A stretch of DNA of 64,000 bases from positions 64,001 through 128,000 of IMG/VR virus record IMGVR_UViG_3300045256_000058. One strand, written 5' to 3'. Both the position numbers and the translations under genes were made by a program. This document shows positions 1 through 64,000 of this stretch, piece after piece. This DNA is from a virus. The notes beneath the pieces were generated by a model. The model had not been told where the DNA came from. It worked only from the letters and a program-made list of their open reading frames with translations, and did not search any database. Numbering within the stretch: the first letter of the stretch is position 1; every line of letters begins with the position of its first letter.

Positions 1-735
1 ATCAAGCATGTTAGCTAATACATTTGATGTACCTTCAAGTCTTTGAGCTAATTCTCTATTTGTTCGTTGTTGAACAGTAGGTACATTGGTTCCAGCAGCA
101 CCATAGAAAGGTCTACCTTCACTTTTAGTTAGAAACTGTTGTGCTTGTTTTCTTTCTGACCGAGTAGGTAAACTTAACTTGCCTGCATTAATGTCTGCAA
201 GTTCTTGAGGAGTTAACTTACCTCTCATCCAACGCTCATATCTATCTACAGTATTTACTGCATCTTGTGTTTGACGCGCAGATGGGTCTGTCCATGTACC
301 AATAGCGTTTGTTAATATATTTGCATTACTAAACGTTTGAGGTACTCCATCTACAGTAAACTGCTCACCATTGGGCATCATAATAGGTACTTGGTCACGA
401 AGATTCAAAGCTTGCGCTCTTAACGCATTCTTTCGTCTTACTGCTACCTTTTGAGATGTTTTATATTCTTTTCTAGCTCTAGCACCTAAACGTTTTCTAG
501 TTTTTACACCTTCTGCATCGTTCTTTGATACTCTTTTCTCTCTTAAATATCCACGAAGACTACGTTCATCAGGAGGTGGATAAATATCTTCTCCAACTAA
601 TGACTTTTTCTCTTCTGGGTTAGGAGCCGCATAAGGTGGTGTACCTCTCCAGTTAGGGTCTTCTCGCCCGAATGTAGATAGCATACCAGACGTATATGCC
701 CATGCTACATATGAAGGCTTAACACATAATTTCAT
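1..735 (-). CDS. Partial hypothetical virion-region protein (runs off the window edge)
   Basis: ATG at 735-733 starts a frame (MKLCVKPSYVAWAYTSGMLSTFGREDP...) that I read without stops; it is not in the supplied track, consistent with truncation at the edge. Confidence 0.75.
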   Translation of the reverse strand, partial: MKLCVKPSYVAWAYTSGMLSTFGREDPNWRGTPPYAAPNPEEKKSLVGEDIYPPPDERSLRGYLREKRVSKNDAEGVKTRKRLGARARKEYKTSQKVAVRRKNALRAQALNLRDQVPIMMPNGEQFTVDGVPQTFSNANILTNAIGTWTDPSARQTQDAVNTVDRYERWMRGKLTPQELADINAGKLSLPTRSERKQAQQFLTKSEGRPFYGAAGTNVPTVQQRTNRELAQRLEGTSNVLANMLD

Positions 736-772
736 TCGTTATTACCACTTCACTTATAAGGAGACGGACAGT

Positions 773-1888
773 TTAGATATACAGAGTTGAATACTTATAT
801 TGTTTTGCGAAGTTAAGTAATCCTTTTGTATTTCTCTTGTAAGATACAGGTTGTTGTGTTGATGGGTCTTGCATACTTGGGTCTGCTACACCTTGCATTT
901 GAGTTTGTGTTTGCTGCATTTGTTGGTCAGCAGTCATTGTAGCCATTGGGTCATTAGGGTCAGCACCTTGAGACATATCATCGGGTACATCAGTAAGTCC
1001 AAGTAAGTCAACAACTCTAAGTGAGAATCCATTTAATGCTGTGTATACATACTGCTTAAGCATTGTTACATCAGTAATATCAATAGATTCAGAAGTATAG
1101 ATATTATTTAGAAGCTTCCATAACTTTTCATTTAAGTCATCGTATTCTTCTTTTAGGTCTTCGAGTGTTTGTTCATTAGATTCAAGGTCTTCCCAAGTAA
1201 ATACGTTATTGTCATCCATTGAGTTAAAGTTGAATGACGCAGTATTACCAAAACCTGCATATTGAAATAGACCCATGTTAGGGATAGCAGGGATGGGTAC
1301 TAATGATAGCTCAATAATACGATGTTCTTTAGGGTCTAAGTTAAGTCCCATAGAAACAGAAGTAACGATACCATTTCTAACTTTGTCTACGGCATCTTTA
1401 GCTTTTACAACTACATCATCTAGAAATAGACCTAGCTTACCTACTAGATGTTTAGCTCTTGGATTGGGTAAATCGCTTTCTTGAATTACTTTCGTGTAAG
1501 CTTTACCTTCTACCCCACCAACTGTATTAGACACCTTCTTTTCATGGTCAGTACATAAAGGTACAATTTGACCTTCTTCTAATGCTCGATTAGTATGCTC
1601 CGCAATAGTCTCTAATCTATCAGGACTAAAGCTATGAGGTCTACCATCACTATCCTTAAACTCTCCTTCTACCGCAACCAATGCCTTCTTAATTTCTACC
1701 GCAGAGTCACCACTATCATCACCATCTTCAGCGAAGAATAGAGAAGTTTTTGGGTTCCATCCAATAGGTTGAAAGAATGCTACTTTAGGTTGTGACTTTG
1801 AGAAGTTTGCTTTTTGTCTTCTTTTTGTTTGTGCAAGACTCAGTGGTGCTGAAGTTGCGATATTTGTTTTTGTTATTAACATTTGCAA
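773..1888 (-). CDS. Prohead (capsid maturation) protease with acidic/Gln-rich C-terminal scaffold-like region
   Basis: Motifs LCTDH, VTSVSMG and IIELSLVPIPA match the His/Ser/Glu pattern of HK97/Mu-type prohead proteases; lies next to a gpF-like head gene. Confidence 0.75.
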   Translation of the reverse strand: MQMLITKTNIATSAPLSLAQTKRRQKANFSKSQPKVAFFQPIGWNPKTSLFFAEDGDDSGDSAVEIKKALVAVEGEFKDSDGRPHSFSPDRLETIAEHTNRALEEGQIVPLCTDHEKKVSNTVGGVEGKAYTKVIQESDLPNPRAKHLVGKLGLFLDDVVVKAKDAVDKVRNGIVTSVSMGLNLDPKEHRIIELSLVPIPAIPNMGLFQYAGFGNTASFNFNSMDDNNVFTWEDLESNEQTLEDLKEEYDDLNEKLWKLLNNIYTSESIDITDVTMLKQYVYTALNGFSLRVVDLLGLTDVPDDMSQGADPNDPMATMTADQQMQQTQTQMQGVADPSMQDPSTQQPVSYKRNTKGLLNFAKQYKYSTLYI

Positions 1889-1982
1889 TACTCTAATGGT
1901 ATATAATCATGACATTTCCTAAATCTATTGTATACTAAAAGAAGTAAATACTTGATTGTACCACTATTACTAATACTTTTTC

Positions 1983-2243
1983 ATGCCAACAAGAGAAGTT
2001 GTTTTCAAAGAGAAACTTGGAACTTTATTAAAGAAAGCAAGAACCTCTGTAAATCTATCTCAAGAACAAGTTGCCGCTCATTTCGGTGTCTCTCAAGATA
2101 CTATATCTAAATACGAAAGAGGAAAAGCTAATATTAGCCCGTACAAACTATTAGAATTTTCTAGACTCTACGAAAAACCAGTAACTTTCTTTTTCATGAC
2201 TAATGTGAGTGAGATTAAAGTTGCTCCTAGAAATACTCTCTAA
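1983..2243 (+). CDS. XRE-family HTH transcriptional regulator
   Basis: LKKARTSVNLSQEQVAAHFGVSQDTISKYERG is a classic HTH_3 signature. Confidence 0.9.
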   Translation: MPTREVVFKEKLGTLLKKARTSVNLSQEQVAAHFGVSQDTISKYERGKANISPYKLLEFSRLYEKPVTFFFMTNVSEIKVAPRNTL

Positions 2244-4027
2244 ATACGAGCAGTAGTTGCACCAACATTCTGACCACTAATAGTATTTACAAGTACGTCC
2301 TCGAACTCATCAAAGAGTTGGGGATTTTTAATCTCTATCTTAATCGTTCTACCTACTCTAGTTACATCTTGAACTATATCGGTAGCAGTGGGTTGTACTA
2401 CTTCTGGTATAGCCCGGTCTACCTTTTGTAATGTTCTAAAGAATGTTCTCCATGCATTACTGCGAGACATAAGAAATGCACCTCCAACAAGTAATCCAGT
2501 ACCTAATAATGTAGGTAATACATTCTCTTGTGATTGACGTTGTGCCTGTACTTGTGCAAGACTACCTGGATAATTTACATCCTGTATATATTGTTGCTGT
2601 TTAGCCACTGCATCTAAATAACGTTGTCTTCTTAACCAATTAGGTTGAGTCTGAATAGGTGTAATTTCACTTATTTCTTCTTGTACTTCTTCCTCTGTAT
2701 CTAGTGGCTCAATAGTCCAGTAACAACTACAGTTTGGATGGAATGGAATCATTGGATGAGCAGGATTTTTGAAGTCAGTAGAATTACCACTACCTGATTC
2801 ATATCCAAGAATGCCTCGGTCTAAGTTTACCCCTAGAATAAGTAACTCTTTTACTGTAAATACTTTCCCATCCATAAGGGCACAAGCTTTACAAACTTCG
2901 TACCCATCAATCGGTACTACCTTCTTGGTTTGTCTATCTCTTGAATGCTCTAACTCCCAGTCTGCATTCCACCTAACCTTACGAGTTTCATCTGCGGGAC
3001 TGGTAAAACCTGCAAGCTTACCAAAGTTATAAGCAATAGCTAACTCAGTACGAAGAATATTTCTAGCTTTAGCTATTTCACTGTTGTTTTTAATATCCAT
3101 GCCCGCATCTACTAACGTCTCACTAATGTCTCGTCTTAATGTAGTTACCCTAGATGGATTAGTACGTATTTGTCTTACCCCTTCAATGTTCTTGTTTACA
3201 TACGCTGCTAGTTCCTCTTTAATAATGTCGTCATATCTACGAGCATAATCAGCACTAAGGATAGTAATACGTTGATTTAGATAGTTATCCCCAAGAAAAG
3301 TTTTACGAGATGCTTCAGCCTTTTTAGAGTAGTCAGAAATTTCTTGAACTGCACGTAGAAATTCAATACGTTGTTTAATTGTGTATCTAGATGCTTTTGA
3401 TTCAGAGTTAAGTAATTTATTTCTATTAAATATATCTTCTTGAGCTACTAATTTATTTACATTACGTTGAAGAATAGTTAGGTTTCTTCTAGCCCTACCA
3501 ATGATGTACGCAGAGTTATCACTTTCATCTCCGTTTGCAAATTCGGCAGTATTTTCCTCTAAACCAAAATGCGATACTAATGAATCGGATAGTAATGATG
3601 AGAAATTACTAGATGTTTGCTTATCGAAAGTCTTAAACATACCTGTAACATACAGCATATCTTCTATCTGATGATTGATACCTAGTTGATAACTATTTGA
3701 CCATAGTTCTTTTAACAATGAACGAAATTTGTTCATTAGAATATAGTTAACACTTTTGTAAAACTCATCAAACTTTCGCTTAAAGTAAGATTCGGGTAAC
3801 ACTTTTAATTTAGTAAACTCATCTTCACTTAATTTCTTTATGAATTCAATAAACCTGTCAAGGATTAAATCAAATGCAAGCTTACGAATCTCAGGTTTTT
3901 CTAATGTAACTAAAGTCTGACTAATAAGCTTGTAAAAATCATCTTTCTTTCGAGTAGTGTAAACTTTGGAAAACTTCATGATATAGGTAGAAGATACGAT
4001 ATACTTAGGTATATATTGAGTATACAA
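2240..4027 (-). CDS. Head morphogenesis protein, Mu gpF / SPP1 gp7-like
   Basis: RTELAIAYN, CKACALMDG and IPFHPNCSC motifs. Confidence 0.8.
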   Translation of the reverse strand: MYTQYIPKYIVSSTYIMKFSKVYTTRKKDDFYKLISQTLVTLEKPEIRKLAFDLILDRFIEFIKKLSEDEFTKLKVLPESYFKRKFDEFYKSVNYILMNKFRSLLKELWSNSYQLGINHQIEDMLYVTGMFKTFDKQTSSNFSSLLSDSLVSHFGLEENTAEFANGDESDNSAYIIGRARRNLTILQRNVNKLVAQEDIFNRNKLLNSESKASRYTIKQRIEFLRAVQEISDYSKKAEASRKTFLGDNYLNQRITILSADYARRYDDIIKEELAAYVNKNIEGVRQIRTNPSRVTTLRRDISETLVDAGMDIKNNSEIAKARNILRTELAIAYNFGKLAGFTSPADETRKVRWNADWELEHSRDRQTKKVVPIDGYEVCKACALMDGKVFTVKELLILGVNLDRGILGYESGSGNSTDFKNPAHPMIPFHPNCSCYWTIEPLDTEEEVQEEISEITPIQTQPNWLRRQRYLDAVAKQQQYIQDVNYPGSLAQVQAQRQSQENVLPTLLGTGLLVGGAFLMSRSNAWRTFFRTLQKVDRAIPEVVQPTATDIVQDVTRVGRTIKIEIKNPQLFDEFEDVLVNTISGQNVGATTARI

Positions 4028-4043
4028 CTAATGTACATATTCT

Positions 4044-4523
4044 ATGGCTAATAAAGTAAACGTGGGCAGATATGGAAGCCCTAAATATATAGAACCAATT
4101 AGAAAGAAGTTCGAAGAAGCATTTCCAAACACAGTACCAACTGATTTCATTATCGACCACTGCCTTAAGTATTTCTGGCAGCATGTAGAAGAACAACTAA
4201 AGAATGAAGAAGAAGTTCAAATCTTTGCTTACGGAACATTCTTTGTAAAATCAGGTATCAGTGAAAGGACTAAGAAGTTTCAGTACTATCCTAAATTTAA
4301 GTTCTCTAGACACTTTGTTCTTCGACTAAGAGATGCTAAAGGTACAACTACTGAGGCGGAACAAAGAGAGATTCAAAAGAAACAAGAATTCATGGCTTCT
4401 ATCTGGGAAAAACGCAAAGACTACATGATTCGCACTAGAGGTAAAATCCCTCAACGTATTCTAGACATTCAAGAAGACTTAAATAAGATTAAAGAGCTTC
4501 AAGAAAAGAACGAAGGTAATTAA
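4044..4523 (+). CDS. HU/IHF-like DNA-binding protein
   Basis: EVQIFAYGTFFVK...YPKFKFS resembles the HU beta-ribbon signature. Confidence 0.55.
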   Translation: MANKVNVGRYGSPKYIEPIRKKFEEAFPNTVPTDFIIDHCLKYFWQHVEEQLKNEEEVQIFAYGTFFVKSGISERTKKFQYYPKFKFSRHFVLRLRDAKGTTTEAEQREIQKKQEFMASIWEKRKDYMIRTRGKIPQRILDIQEDLNKIKELQEKNEGN

Positions 4524-4538
4524 ATATAATCAAGGTAC

Positions 4539-7500
4539 TTAAATATAAGGACTACTTGGTGGAGTAAAGCTAGATGTATGCAATGCTGTACGTCTATACA
4601 CTAATAGCTCATCAAGATAACAGTTATACCCAGTCGTATTTAATAGATTAGTTCGTTGACCTAGAAGAATTGGGCTATTGTAATCTGAATACTCTAAAGT
4701 ATCTGCAATTGCATTACCTAGCACACCATCTATAAAATAGTAAAGTATTCCATTGCTCTTAGTAATCTCAATGTGATGAAATACACCGCTTGAATTAAAG
4801 AATGTATTTGACAAAATACTAAAGAATAACGCAGCTTCAGGTATATTGTTTCTACCAATGTATAGTGAACTTCCTTTTAGATATATTTGTAAATCAGATT
4901 GTGAATATAAACTTTGTATGTCCCCAGTGGATAATGCTTTGTTTACATTTAACCAGAATGAAATAGTAAAGTCTTCATTTAGAAAAGCATAGTCAGTTTC
5001 ATTGGGTATTTCAATATACTTGCAGATTGAATTAGCAGTTAATATTAGACTAGATGCTCCGAATTTCTTAATAGATGTAGATACACTTGCATTAGTAGTA
5101 AGTGTTTTGTTTGCTGGAGAACTATCAGTAATAACTGAATCAAAATGTAATAGAGTCACATATCTTGCAGGGTCATAGTAGTCTCTAATATATGTATTTA
5201 TCTGTACCGCTTCGTCAAATGTAATGTTTCTATTTAACACAAGTACACAACCGATATATCCTTTTACACTTCGGTCATTAAACAATCTATCTTTTGCAAT
5301 ACTATTAAAGCTTAACGTGCTTGAACTATTAAATACAATCGTATTTAGTACTTTAGGTTTAAGTAAATAAGAATTAGTGACTTCTTTACCATTTACATAT
5401 TTATGACTAGATAGTATCGATGTCGCTGTAATACCTGAATCAAATAGAATACCGTTATTACCAGAACTAAAATCATTAGTACTTGCCTGTCCAAATAGAA
5501 AAGCACGGTCAATACTGCTCTCTTTTCTAACATATCCAACTATAAATCCTTTACCTGAGATAGTAGTTGACCCTTCAAGATAACTACTACCATCAATGTC
5601 AAACTCTGCTACTGATTTATTGTTTAGTGAGGGTAACGTGGATAGAATTACGTCATGTCCTATATACTCATTAGTGTTTAATCTATAATCAGACCAATGA
5701 GTAATATTAGTTGAGCTAAGGGTAAGAGTATCTAAGTCTGGTAATAGTATTAATGTAAATGAATTAGTACCTAATAAACTCTTTAGATTCAAATAAAGAG
5801 GATTAGTACGTAACGTAATATCTACATCAAAATTGAACGTAGAATCTAATGGGATAGTATTTGTAGCTTTTACTGCAAATGTAAGTATTTCATCTCGTTC
5901 ACCAGTAAAACTTAATATGCCATTACTGTCTATTGCAGCATCATAAATGGGTGTGAGTAATTCGTAAGTAAGAGGAAGAGATTGTAAATCAACCACCTTC
6001 TTAGTTAGGTCAATAGTAATATTAGATAAAAAGCGATATTCAGTTTCCGTAGAGAATACATAAGGGGCTAATGATGAGAAATATCGATTTGCTAATACTG
6101 ATACCACTGTATTTAATTCACTATCACTTAATTTAATATTCCAGCTAGTAAAGAAAGCTAACTTACCTCTTAGTTTTTCTAACCCACTAAAGCTAATTGC
6201 AACATCATCAGGTTGTACAGCAGTAATTATGTATAGTCTGTTTAAGTCTAATTTGTAATTAAGTGTGTTAACCAGTACCTTATTACTTCTGGTAGTTAAT
6301 TTAGTAATAGGTGTTTGACCATGAATCTGACTAATAGTAGAAACTGTCCATAGTTGACCTTCTCCTTTTATATCGGAAAAGTCTTTAAGCATTGGTCGAG
6401 TACCATATGAGTCTTGAATATAAACCCATACAAATGTCTTACCAGATACACCAGCAGCTAAGTCTAATTTTTGTATTGCATTAAATTGAACAGCATCATG
6501 GCTATTGAACAAACTAACTGCATCTAACCAATTAGGCTCAAATCCAGTAGTAGCTAGAAGATAGTTAACTTCATTATTAGTAACACCAGCATTAGTTACT
6601 CGTCTAGCATCTTCCCATCTAGTGACTCTATTAGATGAATCCTTAGTAATACCATAAAAACTAGAGTCGATAGGGCTATTTTCGGCACTTAATGCAAGAG
6701 TAATATTAGTTTGCTTAGGTAATAAGGCTACTATAGGGTCAGGTCTACATACCTTTAAGCTAAACTCAAAAGTGCTAGTCATACTTGCTGAGTTAGTTAC
6801 AGCAATCTTTATAGTTCCTTCGTAAGGTGTGGTAATTGAACCACTTAATACTGAACCTGTAAAACTAAGTCCCATATCTAATGGAGTTAATAGCTCATAT
6901 GATGCAATATCAAAAAACTCATCTAATAGAATAGTAGAAAAGTCATAGCTAAAAGCTGCATCAACTAATACTTTGAATGCTGGTGTTGCAGTAGCTACAA
7001 TACCTTGATAGTTAATATACATTTCCACAAGTAATGTTTCTATCTGTTGCGTCAGCGTATTATCAATATCATTCTCAAATGTAATGATTGCAGCTATCTT
7101 ACCTTGCACACTTTGTCTAATACTTTTATTTTCTGCTCCACCTAGTTCTCCACTCTTACCACCATATCCTTGTATTACTTCTTTTTGCTCTGGATTAGAT
7201 ATGTTCTTTACTGTAAGTACTCGTACTCTATTTAACGGAACGAATGTACTAGGTGTAACTACCCTACTGTTAATACGAGACGTAGCATTATAAATAGAAC
7301 TTCCAGTATATAGTTCGTTAGACCACAAAGCATTACCTGTTCTCGGAAATGCATCATAAAATAATACCGATGGACTAGGTGTATTACGCGGAGCATAGAT
7401 AAGATAGGAGTCAGACTGTCTAGTTAGATAAACAATAATAATAGTGCCCACACTAACTGGAAACTTATAGAATAGTTGCTGTAAACTACTATCGTCAAAG

Positions 7501-7805
7501 TTTAATGAGGGGTAATTATTAAATTGTGTGTCGTTAGTAACTATACTCGGAGATGATGAATTATCTGAGCTATATAGATAGTTACCATCCGCCAATAAGT
7601 TATACCAAGTACGTACAATATTGTTAGTGGGACTAAGCGCACCGATATGACTCTCAGTAATATACTCAGGTAATGCTATATAAAATCCATTTAGACTTTC
7701 ATCTGTTCTAACTAAATTCCACAGTTGTCTTAGTTTGGTACTTTGACTGTCGGAAAGAGAGTAACCTGTAGAAAATACGTGATTAAATACTGAGAATAAT
7801 TTCAT
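4539..7805 (-). CDS. Large tail/baseplate-associated protein with lectin (LamG-like) repeats and Ig-like linkers
   Basis: Repeated beta-rich modules; C-terminal LLHFD...DFTISFW...FHHIEI...YLDEL...FTPP LamG pattern. Confidence 0.7.
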   Translation of the reverse strand: MKLFSVFNHVFSTGYSLSDSQSTKLRQLWNLVRTDESLNGFYIALPEYITESHIGALSPTNNIVRTWYNLLADGNYLYSSDNSSSPSIVTNDTQFNNYPSLNFDDSSLQQLFYKFPVSVGTIIIVYLTRQSDSYLIYAPRNTPSPSVLFYDAFPRTGNALWSNELYTGSSIYNATSRINSRVVTPSTFVPLNRVRVLTVKNISNPEQKEVIQGYGGKSGELGGAENKSIRQSVQGKIAAIITFENDIDNTLTQQIETLLVEMYINYQGIVATATPAFKVLVDAAFSYDFSTILLDEFFDIASYELLTPLDMGLSFTGSVLSGSITTPYEGTIKIAVTNSASMTSTFEFSLKVCRPDPIVALLPKQTNITLALSAENSPIDSSFYGITKDSSNRVTRWEDARRVTNAGVTNNEVNYLLATTGFEPNWLDAVSLFNSHDAVQFNAIQKLDLAAGVSGKTFVWVYIQDSYGTRPMLKDFSDIKGEGQLWTVSTISQIHGQTPITKLTTRSNKVLVNTLNYKLDLNRLYIITAVQPDDVAISFSGLEKLRGKLAFFTSWNIKLSDSELNTVVSVLANRYFSSLAPYVFSTETEYRFLSNITIDLTKKVVDLQSLPLTYELLTPIYDAAIDSNGILSFTGERDEILTFAVKATNTIPLDSTFNFDVDITLRTNPLYLNLKSLLGTNSFTLILLPDLDTLTLSSTNITHWSDYRLNTNEYIGHDVILSTLPSLNNKSVAEFDIDGSSYLEGSTTISGKGFIVGYVRKESSIDRAFLFGQASTNDFSSGNNGILFDSGITATSILSSHKYVNGKEVTNSYLLKPKVLNTIVFNSSSTLSFNSIAKDRLFNDRSVKGYIGCVLVLNRNITFDEAVQINTYIRDYYDPARYVTLLHFDSVITDSSPANKTLTTNASVSTSIKKFGASSLILTANSICKYIEIPNETDYAFLNEDFTISFWLNVNKALSTGDIQSLYSQSDLQIYLKGSSLYIGRNNIPEAALFFSILSNTFFNSSGVFHHIEITKSNGILYYFIDGVLGNAIADTLEYSDYNSPILLGQRTNLLNTTGYNCYLDELLVYRRTALHTSSFTPPSSPYI

Positions 7806-7819
7806 TTGTAATACTACTA

Positions 7820-8602
7820 TTAGACAGGCATTGCTGCTAGTATCTCATTCAAATCAAAATCTGTATTTATGTTAAGAAGATTAGCAACAAATTGTTTTCT
7901 ATTAGTAAAATTATAACTTTTCCAAAGCATTAGAAACTGAAACCAACTCAGTGTTTTGTCTGTAGGTTTATAATCTTTGAGATATGCAATTTGTGTGTCA
8001 CTTAAAATCTCATTGTTCGCATTTCTAAGACTTTCAGTATAAATAATAGTCGGAGCTTCAGGAAATGTAACCATATGAGGATACAAAGAGAAATTAATAC
8101 TATCTCGAAGTATCTGTCTATAGAGTTTATACTTTTGTTGAGTTTGAGTAGAAACAATATCACTGCTTTCTATCCAATCAGTATCAGTAAGCAACTTGTT
8201 TCTCTCCGCTCTTTTTGTTTCCCATTCAGTATCTAACTTTTGTTGATTAACAGAGTAACTAACTTTTACTTTCCAACTACTACTATTTGAATCATAATAA
8301 GGACTCGACAATTCTTTGCTCACATACTTAAAAAACTCATTAATATCAATAGTGTCTATGCTGCTATCAACTTCGATAGAAAATGGTTCAATTACATAAT
8401 CAACGACAAAGAAATTAAAGTATCCAAATACCTCATCAGTAATAGTCGCAGAAAAAATAGTACTAGGGAATAATTGTTTCAGATACTCTTTAGCTTGTGC
8501 ATACAAATATAAAGTTGGTGAGACGCTTTGAATATTAGGAGCATACACGTATAGTTTTGGCAGAGTTTCATTAAATATTAATGTAATAGTTTTAGTTGTC
8601 AT
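7820..8602 (-). CDS. Tail fibre assembly chaperone-like protein
   Basis: RAERNKLLTDTDW...YRQILRD...FPEAP motif; adjacent to fibre genes. Confidence 0.7.
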   Translation of the reverse strand: MTTKTITLIFNETLPKLYVYAPNIQSVSPTLYLYAQAKEYLKQLFPSTIFSATITDEVFGYFNFFVVDYVIEPFSIEVDSSIDTIDINEFFKYVSKELSSPYYDSNSSSWKVKVSYSVNQQKLDTEWETKRAERNKLLTDTDWIESSDIVSTQTQQKYKLYRQILRDSINFSLYPHMVTFPEAPTIIYTESLRNANNEILSDTQIAYLKDYKPTDKTLSWFQFLMLWKSYNFTNRKQFVANLLNINTDFDLNEILAAMPV

Positions 8603-9687
8603 GTTACTTTGGCAAGATTTGTAGCTTTCTGAAATAGATAAATAGTAGGTGTAGTAGATTGAGCAGGATAAACAAGATAACCTGTAAGTATGTGATTCTT
8701 ACCTTCTAAGATTGGCGGTATACCATTCTCAAATTGAATAGTATTAGTAAAATTAAGTACTCCAGTAAAATCTTGTATAAAGATAGAGAATGGTTTGAAT
8801 TTACCATACTCCGCATTTGCTTCATTAAAACTACTGCTGACATCGATACTTAAATAATAAACAGTGTTATTACATTTAATAGTAAAAGCATTGTTTAATG
8901 TAACATCTAAACTAGCAGAATCAGAAGCCTCAGTTAAATTCAATAACTGTGTCCCATAAAGTTCATTGACTATAGCATATCCTGATGCATTTAAGTCACC
9001 ACCTAATGTTGGCTTACTATCTCCAACAATAAGTAAAGGTTCAATGTATACGACTCCACCAGATGTTTCATTACTTCTTCGTCTACGTAGTATCTTATAA
9101 GGTGCAGGAGTACCAGTTACATCATCTAATGTAGAAACTCTAGTTGCTTCGGGACGTAATATCCATCGTGCCCACCAATGTCCGTTACGTGATGCAAGTA
9201 TATCTTTAGTAGGGTCATACTCTCCTGCAATAGATGTGAGTGCAAAATTATGATAATCGGCATCTAATGCTGGAAGATTTACATCAGTTAAATCTCCCAC
9301 ATTAAACTCAGGTGCAGCTATATTCTTTAATTTACTTACATCAGAGTCATAACCTAAATAAGTATTATCCAATGGGTCAGTGAACTGTATACCATTGAGT
9401 GCATTTAGATAAAGAAAAGGTAATGAAGTAGTTAAATACAACCTTCTAGCATTACCTTTCTCTTCTATTAATACTCGTAAAAACGCAAAGTTAGAGTTAG
9501 TAGATACTCTGTCAAATCTAAAATCACTGAACTCTACTAATTTTCTTAATGAATTACCTACTATACTTACCTTTGATGTTAAGGTCTTTGTATAAATATG
9601 TTTATTTCTAAAGTTAATAGCAAGCTCACCTATTCTTAAATCAATAGGGTTAGGTGATTTAAGAGAGTCAGAGTGTTTAATAAACAT
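8599..9687 (-). CDS. Tail fibre protein
   Basis: N-terminal GELAIN, L(S/T)DV repeats and PTLGGDLNASG; paralogous to 12336..14234. Confidence 0.65.
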   Translation of the reverse strand: MFIKHSDSLKSPNPIDLRIGELAINFRNKHIYTKTLTSKVSIVGNSLRKLVEFSDFRFDRVSTNSNFAFLRVLIEEKGNARRLYLTTSLPFLYLNALNGIQFTDPLDNTYLGYDSDVSKLKNIAAPEFNVGDLTDVNLPALDADYHNFALTSIAGEYDPTKDILASRNGHWWARWILRPEATRVSTLDDVTGTPAPYKILRRRRSNETSGGVVYIEPLLIVGDSKPTLGGDLNASGYAIVNELYGTQLLNLTEASDSASLDVTLNNAFTIKCNNTVYYLSIDVSSSFNEANAEYGKFKPFSIFIQDFTGVLNFTNTIQFENGIPPILEGKNHILTGYLVYPAQSTTPTIYLFQKATNLAKVT

Positions 9688-9698
9688 GAATGCAATCG

Positions 9699-10850
9699 TT
9701 AGTTAAATCTTGTCGGTCTAACGTTTGTCATTCTTTCAGCACTCTTTACATTGCTTAAAGCCTCTCCTGCTCTTTTTCTAAGTTTAGGATTAGAACTAGC
9801 CAGATTTCCACCTTTAGCTAGTGCATTCTTCACTTTACCTAGTTTATTCGGCATTAATGGTTTGAAGCCAAAGTTAACCATAAATTCAGGTTTTGTGTTA
9901 AATGAATAGTCTGCCATATCATTTCCTCTATTATTAATTGCCGATATTGATGCTCCTACTGCTAAACCAGTTCCAGTTGCAGCAGCACCGATAGCGTATT
10001 TTTGCTGATTTTGATGTATGTGGTCTGCTAGTGTACCTACTTGTGTTGTCTTATGCATTGGATTAGGTGGAACAGGGATAGGAGTTGCCCCTCTTAAGGC
10101 TCTTTTATATCCTACGCCAGCACCCGCAGCAGCAGCACTACCTGCGATAGCTGCATCTGTACCCGCTCTATGAATTATTCTACTTCTAGCTTCTGGGTCT
10201 TCTTGAAATAAATCAATCGCATTATTAGTGGCTTCACTTACATTATGATAAGCATCTTTAATTCCACGTCCAGCACTATTCCATGCCCCTTGAATTGCAT
10301 CAGGTGTTACACTCCACAAGTCTTTGGCATTATCAGCTAGTCCTCTACCAGCATTTATTCCAGTGTTGTATCCATTTCTGGCTACATTAGATACAGCTTC
10401 ACCAATACTACTAGCACCTCGTTGAATAGGGGCAGCAATGTCTCTAGCTGTCTGACCAATTTGATAACCTAGTGGAGCATGAAGGTCAGGTAATGGGGCA
10501 GGATAGGGAACACCAATAGGACGGTCAACATTTCTGTTAAACATATCTTGCACAGTACCACCAATATTATCGGCGGCACTTCTAAATGCATCGGGTAGCC
10601 CAGTAGGAGCAGATAGTACTTGTCTACCTGTATTATATGCACCTTCTAATGCTCGTCCTCCTTGAACACCAATTTCACGAATACCGTGTGCTAACGCTCT
10701 ACCGCCTTGAATAGCGGCATCGTTATATTGTTGACCAGAATCTAAGTATTGATATAGACCGTCAAAAGCTGGGTTAAAGTTTGCTACGCCTCTTCCCTTA
10801 TTAGAATATAAAGCTTCTTTATGAAATCTTGTGTTGCCTACTAACTTCAT
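9699..10850 (-). CDS. Gly/Ala-rich putative internal virion protein (ANF-motif family)
   Basis: Low-complexity sequence with Gly/Ala hydrophobic helices; VANF near the N-terminus and MVNF near the C-terminus. Confidence 0.5.
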   Translation of the reverse strand: MKLVGNTRFHKEALYSNKGRGVANFNPAFDGLYQYLDSGQQYNDAAIQGGRALAHGIREIGVQGGRALEGAYNTGRQVLSAPTGLPDAFRSAADNIGGTVQDMFNRNVDRPIGVPYPAPLPDLHAPLGYQIGQTARDIAAPIQRGASSIGEAVSNVARNGYNTGINAGRGLADNAKDLWSVTPDAIQGAWNSAGRGIKDAYHNVSEATNNAIDLFQEDPEARSRIIHRAGTDAAIAGSAAAAGAGVGYKRALRGATPIPVPPNPMHKTTQVGTLADHIHQNQQKYAIGAAATGTGLAVGASISAINNRGNDMADYSFNTKPEFMVNFGFKPLMPNKLGKVKNALAKGGNLASSNPKLRKRAGEALSNVKSAERMTNVRPTRFN

Positions 10851-10962
10851 GATATTATGTTACGTTTACTTTGCTACTAACATTATACATAATCATGTCT
10901 GTAAACATAAAAAATCCCCAATATTTCTATCGGAGATTCTTTATTTATTTAACGTATGGGGC

Positions 10963-11787
10963 TTATCTACCGCGTGAAGAAAAACGTGTTCCGTTTCCTC
11001 TACTAAATGAAGCTACGTATTGATTTAGAGTTGTACGAGCATATTGTGCTTGCTCATCATCTTGTCCTTGTAGTGCATTCATTCCGGCAACACCAGCACC
11101 AAGACCACCAAGAGCTAATGCTCCGAGTCCTACTCTACGAGCCATTGGGTTAGCAGCTAAAGCTTGCGCTCTTTGCATTAAACCAGGAGCTTGTGCAGCA
11201 GCTTGTTGTTGAAGTTGTCTATTTCTAGCAGCATTGCGTAGTCCGAGTCCGCCAGCACCAGCAGCAGCGACACCACCAGCAGCGGCAGCATCAACACCCG
11301 GATGTCCCATTACATATCCTTTAGCTGAATTGAACGCATCACCAATGGCTCCACCAGCTCTTTGAAGGAAACCTTGATTTTGACCAGGCATAATTTCAGA
11401 AATACTTTGAATACCTGAAGTAGAAGGTGCAGGAGGTGGTGCAAAGTTCTCTGCAATATTTTGAATACCTTGATAGATACCTGAAGGTTGTGTAGCACCT
11501 GGGTTATATGGTACAGGAGGACGACCACCTTGTAGTAATCCACCTAGTCTGTTACCTAAACCTTGTAGTTGGTCTACACCAGTAGGAGCAGCTTGTGGAG
11601 CGCCACCAGGAAACATACCTCTAACATTTTGCCATGCTTGACCAGCAGCGTCCATATATGCGCTTGGGTCAGTAGGGTCAAAGAAGTTAGCGATACTAGC
11701 TTGTGGTGCAATAAAGCTCGCAGACCCTCTGTTGGCATGACGGTAGAGTGCGTATCTTGAAGCTTTTTGTCTTGAATACTTATTCAT
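10963..11787 (-). CDS. Gly/Ala/Gln-rich putative internal virion protein (ANF-motif family)
   Basis: SASF, IANFFDP and VASF motifs; glycine-zipper helices. Confidence 0.5.
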   Translation of the reverse strand: MNKYSRQKASRYALYRHANRGSASFIAPQASIANFFDPTDPSAYMDAAGQAWQNVRGMFPGGAPQAAPTGVDQLQGLGNRLGGLLQGGRPPVPYNPGATQPSGIYQGIQNIAENFAPPPAPSTSGIQSISEIMPGQNQGFLQRAGGAIGDAFNSAKGYVMGHPGVDAAAAGGVAAAGAGGLGLRNAARNRQLQQQAAAQAPGLMQRAQALAANPMARRVGLGALALGGLGAGVAGMNALQGQDDEQAQYARTTLNQYVASFSRGNGTRFSSRGR

Positions 11788-11910
11788 ATTGATTTTGTAT
11801 ATTCCTTATCAATCGATTGATGTTGAATTTGAAGTCCACTAATTCGAATTACTTCTATACATAAGTATATACTATCATGAGAATATACGATTTTAGTTCA
11901 ACTATAACTC

Positions 11911-12339
11911 ATGAAATTACTACAAAACAGCAATATCGCTAAATTCAACTTTGCCCAAGGTGCTGCAATTGGTGGAACTCTTGGTACATCACTAGGAATG
12001 GTAGGTGGTGGAGTACTAAATAGACAGCATATTATGAATAGTCTTACTCCAGAAGAACAACAACAGTATGATGATTCAGCTAATAGATTTAATACAGCTA
12101 CCGATGCTTTTCTGGCTAAAAATAGATTTAATATAGGAATTGCTACTCCAAATAGTGATGACCCATTAGCCAGAGACTTCGTAAATAGTGGTCAAGAGTT
12201 TTTAGATAACGACCAAGCAGTGACAAACAAATACTCTAATCCATACTTAACAATGGGATTACCTTTAGCTGGTGCAGCAGTGGGTGGAACACTAGGAGCA
12301 ATGGGTGCTGGTAAATATATTCGTGGATTGAAACGCTAA
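11911..12339 (+). CDS. Glycine-zipper putative internal virion protein
   Basis: IAKFNF leader and two GxxxG helices. Confidence 0.45.
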   Translation: MKLLQNSNIAKFNFAQGAAIGGTLGTSLGMVGGGVLNRQHIMNSLTPEEQQQYDDSANRFNTATDAFLAKNRFNIGIATPNSDDPLARDFVNSGQEFLDNDQAVTNKYSNPYLTMGLPLAGAAVGGTLGAMGAGKYIRGLKR

Positions 12340-14234
12340 CAGAATAGAGTATATTCAAATTCTCTATCTAACTGCCAGTAGTAATCCCATACCTGGGCAT
12401 CGAGTATATCATTTGCCCCACCTATGAGTCCAAATCTCATTGCAGGTAGAATAAAGTTTTTATGATAACGTGCATATTCTGTAACACGTACACTGTTTAC
12501 TATGCCTTTTAGATTTATATCGATAGTATTGATGTCAATTGTAGTAATAGGGTCATCTGCTGTATAAGTAATAGGAGTCTGAGCAATACCGTTTACAAAG
12601 AATAATACTGTATGACCGTTGCGTACTAAAGCTAAATGATTATACTCAGTCTCCCTGTCAATAAAGTAGTTAAAAGCATTTGGATACACATAAGTATTAC
12701 TACCTAATGTAATTGTAATAGCTGTATTTTGAAAGATTGTGGGGTTATCTGTTTCGTAAGCAGCTATTTCACCAGTATAAGTAATCGATAAATCATCATC
12801 AGTTAGAAAATAATTATGAGTAATCGAGCTATCGCTTACAAAGTCTGATTTAAGCGGATAGTTAACAAATAGTTCAATAGTAAAATTGCTATCTAAAGTA
12901 ATCGGAGTACTGGCTGCAACATGAATGTAATTGCTATCACTAGAGAACTCAGCTACTTTTTCTTGAATACCAAATGTATATACTGGAATAGCTCGATTTG
13001 TAGTAGTTGTTGTAACTGTATTGGTGTCTAAATCTGATTTATCAGCACTCCATATTCTACTCGTTGAAACTTCTGGTTCAAAGTTAAGTAATAGCTGCAC
13101 ATAATCAAAGTAATCATCGTACAGCCCAGCTTTATCAAAGGTCTGTACTCTAGGATAACGACTTTTATCGTATCGATAAGCAGGTATACCACCTTCACCT
13201 ACTGCTGCCATATTAAGAGCTGTCGCAGTAATGTAACTTGTAGTTGTAATTACTGGAGATAGTCCAGTAGTAGCAGTTTTTTGTACAGTAATGGTTATTA
13301 AATCTGTTTTACCTGTTCCAGATAGTAATATAGACTTACCATCCTCGTACTTAATATTTTCTAACCCACCGATTAATATCACACCAGTATCTTGACGTAT
13401 CTCAAGTATCATTACTGCCGTTGTATTGTTCTTTAGATTAAAGATTGGAGTAAGTATGCATGTCGCATTAGTACCTAGTGGTACACCATTTACTATGTAA
13501 TAGTCTGCCTCAGCATAATCTAATTCAAGTATCGGTGTATTTGCGATAACAGTTTTTACTCGGTAAGAGCTATTGTATATGTAATTGCTATTAGCATTTA
13601 GATTTCCACCTAATGCAGGAGATGTATCTCTTACAATTTGCAAATCCATATTCTCCCAGACTAAATCCTCGTTTAGCATCAGTAATTGGTACTTAGTTTC
13701 TGGGTCTGTAATATTTACATCATCTAAATTTTGTAATTGATTGACTCTTAAACGAGTACTAAACTTTCCTGTGTCATGGTTGTAAACAAGAGTATGATTA
13801 TCCTGTGCTTCTGACTCTAACTCATGTAATGGATTAGCTATATCTACATCTAGTAACTCAAATAATGAGTAAGTAGGATGAAAATTTCTAAATGATAAAT
13901 ACAATGGGTCGTATCTAACATAATCACCAGATGCAGGATTATTGATTTCTACGTCAGCAAGACTACTAATACTACCGATGGTGTTAGTAGCTACAAACTT
14001 ATTACCTTGTTGAATAATGAAACTACCATCTACTGCATTCGTAAGGTCTAAATCTTCTAGCTCAGATAACTTAGTTACACCTTTACCTAACTCTACTATC
14101 TTCCCATCTAACGTTTTGGTATATAACGTACCTACCTCACCAGCAATTGAAAGACATAGTTCACCTACTGCTACTTCATGAGGTAGAGGTGCATCTGTAG
14201 AAAAACCGTGTTTAATAATTTGATTGGTAGTCAT
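12336..14234 (-). CDS. Tail fibre protein with C-terminal LamG-like domain
   Basis: GELCL, repeated L.DV.I motifs, SPALGGNLNAN, NFTIELFV...YNHLALVR. Confidence 0.7.
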   Translation of the reverse strand: MTTNQIIKHGFSTDAPLPHEVAVGELCLSIAGEVGTLYTKTLDGKIVELGKGVTKLSELEDLDLTNAVDGSFIIQQGNKFVATNTIGSISSLADVEINNPASGDYVRYDPLYLSFRNFHPTYSLFELLDVDIANPLHELESEAQDNHTLVYNHDTGKFSTRLRVNQLQNLDDVNITDPETKYQLLMLNEDLVWENMDLQIVRDTSPALGGNLNANSNYIYNSSYRVKTVIANTPILELDYAEADYYIVNGVPLGTNATCILTPIFNLKNNTTAVMILEIRQDTGVILIGGLENIKYEDGKSILLSGTGKTDLITITVQKTATTGLSPVITTTSYITATALNMAAVGEGGIPAYRYDKSRYPRVQTFDKAGLYDDYFDYVQLLLNFEPEVSTSRIWSADKSDLDTNTVTTTTTNRAIPVYTFGIQEKVAEFSSDSNYIHVAASTPITLDSNFTIELFVNYPLKSDFVSDSSITHNYFLTDDDLSITYTGEIAAYETDNPTIFQNTAITITLGSNTYVYPNAFNYFIDRETEYNHLALVRNGHTVLFFVNGIAQTPITYTADDPITTIDINTIDINLKGIVNSVRVTEYARYHKNFILPAMRFGLIGGANDILDAQVWDYYWQLDREFEYTLFC

Positions 14235-14235
14235 G

Positions 14236-15810
14236 TTAATCAGCTAATACATCTTTACCGTATTTTTGTAGTAGATAACTATTCTGTGAGTTAGATGTAT
14301 TACCCCTTACTGCTCGGTCAATTAAATCTAAATCAGTAGCATCACTTATTTGTTTTCGTCTATCACCAAGCTTTAGAATATTATCGGCTGCCATTTGTTG
14401 AGTACTAAATCCTTTACGTGCTTTACGTCCTTTCCAATATCCTTCATCAAAAGGTCTAGCTGCTTTAGATTGTTGGTAATCATCTTTAATTATCTTTCTA
14501 CCTTCAAGACCAGTTACCGTATCTTCAAGTATCAAATTGTTTTTATTATATGGTGAATGTATTGATTCTCTAAAGCCCTCGATACTCTGTCTACGACTTT
14601 GACCCTTTAAGTTTTGTAATCTAGGTCTTGTTGATATGAATTCATAATAATCAGACATCTTTGGTTGTTGAAGTGGTTCAACCATATCATGTAACGAGTG
14701 ATGTTGTAGTCCAATATTTGTAGTATCTAAGTCACGTCTTACATTTGCTTGCAACTTACTTCTTTTTAACCAATTTATAGCCGAATCCTTGAGTGCTGGT
14801 AGCCATTCTTGAGTACTAATAATTCCTCTTCGTCTAGCAAAGTTAGCAGTATCAGACATATAGCTAAATAATCCCCCTCTCATCTTTATATTGAAAGGTG
14901 TACGACTATACTTTCTAGCTAACTCGGTAATACGGTCTTTGAATCTGCCTCTTTCAGAGTATAACTCATTACCTTCTGCAATACTATCTAATAATGGATT
15001 TACCATATGTTCAGGTATAGGACGAATACTTAACTCATCACTAATTACATCTGGTTCACTATGTTCTGCAATTTGAGACAGTATATTTTTTGCTGATTGT
15101 TTATGTGCGGTAATTTCAGGGGCTATACCTTTTAATCTTCTTTGCCAATACTTGTTACCTGTTACATCAAAATGTTGAGTAGGTACAGTTTTATACTTAG
15201 GAGGAGTCAATGGAGCATCTATATTACTTAGGTCAATAATATCTAAAGGCTGTAGCTCTTGTCTTGTTCCATGAGTAGGTAAGACTAAGTTCGGTGCAAT
15301 GGGTCTACCTTTATCTATATCTTCACCTAGAGTAGAAAAGTTAGCAGTTTTAGACATATAACTATATGAAAATTTGTTTAACATAACTTTAGACATAGGA
15401 TAACTACCTGGAGCTAATCCATTCTTTTTCTCTACACTATATTTGCCTAAACCTAGTAACGATTGATAGGCTTGTTGAGCAATGGGGTCAGTATTATGTG
15501 CCGCCATTGTATCTCCAACTACACCTGTTTGAACAGATTTAGGTAAAGGTAATCCTTGTAGTATGCCATCCTCTAAATATCGAGCAGCAGCTTCACCTTC
15601 ATTAGATAGAGAGATAGGGTTTTGGCGGCTTAATGAAATCGGGGCACTATGAGAGTAGTCATGAAATGAAGTCTTAAATAAAGGCTTGCCACTACGGTTA
15701 AGAGATGCTTCATTCTCAGCAGTAAACCATCTTTTCTTATCTTTATTGATTTGTATTAGTTTATTTCTAACTTCGGGAGCTAAGTCTCGAATACGAGGCA
15801 TTATAGGCAT
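14236..15810 (-). CDS. Multi-module putative internal virion protein (two SYMSxTANF motifs)
   Basis: FSYSYMSKTANF and FSYMSDTANF divide the protein into three segments. Confidence 0.5.
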   Translation of the reverse strand: MPIMPRIRDLAPEVRNKLIQINKDKKRWFTAENEASLNRSGKPLFKTSFHDYSHSAPISLSRQNPISLSNEGEAAARYLEDGILQGLPLPKSVQTGVVGDTMAAHNTDPIAQQAYQSLLGLGKYSVEKKNGLAPGSYPMSKVMLNKFSYSYMSKTANFSTLGEDIDKGRPIAPNLVLPTHGTRQELQPLDIIDLSNIDAPLTPPKYKTVPTQHFDVTGNKYWQRRLKGIAPEITAHKQSAKNILSQIAEHSEPDVISDELSIRPIPEHMVNPLLDSIAEGNELYSERGRFKDRITELARKYSRTPFNIKMRGGLFSYMSDTANFARRRGIISTQEWLPALKDSAINWLKRSKLQANVRRDLDTTNIGLQHHSLHDMVEPLQQPKMSDYYEFISTRPRLQNLKGQSRRQSIEGFRESIHSPYNKNNLILEDTVTGLEGRKIIKDDYQQSKAARPFDEGYWKGRKARKGFSTQQMAADNILKLGDRRKQISDATDLDLIDRAVRGNTSNSQNSYLLQKYGKDVLAD

Positions 15811-16943
15811 TAAATTATATCCTCTAAGTCTTCTAAATCTCGTAAGTTATGTTGTAGATTTCTTGGTCTATTAGGTACATTAAGTCTTCTATTTGCTACA
15901 TAAGCACCAGCTTCAGTAAGCGCATTCTGGTCATCGAACATACGAGTACCCATGTAGTTACCTAGAGGTACTTCCATAAATCCATTTACTTTAGGAAATC
16001 CTACATATTGATTAGCAGATGGGTCAAATCTAATATCTGTGTAGTTTTCAAATCTTTGTTTGTTCTTAATTGTATCCAGATTTCGACGTGATTGCTCCTC
16101 GGCTAGTTCTCCGGCATTATTTAGTTGGTAGTCAATAGCACCTCTACCTCTACCTCTGAGTACACCTCTGAAACTAGGACTGTTGTTATTGCTTCCATGT
16201 ACTAATTGCTGCCTACCTAAGTTTTCTAACCAGGCATTCTTTTTTATTTTATTTAGAGGATTACCAAATGTAATCGTTCGATGCATGTAGCTAAAAGTTC
16301 GTCTAGAATCGTAACCAACTAAGAAAGCTTTTTCGGCAGGAGTATCTTCAAAATCTTCTTTTAGTAGATTAAATCCTTTGTGCTTATTTAAGTTTGACCT
16401 TGATGCATTTTCAATTGCGTTATTATAGTCAATTAATTGAGACTGAGGTTTTGTTTTACCTACATTAGATACAACTATATTTCTAGGAGCTAAATCTGTA
16501 TGTAATATATTGGCTTCATCAAGCAGTCTATTACGTTGTCTAGCTGTTCTATGTCCTAAATAGTACATTTGTTTTGGTGATAAAGTTTTATCATTCATAA
16601 GATGATTAAGACTTTTACCACCATACTCTTGTACAAAACCATATTCATCTCCATGCTTATGTGTTCCATAAATTTTAGGAGAAATACCTAAATCGGCTGC
16701 TCTTGAAGTTATATCTCTTTCAGTATTTATGTCAGCGATACTGCCATCTCTATATGTCTTGACAGTTTTTTGTACACGATTTTGACTAGGTGAATAATAA
16801 ACATTTCGTGTACCTTGTTGTAACTTGACTGGATAAGGAGATGTGGATACCGTATCCATATAAGGAACACGTCTTCTTACTGCATCGACTCCTGTTTGAA
16901 GTAAACCTCTAAAATTATTTTTTATGTTATCAAAATTAGGCAT
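15810..16943 (-). CDS. Protein-kinase-like domain fused through an FSYM..TITF motif to a second module
   Basis: ISPKIY, FVQEYGG, catalytic loop HTDLAPRNIV and LIDY (DFG-equivalent). Confidence 0.7.
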   Translation of the reverse strand: MPNFDNIKNNFRGLLQTGVDAVRRRVPYMDTVSTSPYPVKLQQGTRNVYYSPSQNRVQKTVKTYRDGSIADINTERDITSRAADLGISPKIYGTHKHGDEYGFVQEYGGKSLNHLMNDKTLSPKQMYYLGHRTARQRNRLLDEANILHTDLAPRNIVVSNVGKTKPQSQLIDYNNAIENASRSNLNKHKGFNLLKEDFEDTPAEKAFLVGYDSRRTFSYMHRTITFGNPLNKIKKNAWLENLGRQQLVHGSNNNSPSFRGVLRGRGRGAIDYQLNNAGELAEEQSRRNLDTIKNKQRFENYTDIRFDPSANQYVGFPKVNGFMEVPLGNYMGTRMFDDQNALTEAGAYVANRRLNVPNRPRNLQHNLRDLEDLEDII

Positions 16944-16947
16944 TAGT

Positions 16948-18645
16948 CTACCACTCTAGAGTTCTTAAATCATCTGCATGAGGAAAGTCACTAAAGATTT
17001 CAATACTGTTATGGTCTAATTTATCAATAGTATTTGTATTGATACCCATTTCTTTGAATCTAGCCTTAGTCCAATCATCTTCAGCTATTTTTATTTTAGC
17101 TCCTTTAGTAATGAAACCTACTGACTCATTTCCAAATTCAGCAAGATACTGAACACCATATGCTATACAATCTACGATGTCATCATGAGAACCAATAGGG
17201 AATGACTTAAGTTCAGCTTTAATTGCTGCGGGGTCATATGTAGTTTCAAGCTTTAAGTCTGTTTGAAAAGGATTATAGATAACTATCTTCTTATCTCTGA
17301 AGTAGGTAAGGATGGAACCAAGTCTTTGTTCCTTACTACCACCAAATTTACGTGGGTCAAAAGCATAGATATTGTTTATCTCTCTTTCTAATAGAGACAT
17401 TGCAGCATGACCATTTGCTTTAGCTTCAATACCGATACGACTCTTTGGATACTTCTTCTTTAATTTTCTAATTGCATCTAATTGCTCAGGAATACTACAT
17501 TTGTTTCGATACATATCTACAATGTAGTACTTGTCATCCATCTTACATAGAACTAATCCAACTGTATATGAAGAAGTAGGAGATTCATTAAAGCTTAAAT
17601 CCCATACAGTCATCATCGTACTGTAGTTAATAGGTCTAGCATCTGTTTCTATAAGCCATTCTTCTTTGATTAAGTTACCGTCACCAGTTGCAGTAGGGTC
17701 TTGTTGATAACGAGTGTTATAAATAATTGGATTCTTTGCTTGCGCTGATAGAAAACTGTCAGGTAAACGATGAGGGTCTAGTAATTCGTTACGTACTTTA
17801 CGAATATCATTAAACTTAATCGGACTAACAAATGTTTTCTCAGGTATATATTTAGCAGGAAGACTTAATAGGAACCAACCCTGGTCGCCATAGGTTTCCA
17901 TAATGTAACCAGTAATATCGTTTTCTGCAAGTCTTTGCATTACAAGAATAATTACATCATTGTTTACATCATTTGAACGGTTTAAGAATGTCTGAGTAAA
18001 CCAATCATTAACTCCTTTAATCATGTTTGGATTATTTGATTCTTCAGAGTCAAGTATGTCATCAAGTATTGCAACTGTGTATCCAGTTCCTAGTACTTTC
18101 GATGTAGGAGAACAACCAAGAATATATCCATTCATATCATTATCGATACGCTTCTTGGTATTACTATCTGTAGCTAATGAGTATCTGAAGTAATCTTCAT
18201 TTTTAGGGTCACACCATCTGTCTTTGTAAAGAGGATGCTCAAGAATACGTCTACCATAAATAATGTTCTGCATGAATAGACGTTCAGAGTGAGAAGCTAA
18301 CCAGAATTTCTCTTGAGGATGATTTATCCACCACCATACAGGAGCAGTAATAGAAGCAGTAGTTGATTTACTACTACGTGGAGGAATATTAATGATTAGT
18401 CTTCGTATGTTTCTATTGAGTGCAGCTTGTATATGTTCGCATAAGCATTCAATGTGCCAGTTATTTACAAGAGGTTGAGGGTCAAAGGTATTCCAAAAAT
18501 TAATGAAGAATTGATATAGACTTCTTTCTGATTTTTCATACATTTCTTCTTGAAGTAACTCTTCAAGCATAAAGAGTTCTTCATCAAACTTCTCATCATA
18601 AAAGCCAGGGTCATCAGGTGTAAGTATTTTCTTAGGCATAGTCAA
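16948..18645 (-). CDS. terL: Terminase large subunit
   Basis: Walker A IPPRSSKST, ILDD, coupling motif VMQR, YQQDP, nuclease WDLS and HDDIVD. Confidence 0.93.
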   Translation of the reverse strand: MTMPKKILTPDDPGFYDEKFDEELFMLEELLQEEMYEKSERSLYQFFINFWNTFDPQPLVNNWHIECLCEHIQAALNRNIRRLIINIPPRSSKSTTASITAPVWWWINHPQEKFWLASHSERLFMQNIIYGRRILEHPLYKDRWCDPKNEDYFRYSLATDSNTKKRIDNDMNGYILGCSPTSKVLGTGYTVAILDDILDSEESNNPNMIKGVNDWFTQTFLNRSNDVNNDVIILVMQRLAENDITGYIMETYGDQGWFLLSLPAKYIPEKTFVSPIKFNDIRKVRNELLDPHRLPDSFLSAQAKNPIIYNTRYQQDPTATGDGNLIKEEWLIETDARPINYSTMMTVWDLSFNESPTSSYTVGLVLCKMDDKYYIVDMYRNKCSIPEQLDAIRKLKKKYPKSRIGIEAKANGHAAMSLLEREINNIYAFDPRKFGGSKEQRLGSILTYFRDKKIVIYNPFQTDLKLETTYDPAAIKAELKSFPIGSHDDIVDCIAYGVQYLAEFGNESVGFITKGAKIKIAEDDWTKARFKEMGINTNTIDKLDHNSIEIFSDFPHADDLRTLEW

Positions 18646-18710
18646 TGTTCATAGGTTGTAGTATATCTTATAATATTACTATGAATTTACTTTTAGAGAC
18701 AGAATAGACT

Positions 18711-19304
18711 ATGGTATTACCTCTTTCTTTACCTTTCATGAGTCTTGGCTGGGCAAATCGAGCAAGACTTGTAAAAGAAAACAAAGCATTACAACAACAG
18801 CTAATGCATAATGCAAAAAGCTTACAAGATATTTCCAATCCATTTTCTAACCTACTTCCTAAGTTAGGAGTTGCTGGTGTAGGATTAGCTGGAGCAAAGG
18901 TAGCATCAGATACTATCTCTTCTCCTAAACAAAGACAACAAATGGCTAGTATGGCAGAAGACTTACCTACTGGTTACATACCTAGATATAACTATGCAGC
19001 TAATCGAAGCACTGACTTCTCATTTGCGGCATCAGGTAATGGAGTTACTGCTAACTTCTTTGACCCTCTCACTATGCTTATGGGATTAGAGAATGGTGCA
19101 GCATCTTTGCATTGGAATCTAAAGAATGGTAAGTTACGAAATACTAATAAGATGCTAGAACAAGAGTTACTTCGTAAAAGAGCAAATAGTAACAAAACAT
19201 TAGGTGCAATTGGTATAGGAACTGCGGCACTTGCTACTCCTGCGTTAGCATATATGAATGGCAGAAAACCAAGCAATAGTAATCAGTATTCATCTGCGAT
19301 GTAA
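18711..19304 (+). CDS. Two-module putative internal virion protein (ANF-motif family)
   Basis: Internal duplication (W..L.N..L..xL plus a Gly/Ala helix) on either side of STDF/VTANFFDP. Confidence 0.5.
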   Translation: MVLPLSLPFMSLGWANRARLVKENKALQQQLMHNAKSLQDISNPFSNLLPKLGVAGVGLAGAKVASDTISSPKQRQQMASMAEDLPTGYIPRYNYAANRSTDFSFAASGNGVTANFFDPLTMLMGLENGAASLHWNLKNGKLRNTNKMLEQELLRKRANSNKTLGAIGIGTAALATPALAYMNGRKPSNSNQYSSAM

Positions 19305-19332
19305 TCAGCAGTATTCATCTGCGATGTAATCA
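19284..19332 (+). repeat. Tandem duplication of CAGTATTCATCTGCGATGTAATCA (24 bp x2, 1-nt spacer)
   Basis: Exact copies at 19284-19307 and 19309-19332, spanning the stop codon of 18711..19304. Confidence 0.9.
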
Positions 19333-19892
19333 ATCTTTACCAACTGAAACTGGATATTAGAGAGTAATGGTGTTAGTATATAGATAGGTAGCAAATGAAG
19401 GTGCTAACCTATGGTACTCAGAAATGATACCTAAAGGTCTTAGGTGGGAAGCACATGAAGCATTCAGTTAGGAATAGTCAAGCTAACAAGAATGATATAC
19501 CACTTCCTAAATTAGCAAGTCCTATAGAAAGGATAGAAAACAGATAGCAGCCTAACGCCAGTACATCCTTCACCTCTCTCATGGCATTGAGAAGTAAGAG
19601 GTTTACATAAAATTTTACATCCCCTCTTAGTAAGGGGTTAGGGAAACCTAGTACCTACGATAGGAAATGATACTATATGCGTACCTGTAGCTATTAGGTT
19701 GCTAATGTATTAAGTTGCTTCCGAGGTTACGAGACTACCAGAGAAGGTAGTTGAGTAAGTGAGAGATAGAATGAATGTTTGAAAGAGCATTAAGGAAATA
19801 TACACAGATAAGATGGTAAGATGTTTGCGATATTAGCGAACATCTTTTTAGTAAATGTAGGTTTTTCGGCTTTAGATATTCGAATAGCTAGT

Positions 19893-20468
19893 TCAAATAA
19901 TAAAGTGTAAGTTAGACGGTATATTCGGAAACTTATTTCTTTGTATTCTATATAGTCGGTCTAAAGATGATGTAGCTCCAGCAATCATATGATTCTGAGT
20001 TGGATTATTATTAGCATGATTTATCATAGTTTCTATCATTCCTTTAGCTCCGTAATTCTTATATTTAGGATGAGTTACAGTTTCTCCCCACATTTCAAAG
20101 CCATCGGTAGAATGAAGTGAGTAAGGAGTAGAGTAATCTCTCATTCCAGTCATTTTACGTAACCCAATAGTTGTTGGTTTACCTTCTATTGAAGTAGTTA
20201 GAGGTATTGTTTGATGTAATACTCCTCCTCCCATACTTAATGTTGGAGAAACAGGAGAAGTTAGCATACCTTGTGTATACTTTTTAGCTAACTTAGCATT
20301 TTCATATCGAGGATTTAGTGGATGGTTAGGTAAATCTATTCCTGGTTCATTATCACCAAAGTCTCTAAGTATCTCTGTATACTTATTGTCTAATCCTCTA
20401 GCATATTTTCTAACTACTCTGTCATTCATTGGAACGAATGCAAAGGTAGCCATATAATAGTATCTCAT
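19893..20468 (-). CDS. Hypothetical protein, possible GNAT-like fold
   Basis: TVTHPKYKNYG resembles the acetyl-CoA-binding motif A; N-terminal MATF motif. Confidence 0.35.
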   Translation of the reverse strand: MRYYYMATFAFVPMNDRVVRKYARGLDNKYTEILRDFGDNEPGIDLPNHPLNPRYENAKLAKKYTQGMLTSPVSPTLSMGGGVLHQTIPLTTSIEGKPTTIGLRKMTGMRDYSTPYSLHSTDGFEMWGETVTHPKYKNYGAKGMIETMINHANNNPTQNHMIAGATSSLDRLYRIQRNKFPNIPSNLHFII

Positions 20469-20508
20469 TTAGTGTATTTCCTTAGTGTGTAAATAGATGT
20501 ATATGATA

Positions 20509-21495
20509 TTACATGACTTCTTCAGTCTCTCTTTCTAACTCGTATACTACTGGAGCATCTAATACTGCACTCACTTCAATAGTCTCAGGTTCAGATGAAG
20601 GTTTAAGGTCACTAGCATTTAGTTTTCTACCTAGCTTTGCTTCGAGTCTCTTGATAGCTGCTTGTCTTTCTTGAGGAGTTTTGAATTTATGAGACTTAGT
20701 TTCTATTTGGAATAGTTCCATATCTTCTTTTGGAGCATTCTCATAGATTTGTCTTTGTAGCTTATAGATGTTACTAGCTACAGTAATTGCTTCTTTTACT
20801 TCATTTAGAAAGATTGGAGTACCTGTTTTGTTATTTACCATATTCATGTACTCTTTTGTTTCTTCTGATAGATAGTTAGGATTATCTAAGTCTTCAGAGG
20901 CATCTAGTACCTCTCCAAACTTATGTTCGATATATCTATCTAGAACTACACCTAATTTATTACAAGCATTTACAGCAGCTATTTCAGCTTGATAATTCTC
21001 TTGTACATATAAACCTAGCTCTTGTCCTATATTTCTTTCATTTACTCTAGCTAAATAAGCTTTACGAAGATGTTGCCATTTATCTTTATGTACTTTATCT
21101 CTTAGTGTGGTAAAGTTTACTTCAAACTTCTCTGCAAATTCTTTGTAAGTATAATCTTCAGATGCAAATGTACCATCTTCTAACTGAATTCTTTTTCCAA
21201 GTACCCAATGTTTACGTAACTCTGTCCAGTTATACTTCTTAGTTGTTTTACCATAGATATGCTTTAGACGAGGATTTTGTTCAGGAGGTAGAGGTACTTC
21301 ACTAGAACTCTCATAGTTCATGATTGTATTGAGTTCTTTAATTTCTTCTAACTCTTTTGCTACTCTTGAAGTATCCGATAGCTTTACTTTCTTTAGAGTA
21401 GTATATGGTCTAGCATCTGAATCTTTCTTACGAGGATTTGGTCTAGCAATTAATGAATACGTTGTACCTGATTCATTGAATATTTTCTTAGGCAT
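20509..21495 (-). CDS. Probable terminase small subunit
   Basis: HTH-like YNWTELRKHW...TYKEFAEKFEVNFTTLRDKVHKDKW followed by coiled coil; upstream of terL. Confidence 0.55.
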   Translation of the reverse strand: MPKKIFNESGTTYSLIARPNPRKKDSDARPYTTLKKVKLSDTSRVAKELEEIKELNTIMNYESSSEVPLPPEQNPRLKHIYGKTTKKYNWTELRKHWVLGKRIQLEDGTFASEDYTYKEFAEKFEVNFTTLRDKVHKDKWQHLRKAYLARVNERNIGQELGLYVQENYQAEIAAVNACNKLGVVLDRYIEHKFGEVLDASEDLDNPNYLSEETKEYMNMVNNKTGTPIFLNEVKEAITVASNIYKLQRQIYENAPKEDMELFQIETKSHKFKTPQERQAAIKRLEAKLGRKLNASDLKPSSEPETIEVSAVLDAPVVYELERETEEVM

Positions 21496-21898
21496 GAGTT
21501 TGCAAGTTGTATAGTGTTTCGTTAGATATAAGAGTGTGTGCAGAAGTAAATATTAGATTGGGTATAGATATTTGACTATATGCACTTGGTAAATTGCGAT
21601 GCTTAAAGTTGTAGGAGAAGTAGATTATTTCTAACTTAGTTGCATCTGGATGAAATAGAAAATAGGATTGTATTTGACCTATTGCATGTTTTATAGAGTT
21701 AAATTCCTTTACTTCTATTAGTCTTTTTTCATTTCTAAATGTTCTCTCACTGTTTGAGTAGAGTGGTTCATCTTTATGTATGATTAGGTCAATTAGTCCT
21801 ACAGGAGTCTTTACTTCTCTAGCAACAGAATACCCTTGGTTAGAAAAATATGCTGCTAGAGCTTTTTGAACTGTAGCTTCGGATAGTTTCGTCTTCAT
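21488..21898 (-). CDS. PD-(D/E)XK nuclease
   Basis: REV...GLIDLII...LIEVK...AIGQIQSY. Confidence 0.75.
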   Translation of the reverse strand: MKTKLSEATVQKALAAYFSNQGYSVAREVKTPVGLIDLIIHKDEPLYSNSERTFRNEKRLIEVKEFNSIKHAIGQIQSYFLFHPDATKLEIIYFSYNFKHRNLPSAYSQISIPNLIFTSAHTLISNETLYNLQTHA

Positions 21899-21901
21899 GT
21901 T

Positions 21902-22321
21902 CTAGATAAGTGGACTCATTTCTGTGTTACTGTTAATGTCTTTGTTTCTCTTTATTGTTTTGTTTAGAGAGACAGGAAGGACAGGAACTTTCATTTCTTT
22001 TCTTCTTGAAATTTGATAATCTTTTTCAAGTTTCTTTTGTTCAAGTTTATTGTCTTTTCTTACAATTCGATAACGTTTTACTTCCTGCTCACTGTCTACA
22101 GGAAGATTTAATGCTGCTGAAACTTTTTGTCTGTCTTCAGGTTTCATTGGTTTGATATTATTTCCAACTGTTCCATTATTTCCAGGAGCATTCCCTCTAG
22201 GATTTGCAGGAGTAGGTGTGTTGGTTAGAGAAGCTTGGGCTAATAAGTCTGCTGCTCCGAAGTTAGAAAAAGCTTGTTTAAGAAGTTTCATGTGATTCAA
22301 AATTATCCTTGATGTTTTCAA
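21902..22321 (-). CDS. Hypothetical protein, first gene of the late strand
   Basis: ORF preceded by a candidate late promoter; AFSNF motif. Confidence 0.5.
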   Translation of the reverse strand: MKTSRIILNHMKLLKQAFSNFGAADLLAQASLTNTPTPANPRGNAPGNNGTVGNNIKPMKPEDRQKVSAALNLPVDSEQEVKRYRIVRKDNKLEQKKLEKDYQISRRKEMKVPVLPVSLNKTIKRNKDINSNTEMSPLI

Positions 22322-22812
22322 TAATCTCTTCGTTTACAGTTTTGTGACTGCGTTTACTACAATTAGTTTAGCATTTCGTGCATGAAAAATATGCCGGGAT
22401 TTCTGTGCTTTTTTTATTCTCTTTATGATTTAGGTGAGTTTGAATTATTGGGTTGGAAGCAGCCCCTTAAAAAACATCCTATCACACTCTGAAACCCCTG
22501 TCAAATAAGGCTTTCAGCCATTTTACCTCTCAATCCATAAGCTACACTTATAGTACAGATGTACGGTTAGGTATAGAGTATTCTCTATAGTAACTATAGA
22601 AAACTTTACATAGTAAATAGGTATAAATACTCTATACAATCCTGTTGAAAACTGCGATACTGTTTACAGGTTGGATAAGAGATAAGGAGGTTAAAGGATA
22701 AAACACTATGAACAATTAAATATTCTTATGGGATTGCAAGGGCTATTGCTCTTGACTTTCACAGGATAACTGTGCTTAAAATCCCGGCTAGAAAATTGGG
22801 TATTTATGCCTA

Positions 22813-22841
22813 TTGCGTTTTCTATCCGTATCCCCTAAGAT
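22813..22841 (+). promoter_or_regulatory. Sigma70-type early promoter
   Basis: TTGCGT-17 bp-TAAGAT followed by GTTTACAAGGTTGG. Confidence 0.65.
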
Positions 22842-22944
22842 GTTTACAAGGTTGGTTATGAGACAACCGACAATCAAACGATAGATTCCAAGCTATCACC
22901 CTATCAAAATTTATTCGCAGAGTCAAACTGCAAAAGGAGTACCT

Positions 22945-23427
22945 ATGGCTAAAGCCAGAAGTGTAGCTCTCCGTAAGACCTTCGCCTATGGTGTATTGGC
23001 TGTTACAAAGTCAACCGTATGGAAAGAGAAAGGTAATCCCGAAGCGGGTACGGAGGTAGTCTACTCAGTTCGCTTTAAGGTAAAGTCAGAAGTCTTAGAG
23101 CGTCTTAAAGCTCAAGGTGTGAAAAATCCTCTCAAGGATAATCCATTCCTTTTGATGCAAGATGGGGCTTCTTTCAAAAGGTTCTTTTCTAATGGTAGTG
23201 AGAAAATTACTACCTATATAAAGACTACTGACTATGCTAAAGCTGAGGAAGTTTTTAAGCGTGTAGTCTCTAGTATGAGTAGGGGTGTTAAGCCTACTAA
23301 AAAAGCTGTGATTCAAGATGTGCTGCCATCTGGTATGCGTATTGTTGAGCGTTCACAGTCTGAGTTTAGTAAAGCTTTGCTTTCTCCCTCCACACCATCT
23401 AAAAAACTATCCTTTAGCGTGAGATAA
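22945..23427 (+). CDS. Basic hypothetical early protein
   Basis: Strong RBS AAAGGAG; first plus-strand gene. Confidence 0.75.
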   Translation: MAKARSVALRKTFAYGVLAVTKSTVWKEKGNPEAGTEVVYSVRFKVKSEVLERLKAQGVKNPLKDNPFLLMQDGASFKRFFSNGSEKITTYIKTTDYAKAEEVFKRVVSSMSRGVKPTKKAVIQDVLPSGMRIVERSQSEFSKALLSPSTPSKKLSFSVR

Positions 23428-23430
23428 GCC

Positions 23431-23691
23431 ATGAAGTATGCTGTCTTAAAAACTGGCAATCACTATGCCCGTATGAATTACGCATATCAACCATGCTGTA
23501 ATACGGGTTTAGTAGAGATTGATGAGTCTATCCCTACGGATGACTATGGCAATCCCATTACTGTTGCAGACTATAAGCTAGTTGATGATTTAGCTCTAGC
23601 TACAGTTTTCCCTAAGAAGTTGGCTAAACGTTTAGTTAGGGCTGATTTATTTCTTGAGGTTATGACTGTTCAGCGTGTAATGTTCGTTTAG
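23431..23691 (+). CDS. Hypothetical early protein
   Basis: ORF directly coupled to the upstream gene. Confidence 0.65.
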   Translation: MKYAVLKTGNHYARMNYAYQPCCNTGLVEIDESIPTDDYGNPITVADYKLVDDLALATVFPKKLAKRLVRADLFLEVMTVQRVMFV

Positions 23692-23704
23692 GTATTTCTT
23701 CTTA

Positions 23705-23733
23705 TTGACTTCTGCCCATATTGGCTGTATTGT
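23705..23733 (+). promoter_or_regulatory. Sigma70-type promoter upstream of the large ncRNA region
   Basis: TTGACT-17 bp-TATTGT followed by GTTTATAGGTTGG. Confidence 0.7.
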
Positions 23734-23739
23734 GTTTAT

Positions 23740-25600
23740 AGGTTGGTTTTCTAACCTGTATTCCATGCTCTAGAGTTCGACTCTCTAGTGGGCACTGGGC
23801 TTTACGATGTACTTCGTTTATGCCCTATTAATAGCCTTGCTGTGAGGTTAAACACAGTGACATACTCTCCTGACAGAGAGGATTGGGCGTTCATAGCGCA
23901 AATTTACACTGCTACGGTAGCGGTATTGCTATCTACAGAGTGTTCTACAGTGCTTTCAATGTGCTGTAACATTAAATCGGGCTTAATATACCCGTCAAAT
24001 GTTGACAGTTTGCGATAGCTGTATGATTCACTCGCTTTTGTAGCTAAATGAACCGTAGTTTCTATGTGTAATATTTGCCGTATCTTATAACGATAGGATT
24101 GAATGCTGTGGTTGGTAGTGGTCTATATGACTAAGTAGCTAACGTGTTCCTGATGGCATATCACGGGGTATGAATAGGGGTGAGTTACTATGAACCGTAA
24201 ACTACAAATCTCGATAGCGAGCTAATCGTAACATTCGGTTAGTATATGCTTTCATCTGGCGATAGGTGCTAGTGTCCCCATAGGGGTGCTAGTATTCAAT
24301 AAGCTCGGTAGTACCATGAGGGAACGGGTGTGGAGTGCTGTTAGCCTAACAGTGCATTGATGCGTCCTAGTATGCTTGGGAATCCTAATGCTCAGACTTT
24401 ATCCGGGTAGGTGCGGAATGAGTTGCTTCTAAGGATGACTGTATAGAAAGCTGAGTCTGTAAATGTGAGCTAGAGAGGTTGCGGCTAGGGGTAGAGCTTT
24501 ATGCTACTACTTTCTACCGACTAAGTGTGCCTGCTTGAAACGGTCTTAATAAAACCGTCAAAGCGGATAACGGATGTATATCCTAGCTTAGTTATGGGGA
24601 CTGTAGTGTGTATAAAGTATATGCTGTTAGCCTAGAAGGTGTAGTGAGACTGGGAACTGATTGAAAGGGTTTGTATGATTCCCTTCCCCATTGGGATGAT
24701 TCTTATTTGAGTAGGCAGTTGCATCTTTACAGTTTGGACAGTTGGTAAGTATCGTGTAGCGGAATACACTAGACAATACCCGTATATACAAATATTACTT
24801 CCCGTCATAGTACGGGCTTTTCGGGGTACGTCAGTCACTATCCTAGTCTATGCAATGGAGAATGCGGCAATACAAGCCTTTCCTCGATTCACTATCATAG
24901 CCTATACTTACACCAAAGCGTCCCTAAATGTAAAGATAAATTGTATCCCCGGTATTCCCATATAAACAATATCGTGTTACCGCTTCCTAATGCACAATGA
25001 TGCTGTGGGGGCTGTTTTGTGCTGTCTGGAAGTATTGCACGGTATTGGGGATAAGGTAGACTCTACTACTCTTCACTATGAAGAAAAGTAGGCTCTATGG
25101 AAGGGCAGTAAGTAAGTATCTAGCTATATGTCCTCTCTTTGGACATGGCTCCCTACATAAGCGTAGTATAAGGATTATCTCAAGCATAATTCTTCGACTT
25201 ACCTATGGCTATGGGTTCGAGAATAAGTGTGAAGCGAAGCTAACAAGGAGTACGGCTATTTACGGAAAGCTGCGTCTGTCATTGCGATAGGCTGCAAACT
25301 GACCATAGAGACAAAATGAATCGGAACGCTGAGTGTGTAGTGTTCTATTGAGGTATTGCATTCTAGTTCATGTTACTCCTGACTAGCGTGTAAGTTCCAT
25401 ATCGGGTGATGGCTGTCTCAGTAATTATAAATGCGCGAAGTAACATTCCAATGCGCTATGGAGGGAGGTAGGGTAATGAGAGACAGTCATGGGAGTTCAT
25501 TATACAGATAGTCCCTCTCTTCCAAAAGGGGCTTCTGTTATCTCTTAAGTAATCCCAGTGAGAGAGTATATAGTATGAGTTAGCAATAACTCTAGCTAGT
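23740..25600 (+). ncRNA. Candidate giant structured ncRNA (~1.8 kb)
   Basis: No credible ORF; many local hairpins and at least eight nested long-range helices, including one joining 23862-23869 to 25562-25569. Confidence 0.65.
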
Positions 25601-25778
25601 TAGAAATAGGTTAATAGCTTGTTTCTACCTAGTGAAAGATACTGTGTACTCTCAATATTCTGGTTACGCTTACCTTCTGGTGCAAGTCCAGATAGAGGTA
25701 TGGGTATCGTACCCTATAGAGTCTAGGCTATTACGGCTTAGGCTCAATTTGTCATGCAAACTTATTGAGGTCAGTCTC

Positions 25779-28700
25779 ATGTCTCTTTGGCTTGTTGCTC
25801 CTACTTCTCTAAATGGAATCTTTGCTCACAAGCAATCCGTTTGGAAGGAAGACATCTACGAAATTGTAGAAGGAACAATAGAGGATGATGTTACTTTTCT
25901 ATTGTTCATGGATGGTAAGCCCTATTGTGTGGGTACTGACCTTGATGAATTAAAAGACTATGCTCTAAACGGCTAGTCTAATTAGTCGAGTAATAGAGAT
26001 TTATAACCTCTATCACTACTATAAGTAATCAATACAGGATGCTGGTTGTAGCTACAAGATTTCGTATGCTCCTAGCTCCTAATTTGTGTTGACTGTAGTG
26101 TGTTAGTTATGTTCTCTGTTGCTCTCTTCTGTATGACTGTTCACCTTATCTAGTCATGCTAGGAGGGGTAATGACTTGTGATGCCTGCTCGTAGTCCACC
26201 TTATTTTCTAACCATCATGGTTGTTCAATTTTACAACGGACACAAAAACATTCATCTTAATGTTGAACTGGATAGGCTGCATCCTGACTGTAATGTAAGA
26301 GCTATTGGAAGAGTGGGTAGAGATAAGTATTCTGAGCTTCCTACTTTTGAATCCGATAATTTTACTAGCTGTCTGGTAAAAGCTTCTCAATGGTGTGCAT
26401 TGAATGGATTCTTTCCGGTAGAAAACGGCAAAGTAGTTGAATACGTCTAGCTAAGGAGAAACATGGAAGGTAAACCCATCGAACTAAATATCTCAAATGA
26501 GTTTCCTGCTAACGGGGAAATTGTTATTCGAGTTCGATACGTTGCTAAAGATGCAAGACGAAAAGCAATGTTGTCTGTGTACGTTAGTGAGAACTGGTTA
26601 GCTGAGTGGGGATTGCATTCTACCGCTCGTTTCATGAATCAACGGCTCCAAAAAGATTGGGGTAATCCTCCTCTAGAGGTAGAAGCCTCCAATAAAGGCT
26701 ATCGAGTAGCTAGGCAAGCTGTGTTTGGTGATAAAGATAACTCTCCTTGGTCACACATTCAAATTGCGGCTTTTAGAGAGATGGTAGATATACTCTCTGA
26801 GTTTCAAGCTCATACTGCCTATCTAGATGCCCTTCGCAGTTCGGTTCCTGATGAAATGTTCTTTACTCTGGTGAAGTAATGCGTGTAATCGGTCAAGAAT
26901 CAAATTCAGCTTTTCAACAAGAAGCTGAACCACTATTAGCGGCAAACGGGATTTTAATTGTCCCTACTGTGTTTGATATGTCTAGCACTGGGTCTAAAGG
27001 TGTAGCAATTCGAGTCTACATTACGAATCACAGTCTGGATATAATTAGTCAACGTCAGAGTCTTTCTGAGCCTCCCATTTTGCCTTTACTTGGTTATGTG
27101 TCTTCTAGCTGGGGTGAAGCATCTCATGTATTTCCAGAGAGTAGAAACATTGCTTTCGAGAAGGATTTTGCTCCTGATGTTCCTGGTCATTTCATTGACC
27201 GTTGGATAAAGAATTTCTCTACTCAAGTCTTAGAAGAGTGGAGTTTCATTCTTTCTCATGTGCAAAAGAACACATCGGTTACGGTCACTCCTTCTGAGTT
27301 CCAAAATGGATTCTTTGGGATTACCTCTGCTTAGTTCGTTCATTACGTCCACATCATCAAGGTACAAAATTATGACTTCTGCTACACTTGTACGTCCTGC
27401 CTATACTCCTGTTCTCAAAGCCGACTTAGAACAAGGGGAAGAAAAGATTTCCAAGCTCGTTGATAAGTGGAAAGCTCTAAACCCCGGCAAAAGTGTGAAT
27501 CTCCGAATTACCTTTGCAATGTTTAACTCTGCTGAGAGCCTTACTCAAAAGTATGAGGCTGCAAAAACTCGGCTTCAACATTGGTATCAGGATGCAATCA
27601 TTACTGAGCGTCAAATGAAAGAAGCGCTATCTGAAATCGGTAAACTGTATCGAACATTCATCGGTATCTCTGCTAACTACGCAAATAAGCGTCAGTACAA
27701 CGGCAAAACCGAAAACATTGTTTGGATGGAATTCTAGTTTTTGTGTGGGTTACTTCTCCTTACCCTAATGGGGTTGCTCTTAGCGAGTGACCCCTTTTTT
27801 CTTAAGAGAAAGTTCCTTTTTTCATGCAAACCTTTACCTTTTTCTACCATCATGGCAAGCACTGGAATTACTGACCTTGAAACCCTTCATTCTTTGAAAG
27901 AGGAGTATTTTCCTCACGACACCCCTACTCTTCCTGATTCCGTTATCTATGCGGAAGATGCTGAACTGCTAATGCGTCTTTCAACACACGACCCTGTGCA
28001 TGGTTATCGGATTGTAAATGAATGGAAGCCCGTAGCAGCAGATGAAACCTACTGTCATGTGCAGGAAGTGAATTTCAAGATGTTCACTGTAACCCCTCGC
28101 TTAGATACTTCTGACCGTGCTGCAAGCCACTATCTGACTCCACAAGAGCGGGATATGTTGTTCCGTACTTGGTTATATCGTGGTTTTTCTCCTGCTGTGT
28201 CCATTCATCCGTATCTTCAGCCTGCACAGGATATTCTGTAATGTCAGAATCAATACCATCTCACTCTATGAAATATCTCCCTCTTTTTCTGGTGTTTTTA
28301 ACATCTGTAACCATTAGCACGTTCGAGCTATTGGCTATGGGTATTTCAGGATGGCTACTATATGCTCTCCCATTATGGAAAGCCGCAATTGCAGTAGCTC
28401 TAGGGTTGTTATCAACCTACGTCATGATTGATGCTTTCTCCAAGCTTCAGATTCAGCTCAACAAACACATTACTCGGAAATTACAGAATGATTCTTGACT
28501 TCATTGCTGTTGGGTTGGTGGGGATGGTCTTACGTCCCCTATTTGACCGTTATGTAGTCAATCCTATTGCTGCATGGATTACGATTTGTCAAATGAATGA
28601 TTGTGGAGACTAAATGCACTATCACGTTCTTGAGTCTGAAGGTAAGTTCATTGCACACCCTATGATTCGTGTAATTCACGGTGTGCTGACTTCTGATATT

Positions 28701-29341
28701 CAAAAGGCACAGGTCTACCCGTTAGAAACTGATGCCATTACCTCAATCGCCTATCTTCAGGAACACTACCCAGAATTAACTGGTAAGCCCTTAGTTCCGA
28801 GAGCTATCTCTATTGGATTGGAGGAATGAAATACAACCTTCATCTATACAAACTCGTAGTTGCAAACTACAGCACACAGACTTCTAGAGAGACTTTAATT
28901 ACCGATAAAGCAGAGTATGACAGAGAGGTACTGTCTTACTTGTCTTTGCCGTATTCGGTAAGAGTGTCTTTACAGAAGCTTAATCATCTTGCTTTATGGC
29001 AAACGATTAAGTCGGTTACGGTCAATCACTTTGATGAAACTTTCTAACTTCGGAGGAATCCAATGAGTCTATTTTCTGGTGGATTGCGTACTGCCTTGAA
29101 ACCAATCAAGGTTCGTATTCTATCCAACGGTTCCAACTTTGCTTTACAGCAACAACAAACGTTCTTCGGGTTTCCCTACTGGTCAGTGATGACCCGTTGG
29201 GATATTCACCCAATTACCGGACAAGCTTCCAAGCTTCCGGCTAAGTTCGATACGATTACAGATGCTCAAGAACATCTTGCTGCTCTAAAAGCATCTCGTC
29301 AGTCACTTGTCTGGGATGTAACCGATACGGTTGAAATCTAG
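25779..29341 (+). CDS. Cluster of about 10 small hypothetical early proteins
   Basis: Tightly packed, often overlapping plus-strand ORFs, several with GGAG-type RBS; no recognisable families. Confidence 0.6.
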
Positions 29342-29410
29342 TCAATCGGGGTAGTTAGTGTTTGCTGGCTACCCTTTGCTTTTTCTATCCACCATTATAA
29401 GGAAACAATC

Positions 29411-30466
29411 ATGGCAACTACAACTGCGAAAAAGAAGACTACTTCTCCTACGAAGACTACTAAATCAACTGCAACTAAAGCTAAGGTGACTAAACCTGCT
29501 GAAACTGAAGCACCCCGTGAGCCTGGTAAGCTCCAAGTAAGACTGGATGCGCTCACTGCTGATGTAATCAAAGCAATGGAGCAAGGCACTTTTGGTAGCT
29601 GGGTAAAGAAATGGTCAGAATCACCATTCTCTATCGGTACAAATTTTTCTACTCAACATCAGTACACAGGGTCTAATGCCCTGATTACTGCCTGGTACTC
29701 TATGGCTCAGTCTAAGCCTAATATTTGGGGTACGATGAATGCTGGTTATAGCATGGGATGGAAATTGCGTAAAGGTAGCCAACAAATTCCTTTGCTGCGT
29801 CCCAAACAAGTTGTAATCTCAGCAGAAGAATCAAGTACAGGAAAAGAAGTTCGGTTTACACGGTTTAGTTTATTCGGTGTTTCTAACCTGCTCGACTTCG
29901 ATGCCAATCCAAATGCAAAGATGTCTCCAGTAGAGTTTCTACAGGAGTTAGAAAAGGCTACAAAGAGACTCTCTGAAAAACAGAGAATTGCTCATGCTGA
30001 GAAGTTTCTAAATGCCGCAATTAAGCAATCAGGTGTCAAGATGCTCGGCAATGGTAATCCTTCCTATGCTCCTAAGCTTGATGGAATTTGGATGCCTGAC
30101 TTCAAGACCTTTCATGCTCCTGAGTATTATTACAGCACTCTTGGGCACGAACTCATTCACTCAACTGGTGCGGAATCCCGACTAGCCCGTAAGGGAATTA
30201 CAGAATTTGACCACTTTGGTTCTCCTCAATATGCTCAGGAAGAACTGATTGCTGAGTTGGGTAGCTTATTTCTAATGGCGTACCTCGGTCTTGAGTACGA
30301 TTTAATGCACAAGACTTCATATCTCGCAAGTTGGCTAAACGGATTGAAGGAAAACCCCCAATATCTGTGGAAGTCAGCAGCAAAAGCTCAAGCGGCTTAC
30401 AAGTTTGTTCGTGAAATGGGTGGCGACCCTATTCCTGAAAACAAGAAACAGGAAAACGAAAAATAG
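29411..30466 (+). CDS. ardC: ArdC-like antirestriction / ssDNA-binding protein with zincin domain
   Basis: YTGSNAL, GWKLRKGS and YYSTLGHELIHSTG...YAQEELIAELGS. Confidence 0.85.
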   Translation: MATTTAKKKTTSPTKTTKSTATKAKVTKPAETEAPREPGKLQVRLDALTADVIKAMEQGTFGSWVKKWSESPFSIGTNFSTQHQYTGSNALITAWYSMAQSKPNIWGTMNAGYSMGWKLRKGSQQIPLLRPKQVVISAEESSTGKEVRFTRFSLFGVSNLLDFDANPNAKMSPVEFLQELEKATKRLSEKQRIAHAEKFLNAAIKQSGVKMLGNGNPSYAPKLDGIWMPDFKTFHAPEYYYSTLGHELIHSTGAESRLARKGITEFDHFGSPQYAQEELIAELGSLFLMAYLGLEYDLMHKTSYLASWLNGLKENPQYLWKSAAKAQAAYKFVREMGGDPIPENKKQENEK

Positions 30467-30802
30467 ATTTCCTTGGTGGACTAGATGAGAGTGGGTTTTT
30501 CTCCTTTTCCCACTCTCTTTTTCTTAACTATGAAACCTTTAACTAATCAAAAGCCTTATGTCCTAGTTTGGATACTAGATAACGGTTACATTTACGACAT
30601 AAAAGTTTCTCGTAGATTTAATTAAAACTACTTATTGGCATCCTCAAAGACTCTTCATTCCCTTTGGAGGTATGCACTATTACAGTTTTGAAGACTTTGA
30701 TAGAAAGTATCACAAAGAGTATCCTGCTTTGATTCATGGCATAAAAGCGGCACTTACTAATGGGATTACCAGAATACAGTTTGATTATCCTGTAGTTGCA
30801 CT

Positions 30803-31664
30803 ATGAAGTTTTACGAGTTTATTCTAAAAATAAATAACGAGTTAGTTTTTCCTGCAATACAAAACAAGATAAACATAGACCACTTAGTTGATGACTTTAG
30901 ATTTGAGTCCGATGCAATTTGGGCACTATATCACTTTATTCCTAGAATTATAAAGAGAGTAGTGAACCCAAAATTCAATCTCTCGTATCATCTAAACGGT
31001 GAAAGTAACTACTCTAGATGGTTATTCTATCTCGACCATGAGAATTTCAGTGTTCTAACTCCTGAAACTATGAAAGAGATTAGTTTGCCTAGTATTTATA
31101 ATACCCCTGAAAAAAGAGAGTGGTTCTACAAGTTGGTAAACGGTACTCTTAGTGAGACATACTATTTACGAGAGTTTGAAAGAATGAAAGCATATCTCAA
31201 GGATAGGTATCATGTCGAGATTTACTAAACATCTTTTACATTTCATTGAAAGGTCTAGTCCTATTGTTTTAGTAGGAACTAAAGATGTAACCGATTTTGT
31301 TGACTTTTACGATGTTGCTTTTGACGAAACACATTTAGTGTTTCATTTACATCCTCGAATTATGAGAAAGATAGACCCCTCATTCACAGTGGCAAAGTAT
31401 GTTAGTCGCTATGAACGTTGGCTAGAAGCATTTGGAAACTATTTTCTAACAAATTACTTCACTCCTCATCGTATTGAGGAAACGGGATTTGCTATCCCAT
31501 CTCTTAGGTCGAATATTTACGAAGAATTGTTTGGTCAAATGTCTGATACATACTATCGTCGAAGATTTGACGATATGTTTAAGTACGTCTGCGAGGAATT
31601 CGATTGTGCAACTCAGTTGTCAGAAAGTGAGGGAGAGCAATCCCTTATCTTGTTTGGTAGGTAA
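30803..31664 (+). CDS. Two tandem paralogous hypothetical proteins (30803..31228 and 31212..31664)
   Basis: Shared H..PRI...P.F and (L/M)S(E/D)TYY.R.F motifs. Confidence 0.6.
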
Positions 31665-32883
31665 GTTAATTTTAGGAATCAAACACAATTTACTTGACTT
31701 ATATGGTGATGAAAGTACGGTTGTCGATTTCTATGAACTCATCGTAAAGGATATTCTTTCGGGAATCGTAGAAACGGGTTACATTCTGTCCGGTACTTTC
31801 TATAGTAAGGTTTATACCGATAAATCTGAGATAGAAAGTTTGTATCCAGATTCAAAAATTGTGGAGAAATCATAATGCCAGTTTTGCATCAACTCGCAAC
31901 TACCTTCCTACAGACAGACGTTTGCACACTGAAAGCACTTCCTAACCGGGATGTTTTTGTCCTTATCGATGCTCTTAATGATTTGCTTCTAGAACACGAT
32001 TTGTTCGATGCCGCATTTGAGTGTGTAACTCAAGAGCCATACAACTCAATCGAAGAGTTAGCGGCAGATTTCGAGGTTACTCGCGTTCTAAAGGTCAAGT
32101 ATCGTGAAGCAACACTAATTCCCGCAAATGTTTATACATTCTTTCGGGGTGTTCATGACCTTATTCATCACTACAAGATGGGTTTCACGTTTGAACCTAC
32201 CGATGAATTTCGTGCTGGAATGCACTTAGCAAGCTTACTTTGGTCGAAGTCGGAACTAGCTGCGTCGTATGCGTTCTGCGATGTAGCTGGATTCAATGCG
32301 GTCTACGAGTTAGACCCTTCTCTCTGGGAACAATTGCATCCTAAATTGGATGTAAGACTTCTCAATCCGTACACTTGGCAACCCTTAGCGCATTAATAAC
32401 AAAATGTCTCTTACGCCTTCATCTCAATGGTCGGATAGAACACATGATTTTCTGATGTTTGATACAGAGCATGAGCCTGTAGCAGTAACAGAAGTCACTC
32501 TTCATGATAATACCCCAGCAACTCTGTTTTCGCTGGCAAATCATCAGGAGGAACACTTTGAAATGCTTCTAGTGGTCAGTGACCATGAGCCTATTACTCT
32601 TGATACTCTTACTTGTCCGATTAAGACAGTGTATCGTCACTTTATTTACGGAGAAGTGTTACCGCAATTGACTTTAACCACTATTGAACAAATTGCGGGT
32701 ATCTTTCCTAAGTATGTAGAAGCTAATTTCCCTGCTTCTTGGAATCTTGACCGAGAAGAATCAGTTCATGAACATCTGGGTAAAGCAATGCTTGCCAAAC
32801 TCACTGGCAACTTTGTTCCGATTCATCTCATTTAGTTTCGAGTTCACTTTTTCTAACTAATCAATTTACGGAGATTCAAATCA

Positions 32884-34062
32884 ATGGTATCTATTCCTTC
32901 TCTTCGCAATCGTCTTGCTGGCAGATTCGTTAACTCGCAAGAAGTGGCTCAAACTATTTCGTTATCGATGGTTTCTAACATCCCCCTGATTCTTAAGGGT
33001 AAAGGTGGTTATGGTAAAACCGAAAGCATTTTGGAAGCGATGAAAGTCGTTGACGGTTGGAAATGGGGTATGCTTGAAGCTACTCCAGAAACAACTGCTT
33101 CTGATTTTCTGGGTGGTGCAGTTGCTAAGACTGAGAAATTCGAGAAGTACGATATTACTCGCGCTTCTTACGATGTTCAACGTTCTTTGCTAACGAAAGA
33201 TGCGTTCTTCATCGAGGAAATGATGGATGCTTCGTTCAATGCGCTGTCTGCTCTCAAGGCGATTATCACCAATAAAGGTGCTACCGTCAATGATGAGTGG
33301 GTTCCTTCTAATCTGAAATGGCTTGTGGCTGCAACCAACGTTGACCCTGTTACGTTCTTGCAATCGCTTCCTCCTACTCACCAGAATTCTTACGATGCTC
33401 TGCTGCAACGATTTTTGGTGGTCAATCAGGAATGGAAAACTCATACTGCTAACGATTACAAGCAGTTGATTACTTTCGTTCCTACTGACAGCGAGGATAA
33501 CTTCAGCCTCGACGATTTGGAAGCTTATCGTCAACTTCGTGAGCAAGTCATCGTTACGAAAGATGTTGCTGAGTTAATTTCTGAGCTTGCTGCTCGTTCT
33601 ACCGAGCAAGGTTCGGTTGTCTCTCCACGTTCGTTCATGTGGGCACTGAATCTCATCAAATCCAGTGCGGTTCTCAACAATCGTGACCGTACTCATCAGG
33701 ATGACATTCATGTTGTGCAATATGTTACCTCTTTTGACCCCCTGCTTATGGATGGTCTTAAAGAAGAGATTGAACGCAAGCGCAAACTGTCGATTGCAAT
33801 GGACAAACTGGCAGAATACGAAGGCAAACTGTCTCAACTCGAAGAACACCTTCGCAAAAATCCGAAGTCTCTGCATCCTCACTTCCTTGCTCTATCTGTT
33901 GCTCAATCTATCGATGCAATGCTCGACAATTTGGGCAAAGAATTGCACTATGACGACAGCATGAGTCAGCAAGTCTCGAAGTTCCGTGACAAGGCTTACA
34001 ATCTGCGTGAAACTTCCGAGATTGAAGCCAAGAAGCACTTCAACGCTTATCAGCTTATCTAG
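32884..34062 (+). CDS. MoxR/RavA-like AAA+ ATPase
   Basis: Walker A GKGGYGKT, Walker B FFIEE, AATN, ALLQRF and SPRS. Confidence 0.85.
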   Translation: MVSIPSLRNRLAGRFVNSQEVAQTISLSMVSNIPLILKGKGGYGKTESILEAMKVVDGWKWGMLEATPETTASDFLGGAVAKTEKFEKYDITRASYDVQRSLLTKDAFFIEEMMDASFNALSALKAIITNKGATVNDEWVPSNLKWLVAATNVDPVTFLQSLPPTHQNSYDALLQRFLVVNQEWKTHTANDYKQLITFVPTDSEDNFSLDDLEAYRQLREQVIVTKDVAELISELAARSTEQGSVVSPRSFMWALNLIKSSAVLNNRDRTHQDDIHVVQYVTSFDPLLMDGLKEEIERKRKLSIAMDKLAEYEGKLSQLEEHLRKNPKSLHPHFLALSVAQSIDAMLDNLGKELHYDDSMSQQVSKFRDKAYNLRETSEIEAKKHFNAYQLI

Positions 34063-34116
34063 TTCAGTAATGGGGGTGCTTAATGTGCCCCCTGCTCTCT
34101 TTCTGAGGTTTTTCCA

Positions 34117-35511
34117 ATGGTTCAAAGAACTAAGAATGATACATATCTTCTCACCGAACGTGAGGTAGTCGAGTTTGGTAAACGTCTGAAGAAAAAGCTG
34201 AATTACAGCCCTTCTCTCGCGCTTGATATTGCAAATCTGATTGAAGGTGGTGAGATTCTTCCCACTCCTGACATCAAATCTCAGATTCGTAAGCAATTAA
34301 GCAAACAATTAACTTTGAAAGCCGATGCTTCCGGTCAATATCGTGATGTGAAGGGTGAGAAGGTTCCCTCTTATGCAGATGCAATGGATTCGTATGTTGA
34401 TGAACACTTCAAAGTTCAGAAAAATACGGTAGAATTTCTGCAAGAACTGAAATCTGGCGGAGATTTGAACAAAGTTCCTGGTAGAACACCGTTAGAAAAG
34501 ACGTTTACTCTTCTACGGATGCTCGATAAGAACGATGGCAAATCAAGCTCTCCCATGCCTACTGGTGGTGGAGGTGGTGGCGAATTCATGCCTACTTTCT
34601 CTGGTGGTAATAGTCGAGGTTCTGCTTCTGCACGTAATCTTCATGACCAACTTGAGTTTCTAGACAAAATTACTCCTGAGAGTAAGGAACTCATGTCTAC
34701 TCTGGAGAATGATATGTATGACGATGGCACAGAAGAGGATGAAGATACTCAGAATGCCATTAGTATTGCCAGCAATGTTTATCGTGAAATTCTCAAGTCT
34801 GCATCGATGCTTGACAGAGTTACGGCTATTCACACTAAGCCGACTTCTCGATTAATTCCAGATGTAACTGGCGACCGTATCGAACATAGAGCAATTCGTG
34901 GCTTTGAAGAGACTGGCAAAATTCATGCTAAAGAGTTCATTCGTCCTCGTCCAGTAATGCTCTCTCGAATTATTGAGCATCAAACTCAGGTCAAACAAAT
35001 CTATCGACAAGAACAGTCAATGCCGATTATTGCCCTTCTTATTGATGATTCTGGTTCTATGAACGAGAATTACAAACGAGAAAAAGCACTCGGTATTCTT
35101 CACAATATGCTTGAGCGTGTAATGAAGAGTGAGACTTGGTTATTATTCTCTTTCTTTGAGAAACAAGCTCACAAATTCTACACTTTTGAAGCTGGCGATG
35201 TCGAAGCTGTCAAGAAGTTCTATCGAGGTGCTGTCAAACATAAATTTGATACTGGTGGAACTTACGTTGGTGGTGCTGCTCAACGGGCACTTGAAGAACT
35301 TGACAAAATCTACGACAAATATACGGAGATTGACTTCTCTCGTCGTGACCGTCACTTGATTCTTGTAAATGATGGTCAAGATGATGCGTCTAATCTTACT
35401 CTTCAGATGTTAAATGGTGCAAAGCTTCATGCTTTTGTACTTGATTCCGATAATGAAGAGTTACGAAGATTGGCAATTCAGTCAGGTGGTTCGTATCGGA
35501 GCAAATTGTAA
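34117..35511 (+). CDS. VWA-domain partner of the MoxR ATPase (ViaA-like)
   Basis: MIDAS residues DDSGSM, GGT and NDG; directly downstream of the ATPase. Confidence 0.85.
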   Translation: MVQRTKNDTYLLTEREVVEFGKRLKKKLNYSPSLALDIANLIEGGEILPTPDIKSQIRKQLSKQLTLKADASGQYRDVKGEKVPSYADAMDSYVDEHFKVQKNTVEFLQELKSGGDLNKVPGRTPLEKTFTLLRMLDKNDGKSSSPMPTGGGGGGEFMPTFSGGNSRGSASARNLHDQLEFLDKITPESKELMSTLENDMYDDGTEEDEDTQNAISIASNVYREILKSASMLDRVTAIHTKPTSRLIPDVTGDRIEHRAIRGFEETGKIHAKEFIRPRPVMLSRIIEHQTQVKQIYRQEQSMPIIALLIDDSGSMNENYKREKALGILHNMLERVMKSETWLLFSFFEKQAHKFYTFEAGDVEAVKKFYRGAVKHKFDTGGTYVGGAAQRALEELDKIYDKYTEIDFSRRDRHLILVNDGQDDASNLTLQMLNGAKLHAFVLDSDNEELRRLAIQSGGSYRSKL

Positions 35512-36555
35512 TGACTCTTGTTGACAGACAGAGAATCCTGACAGTATTAGAGAGATTTCTGTATCATCATCCAGAGATACAGAGTCTCCCTCTGTCAGAA
35601 AAAATTTCCAAGTTGGTTGAGTTCTTTCCTGCAATGGTGGTAAATGTCCGAGATTATACCTCGGAGGAGTATTCAAAAATCAAGTATTTACCATTGTACT
35701 GCGGAAATGAGCAAGGTGGTTGGGTTGCAGAGGTTTACTCACTTACATAAGGAGGCTCTATGACTACGGTAAAGAGAGGCAATTACACTATAACTACTCG
35801 TAATTCGGGTACTACATGGTTCGTAAAATGTCTTTTGAATGCTAAGGTTCGTATCTCCGAACGAGTAAAACAAATGTACGGTTGTTTCAACACAGAGGAA
35901 GAGGATGATGAACTTGTCTTCGGCTTTGATGACGGTTCGTGACATTGTTTCTTCTCTAGCTACAGGGAAGAAACAAAATTGTAGGCATACTGCTTACGTT
36001 GACCTATTTGATGGTCATTTACTATACATTTCAACCTTTTCTATTAGTGATTCTTTCCATGAAACAGCTATTTTTCTAGTTGTAAATGGTAAGGTCACTA
36101 CTTGGGAAGAAATGTATCGAGAGGATTATTGCAATGCGGATGACGCAACAAAGCGACATGAAATAATCGTAGGGCAACTCTCAAACTTAGCTCGTTGGCT
36201 AAGACAGAGAAGGGAGCAAGGGGCTATACTACCTACTCCACTTCTTACTGCTGTAGAGACAGAGATAAAAATTTTACTCCCTCTGACTCGAAGCAGACAT
36301 GAATGTAATGAACAGTAAATAAGAAGCCTGTACAGATTACCGACTGCTGTATGGGTTAAGTATGAGTCGGAATTATATATTATATGAACGCTTGCTTTCC
36401 TCTGTGAGTAGTCAAAGGTAGATTACTCATATTGCTTTTTCTATCCGTTCGATAAAGGTAATCGAATGATTCAGTTAGAAAAAGTAACAAGTGTATTACC
36501 GCTCGATAGAAGTAAAGAGTAGTGTATCGCTGTCAACCATCATCTCGGAGTCTTT

Positions 36556-37143
36556 ATGACCACGCCAAATCTTTCACTTCTTGTTCACATCTACGACAAT
36601 CACACCACAGTTCAAACTGCTAAATCTGGCGGAGCTTTCGGTAAACTCAACACTCTTCCGGTCGGTGCAAATCAACTCTTTCCTTCTGCTCCTGTAGTAG
36701 AAGATAACTCAGTCTATTTGATTGAGGGACACGATTTCACAAGTGACGCAATTTACTTCGTTGCATACAACGGTGCGAATCGTGAGCTTGCGGTTAGCTG
36801 GAAAACTAACACTGAAGCTGTTTACGTCTACGAAAATATCCCTCTGGAACTATTGACCCGATTTCTTGCTGCTAAAAGCAAGGGTTCATTTGTTTCCAGT
36901 CAAATTGTAGGCAAACAAAAGCTGAGTCGAATTACGAATCCTGCTGAGTTTACTCGCAACAAGCTATTTGAAGCGATTGGAACCAAGACAAAAGCACCCA
37001 CTTACGTTCGTGAGCCTCGCAATGCTTCAAATCCTGCCTCATCGAAAGCTAACCCAGGTAACAAGCAAGTTTCGGATGCCCAGCTAGAGCAAATGGCTCA
37101 GTATATCTTTGAAACTCTTGGTAGTTTGCCTAAGTTTCGGTAG
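36556..37143 (+). CDS. KTSC-domain protein
   Basis: SDAIYFVAYN...L.V....YVYENIP.....FLAAKSKGSF. Confidence 0.75.
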   Translation: MTTPNLSLLVHIYDNHTTVQTAKSGGAFGKLNTLPVGANQLFPSAPVVEDNSVYLIEGHDFTSDAIYFVAYNGANRELAVSWKTNTEAVYVYENIPLELLTRFLAAKSKGSFVSSQIVGKQKLSRITNPAEFTRNKLFEAIGTKTKAPTYVREPRNASNPASSKANPGNKQVSDAQLEQMAQYIFETLGSLPKFR

Positions 37144-37883
37144 AATGGATATATAAGTTGAACTTATGTTCTCATACTCGATACTTTAAGTCGAGTTATG
37201 TCCCCTATTCGGTACTCAAATGTTAGCTACAAAAATTGGCATTCAAGTTACTCCTCCTTCTGAGAAAGATTCGGTGGATGTAAACATCAATCTGCACAGC
37301 ACATTACCAGTCGGAACAAGATTGTATCTCGCCTCTGAAATGCGAAAGCTATTGGAGCATCGTGACAGTGACCGAGTAATTGCATCTTTTGTTTCCGATA
37401 CAGAGTATGCAAAGCTCTTTCTATCTCTCATGTCTTCTCGTAAAGAGGCTGAAGACTTCATTCTTAAACTAATGTCCTACAAGTCAAACGTTGATTATGC
37501 GAGTCTCAATGCGGTATCAAGCGAGAACGGGCAAACTTCAGAAACCCAATCGAAAAACAAGTGGGTCTAAGGGCAGGTTACGAGCAGTAAAGCAACGAAC
37601 ACAAGCGACTAGGCGAATACTACAACAATTAAGCAGAGAATGGGAAAATGGTTCAACTGATTAACTGGTTCATGTTAGTTACGGGTGTTTCTACCATCTT
37701 TCTAGGTGGTATGAGCATTTACGAAAACTCAATCTACACAAACTCACCACTACCAAGTGTAGGTATGGAGAGTAAGGTTCAGTCAGAAGCCTATAGTGAT
37801 ACAGGGAAAACAAGTGCAGCCGTTTTTCTAGGTTTATTCCTGCTTCGTTGGGGACTCATTGATATTCAAAGTGAAAGATACTA

Positions 37884-38630
37884 ATGAGCATGGAAATTTA
37901 TTTAACCGGAGGAGCAGTAAGAGACGCTCATATTTATGGTAATTTCACTTCCCATAAAGATTGGGATTTTGTAATTATTGCTCCTTCCTTTGAGGACATG
38001 GTAGCGCAATTTGAAGCTTCTGGTGGAAAAGTTTACAAATTGCAACCAGAGTTCGGTAGATTACGTGGTTTCTGGAAAGGTTATAACGGGGATTTCATGG
38101 TAGGTCGAATAGACGGTTTCTACCCTGATGGTCGTCATCCCGAAACTATTCAGATTGCGGAATCTATCGAACTAGATTTACAACGTAGGGATTTGGCTTT
38201 CAATGCAATGGCTGTTCCTGTTGACCCTGAAACTGGTGTTATTTACTGGAATGAAGTAATCGATTTGTTCGGAGGTCTTGACGACATTAGAAATAAAGTC
38301 ATTCGTCCAGTGGGTAACATTATTCACCGTGTAACTGAAGATGCTTTACGTTTAATGCGTTGGTATCGCTTTCAAGCTCAGTTACCAGGATTTACTCCTG
38401 ATTTAATGACAGTTGGAATGATAGAAAGTGAAGCGGAGATGTTAGGTCATGCCCTTTCTAAAATTTCATCTGATAGAAGAAGAGGCGAATTGTATCTAAT
38501 GTTTCAAGCAGATAGTATTCGCTCCATTCACATCCTATCGAGAATTCATATTGCAATTCTAAATGCAATGTTTTCTGGTGGGATTAAGTTATCACCAACC
38601 AATCGGATTCTAAAGGAAAAACTACAATGA
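37884..38630 (+). CDS. cca: tRNA nucleotidyltransferase (class II, CCA-adding-like)
   Basis: GGAVRD, DWD, DLQRRDLAFNAMA and EDALRLMR motifs. Confidence 0.85.
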   Translation: MSMEIYLTGGAVRDAHIYGNFTSHKDWDFVIIAPSFEDMVAQFEASGGKVYKLQPEFGRLRGFWKGYNGDFMVGRIDGFYPDGRHPETIQIAESIELDLQRRDLAFNAMAVPVDPETGVIYWNEVIDLFGGLDDIRNKVIRPVGNIIHRVTEDALRLMRWYRFQAQLPGFTPDLMTVGMIESEAEMLGHALSKISSDRRRGELYLMFQADSIRSIHILSRIHIAILNAMFSGGIKLSPTNRILKEKLQ

Positions 38631-41600
38631 AGAAACGAGAGGACGCTCCTGCTGCTCACGCCCCAGTTGCATCAGATGAAGCGCTTTACAACAAGGATGA
38701 CCCCCGACATGAGGAAGCTGTGCAAATGTATAATCACATCGCTTCTCAAGCTGAACCAGATGAAGTGTTTATGTACACACTTCTTGAACCAGTAGAAGGT
38801 GCTGTTGATATTTCTACATCAAAACAGAAATGAAACGAAGTCATTCACGACATTCGTATCCAATAGGTAAGCACATTCCAATTTCGGCAGTTCGTCCTGC
38901 TTCAAAACTATCTTGCCGATATGAAAGATTGCTCCCTCAATTTCGGCACTCTACGCAAGAGCAACGTAGAGCCATCAAAAGAATGCACACTCGAAAAAAC
39001 AGATACACCCTTCGTCATGAAACAACAAGCTACGAACCCGCTGATTGGTAAGCGATTTAAGTTCAATCACAACGGAGTGACGGAAACTGCTGAGATTTTT
39101 CAGCATAATATTCGTCCTCAAGGTAATACTTACGGAGTAATCATTCTTCGTGACCCTGATTTACCTCTTTCTACCTCTAACTCCAAATGGTTTTTCTCGA
39201 TTCCAGAAGATAGAGCGCAAGAGATTGTAAGTCGATTAGTCGTCCTATCGCTATCGCCAAATCAACCTTCTAAAAAGAAAAAGAAAGTCATTACTGTAGG
39301 TAGTAGAAAGTGAGCTATATCTATCTTGCAGGTCAACAGGATACTCTCACATTTGCTCCAAACGTATTCTATGCCTCCTGTGATGAGCAGGAAGTAATGA
39401 GTAGGGCAAGAGAGTACCTTGATTCTTTACCTTCTGGCAGCAGAGTGGTAGTTCATCGTATTGAACTGAACACTCAAAATCCCCAAAAAGCAATGATTTT
39501 TCAAGGGTTAAAGTAATGAAACGTGGTAAAAAGATTGAAGCTGCGTTACAAAGACGCAAAAAAGCTTGGCAATTAATGCAAACTGATGCCTCTTGGCGTG
39601 GGGATGCGTTTCGCAAACACGGTATTGAAGGCTTTCGTGAGCCTGGTTCTCGTAAATTTCGCGGTTAAGTAAATCTATTGTTGTTGTTGAGGTCAAAATA
39701 TGTTACGCACTGACAATTATCGAGTTAAGTTTCATCACGTTGAATTTGCCAAACGTGATAAAAATGTTCCGGGTGAATATCGTGCAAAGCGTGGAACAAT
39801 TGCAAAAATCTATCCTGCTCCTGCTCCTGGGGTTCAATTAGGTGAGCCTATCGTAGTAGGTTGGGCAGCTTGTTCACCCAAAGAAAAAACCTTCAATAAG
39901 GCAATCGGTCGATTTCTATCACTCTTTCGTGCATTACAAATTCACGGTTTTGATAGAGCCGCAAAGAAGGAAATCATGAATGCTTTCTGGGAAACCACAC
40001 CTCCTTCAAAAGTCTTTAACGATTCTGGTCTGTCCGAGTTCGACTATTAACTCTCACTGCAAACACTAAATTTACCGGAGATTACTATGCCACTCAATTT
40101 GAAAATGTTCAAGCCTGTTCTCGGTGTCAAAAAAGTAACGAAAGAAGCAGGTGTTCTACCTGAAACTCTTCTTACTGTTGAAGAGGCTGAGAAACTTGCT
40201 GAAGGAAATGCGTTTGTTCGAGCTTTTCTGGATGACGATGATGTAGATGAAGCCAGCGTAATGTCCATCGCCACTGGTTTCAGCTACCGATTCAGCAAAA
40301 AATTCACACCTGAATTTAAGGCAAAACACGCCCATGCAATGCTCGATGAACTTCTAAGTCGCATGGAGAAAGAAAGCATGGGTATGAGTCAAGCGCTGGA
40401 TGCTGTTCAAGATATTGGCGAAGGATTCCGATTCAAGAGCGAATGAGGTAAACTTATGTTACGCGATTTAGGACTGATGGCTATTTTCTTCCTTCTAGGA
40501 TGGAAAGCTGGCGACCAAATTGTTGAAAAAATGACTGGCTTTGCTAAGTCTGTTTCTGACGAAATCAAAAAACAACAAGATTCGTAGGACTAACCGATGA
40601 AACCGATTCGAGTTCATGTCAATATCACCAATGAAGACATTAGAACAGGTGAGATTGCTCATGCTGGTAAGTGTCCGTTAGCTTATGCTTCTGCAAGGGC
40701 ATTGGCTGAGAATGAAGAGATTCCCGCTTGTGAAGTTCGAGTAATTGAATCACTTTATTTCTACTATGATTTGGAAACAAAAAGCAAGTGGATTAAGGTG
40801 GCTGAGTTACCCCAGCAAGTAAAAGAATGGGTATCTCGATTTGATAGCAAAAAGCAAGTTGAACCGATTGCGTTTGACATCGATGTTTACTTGCCTACTC
40901 AGAATGAATTGGATTCCAAAACGGAATTCATTTATGACCGAAAGTTGAACTAATCTATGAACGTATTACCTCTCTCAGAACACAATATACAGTTACTTAG
41001 CCAGTTTTATGACTATTGGGTAGCTGTTGAAGAAGTAATTTCACATAATGCTTCTCTTTACATTAAGTTAAGAGATGATATTGTGTCTGACCTTCCTAAA
41101 CCTCTGAGAGGGGTAGTTCACGTTCTTAACGGGACATAAAGTTATGAAAGTTTATACATATAATGAACGCTTTTTTAACGAGTTGGAAAATGTAGACGAT
41201 AACGTTGTTGAATCACGACTCGTTCCTTTTGGTACGCTTTCGGTTGGAACTAAATTTATACTTCCTAATACAAAAACTAAAAAGTATCGTGGTAATACTC
41301 ATTCAATAGATATTAGAACTACTGAGCCAATAGAAACAGTAACAACTGTGTCATCGGTTTACGGAGCAATAAATACTGCTATTAAATATAAATATGAAAC
41401 AAAAACTAAGTTTCAACCTTATATTTATGTAAAGATTTCTCCAAGAAAAAGACCGAATTACGGCTTTGAGTATAACGCTAAGATAGATAGACACTCTTAC
41501 AATCGAGAATATCTCTCAGGTTTTATTTCTGACGATACTTTAGTTCTACCACTTGACAAGAGGGAATGAAATGTTTAGTATTAGGTTAGGTGATTTCAGG

Positions 41601-42636
41601 ATAACGATTGAAAATGCAAAGCTTCAACCTGACCCCGGTACAGTACTCCGGTCAAAAGTACACAATCGATGCAGTCCCACTAGGCGCAAAGCGAAATGGC
41701 GGAAATCTGTCTCTCGTCTCGGCTCCAAAGGGGTTAGGAAATGGTGAGTACATTACTCTTGAAACATCGGGTACTGGAAGACCGAAAATCAGCAGAGCTA
41801 ATTATGACTCAGATTTACCTGTGTCTTGGTTAGCTAAACTATCTGCAAAGAACAAACAGGCTCTAGGTAAAGGGATTATTTACATTCCTCGCATTGACTT
41901 TCATACCGTACAGATTCTTTCCTACGGGGTTGGTTACTATAATCCAACTAAATCTGAAGGGTATTTAGAGTTATTGCTTCATGTAAAACCTTCTCCTGGT
42001 TATTCGATTCCAATCATTGTTGACGATGGTTGTCCTGTTTGTTATGAGAGCAATCGAAGAAATATTCGAGGATATGTATTCAGCACTGCGGAAGTTGCAA
42101 TATTAGATTTCGAGACACTTTACGGACTTACTGATATTAGCTCTCTCGATACACCAAGCAACTCGTATATAAAGCTGAGTATTGATTCATTACCAGAGGT
42201 TCAAAATGCCGCGTAAAACAATGCGACCTTCTCAAGAGGAGATTTTAGAGCAACAACGTGCAGAGTACGCTCAATTTTATGCAATGCTTCCTTGTTCTAT
42301 TATTCAATTAATGGGTGAAGCAGAAAGAGTTGGGATTTCAGCCGTTGTCCATAAGTACGAAAACGGTAAGTTAAGTGTAACTTTTGAATTCGCACAAGTT
42401 CAGTTTGAAGTTCCTTTATGGGATATGAGTTCAACAGTGGGTAATCAACTTTCTATCGAGGGTGAAACTCATTGGTCACAACGGGACGCTGTACAAGCTG
42501 TAATCAATGCAATTGAAGATTACAAATATGAGCTAGAGCAAGAACATCAACAAGAGAAACTCTATCACTCTGCTCTTTCCAAATTAACTCCCGAAGAAGC
42601 TCATATTCTTCAAGAAAGATTTATGAGACTTGGTAG

Positions 42637-43107
42637 ATGCTTAGTGTAATTGAAGGAGATATTACCAAATTGAATCACTCGTTTGGTATTATCCACGTTG
42701 TTAATGATTCGGGTGTATTTAATGCTGGTGTTGCTAAAGCTATTGCACAAGAGTTTCCAGTTGCAAAACAAGCATATCTAGCGAAGACTGAATACACCCT
42801 CGGTAATATTCAATGTGTGCCCGTTCTAAACCTCGATGAGGACAAAAGAATGGGCTTTATTGTAAATATGATTTCTCAACATGGTTACGGTAATCCTAAG
42901 AAAACTGGAAAAGTTTACCTAGATTATCAAGCTTTTGAGAAGTGTATTTCTAAAGTTGTCTATTGGTGGTCAGGTGTAATGTATAAACCTTTTCCACTGT
43001 ATGCTCCGTATGGCATGGGAGCAGGATACGCTGGTGGTGATTGGGAAAAAATACTAGATATACTTGAATATCATTTACCTGAATTAACTTTGGTTAAAAA
43101 GATATGA
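42637..43107 (+). CDS. Macrodomain protein (ADP-ribose hydrolase-like)
   Basis: GDIT, HVVN...AGVAKAI and GMGAGYAGGDW. Confidence 0.88.
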   Translation: MLSVIEGDITKLNHSFGIIHVVNDSGVFNAGVAKAIAQEFPVAKQAYLAKTEYTLGNIQCVPVLNLDEDKRMGFIVNMISQHGYGNPKKTGKVYLDYQAFEKCISKVVYWWSGVMYKPFPLYAPYGMGAGYAGGDWEKILDILEYHLPELTLVKKI

Positions 43108-44139
43108 AAATTCAGAGTAACTTTAAGGACTATTACGATAATGTACTTGTATATGGAACGGATGCTGAGTTAATTTACAAAAGATTTACTACAGTAATTC
43201 ATGAAATTCCATCTGAAGTAATTGAATTTATTAATACTATTCCAAAAGGAAGCATTCATTATAGTTCTCGTAAAAGTCTAGTGCCTAGAGTATTAGGCTT
43301 TGCTGGAAAGTTATATCCTCTCTGGGAGTTTGAAAATGACCCGAAGAATATAATAGAGAATGGATGGGAGCATGGAACAGTATTTTATAACTCGGATAGT
43401 ATTCTTAAGGGACTTTACACTGAATTAGCAGAAGTTGATTCTAAATATGCAACTATGCCCGCTATTGGTGCTAGTCACAAGAAGTACCTCAGTTTAGCCA
43501 TATCTAGTTTTCTAACTATTCCTAGTTATAACTGGAAATCTTTGGATGACCCATCTAGCGGGTATCCTAGTTCTCCTCGAAAACACAAGATTGACAAATT
43601 TCTAGAATCTAATTTCGGTAAGAAAGTTTCGGATTCAATATTTCAAGACTTAGGTGTTCCAGTATTTCTGGTTATTCCTACTTCTAGATACGGAGCTAGA
43701 GAAAAAAACCAACTAATTCTAAATCCTAAGTTAGAAAATATTGGAGTGCCGCAATTTATCGATTCATATACTGCTTACCAAGAGCTAAGTATGTATGTCG
43801 GTGGTGTTCTCACAACTGAAAAAGAGATTGTAAAGATTACTGACGACAAAATTCTAGCTGCTAAACATGGTTATGATAAACATTCTTTTCGTCAAGTTGC
43901 TCCAGGTGAGAAAAAAGCACGACGAAAATTGAATAGGGAGAGAAAGAAAAAATGAGTTTACCCTTCGTTAGATATAGAATTGATATTGATATTCCTCCTA
44001 CTTTTACGGAGGCTGAGAAAGATAAGGTAACTGAAATTCTTTCTCATTTGGACTTAGAGCATGAATTGGAAAGATTTCTTTACGATAAGATTCTAAAGTA
44101 CTTTCATGCTGAAATTGACGTTGAAGAGGTTTATAAGTA

Positions 44140-44607
44140 ATGAAAGTACAAATTCACTCCAGACAATCTGTGGTAACTTCACTTCCACCAGGAACACAGT
44201 ATGCGATTATTTCAATTACTGACCCTGAAAGCACCTTTGCATTGACTCCTACTACTCCATCTAGGGCTGCATTACATCTTAAGTTTCACGATGTAGAAGA
44301 AAGTTGGGGTTCAGGATACCGTGTAATTAGCGATGAGCAAGCAGAAGCAATTGCGGCTTTCGTAAAAGCGGTAAAAGATGATGTCGATTTGTTCGTAATT
44401 AACTGTGATGCAGGTATTTCTAGAAGCTCTGCGACTGCTGCTGTTGTTTCGGAATATTTGGGACTGGATACTTTGTGGATTCTTCAGAATTCTCATTATT
44501 TTCCCAATGCAACGGTAATGAGAAAACTTCGTAAGGCTTTTGGTATTGATTTGCAATCCTACTTAGAGGGACAACAATATGTTAGTGAGCAGTCACAGTC
44601 CGAATAG
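44140..44607 (+). CDS. Cys-dependent PTP-like phosphatase
   Basis: CX5R P-loop NCDAGISRS; IISITDP and FHD. Confidence 0.85.
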   Translation: MKVQIHSRQSVVTSLPPGTQYAIISITDPESTFALTPTTPSRAALHLKFHDVEESWGSGYRVISDEQAEAIAAFVKAVKDDVDLFVINCDAGISRSSATAAVVSEYLGLDTLWILQNSHYFPNATVMRKLRKAFGIDLQSYLEGQQYVSEQSQSE

Positions 44608-45028
44608 ATTAATCGTAAAGAATCTAACCATCGGTGATTTACTTTCTGAGGTGGAGTTTAGCGAGGATGACTTACCTACTCCAGAATATTATGAATCAGA
44701 GATTGCCGCTACTGTTGCTGGATTACTTTACAAATTTCCAACAGGGACATTAGTGGGTACTTATCTAGATGAAAGTAACACTAAGTATAATATCAATATT
44801 GTTGGATACGATAAGATTAGATTTCTTCATCTATTCGTAAACAAAAATATAAAACTTAGTGAAGATTCACATCTAATGCCTCAACACAGACAAAAGACTT
44901 TCATGGATTTATCTATGGAAGATAGAAATCTAATTCTTCAAAAAAGAGTAGATGTCTATTTGATTCCACATGAAGACGACAATGCACATGACTTTTTTGA
45001 GTCAGTAATGTACTATCACTTTCAATAG
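44579..45028 (+). CDS. DUF262/ParB-like fold protein, degenerate
   Basis: LLYKFP.G, IVG..KI..L..FV and F.DL..ED pattern. Confidence 0.35.
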   Translation: MLVSSHSPNRLIVKNLTIGDLLSEVEFSEDDLPTPEYYESEIAATVAGLLYKFPTGTLVGTYLDESNTKYNINIVGYDKIRFLHLFVNKNIKLSEDSHLMPQHRQKTFMDLSMEDRNLILQKRVDVYLIPHEDDNAHDFFESVMYYHFQ

Positions 45029-45563
45029 GAGCTAACAATGGAAGAATTAGAACTAGAACAGATTCAAACAGATGAATCTCAACCCGTTAATGATGCTGAT
45101 TTACTAAAGCAATTTGAACACTATTCTGCTGCTCAATTATTGCTCGGTAGCAAGTTGGCTGAAGCCTTTAAGACTCACCCCAATTCAGCCTCTATCGTTG
45201 ATTCGATGTCTGCTCGTATCCCTGATGGCGAGGATTTAGATTTCTACGATGGTATTGCCGCTGGATTACTTTACGCAGCATTAGTCATTCAATCTAATGA
45301 ATGGGAAGATGAAATGCTAGGGAATCTGTCGCTAATGCTAACTGCATTAAGTGAATATACGGATACCCCTGGTTTGGATTTACTGCATGAGTCTGAAGTA
45401 TTAGCACTTCTTCGTCAAGTTCCTGATTTGGATGAGAATTACGACGAAACAATGCAAGAGATTAACGCAATGCTCGATTCAGAAGGTCTGGAACTCGAAA
45501 CTGAGTTGTTTTCCAACGAAGAATAGAGTAGAATGATATAGGGGAGTTCTTACTTCCCTTTTT

Positions 45564-45637
45564 CCCCTCTTCGTTCAATGGATTCAGGACACGGTGCTTC
45601 TAACGCTGGAATAGAGGTTCGACTCCTCTAGAGGGGG
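45564..45637 (+). tRNA. tRNA-Arg(TCT)
   Basis: Acceptor CCCCTCT/AGAGGGG, loop CTTCTAA, T-loop TTCGACT; no encoded CCA. Confidence 0.9.
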
Positions 45638-46583
45638 TTTTATATTGCGGAGAATATTATGGAAAGCGACTTCGATGATAACATTGACGCTCAGTTTTCT
45701 GTGAGTGAAAATGGAGATTTGCTTCTTAATGAAAAAGGTGAAACTAAGTTAAAGGAATTAAAATTACCTTTACAGCCTGCAACTAGAAAAGTATTTTTAA
45801 GGTCATTAGGTTTACCTGCTAAAGAATTTCTGGAGTGGAAAGAAAACAAAAAACCGGAAATTAATGATTCTTTGGTTTTTAATGGTGCAGAATATTACGA
45901 GATAAAAAGACTTCAGTTTCAAATCGAACCTATTATTTATAAGTTCATTTGGAATATGTTTAGAATCTCCCATAAAGATGTTCTTATGATTGTTTATTAT
46001 GACACTTATTTAGATGAAGATGATACAAAAAGATTATCTTTACCTGGAGTAGAATTAATGAACAGAATGAGAGATATTGTTCCAGATTATTTAGTTAGAA
46101 ACGGATTTGTAATTCATGTGGATATTAAAGGGCAACGAGGTTTTGACCCTGATATGATTACCGATGAGTTACGAATTCATATTCTAAGTGATGGCTCTAA
46201 ACCCACAGTAGTAAATCATTGGCGTAGAAAAGATAAAGATGACGACTTCGAGAAGCCTTTCTAGCTATGGAAAACTATACTCCTAAACACACATTCTTTA
46301 GTTCGTTTTTTCGTGACATTCCGGTACACATACATACGAAAGCTAGTATAGACGCAAAAAAGTATGTTCAAGCTGTATATGCTTACCATAAAGACGACTA
46401 TATTAGAAAAGTAATTGTTGTTCCGCATAGAAGGAAAGACGGAATACTAACTGAGTTAGAGGTAAGAGTTAGCTACCTAGATAAACGTAGTGTTGTCGAA
46501 GCAACTAAACAATGTGAAGCAGCAATATACTATGACGTTCTTATAGATGAACAAGTGAAGCGTAATGGTGTCCGATATGTAGA

Positions 46584-47237
46584 TTGTTGGGAACTATGAA
46601 TATATTTCAAACTTGTCAGAGTCCTGTAGTAGCTGCTAATTGGTTGTGTAAGGAGCATTTACATAAAATGCCCGTAGAGAGTGCCCAATTACTTTCCACA
46701 GGACTTCACGAACTCAGCAACGATAGCTACGAGTTCCTAATTAATGAAGTTGGTATCTATAAACCAGTTCATGTTGGTCATCCCTCTAGACTCTGGATTT
46801 CTGAATCTCCGAACAATTTTGCTTGGCTAATTAATCATGCAACTCGGATGTTTGGTATTCGTAAATCGATTGGTAGAAAAGAGCATAAAAGCGAAGCAAT
46901 CATACAGCGAATCTTTCAGTATTTCTCTGAAAATATGATGGAACTTCGATTCAAAGAATCAGGAGTAACTCCTATTCTATTTGCTTTTGGTGATGGTACT
47001 AAACCAGATAAATTTCTAGACATTAAGCAACAGTTTGGAAATATTATTCGTCCCGCTACCAAAACTACTCAAGATTTGTATAGAGCTAATTCTTTTGATG
47101 AAGGCTATCTAGCTTATCAAGAGTATATTCGTAGAAAACAGTTTGAACCTACTACTAAATATGGTAGGGAGCATCACATTCTTCGTAGACCTACGTGGGT
47201 AAACGATACGCCTCCTAAATGGTACTATCCAGTATGA
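46584..47237 (+). CDS. Pyrimidine-dimer glycosylase (DenV-superfamily)-like protein
   Basis: MNIF...H..KMPVESAQLLST...YKPVHVGHPS..W motif. Confidence 0.75.
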   Translation: MLGTMNIFQTCQSPVVAANWLCKEHLHKMPVESAQLLSTGLHELSNDSYEFLINEVGIYKPVHVGHPSRLWISESPNNFAWLINHATRMFGIRKSIGRKEHKSEAIIQRIFQYFSENMMELRFKESGVTPILFAFGDGTKPDKFLDIKQQFGNIIRPATKTTQDLYRANSFDEGYLAYQEYIRRKQFEPTTKYGREHHILRRPTWVNDTPPKWYYPV

Positions 47238-48893
47238 CTGATGAATCCTGTAAAGTTCTGCTTAAAAAAGTAGCAGCACTTCTTAATAAGATTGACGACA
47301 TGATGGCTTATCACGAAGCGATAGAGTTACTAGCTAATACTGAAGAATATTTAGGGTTAGAAAATCTAGTACATGATATTCTCATGCGGAGAGAGAGTAA
47401 TGGCGATTCCTAAAGAAGTCGGTCACTATATTTATTCCAGCGGAGTACTTATCGACTTAATGAATCAAGGTGCTTTTCCAGGTACTATGACTCTTGATGA
47501 GTTAATGGAGCAAGATGAATATGTTTATGCTGTTGTAGCTGGTCAACATCTATTTGAAGTAATTGATGAGATTAAAGACTCCCAATTAAAAGCTGATATT
47601 GAAGAATTGAAGGAAAGGATTGTTTATTTCTAACTATGTCTATTAAACGTATGTCTATTAAACGAACTCAAGATAATTTTGTTAGAGTCTCTTTCTATGA
47701 TGAATCTTTATCAGATGCTTTAAGAAATTTAGCAGATTACATAGAAAGTAATAAATATAATGCTTACTACACAATGACCTCGAACTATAATGTCGAGTTA
47801 CATAAGTGGGAAGTAATTGTATTCTTCATTCCAAATCCAGTCAAATAGGAGTAAATATGTCATCTAAATCATTAGTACCGATTCACGCAGCTAAATTGAG
47901 ACGAATGGCTCAAAATACTCTCGATTCGATACCTCAGTTTCGTGAGCAAGCATTAAATGACTATCTTCAAGATATTTTGAAATCAAGAAATAAAGACCGT
48001 ACTGGTAAAGGTATCTTTGGAAGATTTAATAAACCTTATTCTTCAGTTGAAGATATGCGTGAAAAAGGTGGTATGAGTGACTCTGATGACCTTATCTATC
48101 AATGGATGAAAAGCAATTTATTCAAAGATGATGAAAGAATTGCGCGACAGTTATTACGTGCAGCAAATACATCTCCTGACAAAGAGATTCTTGTTTCCGT
48201 GAGCGATTTAGCATATCTCGTTTCAGATGTCAAGGCTTGACTTTCCACTTTTTTCCATGCTAAGATGCGTTGGGGGACTGGAAAGGAGGCGACGGTTCCT
48301 AAACACACTCTTATTCTTAGTATGAAAATTAGGTTTTACAAAGCTCCATTTCAAATGTTACCGGACATTATAGAGATAGAAACATATTATGAATCGATTC
48401 ACTTATGGTTCTTTCCTCTAAGACGTAAAAATTTTACTTGGTTAAGAATTTCAGTTTTCAAAGCGAGGAAATAATGTATTTCGATTTCTCTCCTGCTCCT
48501 TACAGGTTCCATAAATTCTTACCTGATGTAATAGATGTCAGTATTAAGAATCTGTACTTCGGTTTTTATTTCTATCCATTTTCACAATGGTTATGGAACG
48601 GATTCGGTTATCAAGTTAGAAGTAAAAAGGATTTCACTCTATTTTTTCCTTCGATGAGCGTAGTAATAAATTGGTGAACACAATGAGAATTCGTCTTTTA
48701 CCTGCTGTCAAAACACACGAACCCGATGAAATTCATGTTCTGTTCAATTCGGTAGAAATAACTCTCAAGCAATTGATTTTGCTTTCTACCCAGTAACAGC
48801 TATCACACCACAATTTGAATTTCATTCACTAGGATACGGATACTTTCATCTCTATCTTCCATTAACCGATGTTTATATTAGTTTAGGAAGAGA

Positions 48894-49385
48894 ATGGGCA
48901 GAAAAGTACATGAGTTTTCTCAATCTTTTCAAATTGGGAAGATAGGAGAAACATTAATGAGAGATTACTTTGAAAGTTTAGGTTTTCAAGTATATTCTCT
49001 TAACAAAAAAGAACAAAAAGAATACCTTTATGATTTACGAATATCTAAAGGTAATCGAATTTATGGGGTTGAAGTAAAAACCGAGTTGAAAGGTGAGCAA
49101 ACGGGTAATATCTTTTACGAAACAGAAGTAGATGGTAAACCTGGATGGACTCAAAAATATTCAGATGATTCTAAAGTTGTAATTGTATGGGTATTACCTA
49201 TTTCTCTTAAAGCATATATGCTTCCAGCTTCTAAGTTACTCGAAATACCTTATGAAGACTATGAAAAGAGAGAAGTATTAAATCCTAGATATTCAGCAAT
49301 TGGATATAAAGTTCCTCTTTCAATCGTAAAACCACTCTGTAAAGAAATCGATTTAAGTAAATTTGCGGAGAATTTAGCGGCATGA
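48894..49385 (+). CDS. PD-(D/E)XK endonuclease
   Basis: GKIGE, YD, VEVKTE and TGNIFYE. Confidence 0.7.
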   Translation: MGRKVHEFSQSFQIGKIGETLMRDYFESLGFQVYSLNKKEQKEYLYDLRISKGNRIYGVEVKTELKGEQTGNIFYETEVDGKPGWTQKYSDDSKVVIVWVLPISLKAYMLPASKLLEIPYEDYEKREVLNPRYSAIGYKVPLSIVKPLCKEIDLSKFAENLAA

Positions 49386-50138
49386 GTGATACTATCACGC
49401 ACAGTGTTTATGAAGACATATATAAACAGTATGCGTCGGATGAAAGTACAGACTATGTTCTTGTTAAATATGACGTTACCGTAGGTGATGCGGATTTTGA
49501 TGTCACAGGTCTTGCATTGATAAAACTTTCAGATTGGCTAGACCTAGTAGAAAATGTTCGCCAACATTATGCTAACGATGGCAGAGTATTGGCTGACCGT
49601 TTTGGTGAATCAGATTTTGTTGAATTCGACACATTTGATGATTGGGTATCAAGTTATTCTATTACTTTAGTTCGTAATGGAGATTACGAGGTACTTAGTA
49701 AATACATTCGACCAGGATATAACAGTTCATTCTATTATCCAGAGGATTTAGAAACTGATGAACACATTAAGTGGATGGAAGAACATGGATACTACAGCAA
49801 GCAAGACTAAATACGTTCTTGTTTCCTATGAGGGAGATTGGGCAGATGAAGTAACCGTAAAAGGTTTTATGGCTACTACGTTTGATGCTTGGCAAGAAAC
49901 TATGGAAGAAGTGAAAGAACACTTCGATAAAGGCGGCACTTTAAGTCATAGTATTGGTAGTAACGAAGAGATTGAATACGACCAGTATAGGTCTTGGATT
50001 AGTGATTACAAAGTTCGACCTTTATCTGAAGAAGAGTTTCAAGCTTTTCAATTGGTAAAATCTCTTACTAATGATGACTTAGACTATCACTTTTACTATC
50101 CTGACATTGACGCTTACTTCGAGGAAGATGACTACTAA
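49382..50138 (+). CDS. Two tandem acidic paralogues (49382..49810 and 49758..50138)
   Basis: Shared YVLV.Y, V.G, W.S.Y and FYYP motifs. Confidence 0.7.
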
Positions 50139-50144
50139 TACGGA

Positions 50145-50173
50145 TTGACATAGAAAACATTCTCCTCTATACT
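50145..50173 (+). promoter_or_regulatory. Sigma70-type promoter
   Basis: TTGACA-17 bp-TATACT. Confidence 0.75.
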
Positions 50174-51223
50174 AAGACTATAGGTACAGTACTTGGAGTC
50201 CTAGTGATGAAAAAAAGTGAATTCAAATGTCAGAATGACCTATGGTGGTATAAACCTCCCGTCAGAAGAAAGATGAAAGCTAACGCTCACAAGAGACTAC
50301 GAAGAAAAACAAGCTCAATGCTTAGTCAAAACATTAAGTATAAAGAGCTTGAACGATTTGAGCCTGTAATTTTAGCTACTCGCTAGTAGCCCTGCGGAGG
50401 TCGAAATGGAAAACGGAATTGAGTATTTAGAATCTATTCCGGGATATGAAGGATTAAAAATACCTAGATGGATAGAACACTTTGATGTTTCTAACCTTGA
50501 CTGGGTTACAGACATTTTTCTTCTCGGAATGGAAGAATTAGCAGAGAATGATGAGTACGTGGATTTATTTGATTGGCTTGGTTCAAAAATATTTCCGTAT
50601 GTTGAAGAAGAGTCTCATGTTCTGGAAATTGCTTGGGGATTCGGAGTACTAAGCTCTGTAGATGCTTCTAAGATGTACTATCAAATGCTAGATGGGGAAT
50701 TAAGTGATGGAGAATGAAGAAGATTCTAAACCTCTTGTGTTGGAGGATGTATTAGAAATAATCGTAAACCATATTGATACGTTAGAAAATTTTAAGAGTA
50801 AAGCTTTAGCTGCTGAAATTGAAGATAATGTTAATATCTGGAGTCAAGTTTACGATTTAGGTTTTCGTCTATATCGTATTGAGATTTCCCCAAGACTTAG
50901 GGCATTAGGTATCAGATTTGATTGGTATGACCCTGATACGACAGAGAAAGAGGATATTCTTGCTCTTATTAATGCACTCTCTGAGTTGAAATCAAAACTA
51001 AAGAGGTTAGTATGAGTACGTTACTTGTTCATACAGATACCGACTCTGATATGAAACTTCTAAAAAGAGTTTTAGATTCATCACATTTTCTAGAATTACT
51101 TCAAATCTATACGGATGAAGCTTATAGTAATTCAGGTGATGTAAACCTTGAGTTCGGTAGTGAAGGTAAATACGATGCACTTCACTTTTATGTTTCTCGA
51201 AAGTTAACAGAGGAAGATTTATA

Positions 51224-51880
51224 ATGACGAATCCTAATTATACGCATATTGCTCTTGTTCTTGACCGTAGTGGTTCAATGGGTGCAATTAAAGATGAAAC
51301 TATCGGAGGAGTAAATCTATTCTTCTCTAAACAACGGGAACTTGTAAAACCTGGAACAAAGATTACTGTTACATTAAATCAATTCGATACCGAGTTTGAC
51401 TCTATTTATGATTTTGTAGATATTTCTAAAGTAGAAGATAGAAACTCTAAGAACTACGAACCTAGAGCATTAACTGCTCTCTATGATGCTATTGCAAAAA
51501 CAATTATTCAAGTCGGTAAAAAGCTCTCCGAATTACCTGAAACTGATAGACCTGGCTCAGTATTAGTAGCCATTGTTACTGATGGTGAAGAAAATTCCTC
51601 CAGTGATTATAAAGACTTCAAAAAGATTGCTGAGATGATTAAGCATCAAACTGATGTCTATAACTGGGAGTTTGTATTTATTGGTTCAGATTTGAAAGGT
51701 ATGGAGCAAGCTAGAGAATTGAGTGTCTCCAATCGATTGAATTATAAGGCAACTAAAGAAGGTACTTCTGATGCGTTTGCTAAAGTAGCCAGATATGCTT
51801 CTGCTTATACTATGTCAACTAGAGATGGTAGCTACGAAAAAGGTACATTCTTTAAGGGCGACGAAGATGAGGATAAGTAA
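51224..51880 (+). CDS. Standalone VWA-domain protein
   Basis: LDRSGSM, TALYDA and VTDGEENSS. Confidence 0.88.
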   Translation: MTNPNYTHIALVLDRSGSMGAIKDETIGGVNLFFSKQRELVKPGTKITVTLNQFDTEFDSIYDFVDISKVEDRNSKNYEPRALTALYDAIAKTIIQVGKKLSELPETDRPGSVLVAIVTDGEENSSSDYKDFKKIAEMIKHQTDVYNWEFVFIGSDLKGMEQARELSVSNRLNYKATKEGTSDAFAKVARYASAYTMSTRDGSYEKGTFFKGDEDEDK

Positions 51881-52165
51881 ATGTTACTCGATTATCCTGA
51901 AGATGACAAAAACAAAGATGTCATTCCTGAGTATGTAGAAGATACTACACCAGCAGCTTTAACTCTCGAACAACAATTTCATTACACTACATTCTGTTCG
52001 ACTGTAGATAAGATGAGTCGAGAGCAAGCAATTGATATGCTAAAACAAGTCCATAAGCAAATGCTTCATAAAGAGAACTTATATAAGCATTTTATTAAGT
52101 TCAATTGGGGACTTGGTGAAAACTCATTCAAACCTTCTCTTGGTGATGCCAATGAAACCACTTAG
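51881..52165 (+). CDS. nblA: Phycobilisome degradation protein NblA
   Basis: LTLEQQF...VDKMSREQAIDML....QML.KEN.YK matches the NblA pattern. Confidence 0.88.
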   Translation: MLLDYPEDDKNKDVIPEYVEDTTPAALTLEQQFHYTTFCSTVDKMSREQAIDMLKQVHKQMLHKENLYKHFIKFNWGLGENSFKPSLGDANETT

Positions 52166-52772
52166 ATATTTACTTCCCTTATTTGTAGGGGTAACTCTTG
52201 CAGCATGTAATGGGAATCAAGCTGATACGAATGTTCAACCATATCAGATTCCTATTTCTTCACCTAGTCCTTCCGAGACACCTTCTCCGTCTCCAAGTCC
52301 TAGTGTGTCGCCTTCTCCAGTAGTAGAGAAAACACCTGAGCCTGAAGCTTCTTCTGAATCTGTAGAAACTCCTACAGCTAAAGAAGCACCAGTAGTAAAA
52401 CCTGCGACAAAAACTCCGGTAGCAAAAGCTAAACCAGTACCCGCAGTGAAAGCAAAGCCTACACCTGTTCCTACTCCTGAAATAGTTGTACCTTCTCCTC
52501 CTTCAAACGATACACCAGAGACTTCCGGTACTGATGAGGTTGGTGGTCACGAAGAAGAAGCTCCTACTTATACACCGGAAGCGGAACCCTCTGAGACACC
52601 ATCTCCAAGTTCAGATGATTTTCCTACCCCAACCGAAAGTCCTCAAACTTTTCGTCCAGGTTTTTCTTCTTCGGGTAATCCCGGTATGACTTTAACTCCC
52701 GGTAGTCCCGCAATGGGCTTAGAGCTTAAACCAGATGGAACCACAAATCTTACGATAATATCTCCTTTTTAG
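52152..52772 (+). CDS. Pro/Ser/Thr-rich lipoprotein
   Basis: Signal MKPLRYLLPLFVGVTLAAC with lipobox, then a low-complexity linker. Confidence 0.7.
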   Translation: MKPLRYLLPLFVGVTLAACNGNQADTNVQPYQIPISSPSPSETPSPSPSPSVSPSPVVEKTPEPEASSESVETPTAKEAPVVKPATKTPVAKAKPVPAVKAKPTPVPTPEIVVPSPPSNDTPETSGTDEVGGHEEEAPTYTPEAEPSETPSPSSDDFPTPTESPQTFRPGFSSSGNPGMTLTPGSPAMGLELKPDGTTNLTIISPF

Positions 52773-52832
52773 TCGATTGGTTCATAGTTTACTCCTGTAG
52801 ACAGGGCTTTCGTAATTGGAAGCCCATTTTTT

Positions 52833-52924
52833 GCCCCTGTAGCTCAATGGTAGAGCGGGAAGCTTATATCTTCCGTATGCACCCGATTAGTGCGCGGTTG
52901 GCGGTTCGAGTCCGTCCAGGGGTA
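52833..52924 (+). tRNA. tRNA-Ile(TAT) with long variable arm
   Basis: Acceptor GCCCCTG/CAGGGGT, stem GGAAG/CTTCC, loop CTTATAT, 25-nt variable region. Confidence 0.85.
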
Positions 52925-53800
52925 TCTCTAACTACGAGGTAGTAGTATGGACATAATGGAATTTATTGTCGAAACAATTCGGCAAGATATGAATGATATT
53001 TTAAGTGAAAGACCTACTTACGGTGATACGGAAATAGATGTAGCACATTTAAGAGGTAAGCAAGCTGTAGCCGAAGACATTCTAGAGTTTATTAGAAAGT
53101 ATGTCCCTAACTCAAGTATTAGCTGAACTAGGTTTCAAGTACGAAAATATACTTGCAGATAAATTCAGTGATTATATTAGGTGTGTGGAAGAATTTAGAT
53201 TTGCAGAGGCACTTAGCCTTTTATTTGAGGTCATAAAAAATGAAGCTAAATTACGGTGAAGTTTGTTATAAACAGACTAATTATAATGATTTACAGAATT
53301 TTCTATCTTTTCACATTGGTACTAATGTAGAAATAATGTGGAGAGGAAATGATACCGATGAAACTTACACAGTAGAAAAAGATAATCAGTTTTGGGATGA
53401 GGAAGAGTACAAAGAACTTCTAGCTAGAGAACGTATTCCAGCTAAGAGTTATGGAACGCTAACCATTCCTGAATCGGTTAACTATGAAGAATATGAAGTA
53501 GGTACTCTTCTTGAAGGTCTATGTAGAGAAGGAAAATTAGAAGAAGGTAGTTATTTAGTTACTGTAAGTTGGTAGGAGAGTACATAATGGGAATTGTTAC
53601 ACATGGATTGGCTCAAATTGAGTTTGAAACTTATGCTTCTCAATTTGACCGTAGATTTGATAAGCTTATTGACCGCATTATTGAAGACTTAGTAAACAAT
53701 GGTATTCCTTTTGCTGATAAAGTTACAATGCGGTCTGTTGCTTTAAGTCAAAAAGCAAGAAAAGAAAAAGACTATTTGAACACATTACATAGAGCGAGAT

Positions 53801-54427
53801 ATGAAGCTAATCGGATTCGCGGGTAATATTGAAAGTGGTAAGGATACTGCTGCTGAATATTTCAATACAAAAGATGTAAACAATATTCATTTGAAGTTTG
53901 CAAACGGTATTCGAGATACTGTTGCCGTACTTGCGGGTATTTACAAGGACGATAAATCACACAGAAAACTATTCGATGACCGCAATTGGAAAGAAACTTA
54001 TCCTCTTATGGTTATTGATGGTGTTGTGTTTACTCCGAGAGTTTTAATGCAAAAAGTCGGCACAGATTGTATGCGTCACGGATTGCATGACAATATTTGG
54101 GTAGCAAAAGTACAAGCTGAAATTGATGTGACTCCTAAAGCTCACTTTGTTTCAGTGTCCGATGTTCGCCATCCAAATGAATACACTTGGTTACAGACCT
54201 ATGATACAAGTGTTCTTGTTTATATCGATGTACCAATTGCTTCAACTGATGAACGTACACAACACAGTTCAGAAGCATATCAAGATTTCCTCAAACAGCG
54301 GGCACAAATTATTCTAGCTAATGATAAGACATCAGGTTTAGATGCTTATGCAGAGAAGTTAGAAAAGCTGTATAAGATTATTGAGTCTGAAGAATATTTA
54401 ACCACTGAGGACAAAATTTATGTTTGA
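53801..54427 (+). CDS. Deoxynucleoside monophosphate kinase (T4 gp1-like)
   Basis: GNIESGKDT, FA, TPRVLMQKVGT, DVRHPNE and HSSE. Confidence 0.85.
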   Translation: MKLIGFAGNIESGKDTAAEYFNTKDVNNIHLKFANGIRDTVAVLAGIYKDDKSHRKLFDDRNWKETYPLMVIDGVVFTPRVLMQKVGTDCMRHGLHDNIWVAKVQAEIDVTPKAHFVSVSDVRHPNEYTWLQTYDTSVLVYIDVPIASTDERTQHSSEAYQDFLKQRAQIILANDKTSGLDAYAEKLEKLYKIIESEEYLTTEDKIYV

Positions 54428-55011
54428 GGTTTTGACTACCTATTTGACGCTTCAACCTATTTACTCTGTAGATATTGAAGCAATCGGTTTGATTACACTG
54501 GGCATAGCCTGTATAGGTATTGTTCTAGCTCTTATCTTTAGTGATTAATTATGACTACTGCGGAACGTCAAAAAAGAGTTCGGATTCCAAAAGAACCAAC
54601 TCGTCAATTTATTATCGAGGATATTGCACACCCCGTCATTCAGAACTTTGGTTCAGTTCCCGATGGTTCTTATGTCATTATGTATCGTGAGAAACCTCGT
54701 AAAGATGGAATTCTATTTCACGGACAAAATGAATGGGAAACTACTTATGACTCTACGGCTCGTAAGTACAATCGTAGACTTTTAGGTTTTGTTCCTTTTA
54801 TTTATCGAAAGGAAGAAACTAATCGAACAAAGATTTCTGGCATGGCTACTAATGCTCGTAGATACTATGGAAGTATGTGGAGAGGTATTGAGAAGCTTCA
54901 ATTCTACAGTAGAAGTAAGGGTTACATTCCTCCTGATACAGCGGTAATTGTTCTCTCACCTGAAATAGTTCAAAAGCATCAGCTCGCTAGATATACATGG
55001 TAGTCTAGATA

Positions 55012-55063
55012 AGAGGGTTTCAGCAATTCAACTGCTTTTTATTGCAAAGCCAAAAAACCCTCT
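55012..55063 (+). ncRNA. CAGCAA stem-loop element 1
   Basis: AGAGGGTTT/AAACCCTCT 9-bp stem, CAGCAA, inner GCTTT/AAAGC stem with a 7-nt loop. Confidence 0.7.
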
Positions 55064-55927
55064 GTAATTCTTTTGAGACATTTTCATGAAGACTAAACAA
55101 CTCGACTTGGCTAAATCAGTATTCAAGTTTGAGTCATCAGATAAAACTTCTCTAGATTATCTGGAGTTATGTTATGCGTTCTATCAAGCAGTAAGAAAAC
55201 CTTATGCGCTATCGATGGAAGAATTCGCGGAGGCACTAGATTATGCAGTTCACAGACGAGACTGAAAAACGTGAATACCAACGAACAGTTGAGTTAGAAA
55301 ACGTATCTACGGAAGAGTTAGTAAGATTAATGGTTAAATATACTATTGCCTTACTAAGAAACAAGGATTCGATTACTGGTCGTTTTGCTGCTGAATTAAC
55401 AAATAATAAAGCAGAGCAGACTAGATTAGGTCTAATTACCGATTGCTGTATTATTCCTTACGGTAATGCAAGCGTATCGGATGTAGTTCGTTCCATGATG
55501 TCAGAAATTACTCCAGCAGTAAGTAATGACATTATCTTTCGAGATGCGATGATAGCTTTAATTATCTGGTATGAGTTGAGGCAAGTCGATGAATAGGGAT
55601 ATAGAATGGCGTAATTTTAGACTTGTTACGATGAAAGGCAAAGTAAATCCACTTTATATTCATCTAACTAAATATAAAATTGAGCCAGGTCGTATCGGAA
55701 TGACTGAGACTATGTTCCCAAATCGTAATGAACGAGAAAGCATAGATATAACGTGGTTTGGATTCAAAAATCTAAAGCATGGTTATTGGAAGTTCATTCG
55801 TGAGGGTAAAAAATATTGGCAAGGAAAGTGGGAAAGGTGGGATTGGATTACTCCCCTTTTTAGCATCACTTTAACAGTTAGACGGGACTTATGGACAGAT
55901 GGAACCTATCACTAGATGTTATAGGTA

Positions 55928-55956
55928 TTGACATTAGCTATAAGTTTCGCTAATAT
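55928..55956 (+). promoter_or_regulatory. Sigma70-type promoter of the CAGCAA-RNA / Ro60-like operon
   Basis: TTGACA-17 bp-TAATAT; predicted start falls at the 5' end of element 2. Confidence 0.75.
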
Positions 55957-55962
55957 GATATA

Positions 55963-56025
55963 AGAGGAATTCAGCAATCTACTTATCCCTTTGATTCATA
56001 CTCAAAAACGGAAAAAAATTCCTCT
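55963..56025 (+). ncRNA. CAGCAA stem-loop element 2
   Basis: AGAGGAATT/AATTCCTCT stem, CAGCAA, inner TTTGA/TCAAA stem with loop TTCATAC. Confidence 0.75.
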
Positions 56026-56038
56026 GCTTAAAGATTTT

Positions 56039-56094
56039 GGGGATTCAGCAACTCACTGTATTATTTCGCCAAACTTGGAATAAAAACAATCCCC
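56039..56094 (+). ncRNA. CAGCAA stem-loop element 3
   Basis: GGGGATT/AATCCCC stem, CAGCAA, inner TTATTTC/GGAATAA stem. Confidence 0.7.
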
Positions 56095-56126
56095 TAGTTA
56101 ACCTTCATTGATTTTTGGAGTGTATT

Positions 56127-57701
56127 ATGGTCGTGTCAAAATTGAAGAATCTGAAATATTCACCAGCAGTTCCGTTTACTTACACGGAAAATGGTGCAAT
56201 TACATACAAAACAACTGGAAGTGCCGTACTTGACTTATTCTCCAGAGGCGCAGCAATGCGTATGGGAGGTCGGTCTTCTGAGCGTGATATTACGGGCATA
56301 TTTCGACCAGCGTTTCAAGAGAACGCAGCACTCGCTATGGCTACTCTTTTTTACATTCGAGATATTCCTCGTAAAGGAAAGGGTGGGCAAGGTGAACGTA
56401 ATTTCTTTCGTCTTGCATTTACTTGGGTAGCAAATAACTATCCTGAGCTTGCAAAAGAATTACTAAAGTTTATTCCTGAGTACGGAACTTGGAAGGACGT
56501 TCTCTATGCAACTAGAGGTACTCCGGTGTATGAAAATGCACTGAGTTTAATGGGTTATCAATTAGCTGTAGATGCTCTTGCATTGTCAGAAGGTAAAACA
56601 AATATCTCTCTAGCAGCTAAATGGAGTCCAAATGAATCATCAGGAAAACTATCTCAAAAGATGGCAGTTGAGCTTGCTACTCATTTAGGTCTTTCAATGA
56701 AAGGCTATCGCAACTTAACTAGCCCTCTGAGAAAGCATCTGAAGCTGGTAGAAACAGCTATGTCTTCTGGTAATTGGCATGAAATCGATTACGAAAAAGT
56801 GCCTTCAAGAGCTATGAAGATGTATCGTAAAGCATTTTATAAGAGAGATGAATCAAGATTCTCTGCTTATATTGCTGCTGCGGTAATGGGTGCAAAGAAA
56901 ATTAACTCTACTACTCTGTATCCATACGAAATCATTAAGGATTTAATCCCTTATGGTAGACCGATGGCTTACGGGTCATCTACGGATGAAAAAGCTCTGG
57001 AAGCAATGTGGAATGCTTTACCTAACTATCTAGAAGGTCAAGCTCTAAATGCTTTAGTTGTAGTGGATGTGTCCGGTTCAATGGCAGGCGACCCAATGTA
57101 TGTTTCGACATCATTAGGTCTATACGTCGCAGAACGTAACGAACACCCTCTATGGAAAAACCACTTCATTACCTTTTCTGCGGAGCCTAAGCTTCAAAAG
57201 ATTACGGGTAAGAGCTTTAAGGATAGAGTGTCATCATTGTTTAAGAATGCTGGTTACAACACAAATTTACAGGCTGTGTTTGACTTAATTCTTGACAAAG
57301 CAAAATCAGCCAAGCTATCTCAATCAGACTTGCCGGAAACAGTTTATATTGTTTCGGATATGGAATTCGACCAAATCGAAGATGGGTATGGCGGATATGG
57401 CTGGTACTCTTCGTCTTCTGCTGCATCTAAGAAAGCAAAGACTAATCTCTCTGCAATTAGAGCGAAGTTTAAGAAGGCAGGTTACGAAATGCCTAAGATT
57501 GTGTTCTGGAACGTAAGAGCAGCAAATATGCAATCTCCTGCAACCTTTAACGAGGATGGAGTTGCAATGTTCTCTGGACTGTCTCCAACTATCTTTCAAG
57601 CGGCATTGACTGGTAATTTTGACCCACTTTCAGCAATGCTGGAAACGATTGCGTCAGAAAGATACCGTCCAATTATCGATACAACTGTGTCGAGCTTGTA
57701 G
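56127..57701 (+). CDS. Ro60/TROVE-like RNA-binding protein (DUF2828 type) with C-terminal VWA
   Basis: TENGA, LDLF, FYIRD..GQGER, YGTWKD, AAKW, VPSRAM, LYPYE; MIDAS DVSGSM, NTNL and SDMEFD; VFWN. Confidence 0.85.
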   Translation: MVVSKLKNLKYSPAVPFTYTENGAITYKTTGSAVLDLFSRGAAMRMGGRSSERDITGIFRPAFQENAALAMATLFYIRDIPRKGKGGQGERNFFRLAFTWVANNYPELAKELLKFIPEYGTWKDVLYATRGTPVYENALSLMGYQLAVDALALSEGKTNISLAAKWSPNESSGKLSQKMAVELATHLGLSMKGYRNLTSPLRKHLKLVETAMSSGNWHEIDYEKVPSRAMKMYRKAFYKRDESRFSAYIAAAVMGAKKINSTTLYPYEIIKDLIPYGRPMAYGSSTDEKALEAMWNALPNYLEGQALNALVVVDVSGSMAGDPMYVSTSLGLYVAERNEHPLWKNHFITFSAEPKLQKITGKSFKDRVSSLFKNAGYNTNLQAVFDLILDKAKSAKLSQSDLPETVYIVSDMEFDQIEDGYGGYGWYSSSSAASKKAKTNLSAIRAKFKKAGYEMPKIVFWNVRAANMQSPATFNEDGVAMFSGLSPTIFQAALTGNFDPLSAMLETIASERYRPIIDTTVSSL

Positions 57702-57733
57702 AAAAAACTAGGAGGTGAAAGTCCTCCTCTCAT

Positions 57734-57855
57734 GCGGCGTTGGTGTAATGGTAGCATCTAACAGCAAAAACCCCTCTTAGTGTAGAGGTTCAGCAATTTA
57801 ATTAGCTTATTTTCTTTGAACGAAAAAGGAGAGGGTTCGAGTCCCTCACGCCGCT
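57734..57855 (+). ncRNA. tRNA-like RNA with a 51-nt insertion carrying two CAGCAA motifs (element 4)
   Basis: Perfect acceptor stem, D arm, anticodon arm (loop TTTGAAC) and T arm; insertion at 57759-57809. Confidence 0.8.
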
Positions 57856-58899
57856 TACCATTATTAAGGAGGTAATATATGGGTTATCAAACTAAGTTTT
57901 CTATTTCGATAGAACCTATGGATAAGAGTTTGGTTGCATCTCCATCAAATAAGCCACTATTGTTTGAAGAATACACTAACCCTGCCATTTATATTCCCAA
58001 TCAAATCTCAGAAGCGATTGCAAAAGAAATGGGAGTGGATGATATTAGAACATACGATGACCTGCAAGATATGTTCGATAATGATTCTATGAAATGGTAC
58101 TCTTACAAAAAAGATGTTGTAAAAGTGAGTGCTAAGTTTCCTGGCTGGTTAATTACAATTAGCGGAGAAGGTGAGCAAACAGAGGATGTGTGGAATACAT
58201 ATTTTCTTGACGGTAAGTATCAGCACGCACAGGCTGTATTTTCTATCGAACCATTTGATGAATCAAGACTTGTATCCTTGAATCGTATCTAGTAGTAAAA
58301 TATTAGATATACTTCAATTAGGTTACTCGATGAAAGTAGAACAAATTAAACGCATCTGCAAGTCTTTTGGATACAATTCAAGCTTCGTAGTTAATTATTT
58401 TCTAACTAAGAAAGACACTGAAGTACCAGTAGTTACTCAAGTATCTGGGTTAAGAAAGAAACATTGGGAGTATTTTATGAAGAATTATATTACTCCTAAG
58501 TACGGTGCAAGTTTGGATGACTAATTAGGAGTACAAAAATGGCAAATACAATGGTAATTTCATGTTCTTGTGACCATGAATTTCAAAACAATGAATACGG
58601 AAACGGTAAGAGACTAGCCAATCTAAATGAAAAAGCTGGTAAAGCTAACTGTACGGTATGCGGTAAGCAACACATCTACAAAACCCCAAGCACTAAGTAA
58701 ATATGTATGGAATTGTTCCCCCAGGTCTAGAGCCTAAAGTAGAAAACTTTTACAGAGAAGGTACAGATAAAGCTGTACTATTTGATACACTTACTGCCGC
58801 AGTAAAGTACATCGAATCTCTTCCTGTAGCTAATAAGTTTCTCTTCAAGATAGTTTACGTTTCTCTTTCAATCGAAAAAATTATTACGAGGTAATTCAA

Positions 58900-59226
58900 A
58901 TGCGTAAGTTCACTCTTCCTGCCGTAGCAGGTGTTCTCGCTCTTTCTTTGGCTGCATGTGGTCTGTCTGCTCAACAAATTCGTGCAAATGCAATTGCAAA
59001 TGCTAATGATTTTGCTGGTCGTAGTCAAGGACGTTACAGTGTAGTTGATTGTTCTGGTCGTGATTCTGATAAGGAAGGTACTCCTGGTTACGGTTATGTA
59101 ACTTGTACTCTTTTAGATGCGAAGGATAACGGTAAGTCTGTAAATGCAGAATGTGGTTATCTTGAACTTGGTATTGGATGTAAGATTAAGGAAGATAAAA
59201 CTCCTGTAGTCATTCAAAAATCATAG
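58900..59226 (+). CDS. Small Cys-containing lipoprotein
   Basis: Lipobox SLAAC and four further Cys residues. Confidence 0.7.
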   Translation: MRKFTLPAVAGVLALSLAACGLSAQQIRANAIANANDFAGRSQGRYSVVDCSGRDSDKEGTPGYGYVTCTLLDAKDNGKSVNAECGYLELGIGCKIKEDKTPVVIQKS

Positions 59227-59235
59227 TTCAAACAG

Positions 59236-59264
59236 TTGACAACTTCATTCTCAATTGCTAATAT
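59236..59264 (+). promoter_or_regulatory. Sigma70-type promoter with extended -10
   Basis: TTGACA-17 bp-TAATAT, with TG at -15/-14. Confidence 0.75.
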
Positions 59265-59270
59265 AGTAAT

Positions 59271-59341
59271 AAGGATGATTTAGTCATCTCCATTTTTGAC
59301 CTCCGCAACTGGCTCTTAGAATCGACCCTGAGAGCCTTTTT
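59271..59341 (+). ncRNA. Candidate trans-acting anti-RBS small RNA
   Basis: Promoter, 5' hairpin, unpaired CCATTTTTGACCTCCGCA seed, and terminator GGCTCTTAG/CTGAGAGCC followed by T5. Confidence 0.6.
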
Positions 59342-59412
59342 ACTTCAATGGTGTAGTGGTAGCACAGGAGATTCCAAACCTCTTAGCCTGGGTTCGATTC
59401 CTAGTTGTCGTG
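59342..59412 (+). tRNA. tRNA-Trp(CCA), degenerate acceptor stem
   Basis: Loop TTCCAAA; canonical D and T arms; two acceptor-stem mismatches. Confidence 0.7.
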
Positions 59413-59962
59413 TTTTTTTTAAGTTCGGATAATCAATATGAAACTTAAATTTTGGTTTCATTCTCTATTTTGTGGGATTACATTTCGAGTAGGTAAATAT
59501 ACTTTAGGAATGTTTGGAAGTAACAAAAGAGAATATGAAAGAGGCGGTAGTACAGATTTTACATTTGATAACGGTACTACTCGTTGGGAATTATATCTTT
59601 ACAATTACGGCGGTAAGCCTTGTTTAGATACGAACAGTATGCCTAGTTGGTATCACTAATGTCTAAAGAACAAAACAAAGAAGTAAAAACAACAACCCCT
59701 CCTGCTGCCCCTGTGCCCAATGTAACAGTGGTAACTGGTCAAGGACAATCTACAAACGAGGATGAAGGTTCAACTAGAACTGTATATTGGAGTTAAAAAT
59801 GGGTACAAGAGATATTCAGTTAGAAACACTAACTAAGTTGTGGCTTGAGAGAAAAAATGCGGCACTTAAATTACCGGAAAGTGAAGCAAAAATTACTCTA
59901 CTTAAGCTAATTGAAGAAGAAAGAGTTTATTTAGGTATTCCAGAAGAAGCCTAAACAATCTT

Positions 59963-60026
59963 GGAGGGAGTCAGCAATCTAATTATGGATTACAATGTGA
60001 TGTAAAAAACCAAACAAACTTCCTCC
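59963..60026 (+). ncRNA. CAGCAA stem-loop element 5
   Basis: GGAGGGAGT/ACTTCCTCC stem, CAGCAA, inner TTACA/TGTAA stem; 5 nt before tRNA-Gly. Confidence 0.7.
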
Positions 60027-60031
60027 GTTAT

Positions 60032-60102
60032 TCGGGTATGGTGTAATGGTAACATAAGAGTCTTCCAAACTTTTGTTACGAGTTCGAGTCTCGTTACCCG
60101 AT
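60032..60102 (+). tRNA. tRNA-Gly(TCC)
   Basis: Acceptor TCGGGTA/TACCCGA, loop CTTCCAA, U73. Confidence 0.9.
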
Positions 60103-60613
60103 TCGTGAGCCTCTTTCGATGACCTTACGGCAGGTAGAAAGATGTGCCATGAAAGATGGGTCGCCGTTTTTACATAGGTTATACTACTTATGTAAATACC
60201 CATACCAAATCACATTATGTCTGAAACTAGATTGAACTGGTTAAACACTAAAAAAGATTATATTCGTTACCTGTTTGCTCAAGCATTTGGTAATGCGGTA
60301 GCCGAAGTTGTAGCACAAGAGTTACGCTTCGGCTTTCGTATGGAAGACAGATATGAGGATGTAATTAAATCATGCTGGCAAATGGCAGAAACAGCTACAC
60401 AATTATTAGTTACGGAGGATGACGATGGAGAGTCTAGAGGAAAAGATATTTAACTATATTCGAGACAACCTTGACATTAGCCTGGAAAGAAGCTACGATA
60501 GTGATTATGGTAGTTATAATACAGGACTACATCTTACAGTCTTTCTAACAAATCCTAAGACTGGACAGCAAGAAAGAATTATTTCTGAATATGTAACTCT
60601 AGATTAAGAGTTT

Positions 60614-60686
60614 GCTTCTTGATGCAGCTAGTGAAGCGACTTGTCTTACAAACAAGGACTGAGAGGGGCGGAACCTCTAAGAAGCA
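60614..60686 (+). tRNA. tRNA-Val(TAC), non-canonical D and T loops
   Basis: Acceptor GCTTCTT/AAGAAGC, loop CTTACAA, T-loop GGCGGAA. Confidence 0.75.
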
Positions 60687-61164
60687 TATCGAAACCCTGG
60701 TCACAATCGAAATTCATAATGCCCTTGAATAGGAGAGGGAGATAAAGAATTACCAGATGCAGCGTTGTAGAGAGCCTCTTAAGAACAGGACGATACAACT
60801 CTTAGGTGGACGCATAGCTTATGCTGGTTTCGAGAGTATTATTACGGTGACAATTATGAGAGATGATAGTAAGTTACTTTTACAATACTTTCTTCGTCAT
60901 GGAGATGTAGTTGAGAAAGCATTGATTGATTCTGTGACAGAGGGTTCATCGTGGGATAATGAGCTGTCTGTAAATACTTGGTTATTGTCCACAATATTAA
61001 TTGATTATTTTTGGACAAGGTTTGTTAAGTTACTTGAGTCTATTCCCGATGCAGAGGATAGAGACTTATTTATTTCCATTGCAAAGTATGTAGTTGGGAG
61101 TAATTTGGGGTTCAAAGAAGTTTCAACTGAGTTTATTAACAGAAAGATAGAGCAGACTAAACAT

Positions 61165-61245
61165 GCGAGTATGGCGTAATGGTAGCCGCGTCAGTCTTAG
61201 AAACTGATGTCTTCGGGCGTGTAGGTTCGACTCCTATTACTCGCA
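61165..61245 (+). tRNA. tRNA-Leu(TAG)
   Basis: Loop CTTAGAA, variable arm, A73. Confidence 0.92.
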
Positions 61246-61435
61246 TCCCCTTCGTAAATTGCAAACACCTTTAACAAGTGAATGTAATTTATCGGGACAC
61301 ATCACCCTATGTGAGACGTGGGTACTACGGATTCCCAATTTTGTGTAGGTCGTGTAATTCAAAATTGGTGGTTATAACGTACCAAATAGCGCTAAACGTT
61401 AGACAGGGAGTGGAGTCATGAATTCACTCTCACTT

Positions 61436-61508
61436 CGAGCAGTAGTGTAATGGATTAGCACGAAGCGCTACGAACGCTTTAGTTTGGGTTCGAGTCCTGA
61501 TTGCTCGG
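61436..61508 (+). tRNA. tRNA-Arg(ACG)
   Basis: Stem AAGCG/CGCTT, loop CTACGAA. Confidence 0.9.
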
Positions 61509-61688
61509 TTGAGCCAGTACCTCTAAGCTGCTTGCTCACCCAACGACTGTTGAGGGTTACTAGACAGCAGATATTTGATAATTTTTGCTGAGTAAAATTA
61601 TACGCAATACTCATAACTTATACGGTTGTTAGAGGGCTATGCAAAGTTAGGGAGTATGCTTCGACATCTTAAGCACTGTCGAGGCTAT

Positions 61689-61759
61689 GGAGCATAACGC
61701 AATGGGTGCGCGGCTTGGCTTTCAACCAAGTGTAAAGGGTTCGAGTCCCTTATGCTCTT
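61689..61759 (+). tRNA. tRNA-Glu(TTC)
   Basis: Stem CTTGG/CCAAG, loop CTTTCAA; A at position 8. Confidence 0.82.
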
Positions 61760-61984
61760 TTCGGTTTGCGTTATATAGGAGAAACCAGTATGGGAAAAAC
61801 TATTCAAGATTTTCTCATGGAATCAGGAGCGAAATATTCGTCATTGTTAGGTGAATGCTACGAGACTTTCGTTTCAGATGTACTTGAGGGGAATTATGAT
61901 TTAGCTTTAGAATTATTATTAACTTGCTCTTCTGAAAAAGCAGTAGAAGCTGAAAAGGTTATCAGTCTACTGTAGAAGTGATAT

Positions 61985-62035
61985 GCGGGGCTTGTGAGGA
62001 CAGTGTACATTCGGGGTTCGACTCCCCTCCCCGCA
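61985..62035 (+). ncRNA. Anticodon-less mini tRNA-like RNA
   Basis: GCGGGG/CCCCGC acceptor-like stem, GGGG-TTCGACT-CCCC T arm, only ~21 nt between them. Confidence 0.6.
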
Positions 62036-62043
62036 TCTAGTAT

Positions 62044-62115
62044 CTCTGGGATGCCGAAGTAGATAGGCGAAAGATTGCAACCCTTTTGTAGCAGGCGCAA
62101 GTCCTGTCCCAGAGT
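62044..62115 (+). tRNA. tRNA-Cys(GCA), non-canonical D and T loops
   Basis: Acceptor CTCTGGG/CCCAGAG, loop TTGCAAC, U73, T-loop CGCAAGT. Confidence 0.8.
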
Positions 62116-62122
62116 CTTATAA

Positions 62123-62194
62123 CGCAGTGTAGCTTAATGGTAGAGCATGAAATTCATATCTTCAGGGGTGGTAGTTCGACTCTACCCACTGCGA
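62123..62194 (+). tRNA. tRNA with CAT anticodon (Met or Ile2)
   Basis: Acceptor CGCAGTG/CACTGCG, loop TTCATAT. Confidence 0.88.
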
Positions 62195-62207
62195 TTAGGA
62201 GGTAAAT

Positions 62208-62699
62208 ATGTTATTAGATTTGATTCACAAAATTGCGGCATTTTATAAACGAATAGGTAAATATAAAGTTATTATGGGTCGAGAGAATCCAGATAAGCTT
62301 TATTTAGAAAGACATTACTTACTGTTTCCTATGTCCTGGGAAAAGTTTATGCCTTTCAATGTTTATCTACATCGTTTTCATGAGTCTGATGATGAAGCTT
62401 GGAATGTACTTCATGACCATCCCTGGAATTGGATAAGTATTATTCTAACGGGTAAGTATATGGAAACTAAAAAGACTGAGAATGGATTTAGTTTTCATGA
62501 AAGAAAAGCTGGAAGCATTCGTTTTGGTAAAGCTGATGATGCTCACCGAGTAGACTTAATTACTGACCCAGAAGTAGAAGAAATTTGGACAATTTTTATT
62601 ACTGGTAGAAGATTTAGAGACTGGGGTTTTGTTAAAGACGGTCAATGGACATTCTGGAAAGATTATCTGGGTCTAAATAGACAGCACAAGGAGATTTAA
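62208..62699 (+). CDS. Cupin-fold protein
   Basis: LHDHPW...ILTG.Y.E...HRV cupin motifs. Confidence 0.75.
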   Translation: MLLDLIHKIAAFYKRIGKYKVIMGRENPDKLYLERHYLLFPMSWEKFMPFNVYLHRFHESDDEAWNVLHDHPWNWISIILTGKYMETKKTENGFSFHERKAGSIRFGKADDAHRVDLITDPEVEEIWTIFITGRRFRDWGFVKDGQWTFWKDYLGLNRQHKEI

Positions 62700-63556
62700 T
62701 GAAATATGGTTTCGGAGCTAATTACATCCTGCTTACATATTTTGACAGAGTGGTACTATCTTTCGGTAAATTACTTGCTATCTTTAGCCCAAGACACAAC
62801 CCTGATGACTACGATTTCGGAGATACTGTTATCTATTGGAACGGTCGTTTGGTTCTTTATCTTGATTGACGATATAGAGAGTAGAAAGTAATGGTTTACA
62901 ATCCTTTTGATACGATTTGGAAGTTTTCCGTATTTAGATATGACGGAATTTATACTTCTCCTCGCATGAATCTATTTGATATTTATGCGAAGTTACAATC
63001 TTGGTACTCACTTGACGAAGTATCTTATACAGTATTTCTAGCTTCCCTAAAGGATTTACTTCTAAAGGGCGATAGTACAATCAAAGTTGGATACAGTGAC
63101 TACCATATTTTCATTGATGACAATTCTATTAGCACCAATAGCGCAGAGCTTGCAGCAGCATGAGCGAAACATTAACTACGACATCTAATGAAGAATTAGA
63201 TATTGATTCATTATTCGATGAGTTAAATACTCCATTTACATTTCTTCAATTTCTATCTACTGATGGGGAAATGAAACATCATAGATTTGATTTGGTTAGA
63301 AAATTTCCTACTGACCTAGATGTAAATGAAGTTACATATCCCATTAAACATGGTGGTTTTACTGGCGTATGCGTAGGAAGAGATGGTGATGGCTACTTTG
63401 TTGCCTCGGATAGAGCAAGAAGTTTTAGCTTTCCCACTATTGATAGTATTCCAGATGATGTAATACTTCGTCTAGGTCAAACATTTAATCTTCGTCCACT
63501 ATTCTAGTTGTTATGTTGTATCATATTTTGGAAAAGTGAAGTGCTTTTCCTTTCTT

Positions 63557-63640
63557 GGGTAGGTATGCAAATTGGCTGAAGCAACCTGTCTGTAAAACAG
63601 TCGTCCCTGACCGTTGGGGGTTCGAATCCCTCCCTACCCA
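63557..63640 (+). tRNA. tRNA-Tyr(GTA)
   Basis: Acceptor GGGTAGG/CCTACCC, loop CTGTAAA, variable arm, A73. Confidence 0.9.
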
Positions 63641-64000
63641 TTTTCAAGGTGATAATATGAAATTTTTTGATGTAAAACCTAATTGGAATTGGAAAGAATT
63701 CTATTTTGAATTACCCTTTTCAAACGGTAATATTTGGATTGAATGTGACTTAGATAATAACGTTTACTATGACATTAGTATTCGTAAAATGTACAATGTT
63801 AAACCTAAATTTCAACGACTACTTGGAACTAGAGATTCAATGACTTTACTTTCTATTGGATTTTTAATTCCTTTTCGTAAATCTAGTAATGGAGCAATTT
63901 AGCATGTCAGACCCTAAAGAAGAAGCAAAGCAATTAATAGCCCAAGATTTGTCACCGAATCAATATGTAAGCAGAGAAGGTGATGATAGAAACTCTTATC

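Follow-up and report, generated by a model that had tools for sequence, protein, structure and literature searches.

A long ORF-free region with a putative early promoter and a structured 3' end in an uncultured cyanophage-like virus

Gene organization around the ORF-free gap

The window analyzed in this study is a stretch of 64,000 nt, corresponding to bases 64001-128000 of a 146,347-bp IMG/VR virus record that is rated complete. The large terminase (TerL) is 39% identical to the TerL of the Pseudanabaena phages PA-SR01 and Pam2 and 56-70% identical to terminases on uncultured contigs, one of which is binned with a Chroococcidiopsis MAG. Judged by these identities, the source is an uncultured cyanophage-like virus that lacks close sequenced relatives. 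Many TerL proteins of this phage group (P0008-P0012, P0017, P0021, P0028, P0031-P0035, P0039, P0045, and P0048) contain intein and homing-endonuclease domains (Intein_splicing, LAGLIDADG_3, Hint), which are absent from the window's own terminase. Near the terminase gene there is also a 588-nt ORF-free stretch (19305-19892), in which the lowest plus-strand folding z-score of 200-nt windows is -4.7.

The structural genes are oriented leftward and extend to 22321; they are followed by a 623-nt divergent junction, two small plus-strand genes (22945-23691), the gap that is the subject of this study, and a long run of plus-strand early genes. The two small early genes, both gene calls with a positive coding score, encode proteins of 160 aa (22945-23427) and 86 aa (23431-23691). 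The first gene after the gap (25779-25976, plus strand) encodes 65 aa and is located inside a structured stretch spanning 25740-26240. The proteins flanking the gap on both sides are orphans; the 160-aa protein, for instance, matched only itself among 5.8 billion proteins. No other ORF-free stretch of the 146-kb genome is as long as the gap itself (23692-25778, approximately 2.1 kb), and those that come next in length hold tRNA genes.

The gap is non-coding and non-repetitive. A previous reading of the sequence alone (hereafter the sequence-only reading) had described about 1.9 kb without a credible ORF, and this holds: the largest ORF within 23692-25778 does not exceed 76 aa. Gene calls on three identical contigs leave the gap empty, save one 70-aa call on a short contig. 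When scored with a codon-phase Markov model that was trained on long ORFs of the phage itself, each of the six frames is negative between 23626 and 25780, whereas the flanking genes give positive scores. Stop codons occur as often as in shuffled sequence (147 versus 148 ± 8) and the longest open run (87 codons) is close to the shuffle median (85 codons); the gap is therefore not a recently broken gene. Recoding of stop codons was likewise rejected, with all three stop codons present in all six frames and a longest run of 171 codons after recoding any single one of them. Six read-through translations of the gap gave no match in Pfam or PHROGs, and no iterons, tandem repeats, or significant inverted repeats were found in it.

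The base composition of the gap differs from that of the genome. Its GC content is 0.42, versus 0.366 for the genome and 0.356 for the true divergent junction, with a GC skew of +0.14, and GGG is found 38 times, a two- to threefold enrichment compared with equal-length early-gene controls (10-19). The gap lacks ten tetramers, compared with 2.1 in shuffles; since each control region of the genome is likewise missing 5-12, this avoidance is genome-wide and not specific to the gap. GATC and GGCC are both missing from the gap.

BLASTn in distant mode against 50,697 phage records yielded nothing useful, and no host source sequence was found among the 401 cyanobacterial genomes searched. Three short matches were considered. 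The first (26 of 27 nt identical, per-genome E-value about 3e-4) aligns window positions 25010-25036 with the N-terminal coding part of an IS110-family transposase gene (L020 contig C175, Chroococcidiopsis MAG), the second (29 nt) lies inside a large coding gene of another cyanobacterium, and the third (22 nt) is located in an intergenic spacer of a third genome. A decayed IS110 element was rejected, as neither DEDD_Tnp_IS110 nor Transposase_20 matched at E-values up to 10 with stops read through; a tBLASTn search for the IS110 transposase in the phage recovered just the seven residues beneath the 27-nt match. The 27- and 29-nt matches, both located in unrelated protein genes, are best regarded as chance; the former is probably fortuitous, and the 22-nt match was judged in the same way.

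The putative early promoters and transcript boundaries

A TTGACT-17-TATTGT promoter had been proposed to precede the gap. This sequence is present at 23705-23733, with the -35 hexamer TTGACT at 23705-23710 and the -10 hexamer TATTGT at 23728-23733 (9 of 12 positions matching), and it is directly followed by a copy of a repeated motif (23734-23746). Taken alone, the hexamers carry little weight: promoter-like hexamer pairs occur at chance density between 22000 and 27000 (12 versus 11.5 expected), and the credibility of this putative early promoter (P3, 23705-23746, plus strand) derives solely from the repeated motif. This 13-nt motif, GTTTAYA(A)GGTTGG, forms a small family: the 146-kb genome contains exactly three copies (at 22662, 22842, and 23734), which share the plus strand, fall within 1.1 kb, and each lie directly 3' of a -10-like hexamer. 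The first copy (22662-22674) directly follows GATACT and marks the putative early promoter P1, the second (22842-22855) follows TAAGAT upstream of the 160-aa gene and marks P2, and the third heads the gap. The predicted start of transcription at P3 is near 23740.

A terminator-like hairpin of 11 bp with a weak T-tail (25719-25745, plus strand) represents a candidate 3' end of a non-coding transcript. Terminator-like hairpins are enriched across 22000-27000 (9 versus 2.8 ± 1.7 in shuffles); the gap itself holds five, distributed over both strands. In this area, the strongest promoter-like match (10 of 12) is found on the minus strand at 25451-25424, and minus-strand terminator-like hairpins are located at 24573-24555 and 23994-23978. 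Because of these minus-strand signals, the gap may comprise several units or be transcribed in antisense.

The 5' end of the gap overlaps with a tRNA-like remnant (23713-23795, plus strand). It consists of a canonical T-arm (TAGAG TTCGACT CTCTA, 23771-23787) and a 7-bp acceptor-like stem (23713-23719/23788-23794), has no D-arm and no CCA, and shows an odd anticodon loop; neither ARAGORN nor the Rfam tRNA model calls a tRNA here. The 5' strand of the remnant lies inside the P3 spacer, and a full cloverleaf and a start at 23740 are therefore mutually exclusive. The remnant was also considered as an attachment-site copy of a host tRNA end, which was rejected given that no tRNA 3' end matched in the 401 cyanobacterial genomes. 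Two more canonical T-arm hairpins are found in the tRNA region of the window, at 57826-57842 (GAGGG TTCGAGT CCCTC) and 62007-62023 (CGGGG TTCGACT CCCCT). Both are uncalled by ARAGORN and Rfam, and they may be degenerate or unusual tRNA-like genes.

Long-range helices and folding of the body

The sequence-only reading had further proposed that the gap encodes one globally folded RNA of about 1.8 kb, held together by consistently nested long-range helices. We found all helix strings at the positions given for them, three requiring one G-U pair. Their frequency and nesting, taken as proof of one fold, are nevertheless at the level of shuffled sequence. Perfectly complementary words of 7-11 nt within 23740-25600 are as numerous as in dinucleotide shuffles; the counts are 126 versus 122 ± 12.5 for k = 7, and those for longer words are 27 versus 31.7 (k = 8), 5 versus 7.8 (k = 9), and 1 versus 1.9 (k = 10). 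Long-range helices, defined as at least 7 bp with at most one G-U pair and a span of at least 150 nt, number 554 compared with 542 ± 36 in shuffles. The longest strictly nested chain comprises 23 helices, and shuffles give chains of 18-27, so that eight nested helices can always be found.

The partition function of 23740-25790 assigns mean pair probabilities of 0.000-0.004 to 10 of the 12 scored helix segments. Among these is the 11-bp helix 25409-25419/25480-25490, which had been thought to close a separate domain. The helix 25093-25100/25303-25310 fares better, being the only scored segment that is part of the minimum free energy (MFE) structure (0.69). At 25562-25569, GAGAGTAT is predicted to pair locally with 25648-25655 and not with its proposed distant partner.

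Folding energies point in the same direction. The whole 2011-nt region has an MFE z-score of -5.5 (27 shuffles; the z-scores of long segments are based on 15-27 shuffles), and by the segment-wise predictions this value derives mostly from the 3' end. Across 23701-25401, the z-scores of 200-nt windows vary between -3.3 and +0.9, resembling those of the genes on both flanks. For 500-nt windows the plus-strand z-scores are -2.5, -0.7, -1.2, and -4.1 and the minus-strand z-scores -5.4, -2.4, -1.3, and -0.45, with coding neighbors ranging from 0 to -5.2. Of the two 881-nt halves of the body, the first has z-scores of -2.84 (plus strand) and -3.59 (minus strand), the second -1.64 and -0.66. The body (23740-25480, z -1.6 to -2.8) thus folds comparably to neighboring genes and shows no strand preference. 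The sequence-only reading had taken the G-U pairs as favoring a plus-strand RNA over DNA palindromes; the 5' half of the body folds as strongly or more strongly on the minus strand. Folding energy no better than that of shuffles, one of the outcomes named in that reading as refuting, is largely what 23740-25480 shows. With helices at chance level, thermodynamically disfavored, and a body that folds like its neighbors, the proposed 1.8-kb global fold receives no support; it is disfavored at most, because thermodynamic prediction over 2 kb is unreliable for RNAs that are stabilized by tertiary contacts.

The structured 3' domain and the G-rich motif

The end of the gap behaves differently. Its 3' domain (25480-25790, plus strand) is strongly structured (z -6.3, none of 100 shuffles being as stable), includes a Y-shaped hairpin at 25562-25655, and is plus-strand-specific. 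The same strand dependence is seen in the last of the 500-nt windows given above, which spans 25240-25739 (plus strand -4.1, minus strand -0.45). A second strongly structured plus-strand stretch (25740-26240, z -5.9) extends over the 65-aa gene together with its downstream 200-nt spacer, and the structure of both stretches is much weaker on the minus strand. Compared with the z-scores of the body, these values confine the strong RNA-type structure, as predicted by folding, to approximately 25.5-26.2 kb, a region straddling the end of the gap, the terminator-like hairpin at 25719-25745, and the first downstream gene.

Directly upstream of the 3' domain lies a 20-nt G-rich motif, GGAGGGAGGTAGGGTAATGA (25460-25479, plus strand), which is the sole sequence that the gap has in common with the analogous gap of a related virus described below. 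A scan for the exact motif across IMG/VR found it nowhere outside its own genome. A covariance model of 25556-25750, searched over 14 sources including relatives, recovered only itself. The spacer after the 65-aa gene ends in AGGAGGGGTAATGA (26161-26174), which resembles the conserved motif at 25466-25479.

Comparison with related phages

Other contigs carrying the flanking proteins are 99.97-100% identical to the window and therefore provide no sequence variation to use; the identical contigs originate from the samples SRR35386017 and JGI 3300045136 and 3300044960. With flanking proteins that are orphans and contigs that are nearly identical, relatives had to be reached from the terminase. 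Protein-anchored searches of IMG/VR, JGI metagenomes, and GTDB genomes, based on the 160-aa protein, on TerL, and on an aligned set for the 328-aa neighbor, added no informative locus other than the Chroococcidiopsis MAG contig.

One positional analogue was found on L011, a 145-kb contig whose TerL is 56% identical to that of the window phage. Here the divergent junction is followed by three small genes and then by a 1.8-kb ORF-free unit. The unit opens with a terminator hairpin, followed by a promoter-like repeat that is also present in the L011 junction. About 240 nt before its end, the unit carries the 20-nt motif, and a terminator-like hairpin lies downstream of this motif. The two units have only GGAGGGNGGTAGGGTAATGA in common (19 of 20 bases), which has the same orientation in both and lies 240-320 nt from their 3' ends; we estimate a probability of chance occurrence of roughly 0.001-0.02 after multiple comparisons. 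Short ORFs starting at an ATG within the G-rich motif are not conserved between the window phage and L011. Likewise, nhmmer and BLASTn comparisons of the gap with the PA-SR01 and Pam2 gaps and the loci of eight relatives returned the 20-nt motif only. Judged from these alignments, sequence turnover between the window phage and the L011 unit is almost complete. Covariation support for the long-range helices had been envisaged from nhmmer homologues; no alignable homologue was obtained, the L011 analogue sharing just 20 nt.

A second ORF-free unit of about 2 kb is absent from six other relatives whose contigs show this region (L008, L017, L018, L019, L031, and L032), and is therefore not a core feature of the group; the two isolated phages PA-SR01 and Pam2 do not have a matching second unit either. 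The junctions of L008, L011, L017, L018, and L032 include 0.9-1.3 kb without ORFs, L031 is densely packed throughout, and the junctions of PA-SR01 and Pam2 measure 1.4-1.8 kb and are unrelated in sequence. PA-SR01 (MT234670) and Pam2 (ON014754) resemble the window phage, which belongs to the same phage group, in having an ORF-free region between the early genes and the terminase module. In these two phages, however, the region is the divergent junction itself, whereas the window phage has a 623-nt junction, two genes, and a separate 2.1-kb unit.

An Rfam search of the loci of four relatives detected one tRNA only. A 15-nt motif, GGAGTCCCGTTTCCT, occurs exactly in early-side non-coding regions of four relatives, on the minus strand (L008:1638-1652, L011:5243-5257, L017:8172-8186, and two copies in L018 at 4831-4845 and 5396-5410), and is absent from the window. 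It could serve as a regulatory site or represent a small RNA in this phage group.

Comparison with known non-coding RNAs

There is no match to a known RNA family in Rfam, either at the gathering score or at E-values up to 10 across 23400-26000. This includes the covariance models of GOLLD (RF01998), ROOL (RF03087), and OLE (RF01071), which gave no match even at an E-value of 10, and those of group I and group II introns, RNase P, tmRNA, 6S, and other catalogued RNAs, none of which matched in the gap. No interrupted gene flanks the gap.

GOLLD, ROOL, and OLE (PMC12286853, PMC5737381) are nonetheless similar to the gap in being large non-coding elements, in their phage context, and in their GC enrichment relative to an AT-rich genome. 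They are often located next to tRNA genes, whereas the nearest tRNA gene of the gap is found at 45563, 20 kb away, with the degenerate remnant at 23713-23795 alone close by. Unlike these RNAs, the gap has no conserved sequence blocks and a body with ordinary folding energy.

Closer parallels may be drawn with lytic phages, in which ORF-less spaces yield abundant long non-coding RNAs of unknown function (PMC7567579, PMC9241854). Phage ICP1 produces a non-coding RNA of about 800 nt from such a space (PMC7567579), and phage K encodes lnc001 and lnc002 (635 and 1154 nt), one of which was reported to have its own early promoter (PMC9241854). Like these loci, the gap is an ORF-less stretch of 0.6 kb or more located in a lytic phage, and it belongs to no catalogued RNA family; its early-type promoter, predicted from the sequence, may be a further parallel. 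The ICP1 and phage K RNAs were seen by RNA-seq, whereas the gap unit is known from its sequence. It is also about twice as long, with strong predicted structure at its 3' end only, and BLASTn against phage records found no sequence similarity to them.

Interpretation of the gap

We tentatively interpret the gap as giving rise to an early, promoter-led RNA, either a long non-coding transcript or a leader, that is structured in its 3' domain and does not form one ornate fold of 1.8 kb. Our confidence in this interpretation stays a little below even, because we infer transcription, as we do the transcript ends and the function of the gap. Host RNA polymerase would initiate close to 23740, using the third member of the family of related immediate-early promoters, and would transcribe about 2 kb of untranslated RNA. 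Transcription would then end or pause at the hairpin at 25719-25745, or continue as a long leader into the 65-aa gene. The upstream 1.7 kb or so of this RNA would be loosely structured, with defined structure in the last 300 nt or so beside the G-rich motif. This motif and the 3' domain (the last 350 nt or so) likely represent the functional part, and the 3' domain may serve in transcript stabilization or termination, in the control of downstream genes, or in the binding of a factor.

Alternatively, the gap may be functionless filler, consisting of long-decayed accessory early genes or acquired non-coding DNA, in which only the boundary elements (the 5' promoter and the 3' structured leader or terminator) work. 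This is unlikely, but it accounts for several of our results, namely the nearly complete turnover with respect to L011, the absence of the unit from most relatives, the random-like ORF statistics, the ordinary folding of the body, and a base composition that resembles the neighboring early genes. The GC content and the G-runs, in contrast, have been held above the genome average and the true spacer, which is unexpected after a decay that erased every coding trace and which argues against pure junk. Moreover, phage genomes seldom retain as much as 2 kb of junk, a unit alike in length, position, and promoter arrangement is present in two phages, and the cyanobacterial genomes searched provide no source sequence.

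The gap could also act at the DNA level, as a replication origin, a packaging or genome-end region, or an injection-pause region resembling the non-coding segment within the first-step-transfer DNA of phage T5. We consider this improbable. The gap adjoins the junction between divergent early and structural genes, ORF-free junction DNA is also present in five relatives and in PA-SR01 and Pam2, and the 5' half folds without plus-strand preference, all of which would suit such an element. However, it contains none of the repeat types searched for, has no AT-rich unwinding region, being GC-richer than the genome, and its 3' structure is strand-specific, as expected of RNA.

A single giant ornate RNA of about 1.8-2 kb, closed by the long-range helices discussed above, is more doubtful still. 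The z-score of the whole region, the putative promoter heading the unit, and the excess of G over C together with the GGG enrichment, which fit an RNA with G-U pairs, would agree with it. Against it stand the chance-level helices with ensemble probabilities near zero in 10 of 12 segments, a whole-region z-score contributed mostly by the 3' end (with body halves comparable to coding neighbors), the lack of any Rfam match at an E-value of 10, a positional analogue that shares no block beyond 20 nt, and a 3'-domain covariance model that finds nothing in relatives. Nearly complete sequence turnover and a patchy distribution also argue against an ornate, tightly constrained RNA. We give equally little credence to a variant in which the whole unit of about 2 kb would function as a single early RNA, about double GOLLD in size, that evolves very fast in sequence, has an architecture missed by thermodynamic prediction, and is anchored by the tRNA-like 5' module, the 20-nt G-rich motif, and the 3' domain. 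Finally, it is barely credible that ORF-length filters overlooked a cluster of very small early genes (33-76 aa). Plus-strand ORFs of 76, 70, 36, 36, and 33 aa do exist, and the 70-aa one is the single call on a short contig, which would favor such a cluster. Against it, the coding score of the gap is negative in every frame, the ORFs have no family matches, the two longest have no upstream Shine-Dalgarno sequence, ORF lengths equal those of shuffled sequence, and the ORFs remain uncalled on the long contigs.

At present, the main value of this analysis is corrective: lists of complementary words of 6-9 nt across 2 kb are uninformative, because about 20 such helices can be strung into a nested chain even in shuffles. 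For experiments, the realistic target shrinks to about 350 nt (25460-25790) and the promoter motif family. If the early, promoter-led unit favored here is transcribed, it would rank among the longest phage non-coding units on record, and no earlier one has been noted in this uncultured cyanophage group. In that case it would also be a useful example of a long phage RNA that has kept its position, length, and promoter arrangement but not its sequence.

What the first reader, a model, noticed from the sequence alone, without database searches (positions are those of the whole stretch)
57734..57855. Chimeric tRNA with a 51-nt double-CAGCAA module inserted between the D arm and anticodon arm
Seen: perfect acceptor GCGGCGT/ACGCCGC, D arm GTGT-AATGGTA-GCAT, T arm GAGGG-TTCGAGT-CCCTC, anticodon arm TTTTC-TTTGAAC-GAAAA (anticodon TGA) and a 4-nt variable loop. 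Positions 57759-57809 carry CAGCAA-AAACC-CCTCT/AGAGG hairpin-TT-CAGCAA, which looks like a circular permutation of element 1. Known: tRNA-Ser needs a long variable arm, so this is unlikely to be a working Ser tRNA; bacterial YrlA Y RNAs join a Ro-binding stem to a tRNA-like domain, though with different topology. Inference: a tRNA mimic tethered to the Ro-like protein, possibly bait for anticodon nucleases or a recruiter of tRNA-handling enzymes. A novel tRNA intron is less likely.
Basis: partly seen in the sequence, partly recalled or inferred. Interest (0 to 1): 0.85.

Follow-up and report, generated by a model that had tools for sequence, protein, structure and literature searches.

The report
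tRNA-shaped RNA with Ro60-type docking arm
This phage gene encodes a complete tRNA-shaped RNA with an extra conserved arm, most likely a docking handle for the Ro60-like protein encoded just upstream; it resembles bacterial tRNA-mimicking Y RNAs but has a different layout, motif and protein family.

Summary
Window 57734-57855 folds as a full cloverleaf with a 51-nt insert (57759-57809) between nucleotide 26 and the anticodon stem. ARAGORN misses it. With the insert removed it calls a 71-nt tRNA(UGA).

The insert is a circular permutation of the "helix + CAGCAA / A-rich strand" module. Four free-standing small RNAs around the neighbouring DUF2828 gene carry the same module, and that gene's model matches Ro60 structures.

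The layout is a conserved class. I found 37 distinct tRNA-plus-module RNAs beside distant DUF2828 genes (34-42% identity). All helices covary. A covariance model built without the window sequence scores it at 66 bits (E 2e-13).

Only the second CAGCAA is the conserved motif. The first belongs to the A-rich strand.

I read it as a non-decoding, Y-RNA-like partner of the Ro60-like protein, not an intron-bearing tRNA:
- The class I body cannot be a Ser tRNA.
- The phage has its own canonical tRNA-Ser(UGA).
- Near-orthologous copies differ in anticodon.
- The phage encodes no splicing endonuclease or RtcB.

Binding and expression are untested. This scan has reported the same class on other genomes. 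I found no paper or Rfam family that describes it.

The parts
57734..57740 (+). acceptor stem, 5' strand (GCGGCGT)
   Evidence: Pairs 7/7 with 57848-57854. These acceptor columns covary in 31 relatives.
57743..57757 (+). D arm GTGT-AATGGTA-GCAT, followed by nucleotide 26 (C, 57758)
   Evidence: The D stem covaries in alignment A2.
57759..57772 (+). 5' linker and A-rich strand of the module (TAACAGCAAAAACC). It contains the non-conserved first CAGCAA.
   Evidence: Aligns with the A-rich strands of relatives. It resembles the 3' A-rich strand of free-standing E1.
57773..57788 (+). helix S closed by a loop: CCTCT-TAGTGT-AGAGG
   Evidence: The six helix-S pairs all show changes on both sides in relatives. 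The helix has the same AGAGG/CCTCT sequence as the phage's free-standing modules.
57789..57796 (+). TT + invariant CAGCAA motif
   Evidence: C, G, C, A, A are invariant and the first A is nearly invariant in 31 aligned chimeras. The motif is also shared with the free-standing modules.
57797..57809 (+). 3' linker (TTTAATTAGCTTA) back to the tRNA body
   Evidence: The TT after CAGCAA is common in relatives.
57810..57826 (+). anticodon-type arm TTTTC-TTTGAAC-GAAAA (U33, UGA, A37)
57827..57847 (+). 4-nt variable loop AGGA and T arm GAGGG-TTCGAGT-CCCTC
57848..57855 (+). acceptor stem 3' strand (ACGCCGC) and discriminator T. No CCA is encoded.
   Evidence: None of the phage's 21 tRNA genes encodes CCA either.
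56115..57701 (+). DUF2828 + DUF7788 (vWA-like) gene with a Ro60-like fold. The start may be the ATG at 56127. The stop lies 32 nt upstream of the chimera.
   Evidence: Pfam. PHROG 850 'RNA-binding protein'. The AF2 model's top PDB matches are Ro60 of phage phiLo, Deinococcus, Xenopus and human.
55012..55065 (+). free-standing module RNA E1 (AGAGGGTTT-CAGCAA ... A-rich-AAACCCTCT-GT)
   Evidence: Weak Rfam match to Dictyostelium Class I RNA, 18.3 bits.
55963..56027 (+). free-standing module RNA E2
   Evidence: A promoter-like TTGACA-17-TAATAT at 55928-55956 lies just upstream (consensus match only).
56039..56096 (+). free-standing module RNA E3
59963..60027 (+). free-standing module RNA E5 (GGAGGGAGT-CAGCAA ... 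ACTTCCTCC), just before tRNA-Gly
57710..57728 (+). hairpin AGGAGG-TGAAAGT-CCTCCT between the gene's stop and the chimera. Role unknown.
   Evidence: No T-run follows it on the + strand.

Best explanation
The element is a small-RNA gene, not a decoding tRNA. It encodes a complete tRNA-shaped RNA with free acceptor ends that carries an extra arm at the D-stem/anticodon-stem junction.

The arm is the 'helix S + CAGCAA strand / A-rich strand' module. This module defines all the small RNAs that travel with DUF2828 (Ro60-like) genes. Here its two strands are in swapped order, so helix S is closed by a loop and the tRNA is the cargo.

Proposed mechanism, with each step marked:
1. Inferred: the RNA is co-transcribed with the DUF2828 gene and cut out by RNase P and 3' processing like any tRNA. 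The host then adds CCA.
2. Inferred from linkage, by analogy with Ro60 and Y RNA: the module docks on the Ro60-like ring.
3. Inferred: the tRNA body is thereby tethered to the protein. It either recruits or sequesters tRNA-binding factors, or simply serves as a stable, self-processing scaffold.

Shown here: the structure, its conservation and covariation, its linkage to DUF2828 genes, and the Ro60-like fold of the protein model.
For: 1. The protein next door is Ro60-like over its full length. The top 10 PDB matches are all Ro60, with E from 2e-6 to 3e-4. Pfam assigns DUF2828 + DUF7788.

2. The module is a real, strand-specific RNA motif linked to this gene family.
- In 89 IMG/VR loci fetched by DUF2828 homology, 144 stem+CAGCAA+A-rich modules lie on the gene strand and 14 on the other strand, in 60 of 89 loci.
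- It is also present beside the gene in Listeria phage A511, Mycobacterium phage Aegeus, Synechococcus phage B23 and Escherichia phage wV8.
- In loci picked by a DNA pattern alone, modules with stems of at least 7 bp occur at 15.7 per 100 kb in contigs that encode DUF2828 and at 3.3 per 100 kb in contigs without a match. Of the 8 complete genomes without the gene, only one weak, atypical hit was found, in L097.

3. The tRNA-embedded layout is a conserved class.
- There are 37 distinct copies plus B23's annotated 'tRNA-Undet'.
- In alignment A2, 97.9% of cells pair. The covariation score is 0.898 against 0.257 in shuffles (0 of 500 reach it) and at most 0.195 when the partners are slid.
- The leave-one-out model scores the window element at 66.1 bits, E 1.8e-13.
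- All 7 contigs in which a pattern scan found true chimeras encode DUF2828.

4. Helix S of the chimera has the same AGAGG/CCTCT sequence as this phage's own free-standing modules. Other lineages use AGATA/TATCT or AGACAC/GTGTCT in both forms. This suggests a shared partner.

5. A decoding role is unlikely.
- The anticodon is UGA (Ser) on a class I body with a 4-nt variable loop.
- The phage already has a canonical long-arm tRNA-Ser(UGA) at genome 137127-137213.
- In 14 near-orthologous pairs the anticodon loop differs at 25.5% of positions and the rest at 9.8%. The anticodon or its loop differs in 9 of 14 pairs, for example Thr to Pro and Trp to Cys.
- In relatives the insert interrupts the 5' strand of the anticodon stem at positions ranging from 26/27 to 31/32.
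Against: - No binding, expression or RNA-end data exist for this element.
- Removing the insert restores an ARAGORN-callable tRNA in 34 of 38 copies. Many copies keep a canonical 7-nt loop with U33 and a purine at 37, and the anticodon stem is maintained across the insert by compensatory changes. A spliced pre-tRNA would look the same.
- Linkage to DUF2828 is partly confounded with linkage to tRNA arrays.
- My control set is imperfect, because each control locus contains one CAGCAA by construction and many contigs are fragments.
- The protein model has only moderate confidence (mean pLDDT 70.3, 7-sequence alignment).
Confidence: 0.6

Rival explanations
1. Intron-bearing pre-tRNA. The 51-nt module is excised by a protein-dependent endonuclease and a ligase, giving a mature 71-nt tRNA that decodes. 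The module serves as the splice signal, or becomes a separate small RNA after excision.
For: - In-silico excision yields full-length tRNAs in 34 of 38 copies, including this one.
- The anticodon stem is preserved across the insert with compensatory changes, for example ACG|GC:GCCGT, CG|CCT:AGGCG and CT|CCG:CGGAG.
- Many loops are canonical.
- The phage encodes one PF09414 RNA-ligase-family protein, at genome 4345-4776.
- Listeria phage A511 has an RtcB-type 'tRNA splicing ligase' 1.3 kb from its DUF2828 gene.
Against: - At 51 nt the insert is far too small for a group I or group II intron, and it is not in the anticodon loop.
- I saw no bulge-helix-bulge motif at the junctions (by inspection only).
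- The phage has no tRNA-splicing endonuclease (PF01974), RtcB or T4 Rnl1. The Rnl1 search had no positive control.
- The spliced product here would be a UGA-anticodon tRNA without the long variable arm that SerRS needs (established knowledge), and it would duplicate the phage's real tRNA-Ser(UGA).
- The anticodon changes between near-orthologous copies.
- The same module exists as free-standing RNAs, and as RNAs whose ends form helix S around tRNA-like cargo. An intron role cannot explain these.
Confidence: 0.1
2. Scaffold only. The module does bind the Ro60-like protein, but the tRNA body has no ligand of its own. It is used only because RNase P, 3' processing and the tRNA fold give a stable small RNA with defined ends inside a polycistronic transcript. 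The anticodon arm is a drifting remnant.
For: - The element sits 32 nt after the stop codon and 23 nt before the next ORF's ATG, with no promoter of its own detected.
- Anticodon loops drift, and some relatives have lost U33 or a purine at 37, for example ACGGTAA, ATTGTCA and CTGGTTA.
- Free-standing modules do without a tRNA body.
Against: - Most copies keep a canonical anticodon loop and a full 5-bp anticodon stem, even when the insert splits the stem. That is more than a scaffold needs.
- Free-standing modules in the same operons apparently get defined ends without a tRNA.
- Some free-standing modules carry tRNA-like D and T arms as internal cargo. This suggests the tRNA shape itself is selected.
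Confidence: 0.15
3. The module's partner is not the DUF2828 protein. It is instead a processing or regulatory signal of phage tRNA arrays, for example a nuclease or RNA-chaperone site, and lies near DUF2828 only because both sit in tRNA regions.
For: - Modules and DUF2828 genes both sit within tRNA arrays.
- No binding data exist.
- A few good-looking modules occur in contigs where DUF2828 was not found (L112, L116, L100).
Against: - Those three contigs are fragments (6-26% complete).
- The 8 complete genomes without DUF2828 gave only one weak, atypical hit.
- Mycobacterium phage Aegeus has modules directly after the gene with no annotated tRNA in the 6.4-kb stretch.
- The arrangement, with small RNAs flanking the gene on the same strand, matches known Ro60/Y RNA loci.
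Confidence: 0.1
4. Dead gene. A former tRNA was disrupted by insertion of a repeated element and is now a pseudogene.
For: tRNA finders fail on it or label relatives as 'tRNA-Undet' or pseudo.
Against: - The acceptor stem (7/7), D, T and anticodon stems are all perfect.
- The layout is conserved across phages whose DUF2828 proteins are only 34-42% identical, with covariation in every helix.
- The leave-one-out model gives E 1.8e-13.
Confidence: 0.03

Closest known systems
YrlA-type Y RNAs bound by bacterial and phage Ro60/Rsr (Chen et al. 2014, PMC4201824; structure preprint 10.1101/312249)
   Same: Both are small RNAs encoded beside, and on the same strand as, a Ro60-shaped protein gene. Both combine a protein-docking module with a tRNA-like body that has D and T arms. 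They often occur with further small RNAs that lack a tRNA domain, YrlB-like there and E1-E5 here.
   Different: - Topology: YrlA is a circularly permuted tRNA. Its 5' and 3' ends form the Ro60-binding stem as an extension of the anticodon stem, its acceptor stem is a closed loop, and it has no free CCA end. Here the order is that of a normal tRNA, the acceptor ends are free, an anticodon arm is kept, and the docking helix is the part closed by a loop.
- Motif: the conserved motif is CAGCAA plus an A-rich strand, not GNCGAAN0-1G.
- Protein: Pfam assigns DUF2828/DUF7788 and gives no TROVE match at E <= 0.01.
- Rfam: no family other than a partial tRNA match hits the element.
Thermus phage phiLo Ro60 with Yrl1/Yrl2 (PMC12135203)
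   Same: A phage-encoded Ro60 homologue with small RNAs encoded next to the gene and shown to bind it. This protein is the best structural match to the window's protein model (9l5y, 9kop).
   Different: Yrl1 and Yrl2 are stem-bulge-stem RNAs with a CGAA motif and have no tRNA body. Sequence identity to the window protein is about 15% in the structural alignment.
Class I RNAs of dictyostelid amoebae (Rfam RF01414; PMC7919456)
   Same: The free-standing relatives of the insert share their design: 42-65 nt, a short covarying stem joining the 5' and 3' ends, a conserved motif ending in CAGCAA directly after the 5' strand, an AAG start and a CUGU end. E1 of this window reads AAGAGGG...CAGCAA...CCCTCUGU and gives a weak RF01414 match.
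   Different: The match scores 18.3 bits against a gathering score of 41.5. Class I RNAs are reported as unique to Dictyostelia and bind an RRM protein. None is embedded in a tRNA.
Escherichia phage Bas63 gp130 (PhageMaP preprint 10.1101/2024.10.10.617714)
   Same: A Ro60-like phage protein encoded directly upstream of a tRNA array. The authors suggest some of those 'tRNAs' may be Y RNAs, and they report that the gene counters the Ppl defence system. The related Felixounavirus wV8 has a DUF2828 homologue (33% identity) followed by CAGCAA modules in its tRNA array.
   Different: The preprint identifies no RNA. I did not examine Bas63 itself. wV8 shows free-standing modules, and the model R1 found no clear closed chimera there (best hit 36.7 bits).

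Membership tests
Canonical decoding tRNA | Uninterrupted cloverleaf recognised by tRNA finders | tested here: not met
   ARAGORN makes no call. Rfam tRNA gives a partial match at 23.1 bits, below the gathering score of 29. A 51-nt insert lies between nucleotides 26 and 27.
Canonical decoding tRNA | Acceptor, D, anticodon and T arms with a 7-nt loop, U33 and a purine at 37 | tested here: met
   All four arms are present and fully paired. After in-silico removal of the insert, ARAGORN calls a 71-nt tRNA(tga).
Canonical decoding tRNA | Body identity consistent with the anticodon (tRNA-Ser has a long variable arm) | tested here: not met
   The variable loop is 4 nt. The phage's real tRNA-Ser(tga) is 87 nt with a long arm. 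The SerRS requirement comes from established knowledge.
Canonical decoding tRNA | Aminoacylation and use in translation | not testable with these tools
   Needs acid-urea gels or charged-tRNA sequencing.
YrlA-type Y RNA | Encoded next to, and on the same strand as, a Ro60-type protein gene | tested here: met
   The element lies 32 nt downstream of a gene whose model matches Ro60 structures. By Pfam the protein is DUF2828, not TROVE.
YrlA-type Y RNA | Ro60-binding stem formed by the 5' and 3' ends, with a conserved GNCGAAN0-1G strand | tested here: not met
   Here the ends form the acceptor stem. The conserved motif is CAGCAA, next to a hairpin.
YrlA-type Y RNA | tRNA-like domain with D and T arms | tested here: met
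YrlA-type Y RNA | Match to a curated Rfam model | tested here: not met
   A cmscan of 55000-59500 at E <= 10 returns only tRNA and chance-level hits.
CAGCAA-module RNAs linked to DUF2828, tRNA-embedded subclass (unnamed) | Invariant CAGCAA 0-3 nt after the 3' strand of a covarying hairpin, with an A-rich strand before the hairpin | tested here: met
   CCTCT-TAGTGT-AGAGG-TT-CAGCAA preceded by CAAAAACC. CAGCAA is invariant or nearly so across 31 aligned RNAs, and all 6 hairpin pairs covary.
CAGCAA-module RNAs linked to DUF2828, tRNA-embedded subclass (unnamed) | Insert on the 5' side of the anticodon stem of an otherwise complete tRNA body | tested here: met
   The insert follows nucleotide 26 here and lies between 26/27 and 31/32 in 38 copies.
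CAGCAA-module RNAs linked to DUF2828, tRNA-embedded subclass (unnamed) | Scores with a model built from other members | tested here: met
   Model R1, built without the window row, gives 66.1 bits, E 1.8e-13, over model positions 1-118.
CAGCAA-module RNAs linked to DUF2828, tRNA-embedded subclass (unnamed) | A DUF2828 gene in the same genome | tested here: met
   Here the gene is adjacent. All 7 pattern-found contigs with true chimeras encode it.
CAGCAA-module RNAs linked to DUF2828, tRNA-embedded subclass (unnamed) | Physical binding to the DUF2828 protein | not testable with these tools
   No RNA-protein tool is available, and no published data were found.
tRNA intron (group I, or bulge-helix-bulge type) | Group I catalytic core located in the anticodon loop | tested here: not met
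   The insert is 51 nt and lies between nucleotide 26 and the anticodon stem. No intron family hit appears in Rfam.
tRNA intron (group I, or bulge-helix-bulge type) | Splicing endonuclease and RtcB-type ligase available | tested here: not met
   PF01974 and PF01139 are absent from the complete 146-kb genome, and controls were positive. Only a PF09414 ligase-family gene is present. Host enzymes are unknown.
tRNA intron (group I, or bulge-helix-bulge type) | Spliced product observed | not testable with these tools
Dictyostelid Class I RNA (RF01414) | Reaches the Rfam gathering score | tested here: not met
   Free-standing E1 scores 18.3 bits against 41.5. The chimera itself gives no hit.

The most novel reading that the evidence does not exclude
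Phages with a Ro60-like DUF2828 protein make whole tRNA-shaped RNAs whose fast-changing, tRNA-like anticodon loops act as exchangeable baits. The docking arm fixes them to the protein ring. The particle then captures, blocks or hands over for degradation host factors that attack tRNA anticodon loops, such as anticodon nucleases of defence systems. This would be an RNA-guided counter-defence and a function for a very large protein family of unknown role.
Probability: 0.15. Interest if true: 0.9.

Novelty: new variant of a known kind. Interest (0 to 1): 0.7.

Why it matters
- DUF2828 is a large family of unknown function. Conserved partner RNAs would give it a testable function.
- The tRNA-embedded form suggests that the Ro60/Y-RNA logic, a ring protein plus a tRNA mimic, was reached a second time with the opposite topology. 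Here the tRNA keeps free ends and an anticodon arm, so unlike YrlA it could in principle be processed, CCA-tailed and recognised like a real tRNA.
- It connects to current work on host defences that cut tRNAs and on phage tRNAs as counter-measures (PMC11464382, PMC12409363). It also connects to the report that a Ro60-like phage protein counters a defence system.
- For annotation, these genes are missed or labelled 'tRNA-Undet' or pseudo-tRNA, and free-standing modules are overprinted by hypothetical ORFs.

Tried and rejected
- Megablast of 54900-58400 against sequenced phages found no match. Closer relatives for fine-scale conservation were therefore not available, and the nearest DUF2828 proteins are at most 42% identical.
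- A sequence search of the protein against PDB chains gave nothing meaningful. The Ro60 relation appeared only by fold.
- A literature search for DUF2828 returned only incidental mentions. The Ro60 review PMC10870794 is not held. The Staphylococcus phage K transcriptome paper lists ncRNAs, but I did not connect them to this family.
- My first reading took the module hairpin for the anticodon arm and TTTTC-TTTGAAC-GAAAA for a variable arm. I rejected this. The Rfam tRNA model and the relatives place the latter as a normal anticodon arm followed by a 4-nt variable loop, and in relatives the insert splits the anticodon stem.
- A control for linkage to DUF2828 using pattern-selected loci was imperfect. 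Each locus contains one CAGCAA by design and many contigs are fragments. The first crude count was uninformative, so I refined it by presence of the gene in the whole contig.
- A T4 Rnl1 (PF09511) search had no positive control, so its negative result carries no weight.
- The minimum-free-energy fold of the single sequence does not reproduce the D arm. The cloverleaf-plus-hairpin structure evaluates at -29.7 against -36.8 kcal/mol. This is common for tRNAs with G-U-rich D stems, and I did not count it against the structure.
Full report
**1. The observation**

- A perfect 7-bp acceptor stem: GCGGCGT 57734-57740 with ACGCCGC 57848-57854, and discriminator T.
- A D arm, GTGT-AATGGTA-GCAT (57743-57757).
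- A 5-bp anticodon-type stem with a 7-nt loop, TTTGAAC (57810-57826; U33, UGA, A37).
- A 4-nt variable loop and a T arm, GAGGG-TTCGAGT-CCCTC (57831-57847).

Between nucleotide 26 (57758) and the anticodon stem lie 51 nt (57759-57809). Their order is an A-rich strand, the hairpin CCTCT-TAGTGT-AGAGG, TT, CAGCAA, and a 13-nt linker.

ARAGORN does not call the element. The Rfam tRNA model aligns only its 3' two-thirds, at 23.1 bits and below threshold. When a script removes the 51 nt, ARAGORN calls a full-length 71-nt tRNA with anticodon tga.

**2. Surroundings**

The element starts 32 nt after the stop codon of a 528-codon ORF (56115-57701) and ends 23 nt before the ATG of the next ORF.

The ORF is DUF2828 plus DUF7788 by Pfam and 'RNA-binding protein' by PHROGs. 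Sequence search against PDB chains found nothing. An AlphaFold2 model (mean pLDDT 70) has Ro60 proteins as its top ten PDB matches over the full length: phage phiLo Ro60, Deinococcus Rsr, Xenopus Ro and human Ro60. 'Ro-like' is therefore justified at the level of fold.

Four free-standing RNAs surround the gene on the same strand: E1 55012-55065, E2 55963-56027, E3 56039-56096 and E5 59963-60027. Each has a closing stem, then CAGCAA, a variable hairpin, an A-rich strand and the complementary strand.

The chimera's insert is E1 with its two strands swapped. E1 ends GCCAAAAAACCCTCT and begins AGAGGGTTTCAGCAA. The insert reads GCAAAAACCCCTCT-loop-AGAGGTTCAGCAA.

The window lies in a 146-kb IMG/VR virus record rated complete. 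It has 21 ordinary tRNA genes, none of which encodes CCA.

**3. The module is a conserved RNA motif tied to DUF2828**

No close relative of the phage exists in the collections. I therefore fetched 89 IMG/VR loci through DUF2828 homology at 34-42% identity.
- A mechanical scan for 'stem of at least 6 bp, 0-3 nt, CAGCAA, 16-220 nt, A-rich, complementary strand' found 144 hits on the gene strand and 14 on the opposite strand, in 60 of 89 loci. The stems differ in sequence but always pair.
- The same modules lie beside the gene in isolated phages: Listeria A511, Mycobacterium Aegeus (overprinted by an annotated hypothetical ORF), Synechococcus B23 and Escherichia wV8.
- As a partial control I used loci found by a DNA pattern alone. 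Good modules occurred at 15.7 per 100 kb where the contig encodes DUF2828 and at 3.3 per 100 kb where no gene was found. The convincing hits in the second group were in contigs only 6-26% complete. The eight complete genomes without the gene gave one weak, atypical hit. This control is imperfect, as explained under Tried and rejected.

**4. The tRNA-embedded layout is a class, not an accident**

A scan for the swapped order (A-rich strand, hairpin, 0-3 nt, CAGCAA), followed by a search for a T arm and a 7-bp acceptor stem, found 37 distinct RNAs of 112-148 nt in these loci. Synechococcus phage B23 adds one more, annotated there as 'tRNA-Undet'.
- In the alignment of 31 of them, CAGCAA is invariant or nearly so.
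- RNAalifold recovers the acceptor, D, module-hairpin and T helices.
- 97.9% of cells pair and 20 of 22 pairs show double changes. The covariation score is 0.898, against 0.257 for shuffles (0 of 500 reach it) and at most 0.195 for slid partners.
- A covariance model built from 29 of them, without the window sequence, scores the window element at 66.1 bits, E 1.8e-13, end to end. The best ordinary tRNA in the window scores 43.5 bits.
- A pattern scan of IMG/VR returned mostly chance matches, as expected from its information content. The seven contigs in which the match was a true chimera all encode DUF2828.
- The first CAGCAA of the window copy has no counterpart in relatives. It is part of the A-rich strand.

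**5. Arm or intron?**

This is the real question, and the sequence evidence points both ways.

For an intron:
- Removing the insert restores a callable tRNA in 34 of 38 copies.
- In many relatives the insert splits the 5' strand of the anticodon stem, and the split stem is kept by compensatory changes: ACG|GC with GCCGT, CG|CCT with AGGCG, CT|CCG with CGGAG.

Against an intron:
- The insert is 38-52 nt in most copies (up to 75 nt in a few), lies outside the anticodon loop and sits at variable positions (26/27 to 31/32).
- The complete phage genome has no splicing endonuclease and no RtcB, with positive controls. It has only one PF09414 ligase-family gene far away.
- In this copy the 'exons' would give a UGA-anticodon tRNA with a 4-nt variable loop. 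By established knowledge SerRS would not charge this, and the phage has a proper long-arm tRNA-Ser(UGA).
- Among 14 near-orthologous pairs, the anticodon loop differs at 25.5% of positions and the rest of the RNA at 9.8%. The anticodon or its loop differs in 9 of 14 pairs, for example Thr to Pro and Trp to Cys, and some loops lose U33 or the purine at 37. Decoding tRNAs do not behave like this.
- The same module occurs as stand-alone RNAs and as RNAs whose ends form helix S around tRNA-like D and T arms (L006 2337-2435 and 2707-2825). In those there is nothing to splice.

A split but maintained anticodon stem fits equally well with a permanent three-way junction. I put the intron reading at about 0.1.

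**6. How it most likely works**

Shown:
- A conserved, covarying tRNA-shaped RNA gene carrying the family module.
- Tight, same-strand linkage to a gene whose product is predicted to fold like Ro60.
- Helix S in the chimera sharing this phage's own AGAGG/CCTCT version of the helix, while other lineages use AGATA/TATCT or AGACAC/GTGTCT in both forms.

Inferred:
- The RNA is released from the gene's transcript by tRNA-processing enzymes and receives CCA.
- The module docks on the Ro60-like ring as Y RNAs dock on Ro60.
- The tRNA body is thereby tethered to the protein.

What the tRNA body does is open. It may be a handle for tRNA-binding proteins, including nucleases of host defence systems that cut tRNAs (background). 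It may also be no more than a stable, self-processing scaffold. I give the overall 'Y-RNA-like partner, non-decoding' reading 0.6. Within it I cannot choose between tether, decoy and scaffold.

**7. Comparison with known systems**

- The closest functional analogue is YrlA. It is a Y RNA with a tRNA-like domain, encoded beside Rsr/Ro60. It is not the same family. YrlA is a circularly permuted tRNA whose ends form the Ro60-binding stem. Its acceptor stem is closed and it has no free CCA end. Its conserved strand is GNCGAAN0-1G and its protein is a TROVE-family Ro60.
- Here the tRNA order is normal, the ends are free, an anticodon arm is kept, the docking helix is the closed one, the motif is CAGCAA, and the protein is DUF2828. 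No Rfam family matches.
- The free-standing relatives of the insert look much like dictyostelid Class I RNAs in design: AAG start, short covarying terminal stem, a motif ending in CAGCAA, and a CUGU end. The Rfam score, however, is far below threshold.
- A preprint on phage Bas63 reports that a Ro60-like protein upstream of a tRNA array counters a defence system. It guesses that some of the 'tRNAs' are Y RNAs but identifies none. The related phage wV8 does carry CAGCAA modules in that array.

**8. Novelty and limits**

I found no paper or Rfam family that describes the module or the tRNA-embedded form. The library searched is incomplete.

Earlier notes of this same scan describe the same family and the same chimera layout on many other genomes, and they reach the same reading. 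Those are unchecked AI notes.

No expression or binding evidence could be obtained. The protein model has moderate confidence. The linkage control is imperfect.

Noticed in passing
window 52832-52926 (+): tRNA-Ile(UAU) is 95 nt long because of an extra region of about 25 nt between the anticodon stem and the T arm. This region contains a hairpin, GCAC-CCGATTA-GTGC, so the tRNA has a class II-like arm, which is unusual for an Ile tRNA. ARAGORN and Rfam both call it (56.7 bits).
   Followed up: partly
G000:C1:128241-128376, i.e. 241-376 nt beyond the window's end: CAGCAA preceded by TAGAC and followed by a tRNA-like body (acceptor GGAAGGT/ACCTTCC, D arm, T arm AGGAG-TTCGATT-CTCTT) that ARAGORN does not call. 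The complementary GTCTG lies about 30 nt after it. This may be a free-standing module with a whole tRNA-like cargo, but the closing stem is only 5 bp.
   Followed up: no
L091 3945-4088 (Mycobacterium phage Aegeus gp61): The annotated 'hypothetical protein' gp61, directly after the Ro-like gene, overlaps two stem+CAGCAA/CAGCGA modules (TGGGCGCG...TGCGCCCA and TGGACCC...GGGTCCA). The ORF is probably a mis-annotation of small-RNA genes.
   Followed up: partly
L216 6200-6950 and 7852-7922 (Escherichia phage wV8): Four modules with the closing helix AGAAGACC/GGTCTG lie inside the tRNA array after the DUF2828 gene, and one carries a T arm. The annotated pseudo 'tRNA-OTHER' at 7852-7922 has CAGCAA where the D loop should be, and it ends in CCA. 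This bears on the Bas63 gp130 report.
   Followed up: partly
L093 2700-2960 and 5857-7068 (Listeria phage A511): Three CAGCAA modules lie directly upstream of gp57 (DUF2828, annotated 'RNA-binding protein'). An RtcB-type 'tRNA splicing ligase' gene lies 1.3 kb downstream.
   Followed up: no
L014 5633-5749 and L015 4123-4240: Two near-identical chimeras (95.8% identity) have anticodons CCA and GCA. Both have a G3-U70 pair in the acceptor stem (GGGAACG/CGTTTCC), which by established knowledge is the main identity mark for alanyl-tRNA synthetase.
   Followed up: no
window 57710-57728 (+): A perfect hairpin, AGGAGG-TGAAAGT-CCTCCT, lies between the DUF2828 stop codon and the chimera. No T-run follows it on the + strand. 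It may be a processing or stability element.
   Followed up: no
window 59236-59336 (+): A promoter-like site (TTGACA-17-TAATAT with TG) is followed within about 50 nt by a strong terminator-like hairpin (59311-59336, with a T-run), directly before tRNA-Trp (59341). This could be a very short transcript or an attenuator-like arrangement.
   Followed up: no

Follow-up and report, generated by a model that had tools for sequence, protein, structure and literature searches.

A candidate trans-acting anti-RBS small RNA encoded directly upstream of tRNA-Trp in a cyanophage genome

Introduction

Does the short non-coding gap directly upstream of a phage tRNA-Trp gene encode a small RNA (sRNA), and could such an RNA act in trans on an mRNA of the same phage? 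To our knowledge, the phage small RNAs characterised to date come nearly all from temperate enterobacterial phages. The locus considered here lies in a 64,000-nt stretch of phage DNA (hereafter the window), which corresponds to bases 64001-128000 of a 146,347-bp contig found in hot-spring and microbial-mat metagenome runs. Coordinates below refer to the window unless they are marked as genome coordinates. An original prediction, made from the sequence letters of this locus, proposed an sRNA with a seed antisense to the ribosome-binding site (RBS) and start codon of ORF 50406, a phage gene 9 kb upstream. We analyzed this proposal with regard to the anatomy of the putative RNA, the rank of its pairing, its target, its relatives and its likeness to known systems.

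The first 195 bases of the contig recur at its end (genome 1-195 and 146153-146347). This ~195-bp repeat is a sign of terminal redundancy or of a circular assembly, and on this basis the genome is probably complete. The window encodes a large terminase (TerL), nine tRNAs (ARAGORN, Rfam), a DUF2828/DUF7788 protein and the phycobilisome degradation protein NblA, which together identify the virus as a cyanophage; the presence of nblA also points to a cyanobacterium as the host. From ~23 kb onward, the genes of the window are in the majority on the + strand and are mostly orphans in Pfam and PHROGs. Inteins (with Intein_splicing, LAGLIDADG and Hint domains) are present in many terminase genes from the related phage lineage, whereas the TerL gene of this phage has none.

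Results

A promoter-to-terminator unit in a non-coding gap

Models of promoter, fold and terminator give the region at 59271-59341 the appearance of a small RNA gene that runs from a promoter to a terminator (Table 1). The TTGACA-17-TAATAT promoter of the original prediction is present, and we found that it additionally carries a TG extension. It heads the list of promoter-like sites between 58 and 62 kb, tied at 10 of 12 consensus positions with a site at 60471, and shares its -10 context, GCTAATAT, with the promoter at 55928. In the whole genome, 15 sites on the + strand fit the strict pattern TTGAC[AT]-16..18-TAnnnT, and 7 of them fall in the ~12% of sequence that is intergenic (binomial estimate, about 1e-3); because of this enrichment, such sites look like real host-type promoters. 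Also, the succession of a promoter, CCTCC and a terminator within 160 nt occurs once in the genome, at this candidate unit.

Table 1. Positions of the features discussed in the text (window coordinates; energies in kcal/mol).
Feature	Position	Strand	Details
Sigma-70-type promoter, TTGACA-17-TAATAT with TG extension	59236..59264	+	10/12 consensus matches; predicted start ~59271
Candidate small RNA, about 71 nt	59271..59341	+	Fold -20.7, z = -3.3
5' hairpin with UUA loop; two of its 7 bp are terminal G-U pairs	59273..59289	+	-5.8, weak
Open linker (putative seed), UCCAUUUUUGACCUCCGCAACU	59289..59310	+	59289-59307 predicted to pair with target; 59290-59310 outside the 5' hairpin
Hairpin of 9 bp (5 G-C pairs, 8-nt loop; 59311-59336) and U5 (59337-59341)	59311..59341	+	-14.9
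tRNA-Trp (CCA)	59342..59412	+	ARAGORN; Rfam tRNA, 47.1 bits; abuts end of U-tract at 59341
Predicted target site, UGCGGAGGUCGAAAUGGA	50393..50410	+	SD (GGAGG) and AUG of ORF 50406, positions -13 to +5
ORF 50406, candidate target gene	50406..50717	+	103-aa acidic orphan protein; second cistron of early operon
Promoter of target operon, TTGACA-17-TATACT	50145..50173	+	
Cis anti-SD stretch inside upstream ORF	50352..50367	+	Predicted weak local hairpin sequestering the 50406 SD
nblA, phycobilisome degradation protein	51881-52165	+	Pfam NblA, 9.9e-20; same gene string as ORF 50406
Secondary site GAGGTCAAAA ahead of ORF 39700	39689..39698	+	Perfect 10-nt match, -22.1
Start region of ORF 60425, weaker second candidate target	60403..60436	+	ddG -20.5; requires opening of the 5' hairpin
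TerL	16948-18645	-	No intein

Folding placed both the proposed 5' hairpin and the unpaired linker, of 20-21 nt, where they had been expected. The 59271-59341 segment folds better than would be predicted from its composition, since only 1 of 200 dinucleotide-shuffled sequences folded as well, and the linker is predicted to be open (unpaired probability 0.65-0.99 in the ensemble of the small RNA). No ORF of at least 30 aa in the window's ORF list crosses the segment on the + strand, and a search of this strand against Rfam gave no match for the small RNA even at E values up to 10. The hairpin at 59311 with its U5 tract is the sole strong terminator-like site on the + strand between 58 and 62 kb outside the tRNA bodies. 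Thus, the unit has a predicted promoter of its own and a predicted defined 3' end within a non-coding gap, as would a trans-acting RBS-occluding sRNA. In these models, the weak spots of the unit are the U-tract, which has only 5 U, and the low stability of the 5' hairpin. We consider it likely that a discrete small RNA is made from this unit. A reading of the locus as an attenuator or riboswitch was rejected: the linker and hairpin-arm sequences that were inspected contain no alternative pairing between linker and terminator arm, and the frequency of the minimum free energy (MFE) fold of the segment in its ensemble is 0.35.

Linkage to tRNA-Trp

The gap between the U-tract and tRNA-Trp is zero, which leaves the tRNA gene without room for a promoter of its own. 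For this reason, tRNA-Trp can be made only by transcription through the presumed terminator, either from the 59236 promoter or from farther upstream. The intrinsic terminator of the original prediction therefore stands as a structure, a hairpin followed by U5, and is to be amended in function: it must be leaky or serve as a 3' stability hairpin, and the sRNA would be part of an sRNA-tRNA transcript. The adjacency also offers two routes to one and the same 3' end of the sRNA, namely termination at U5 or cleavage by RNase P at 59342. The tRNA itself is followed by T8 (59413-59420) and its acceptor stem contains two non-standard pairs next to each other, U-C and U-U; it may be decaying, or its retention may be due mainly to a use as processing signal.

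Small structured elements also stand immediately ahead of other tRNAs in the vicinity, and the coupling of sRNAs to tRNAs seems to be habitual in this phage genome. Stem-loop elements that share TCAGCAATCTA (repeat D20) are located at 55960-56096 and 59960-60026, that is, in the leader of the DUF2828/DUF7788 gene (56127-57701) and directly 5' of tRNA-Gly, respectively. Just 3' of the DUF2828 gene, two pieces lie ~100 nt apart in the region 57732-57855, one resembling the 5' half of a tRNA (repeat D1) and the other a T-arm (repeat D6); no tRNA was called there by ARAGORN or Rfam, and the region may represent a YrlA-type tRNA-like RNA. Besides, tRNA-Ile(TAT) at 52832-52926 has a length of 95 nt, with an additional hairpin of ~20 nt in its variable region.

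Pairing with the start region of ORF 50406

The 18-bp duplex that had been proposed, with one G-U pair and one bulge at the RBS and ATG of ORF 50406, was recovered exactly between 59289-59307 and 50393-50410. It consists of 10 Watson-Crick pairs, 1 G-U pair, 3 A-U pairs, one bulged U and 4 further pairs, and has a predicted energy of -28.1 kcal/mol for the bare 19- and 18-mers and of -29.9 kcal/mol with the 22-nt linker. When the linker was slid over both strands of the whole genome, 50393-50410 was the top site except for the element's own antisense, and the runner-up reached -23.0. The same result was obtained with 261 crude gene starts (-30..+15), among which ORF 50406 was first at -29.9 and the second gene was at -22.2. 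The check set beforehand, namely whether the 50406 leader is an outlier among RBS regions, thus gave a clear answer in favor of the pairing. An energy of -29.9 was reached by 1 of 300 full shuffles of the linker, by none of 300 shuffles which kept CCTCC, and by 1 of 650 random native 22-mers. Inclusion of folding costs, by cofolding the full small RNA with the region -60..+40 of every gene, again ranked ORF 50406 first (ddG -24.0; mean over genes -6.5, sd 3.6), ahead of ORF 60425 (-20.5) and ORF 39700 (-17.3).

The complement of the linker region resembles the 50406 start region only across 18/19 nt, from the SD to +5, and the flanks are dissimilar. A BLAST comparison of all start regions with the genome yielded many matches of comparable identity score; since matches at this level are common, the case for the linker-50406 pair rests on its energy ranking and its location. 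This caution is answered by an all-against-all energy scan, which compared 26-nt windows at every genome site having an 8-mer complement to any start region. Apart from a terminal-repeat artefact, the linker-50406 pair was first in the genome (-36.6). The linker is therefore a predicted open seed which matches the SD and AUG of ORF 50406 above background, as in the class of sRNAs under consideration. Elsewhere, a 23-nt inverted match with one gap (-29.2 kcal/mol) was observed between the start of ORF 28488 (28468-28495) and genome positions 60917-60942, which are situated 3,083 to 3,058 bases before the start of the window, inside a minus-strand gene; this match is probably due to chance.

The target gene and its operon

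The end of ORF 50406 is overlapped by ORF 50707, and nblA follows 1.2 kb farther downstream in the gene string. The protein of ORF 50406 belongs to no family in Pfam or PHROGs, tblastn against phages found no homologue, the ESM Atlas gave nothing usable as a structural lead, and a collection of 5.8 billion proteins contained just the protein itself and a one-SNP variant. With regard to accessibility, the target site is predicted to be largely paired, with an unpaired probability of mostly 0.01-0.25 in the MFE structure and ensemble of -60..+40 of the gene, and the partner of its SD would be the cis anti-SD stretch (Table 1). Sequestration of an SD by an anti-SD inside the upstream ORF is a common arrangement for translational coupling. 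According to the predicted energies, the small RNA would compete for this SD by a much stronger duplex; since the models already have this SD sequestered in cis, how much the small RNA would add is uncertain.

Secondary sites and host sequences

A further pairing site noted originally lies ahead of ORF 39700. The perfect 10-nt match exists, but its energy of -22.1 kcal/mol is within the range of chance as given by the best-of-261 shuffle null (mean -19.3, sd 2.2), and the ddG of ORF 39700 is -17.3. Host mRNAs were also named originally as possible targets. In the corresponding searches, the exact complement of the 18-mer had 25 matches in GTDB (185,579 species genomes), scattered over phyla, and in 401 cyanobacterial genomes matches with up to 2 mismatches were about as frequent as those of a reversed-pattern control. 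One of the exact matches is in the DUF2267 gene of Anabaena sp. CCY 0017, whose RBS and ATG are perfectly complementary to the seed over 18 nt (-33.5 kcal/mol). A similar leader (-27.8 kcal/mol) is present in the nearest DUF2267 orthologue and not in the other orthologues; as the complement is not kept among them, this gene was rejected as a conserved host target.

Relatives

Neither partner of the pair, seed or target, was found in relatives by the phage, IMG/VR, metagenome and protein searches. Searching the phage collection with blastn matched the tRNA alone, and tblastn against phages with a protein of the structural region (14236-15807) gave no match. In IMG/VR, the DUF2828 protein led to nine loci with no other gene in common, TerL led to no match, and the exact 20-mer seed was absent. 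The same 20-mer had two matches in metagenomes, both of which lack the hairpins and for that reason are regarded as chance. TerL homologues at 52-70% identity exist. One long relative (126.5 kb, binned with a Chroococcidiopsis MAG) was examined and shares 57 of 261 proteins, nearly all outside the early region; the early region, tRNA-Trp and any comparable module are absent from it, as are both partners. Identical sequences were found in other assemblies of the phage: contigs from two other samples have the same small RNA and the same target site, and DNA contigs from one sample are identical to the window.

Discussion

Proposed mechanism

Taken together, the data describe a well-supported in silico candidate for a trans-acting anti-RBS small RNA, whose function we infer from its predicted pairing. 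In the proposed mechanism, host RNA polymerase would start at ~59271 from the strong extended -10 promoter, and the small RNA would be made early. The transcript would stop at the 9-bp hairpin and U5, or else read into tRNA-Trp and be cut by RNase P at 59342; either route would leave the same RNA of ~70 nt, guarded by its 5' and 3' hairpins. Its open linker of ~20 nt would then form 18 bp with the SD and start codon of ORF 50406, 9 kb upstream, and pairing at -13..+5 would block binding of the 30S subunit and hence initiation at this gene. Polar effects may include a lower expression of the overlapping ORF 50707 and destabilization of the early operon including nblA. That the phage encodes a trans-acting base-pairing small RNA which regulates ORF 50406 in this way is the reading we tentatively adopt, at somewhat less than an even chance.

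Alternative explanations

The unit may have a more mundane role, in which the promoter would serve tRNA-Trp and the genes downstream, the hairpin would end the upstream operon and/or shape the tRNA precursor, and the 70-nt piece would be a discarded 5' leader with a coincidental complementarity to the 50406 start region. The immediate start of tRNA-Trp after the U-tract and its dependence on the 59236 promoter are as expected from such a role, and so are the small structured elements ahead of other tRNAs in this region; the frequency of BLAST-level start-region matches of comparable length elsewhere in the genome and the absence of the RNA/target pair from the relatives searched also agree with coincidence. 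However, chance would have had to place the pair that ranks first by energy in the genome exactly in the open linker and on the transcribed strand, at an energy which the controls reached in about 0.2-0.3% of trials. Besides, a leader requires no anti-SD/anti-AUG stretch held single-stranded between two hairpins. We therefore regard a purely tRNA-related role as a serious but rather doubtful explanation.

Regulation of ORF 50406 by a dedicated RNA also has to be weighed against a broader anti-SD activity, in which the CCUCC linker would turn down many mRNAs with a strong SD, whether from the phage (50406, 60425, 39700, 73838 and others) or from the host, or would imitate a host RNA or act as a sponge for one. 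Several GGAGG-type start regions come next in the ranking, and the exact complement on the RBS and ATG of the Anabaena DUF2267 gene fits such an activity. Nevertheless, the secondary sites are inside the best-of-261 shuffle null, the Anabaena site is unconserved in orthologues, cyanobacterial matches do not exceed the reversed-pattern control, and the GGAGG core does not include 13 of the 18 target pairs, all of which makes a broad activity improbable. An even smaller probability is assigned to the linker being an inert leftover or inverted duplicate of a gene start with no present RNA function. Its reverse complement does resemble an RBS and ATG on the minus strand (GGAGG-N6-ATG followed by an 11-codon ORF, MEMTKSSLLLY and stop) and is identical to the 50406 start region at 17 of 18 positions. 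Yet the similarity ends precisely at the borders of the start region, and antisense regulators are known to arise by inverted duplication of their targets. The neighboring genes are all on the + strand and no promoter-like site is located upstream on the minus strand, where the only nearby site (59287-59260) lies within or after the mini-ORF; a reading as a minus-strand mini-ORF was rejected.

Comparison with known systems

It has been reported that Yfr1, a cyanobacterial sRNA of 54-69 nt, has two stem-loops and 16-20 unpaired nt between a 6-10-bp 5' stem-loop and a 6-9-bp G+C-rich hairpin with a U tail, and contains a CCUC-type pyrimidine-rich seed (PMC2190773). The candidate RNA has the same layout of hairpin, open stretch and terminator and a cyanobacterial host, and with about 71 nt it is marginally above the Yfr1 size range. 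The original prediction of a Yfr1-like layout with a different seed agrees with this published description (PMC2190773). Differences are that the candidate is encoded by a phage, is fused to a tRNA gene and has a seed that fits a phage start region; in addition, the ultraconserved undecanucleotide of Yfr1, ACUCCUCACAC, is absent from the window at up to 1 mismatch, and the phage linker has UUGACCUCCGCAAC instead. Because of the absence of the undecanucleotide and of any Rfam match (E up to 10), the small RNA is not a member of the Yfr1 family despite its layout.

The c4 RNA of phages P1 and P7 is matured by RNase P, and maturation by this enzyme is also proposed here. In function, c4 appears by analogy to be the closest known system to our candidate, as both c4 and the P4 CI RNA are phage RNAs that act over a phage RBS. 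c4 is phage-encoded and acts in trans on a phage mRNA, whose RBS it covers (PMC12197685), and the predicted 18-bp pairing at -13..+5 would have the classic geometry of RBS-occluding sRNAs of this kind (PMC12197685). In contrast to c4, which is cut from the operon that it controls (immI-type), belongs to an immunity region of temperate phages and has two short loop elements, the candidate has one continuous 18-bp seed, a separate promoter and a target 9 kb away with its own promoter at 50145. Membership in the c4 family was rejected, as no Rfam family matched and the target is on a separate transcript upstream. C-rich anti-SD sRNAs such as RsaE and RoxS use several short unpaired C-rich motifs against many targets and have no long scaffolds. 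They are like the candidate in that an unpaired C-rich motif faces a G-rich SD region, and differ from it in that the phage RNA has a single long seed which reaches well beyond the SD as far as the start codon of one gene. Small RNAs are also known from the tRNA region of phage T4, in which, according to a review, RNAC and RNAD have unknown roles and no trans-acting sRNA has been characterized (PMC3014915). These RNAs (species 1 and 2) are likened to the candidate by description and not by sequence, as small stable RNAs co-made among phage tRNA genes; they have no proposed target, whereas the candidate has a specific one.

Significance

Occlusion of an RBS is a textbook mechanism, and this candidate small RNA is an orphan instance of it. 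A larger interpretation would see here an RNA-only switch in a lytic-type cyanophage: a Yfr1-shaped sRNA released from a tRNA precursor would shut down the early host-takeover (nblA) operon, perhaps after having arisen as an inverted duplicate of the ribosome site in its target, and would represent a wider, undescribed class of tRNA-linked anti-RBS sRNAs in large phages. As a whole, this interpretation is unlikely, and we offer it as speculation. At a more modest level, the combination of cyanophage origin, a single specific target encoded by the phage itself and simple architecture makes this candidate a directly testable case of early phage genes being controlled by RNA. A job that small RNAs of phage tRNA clusters may have is suggested by it as well, namely to be released by tRNA processing and then to silence a ribosome site.
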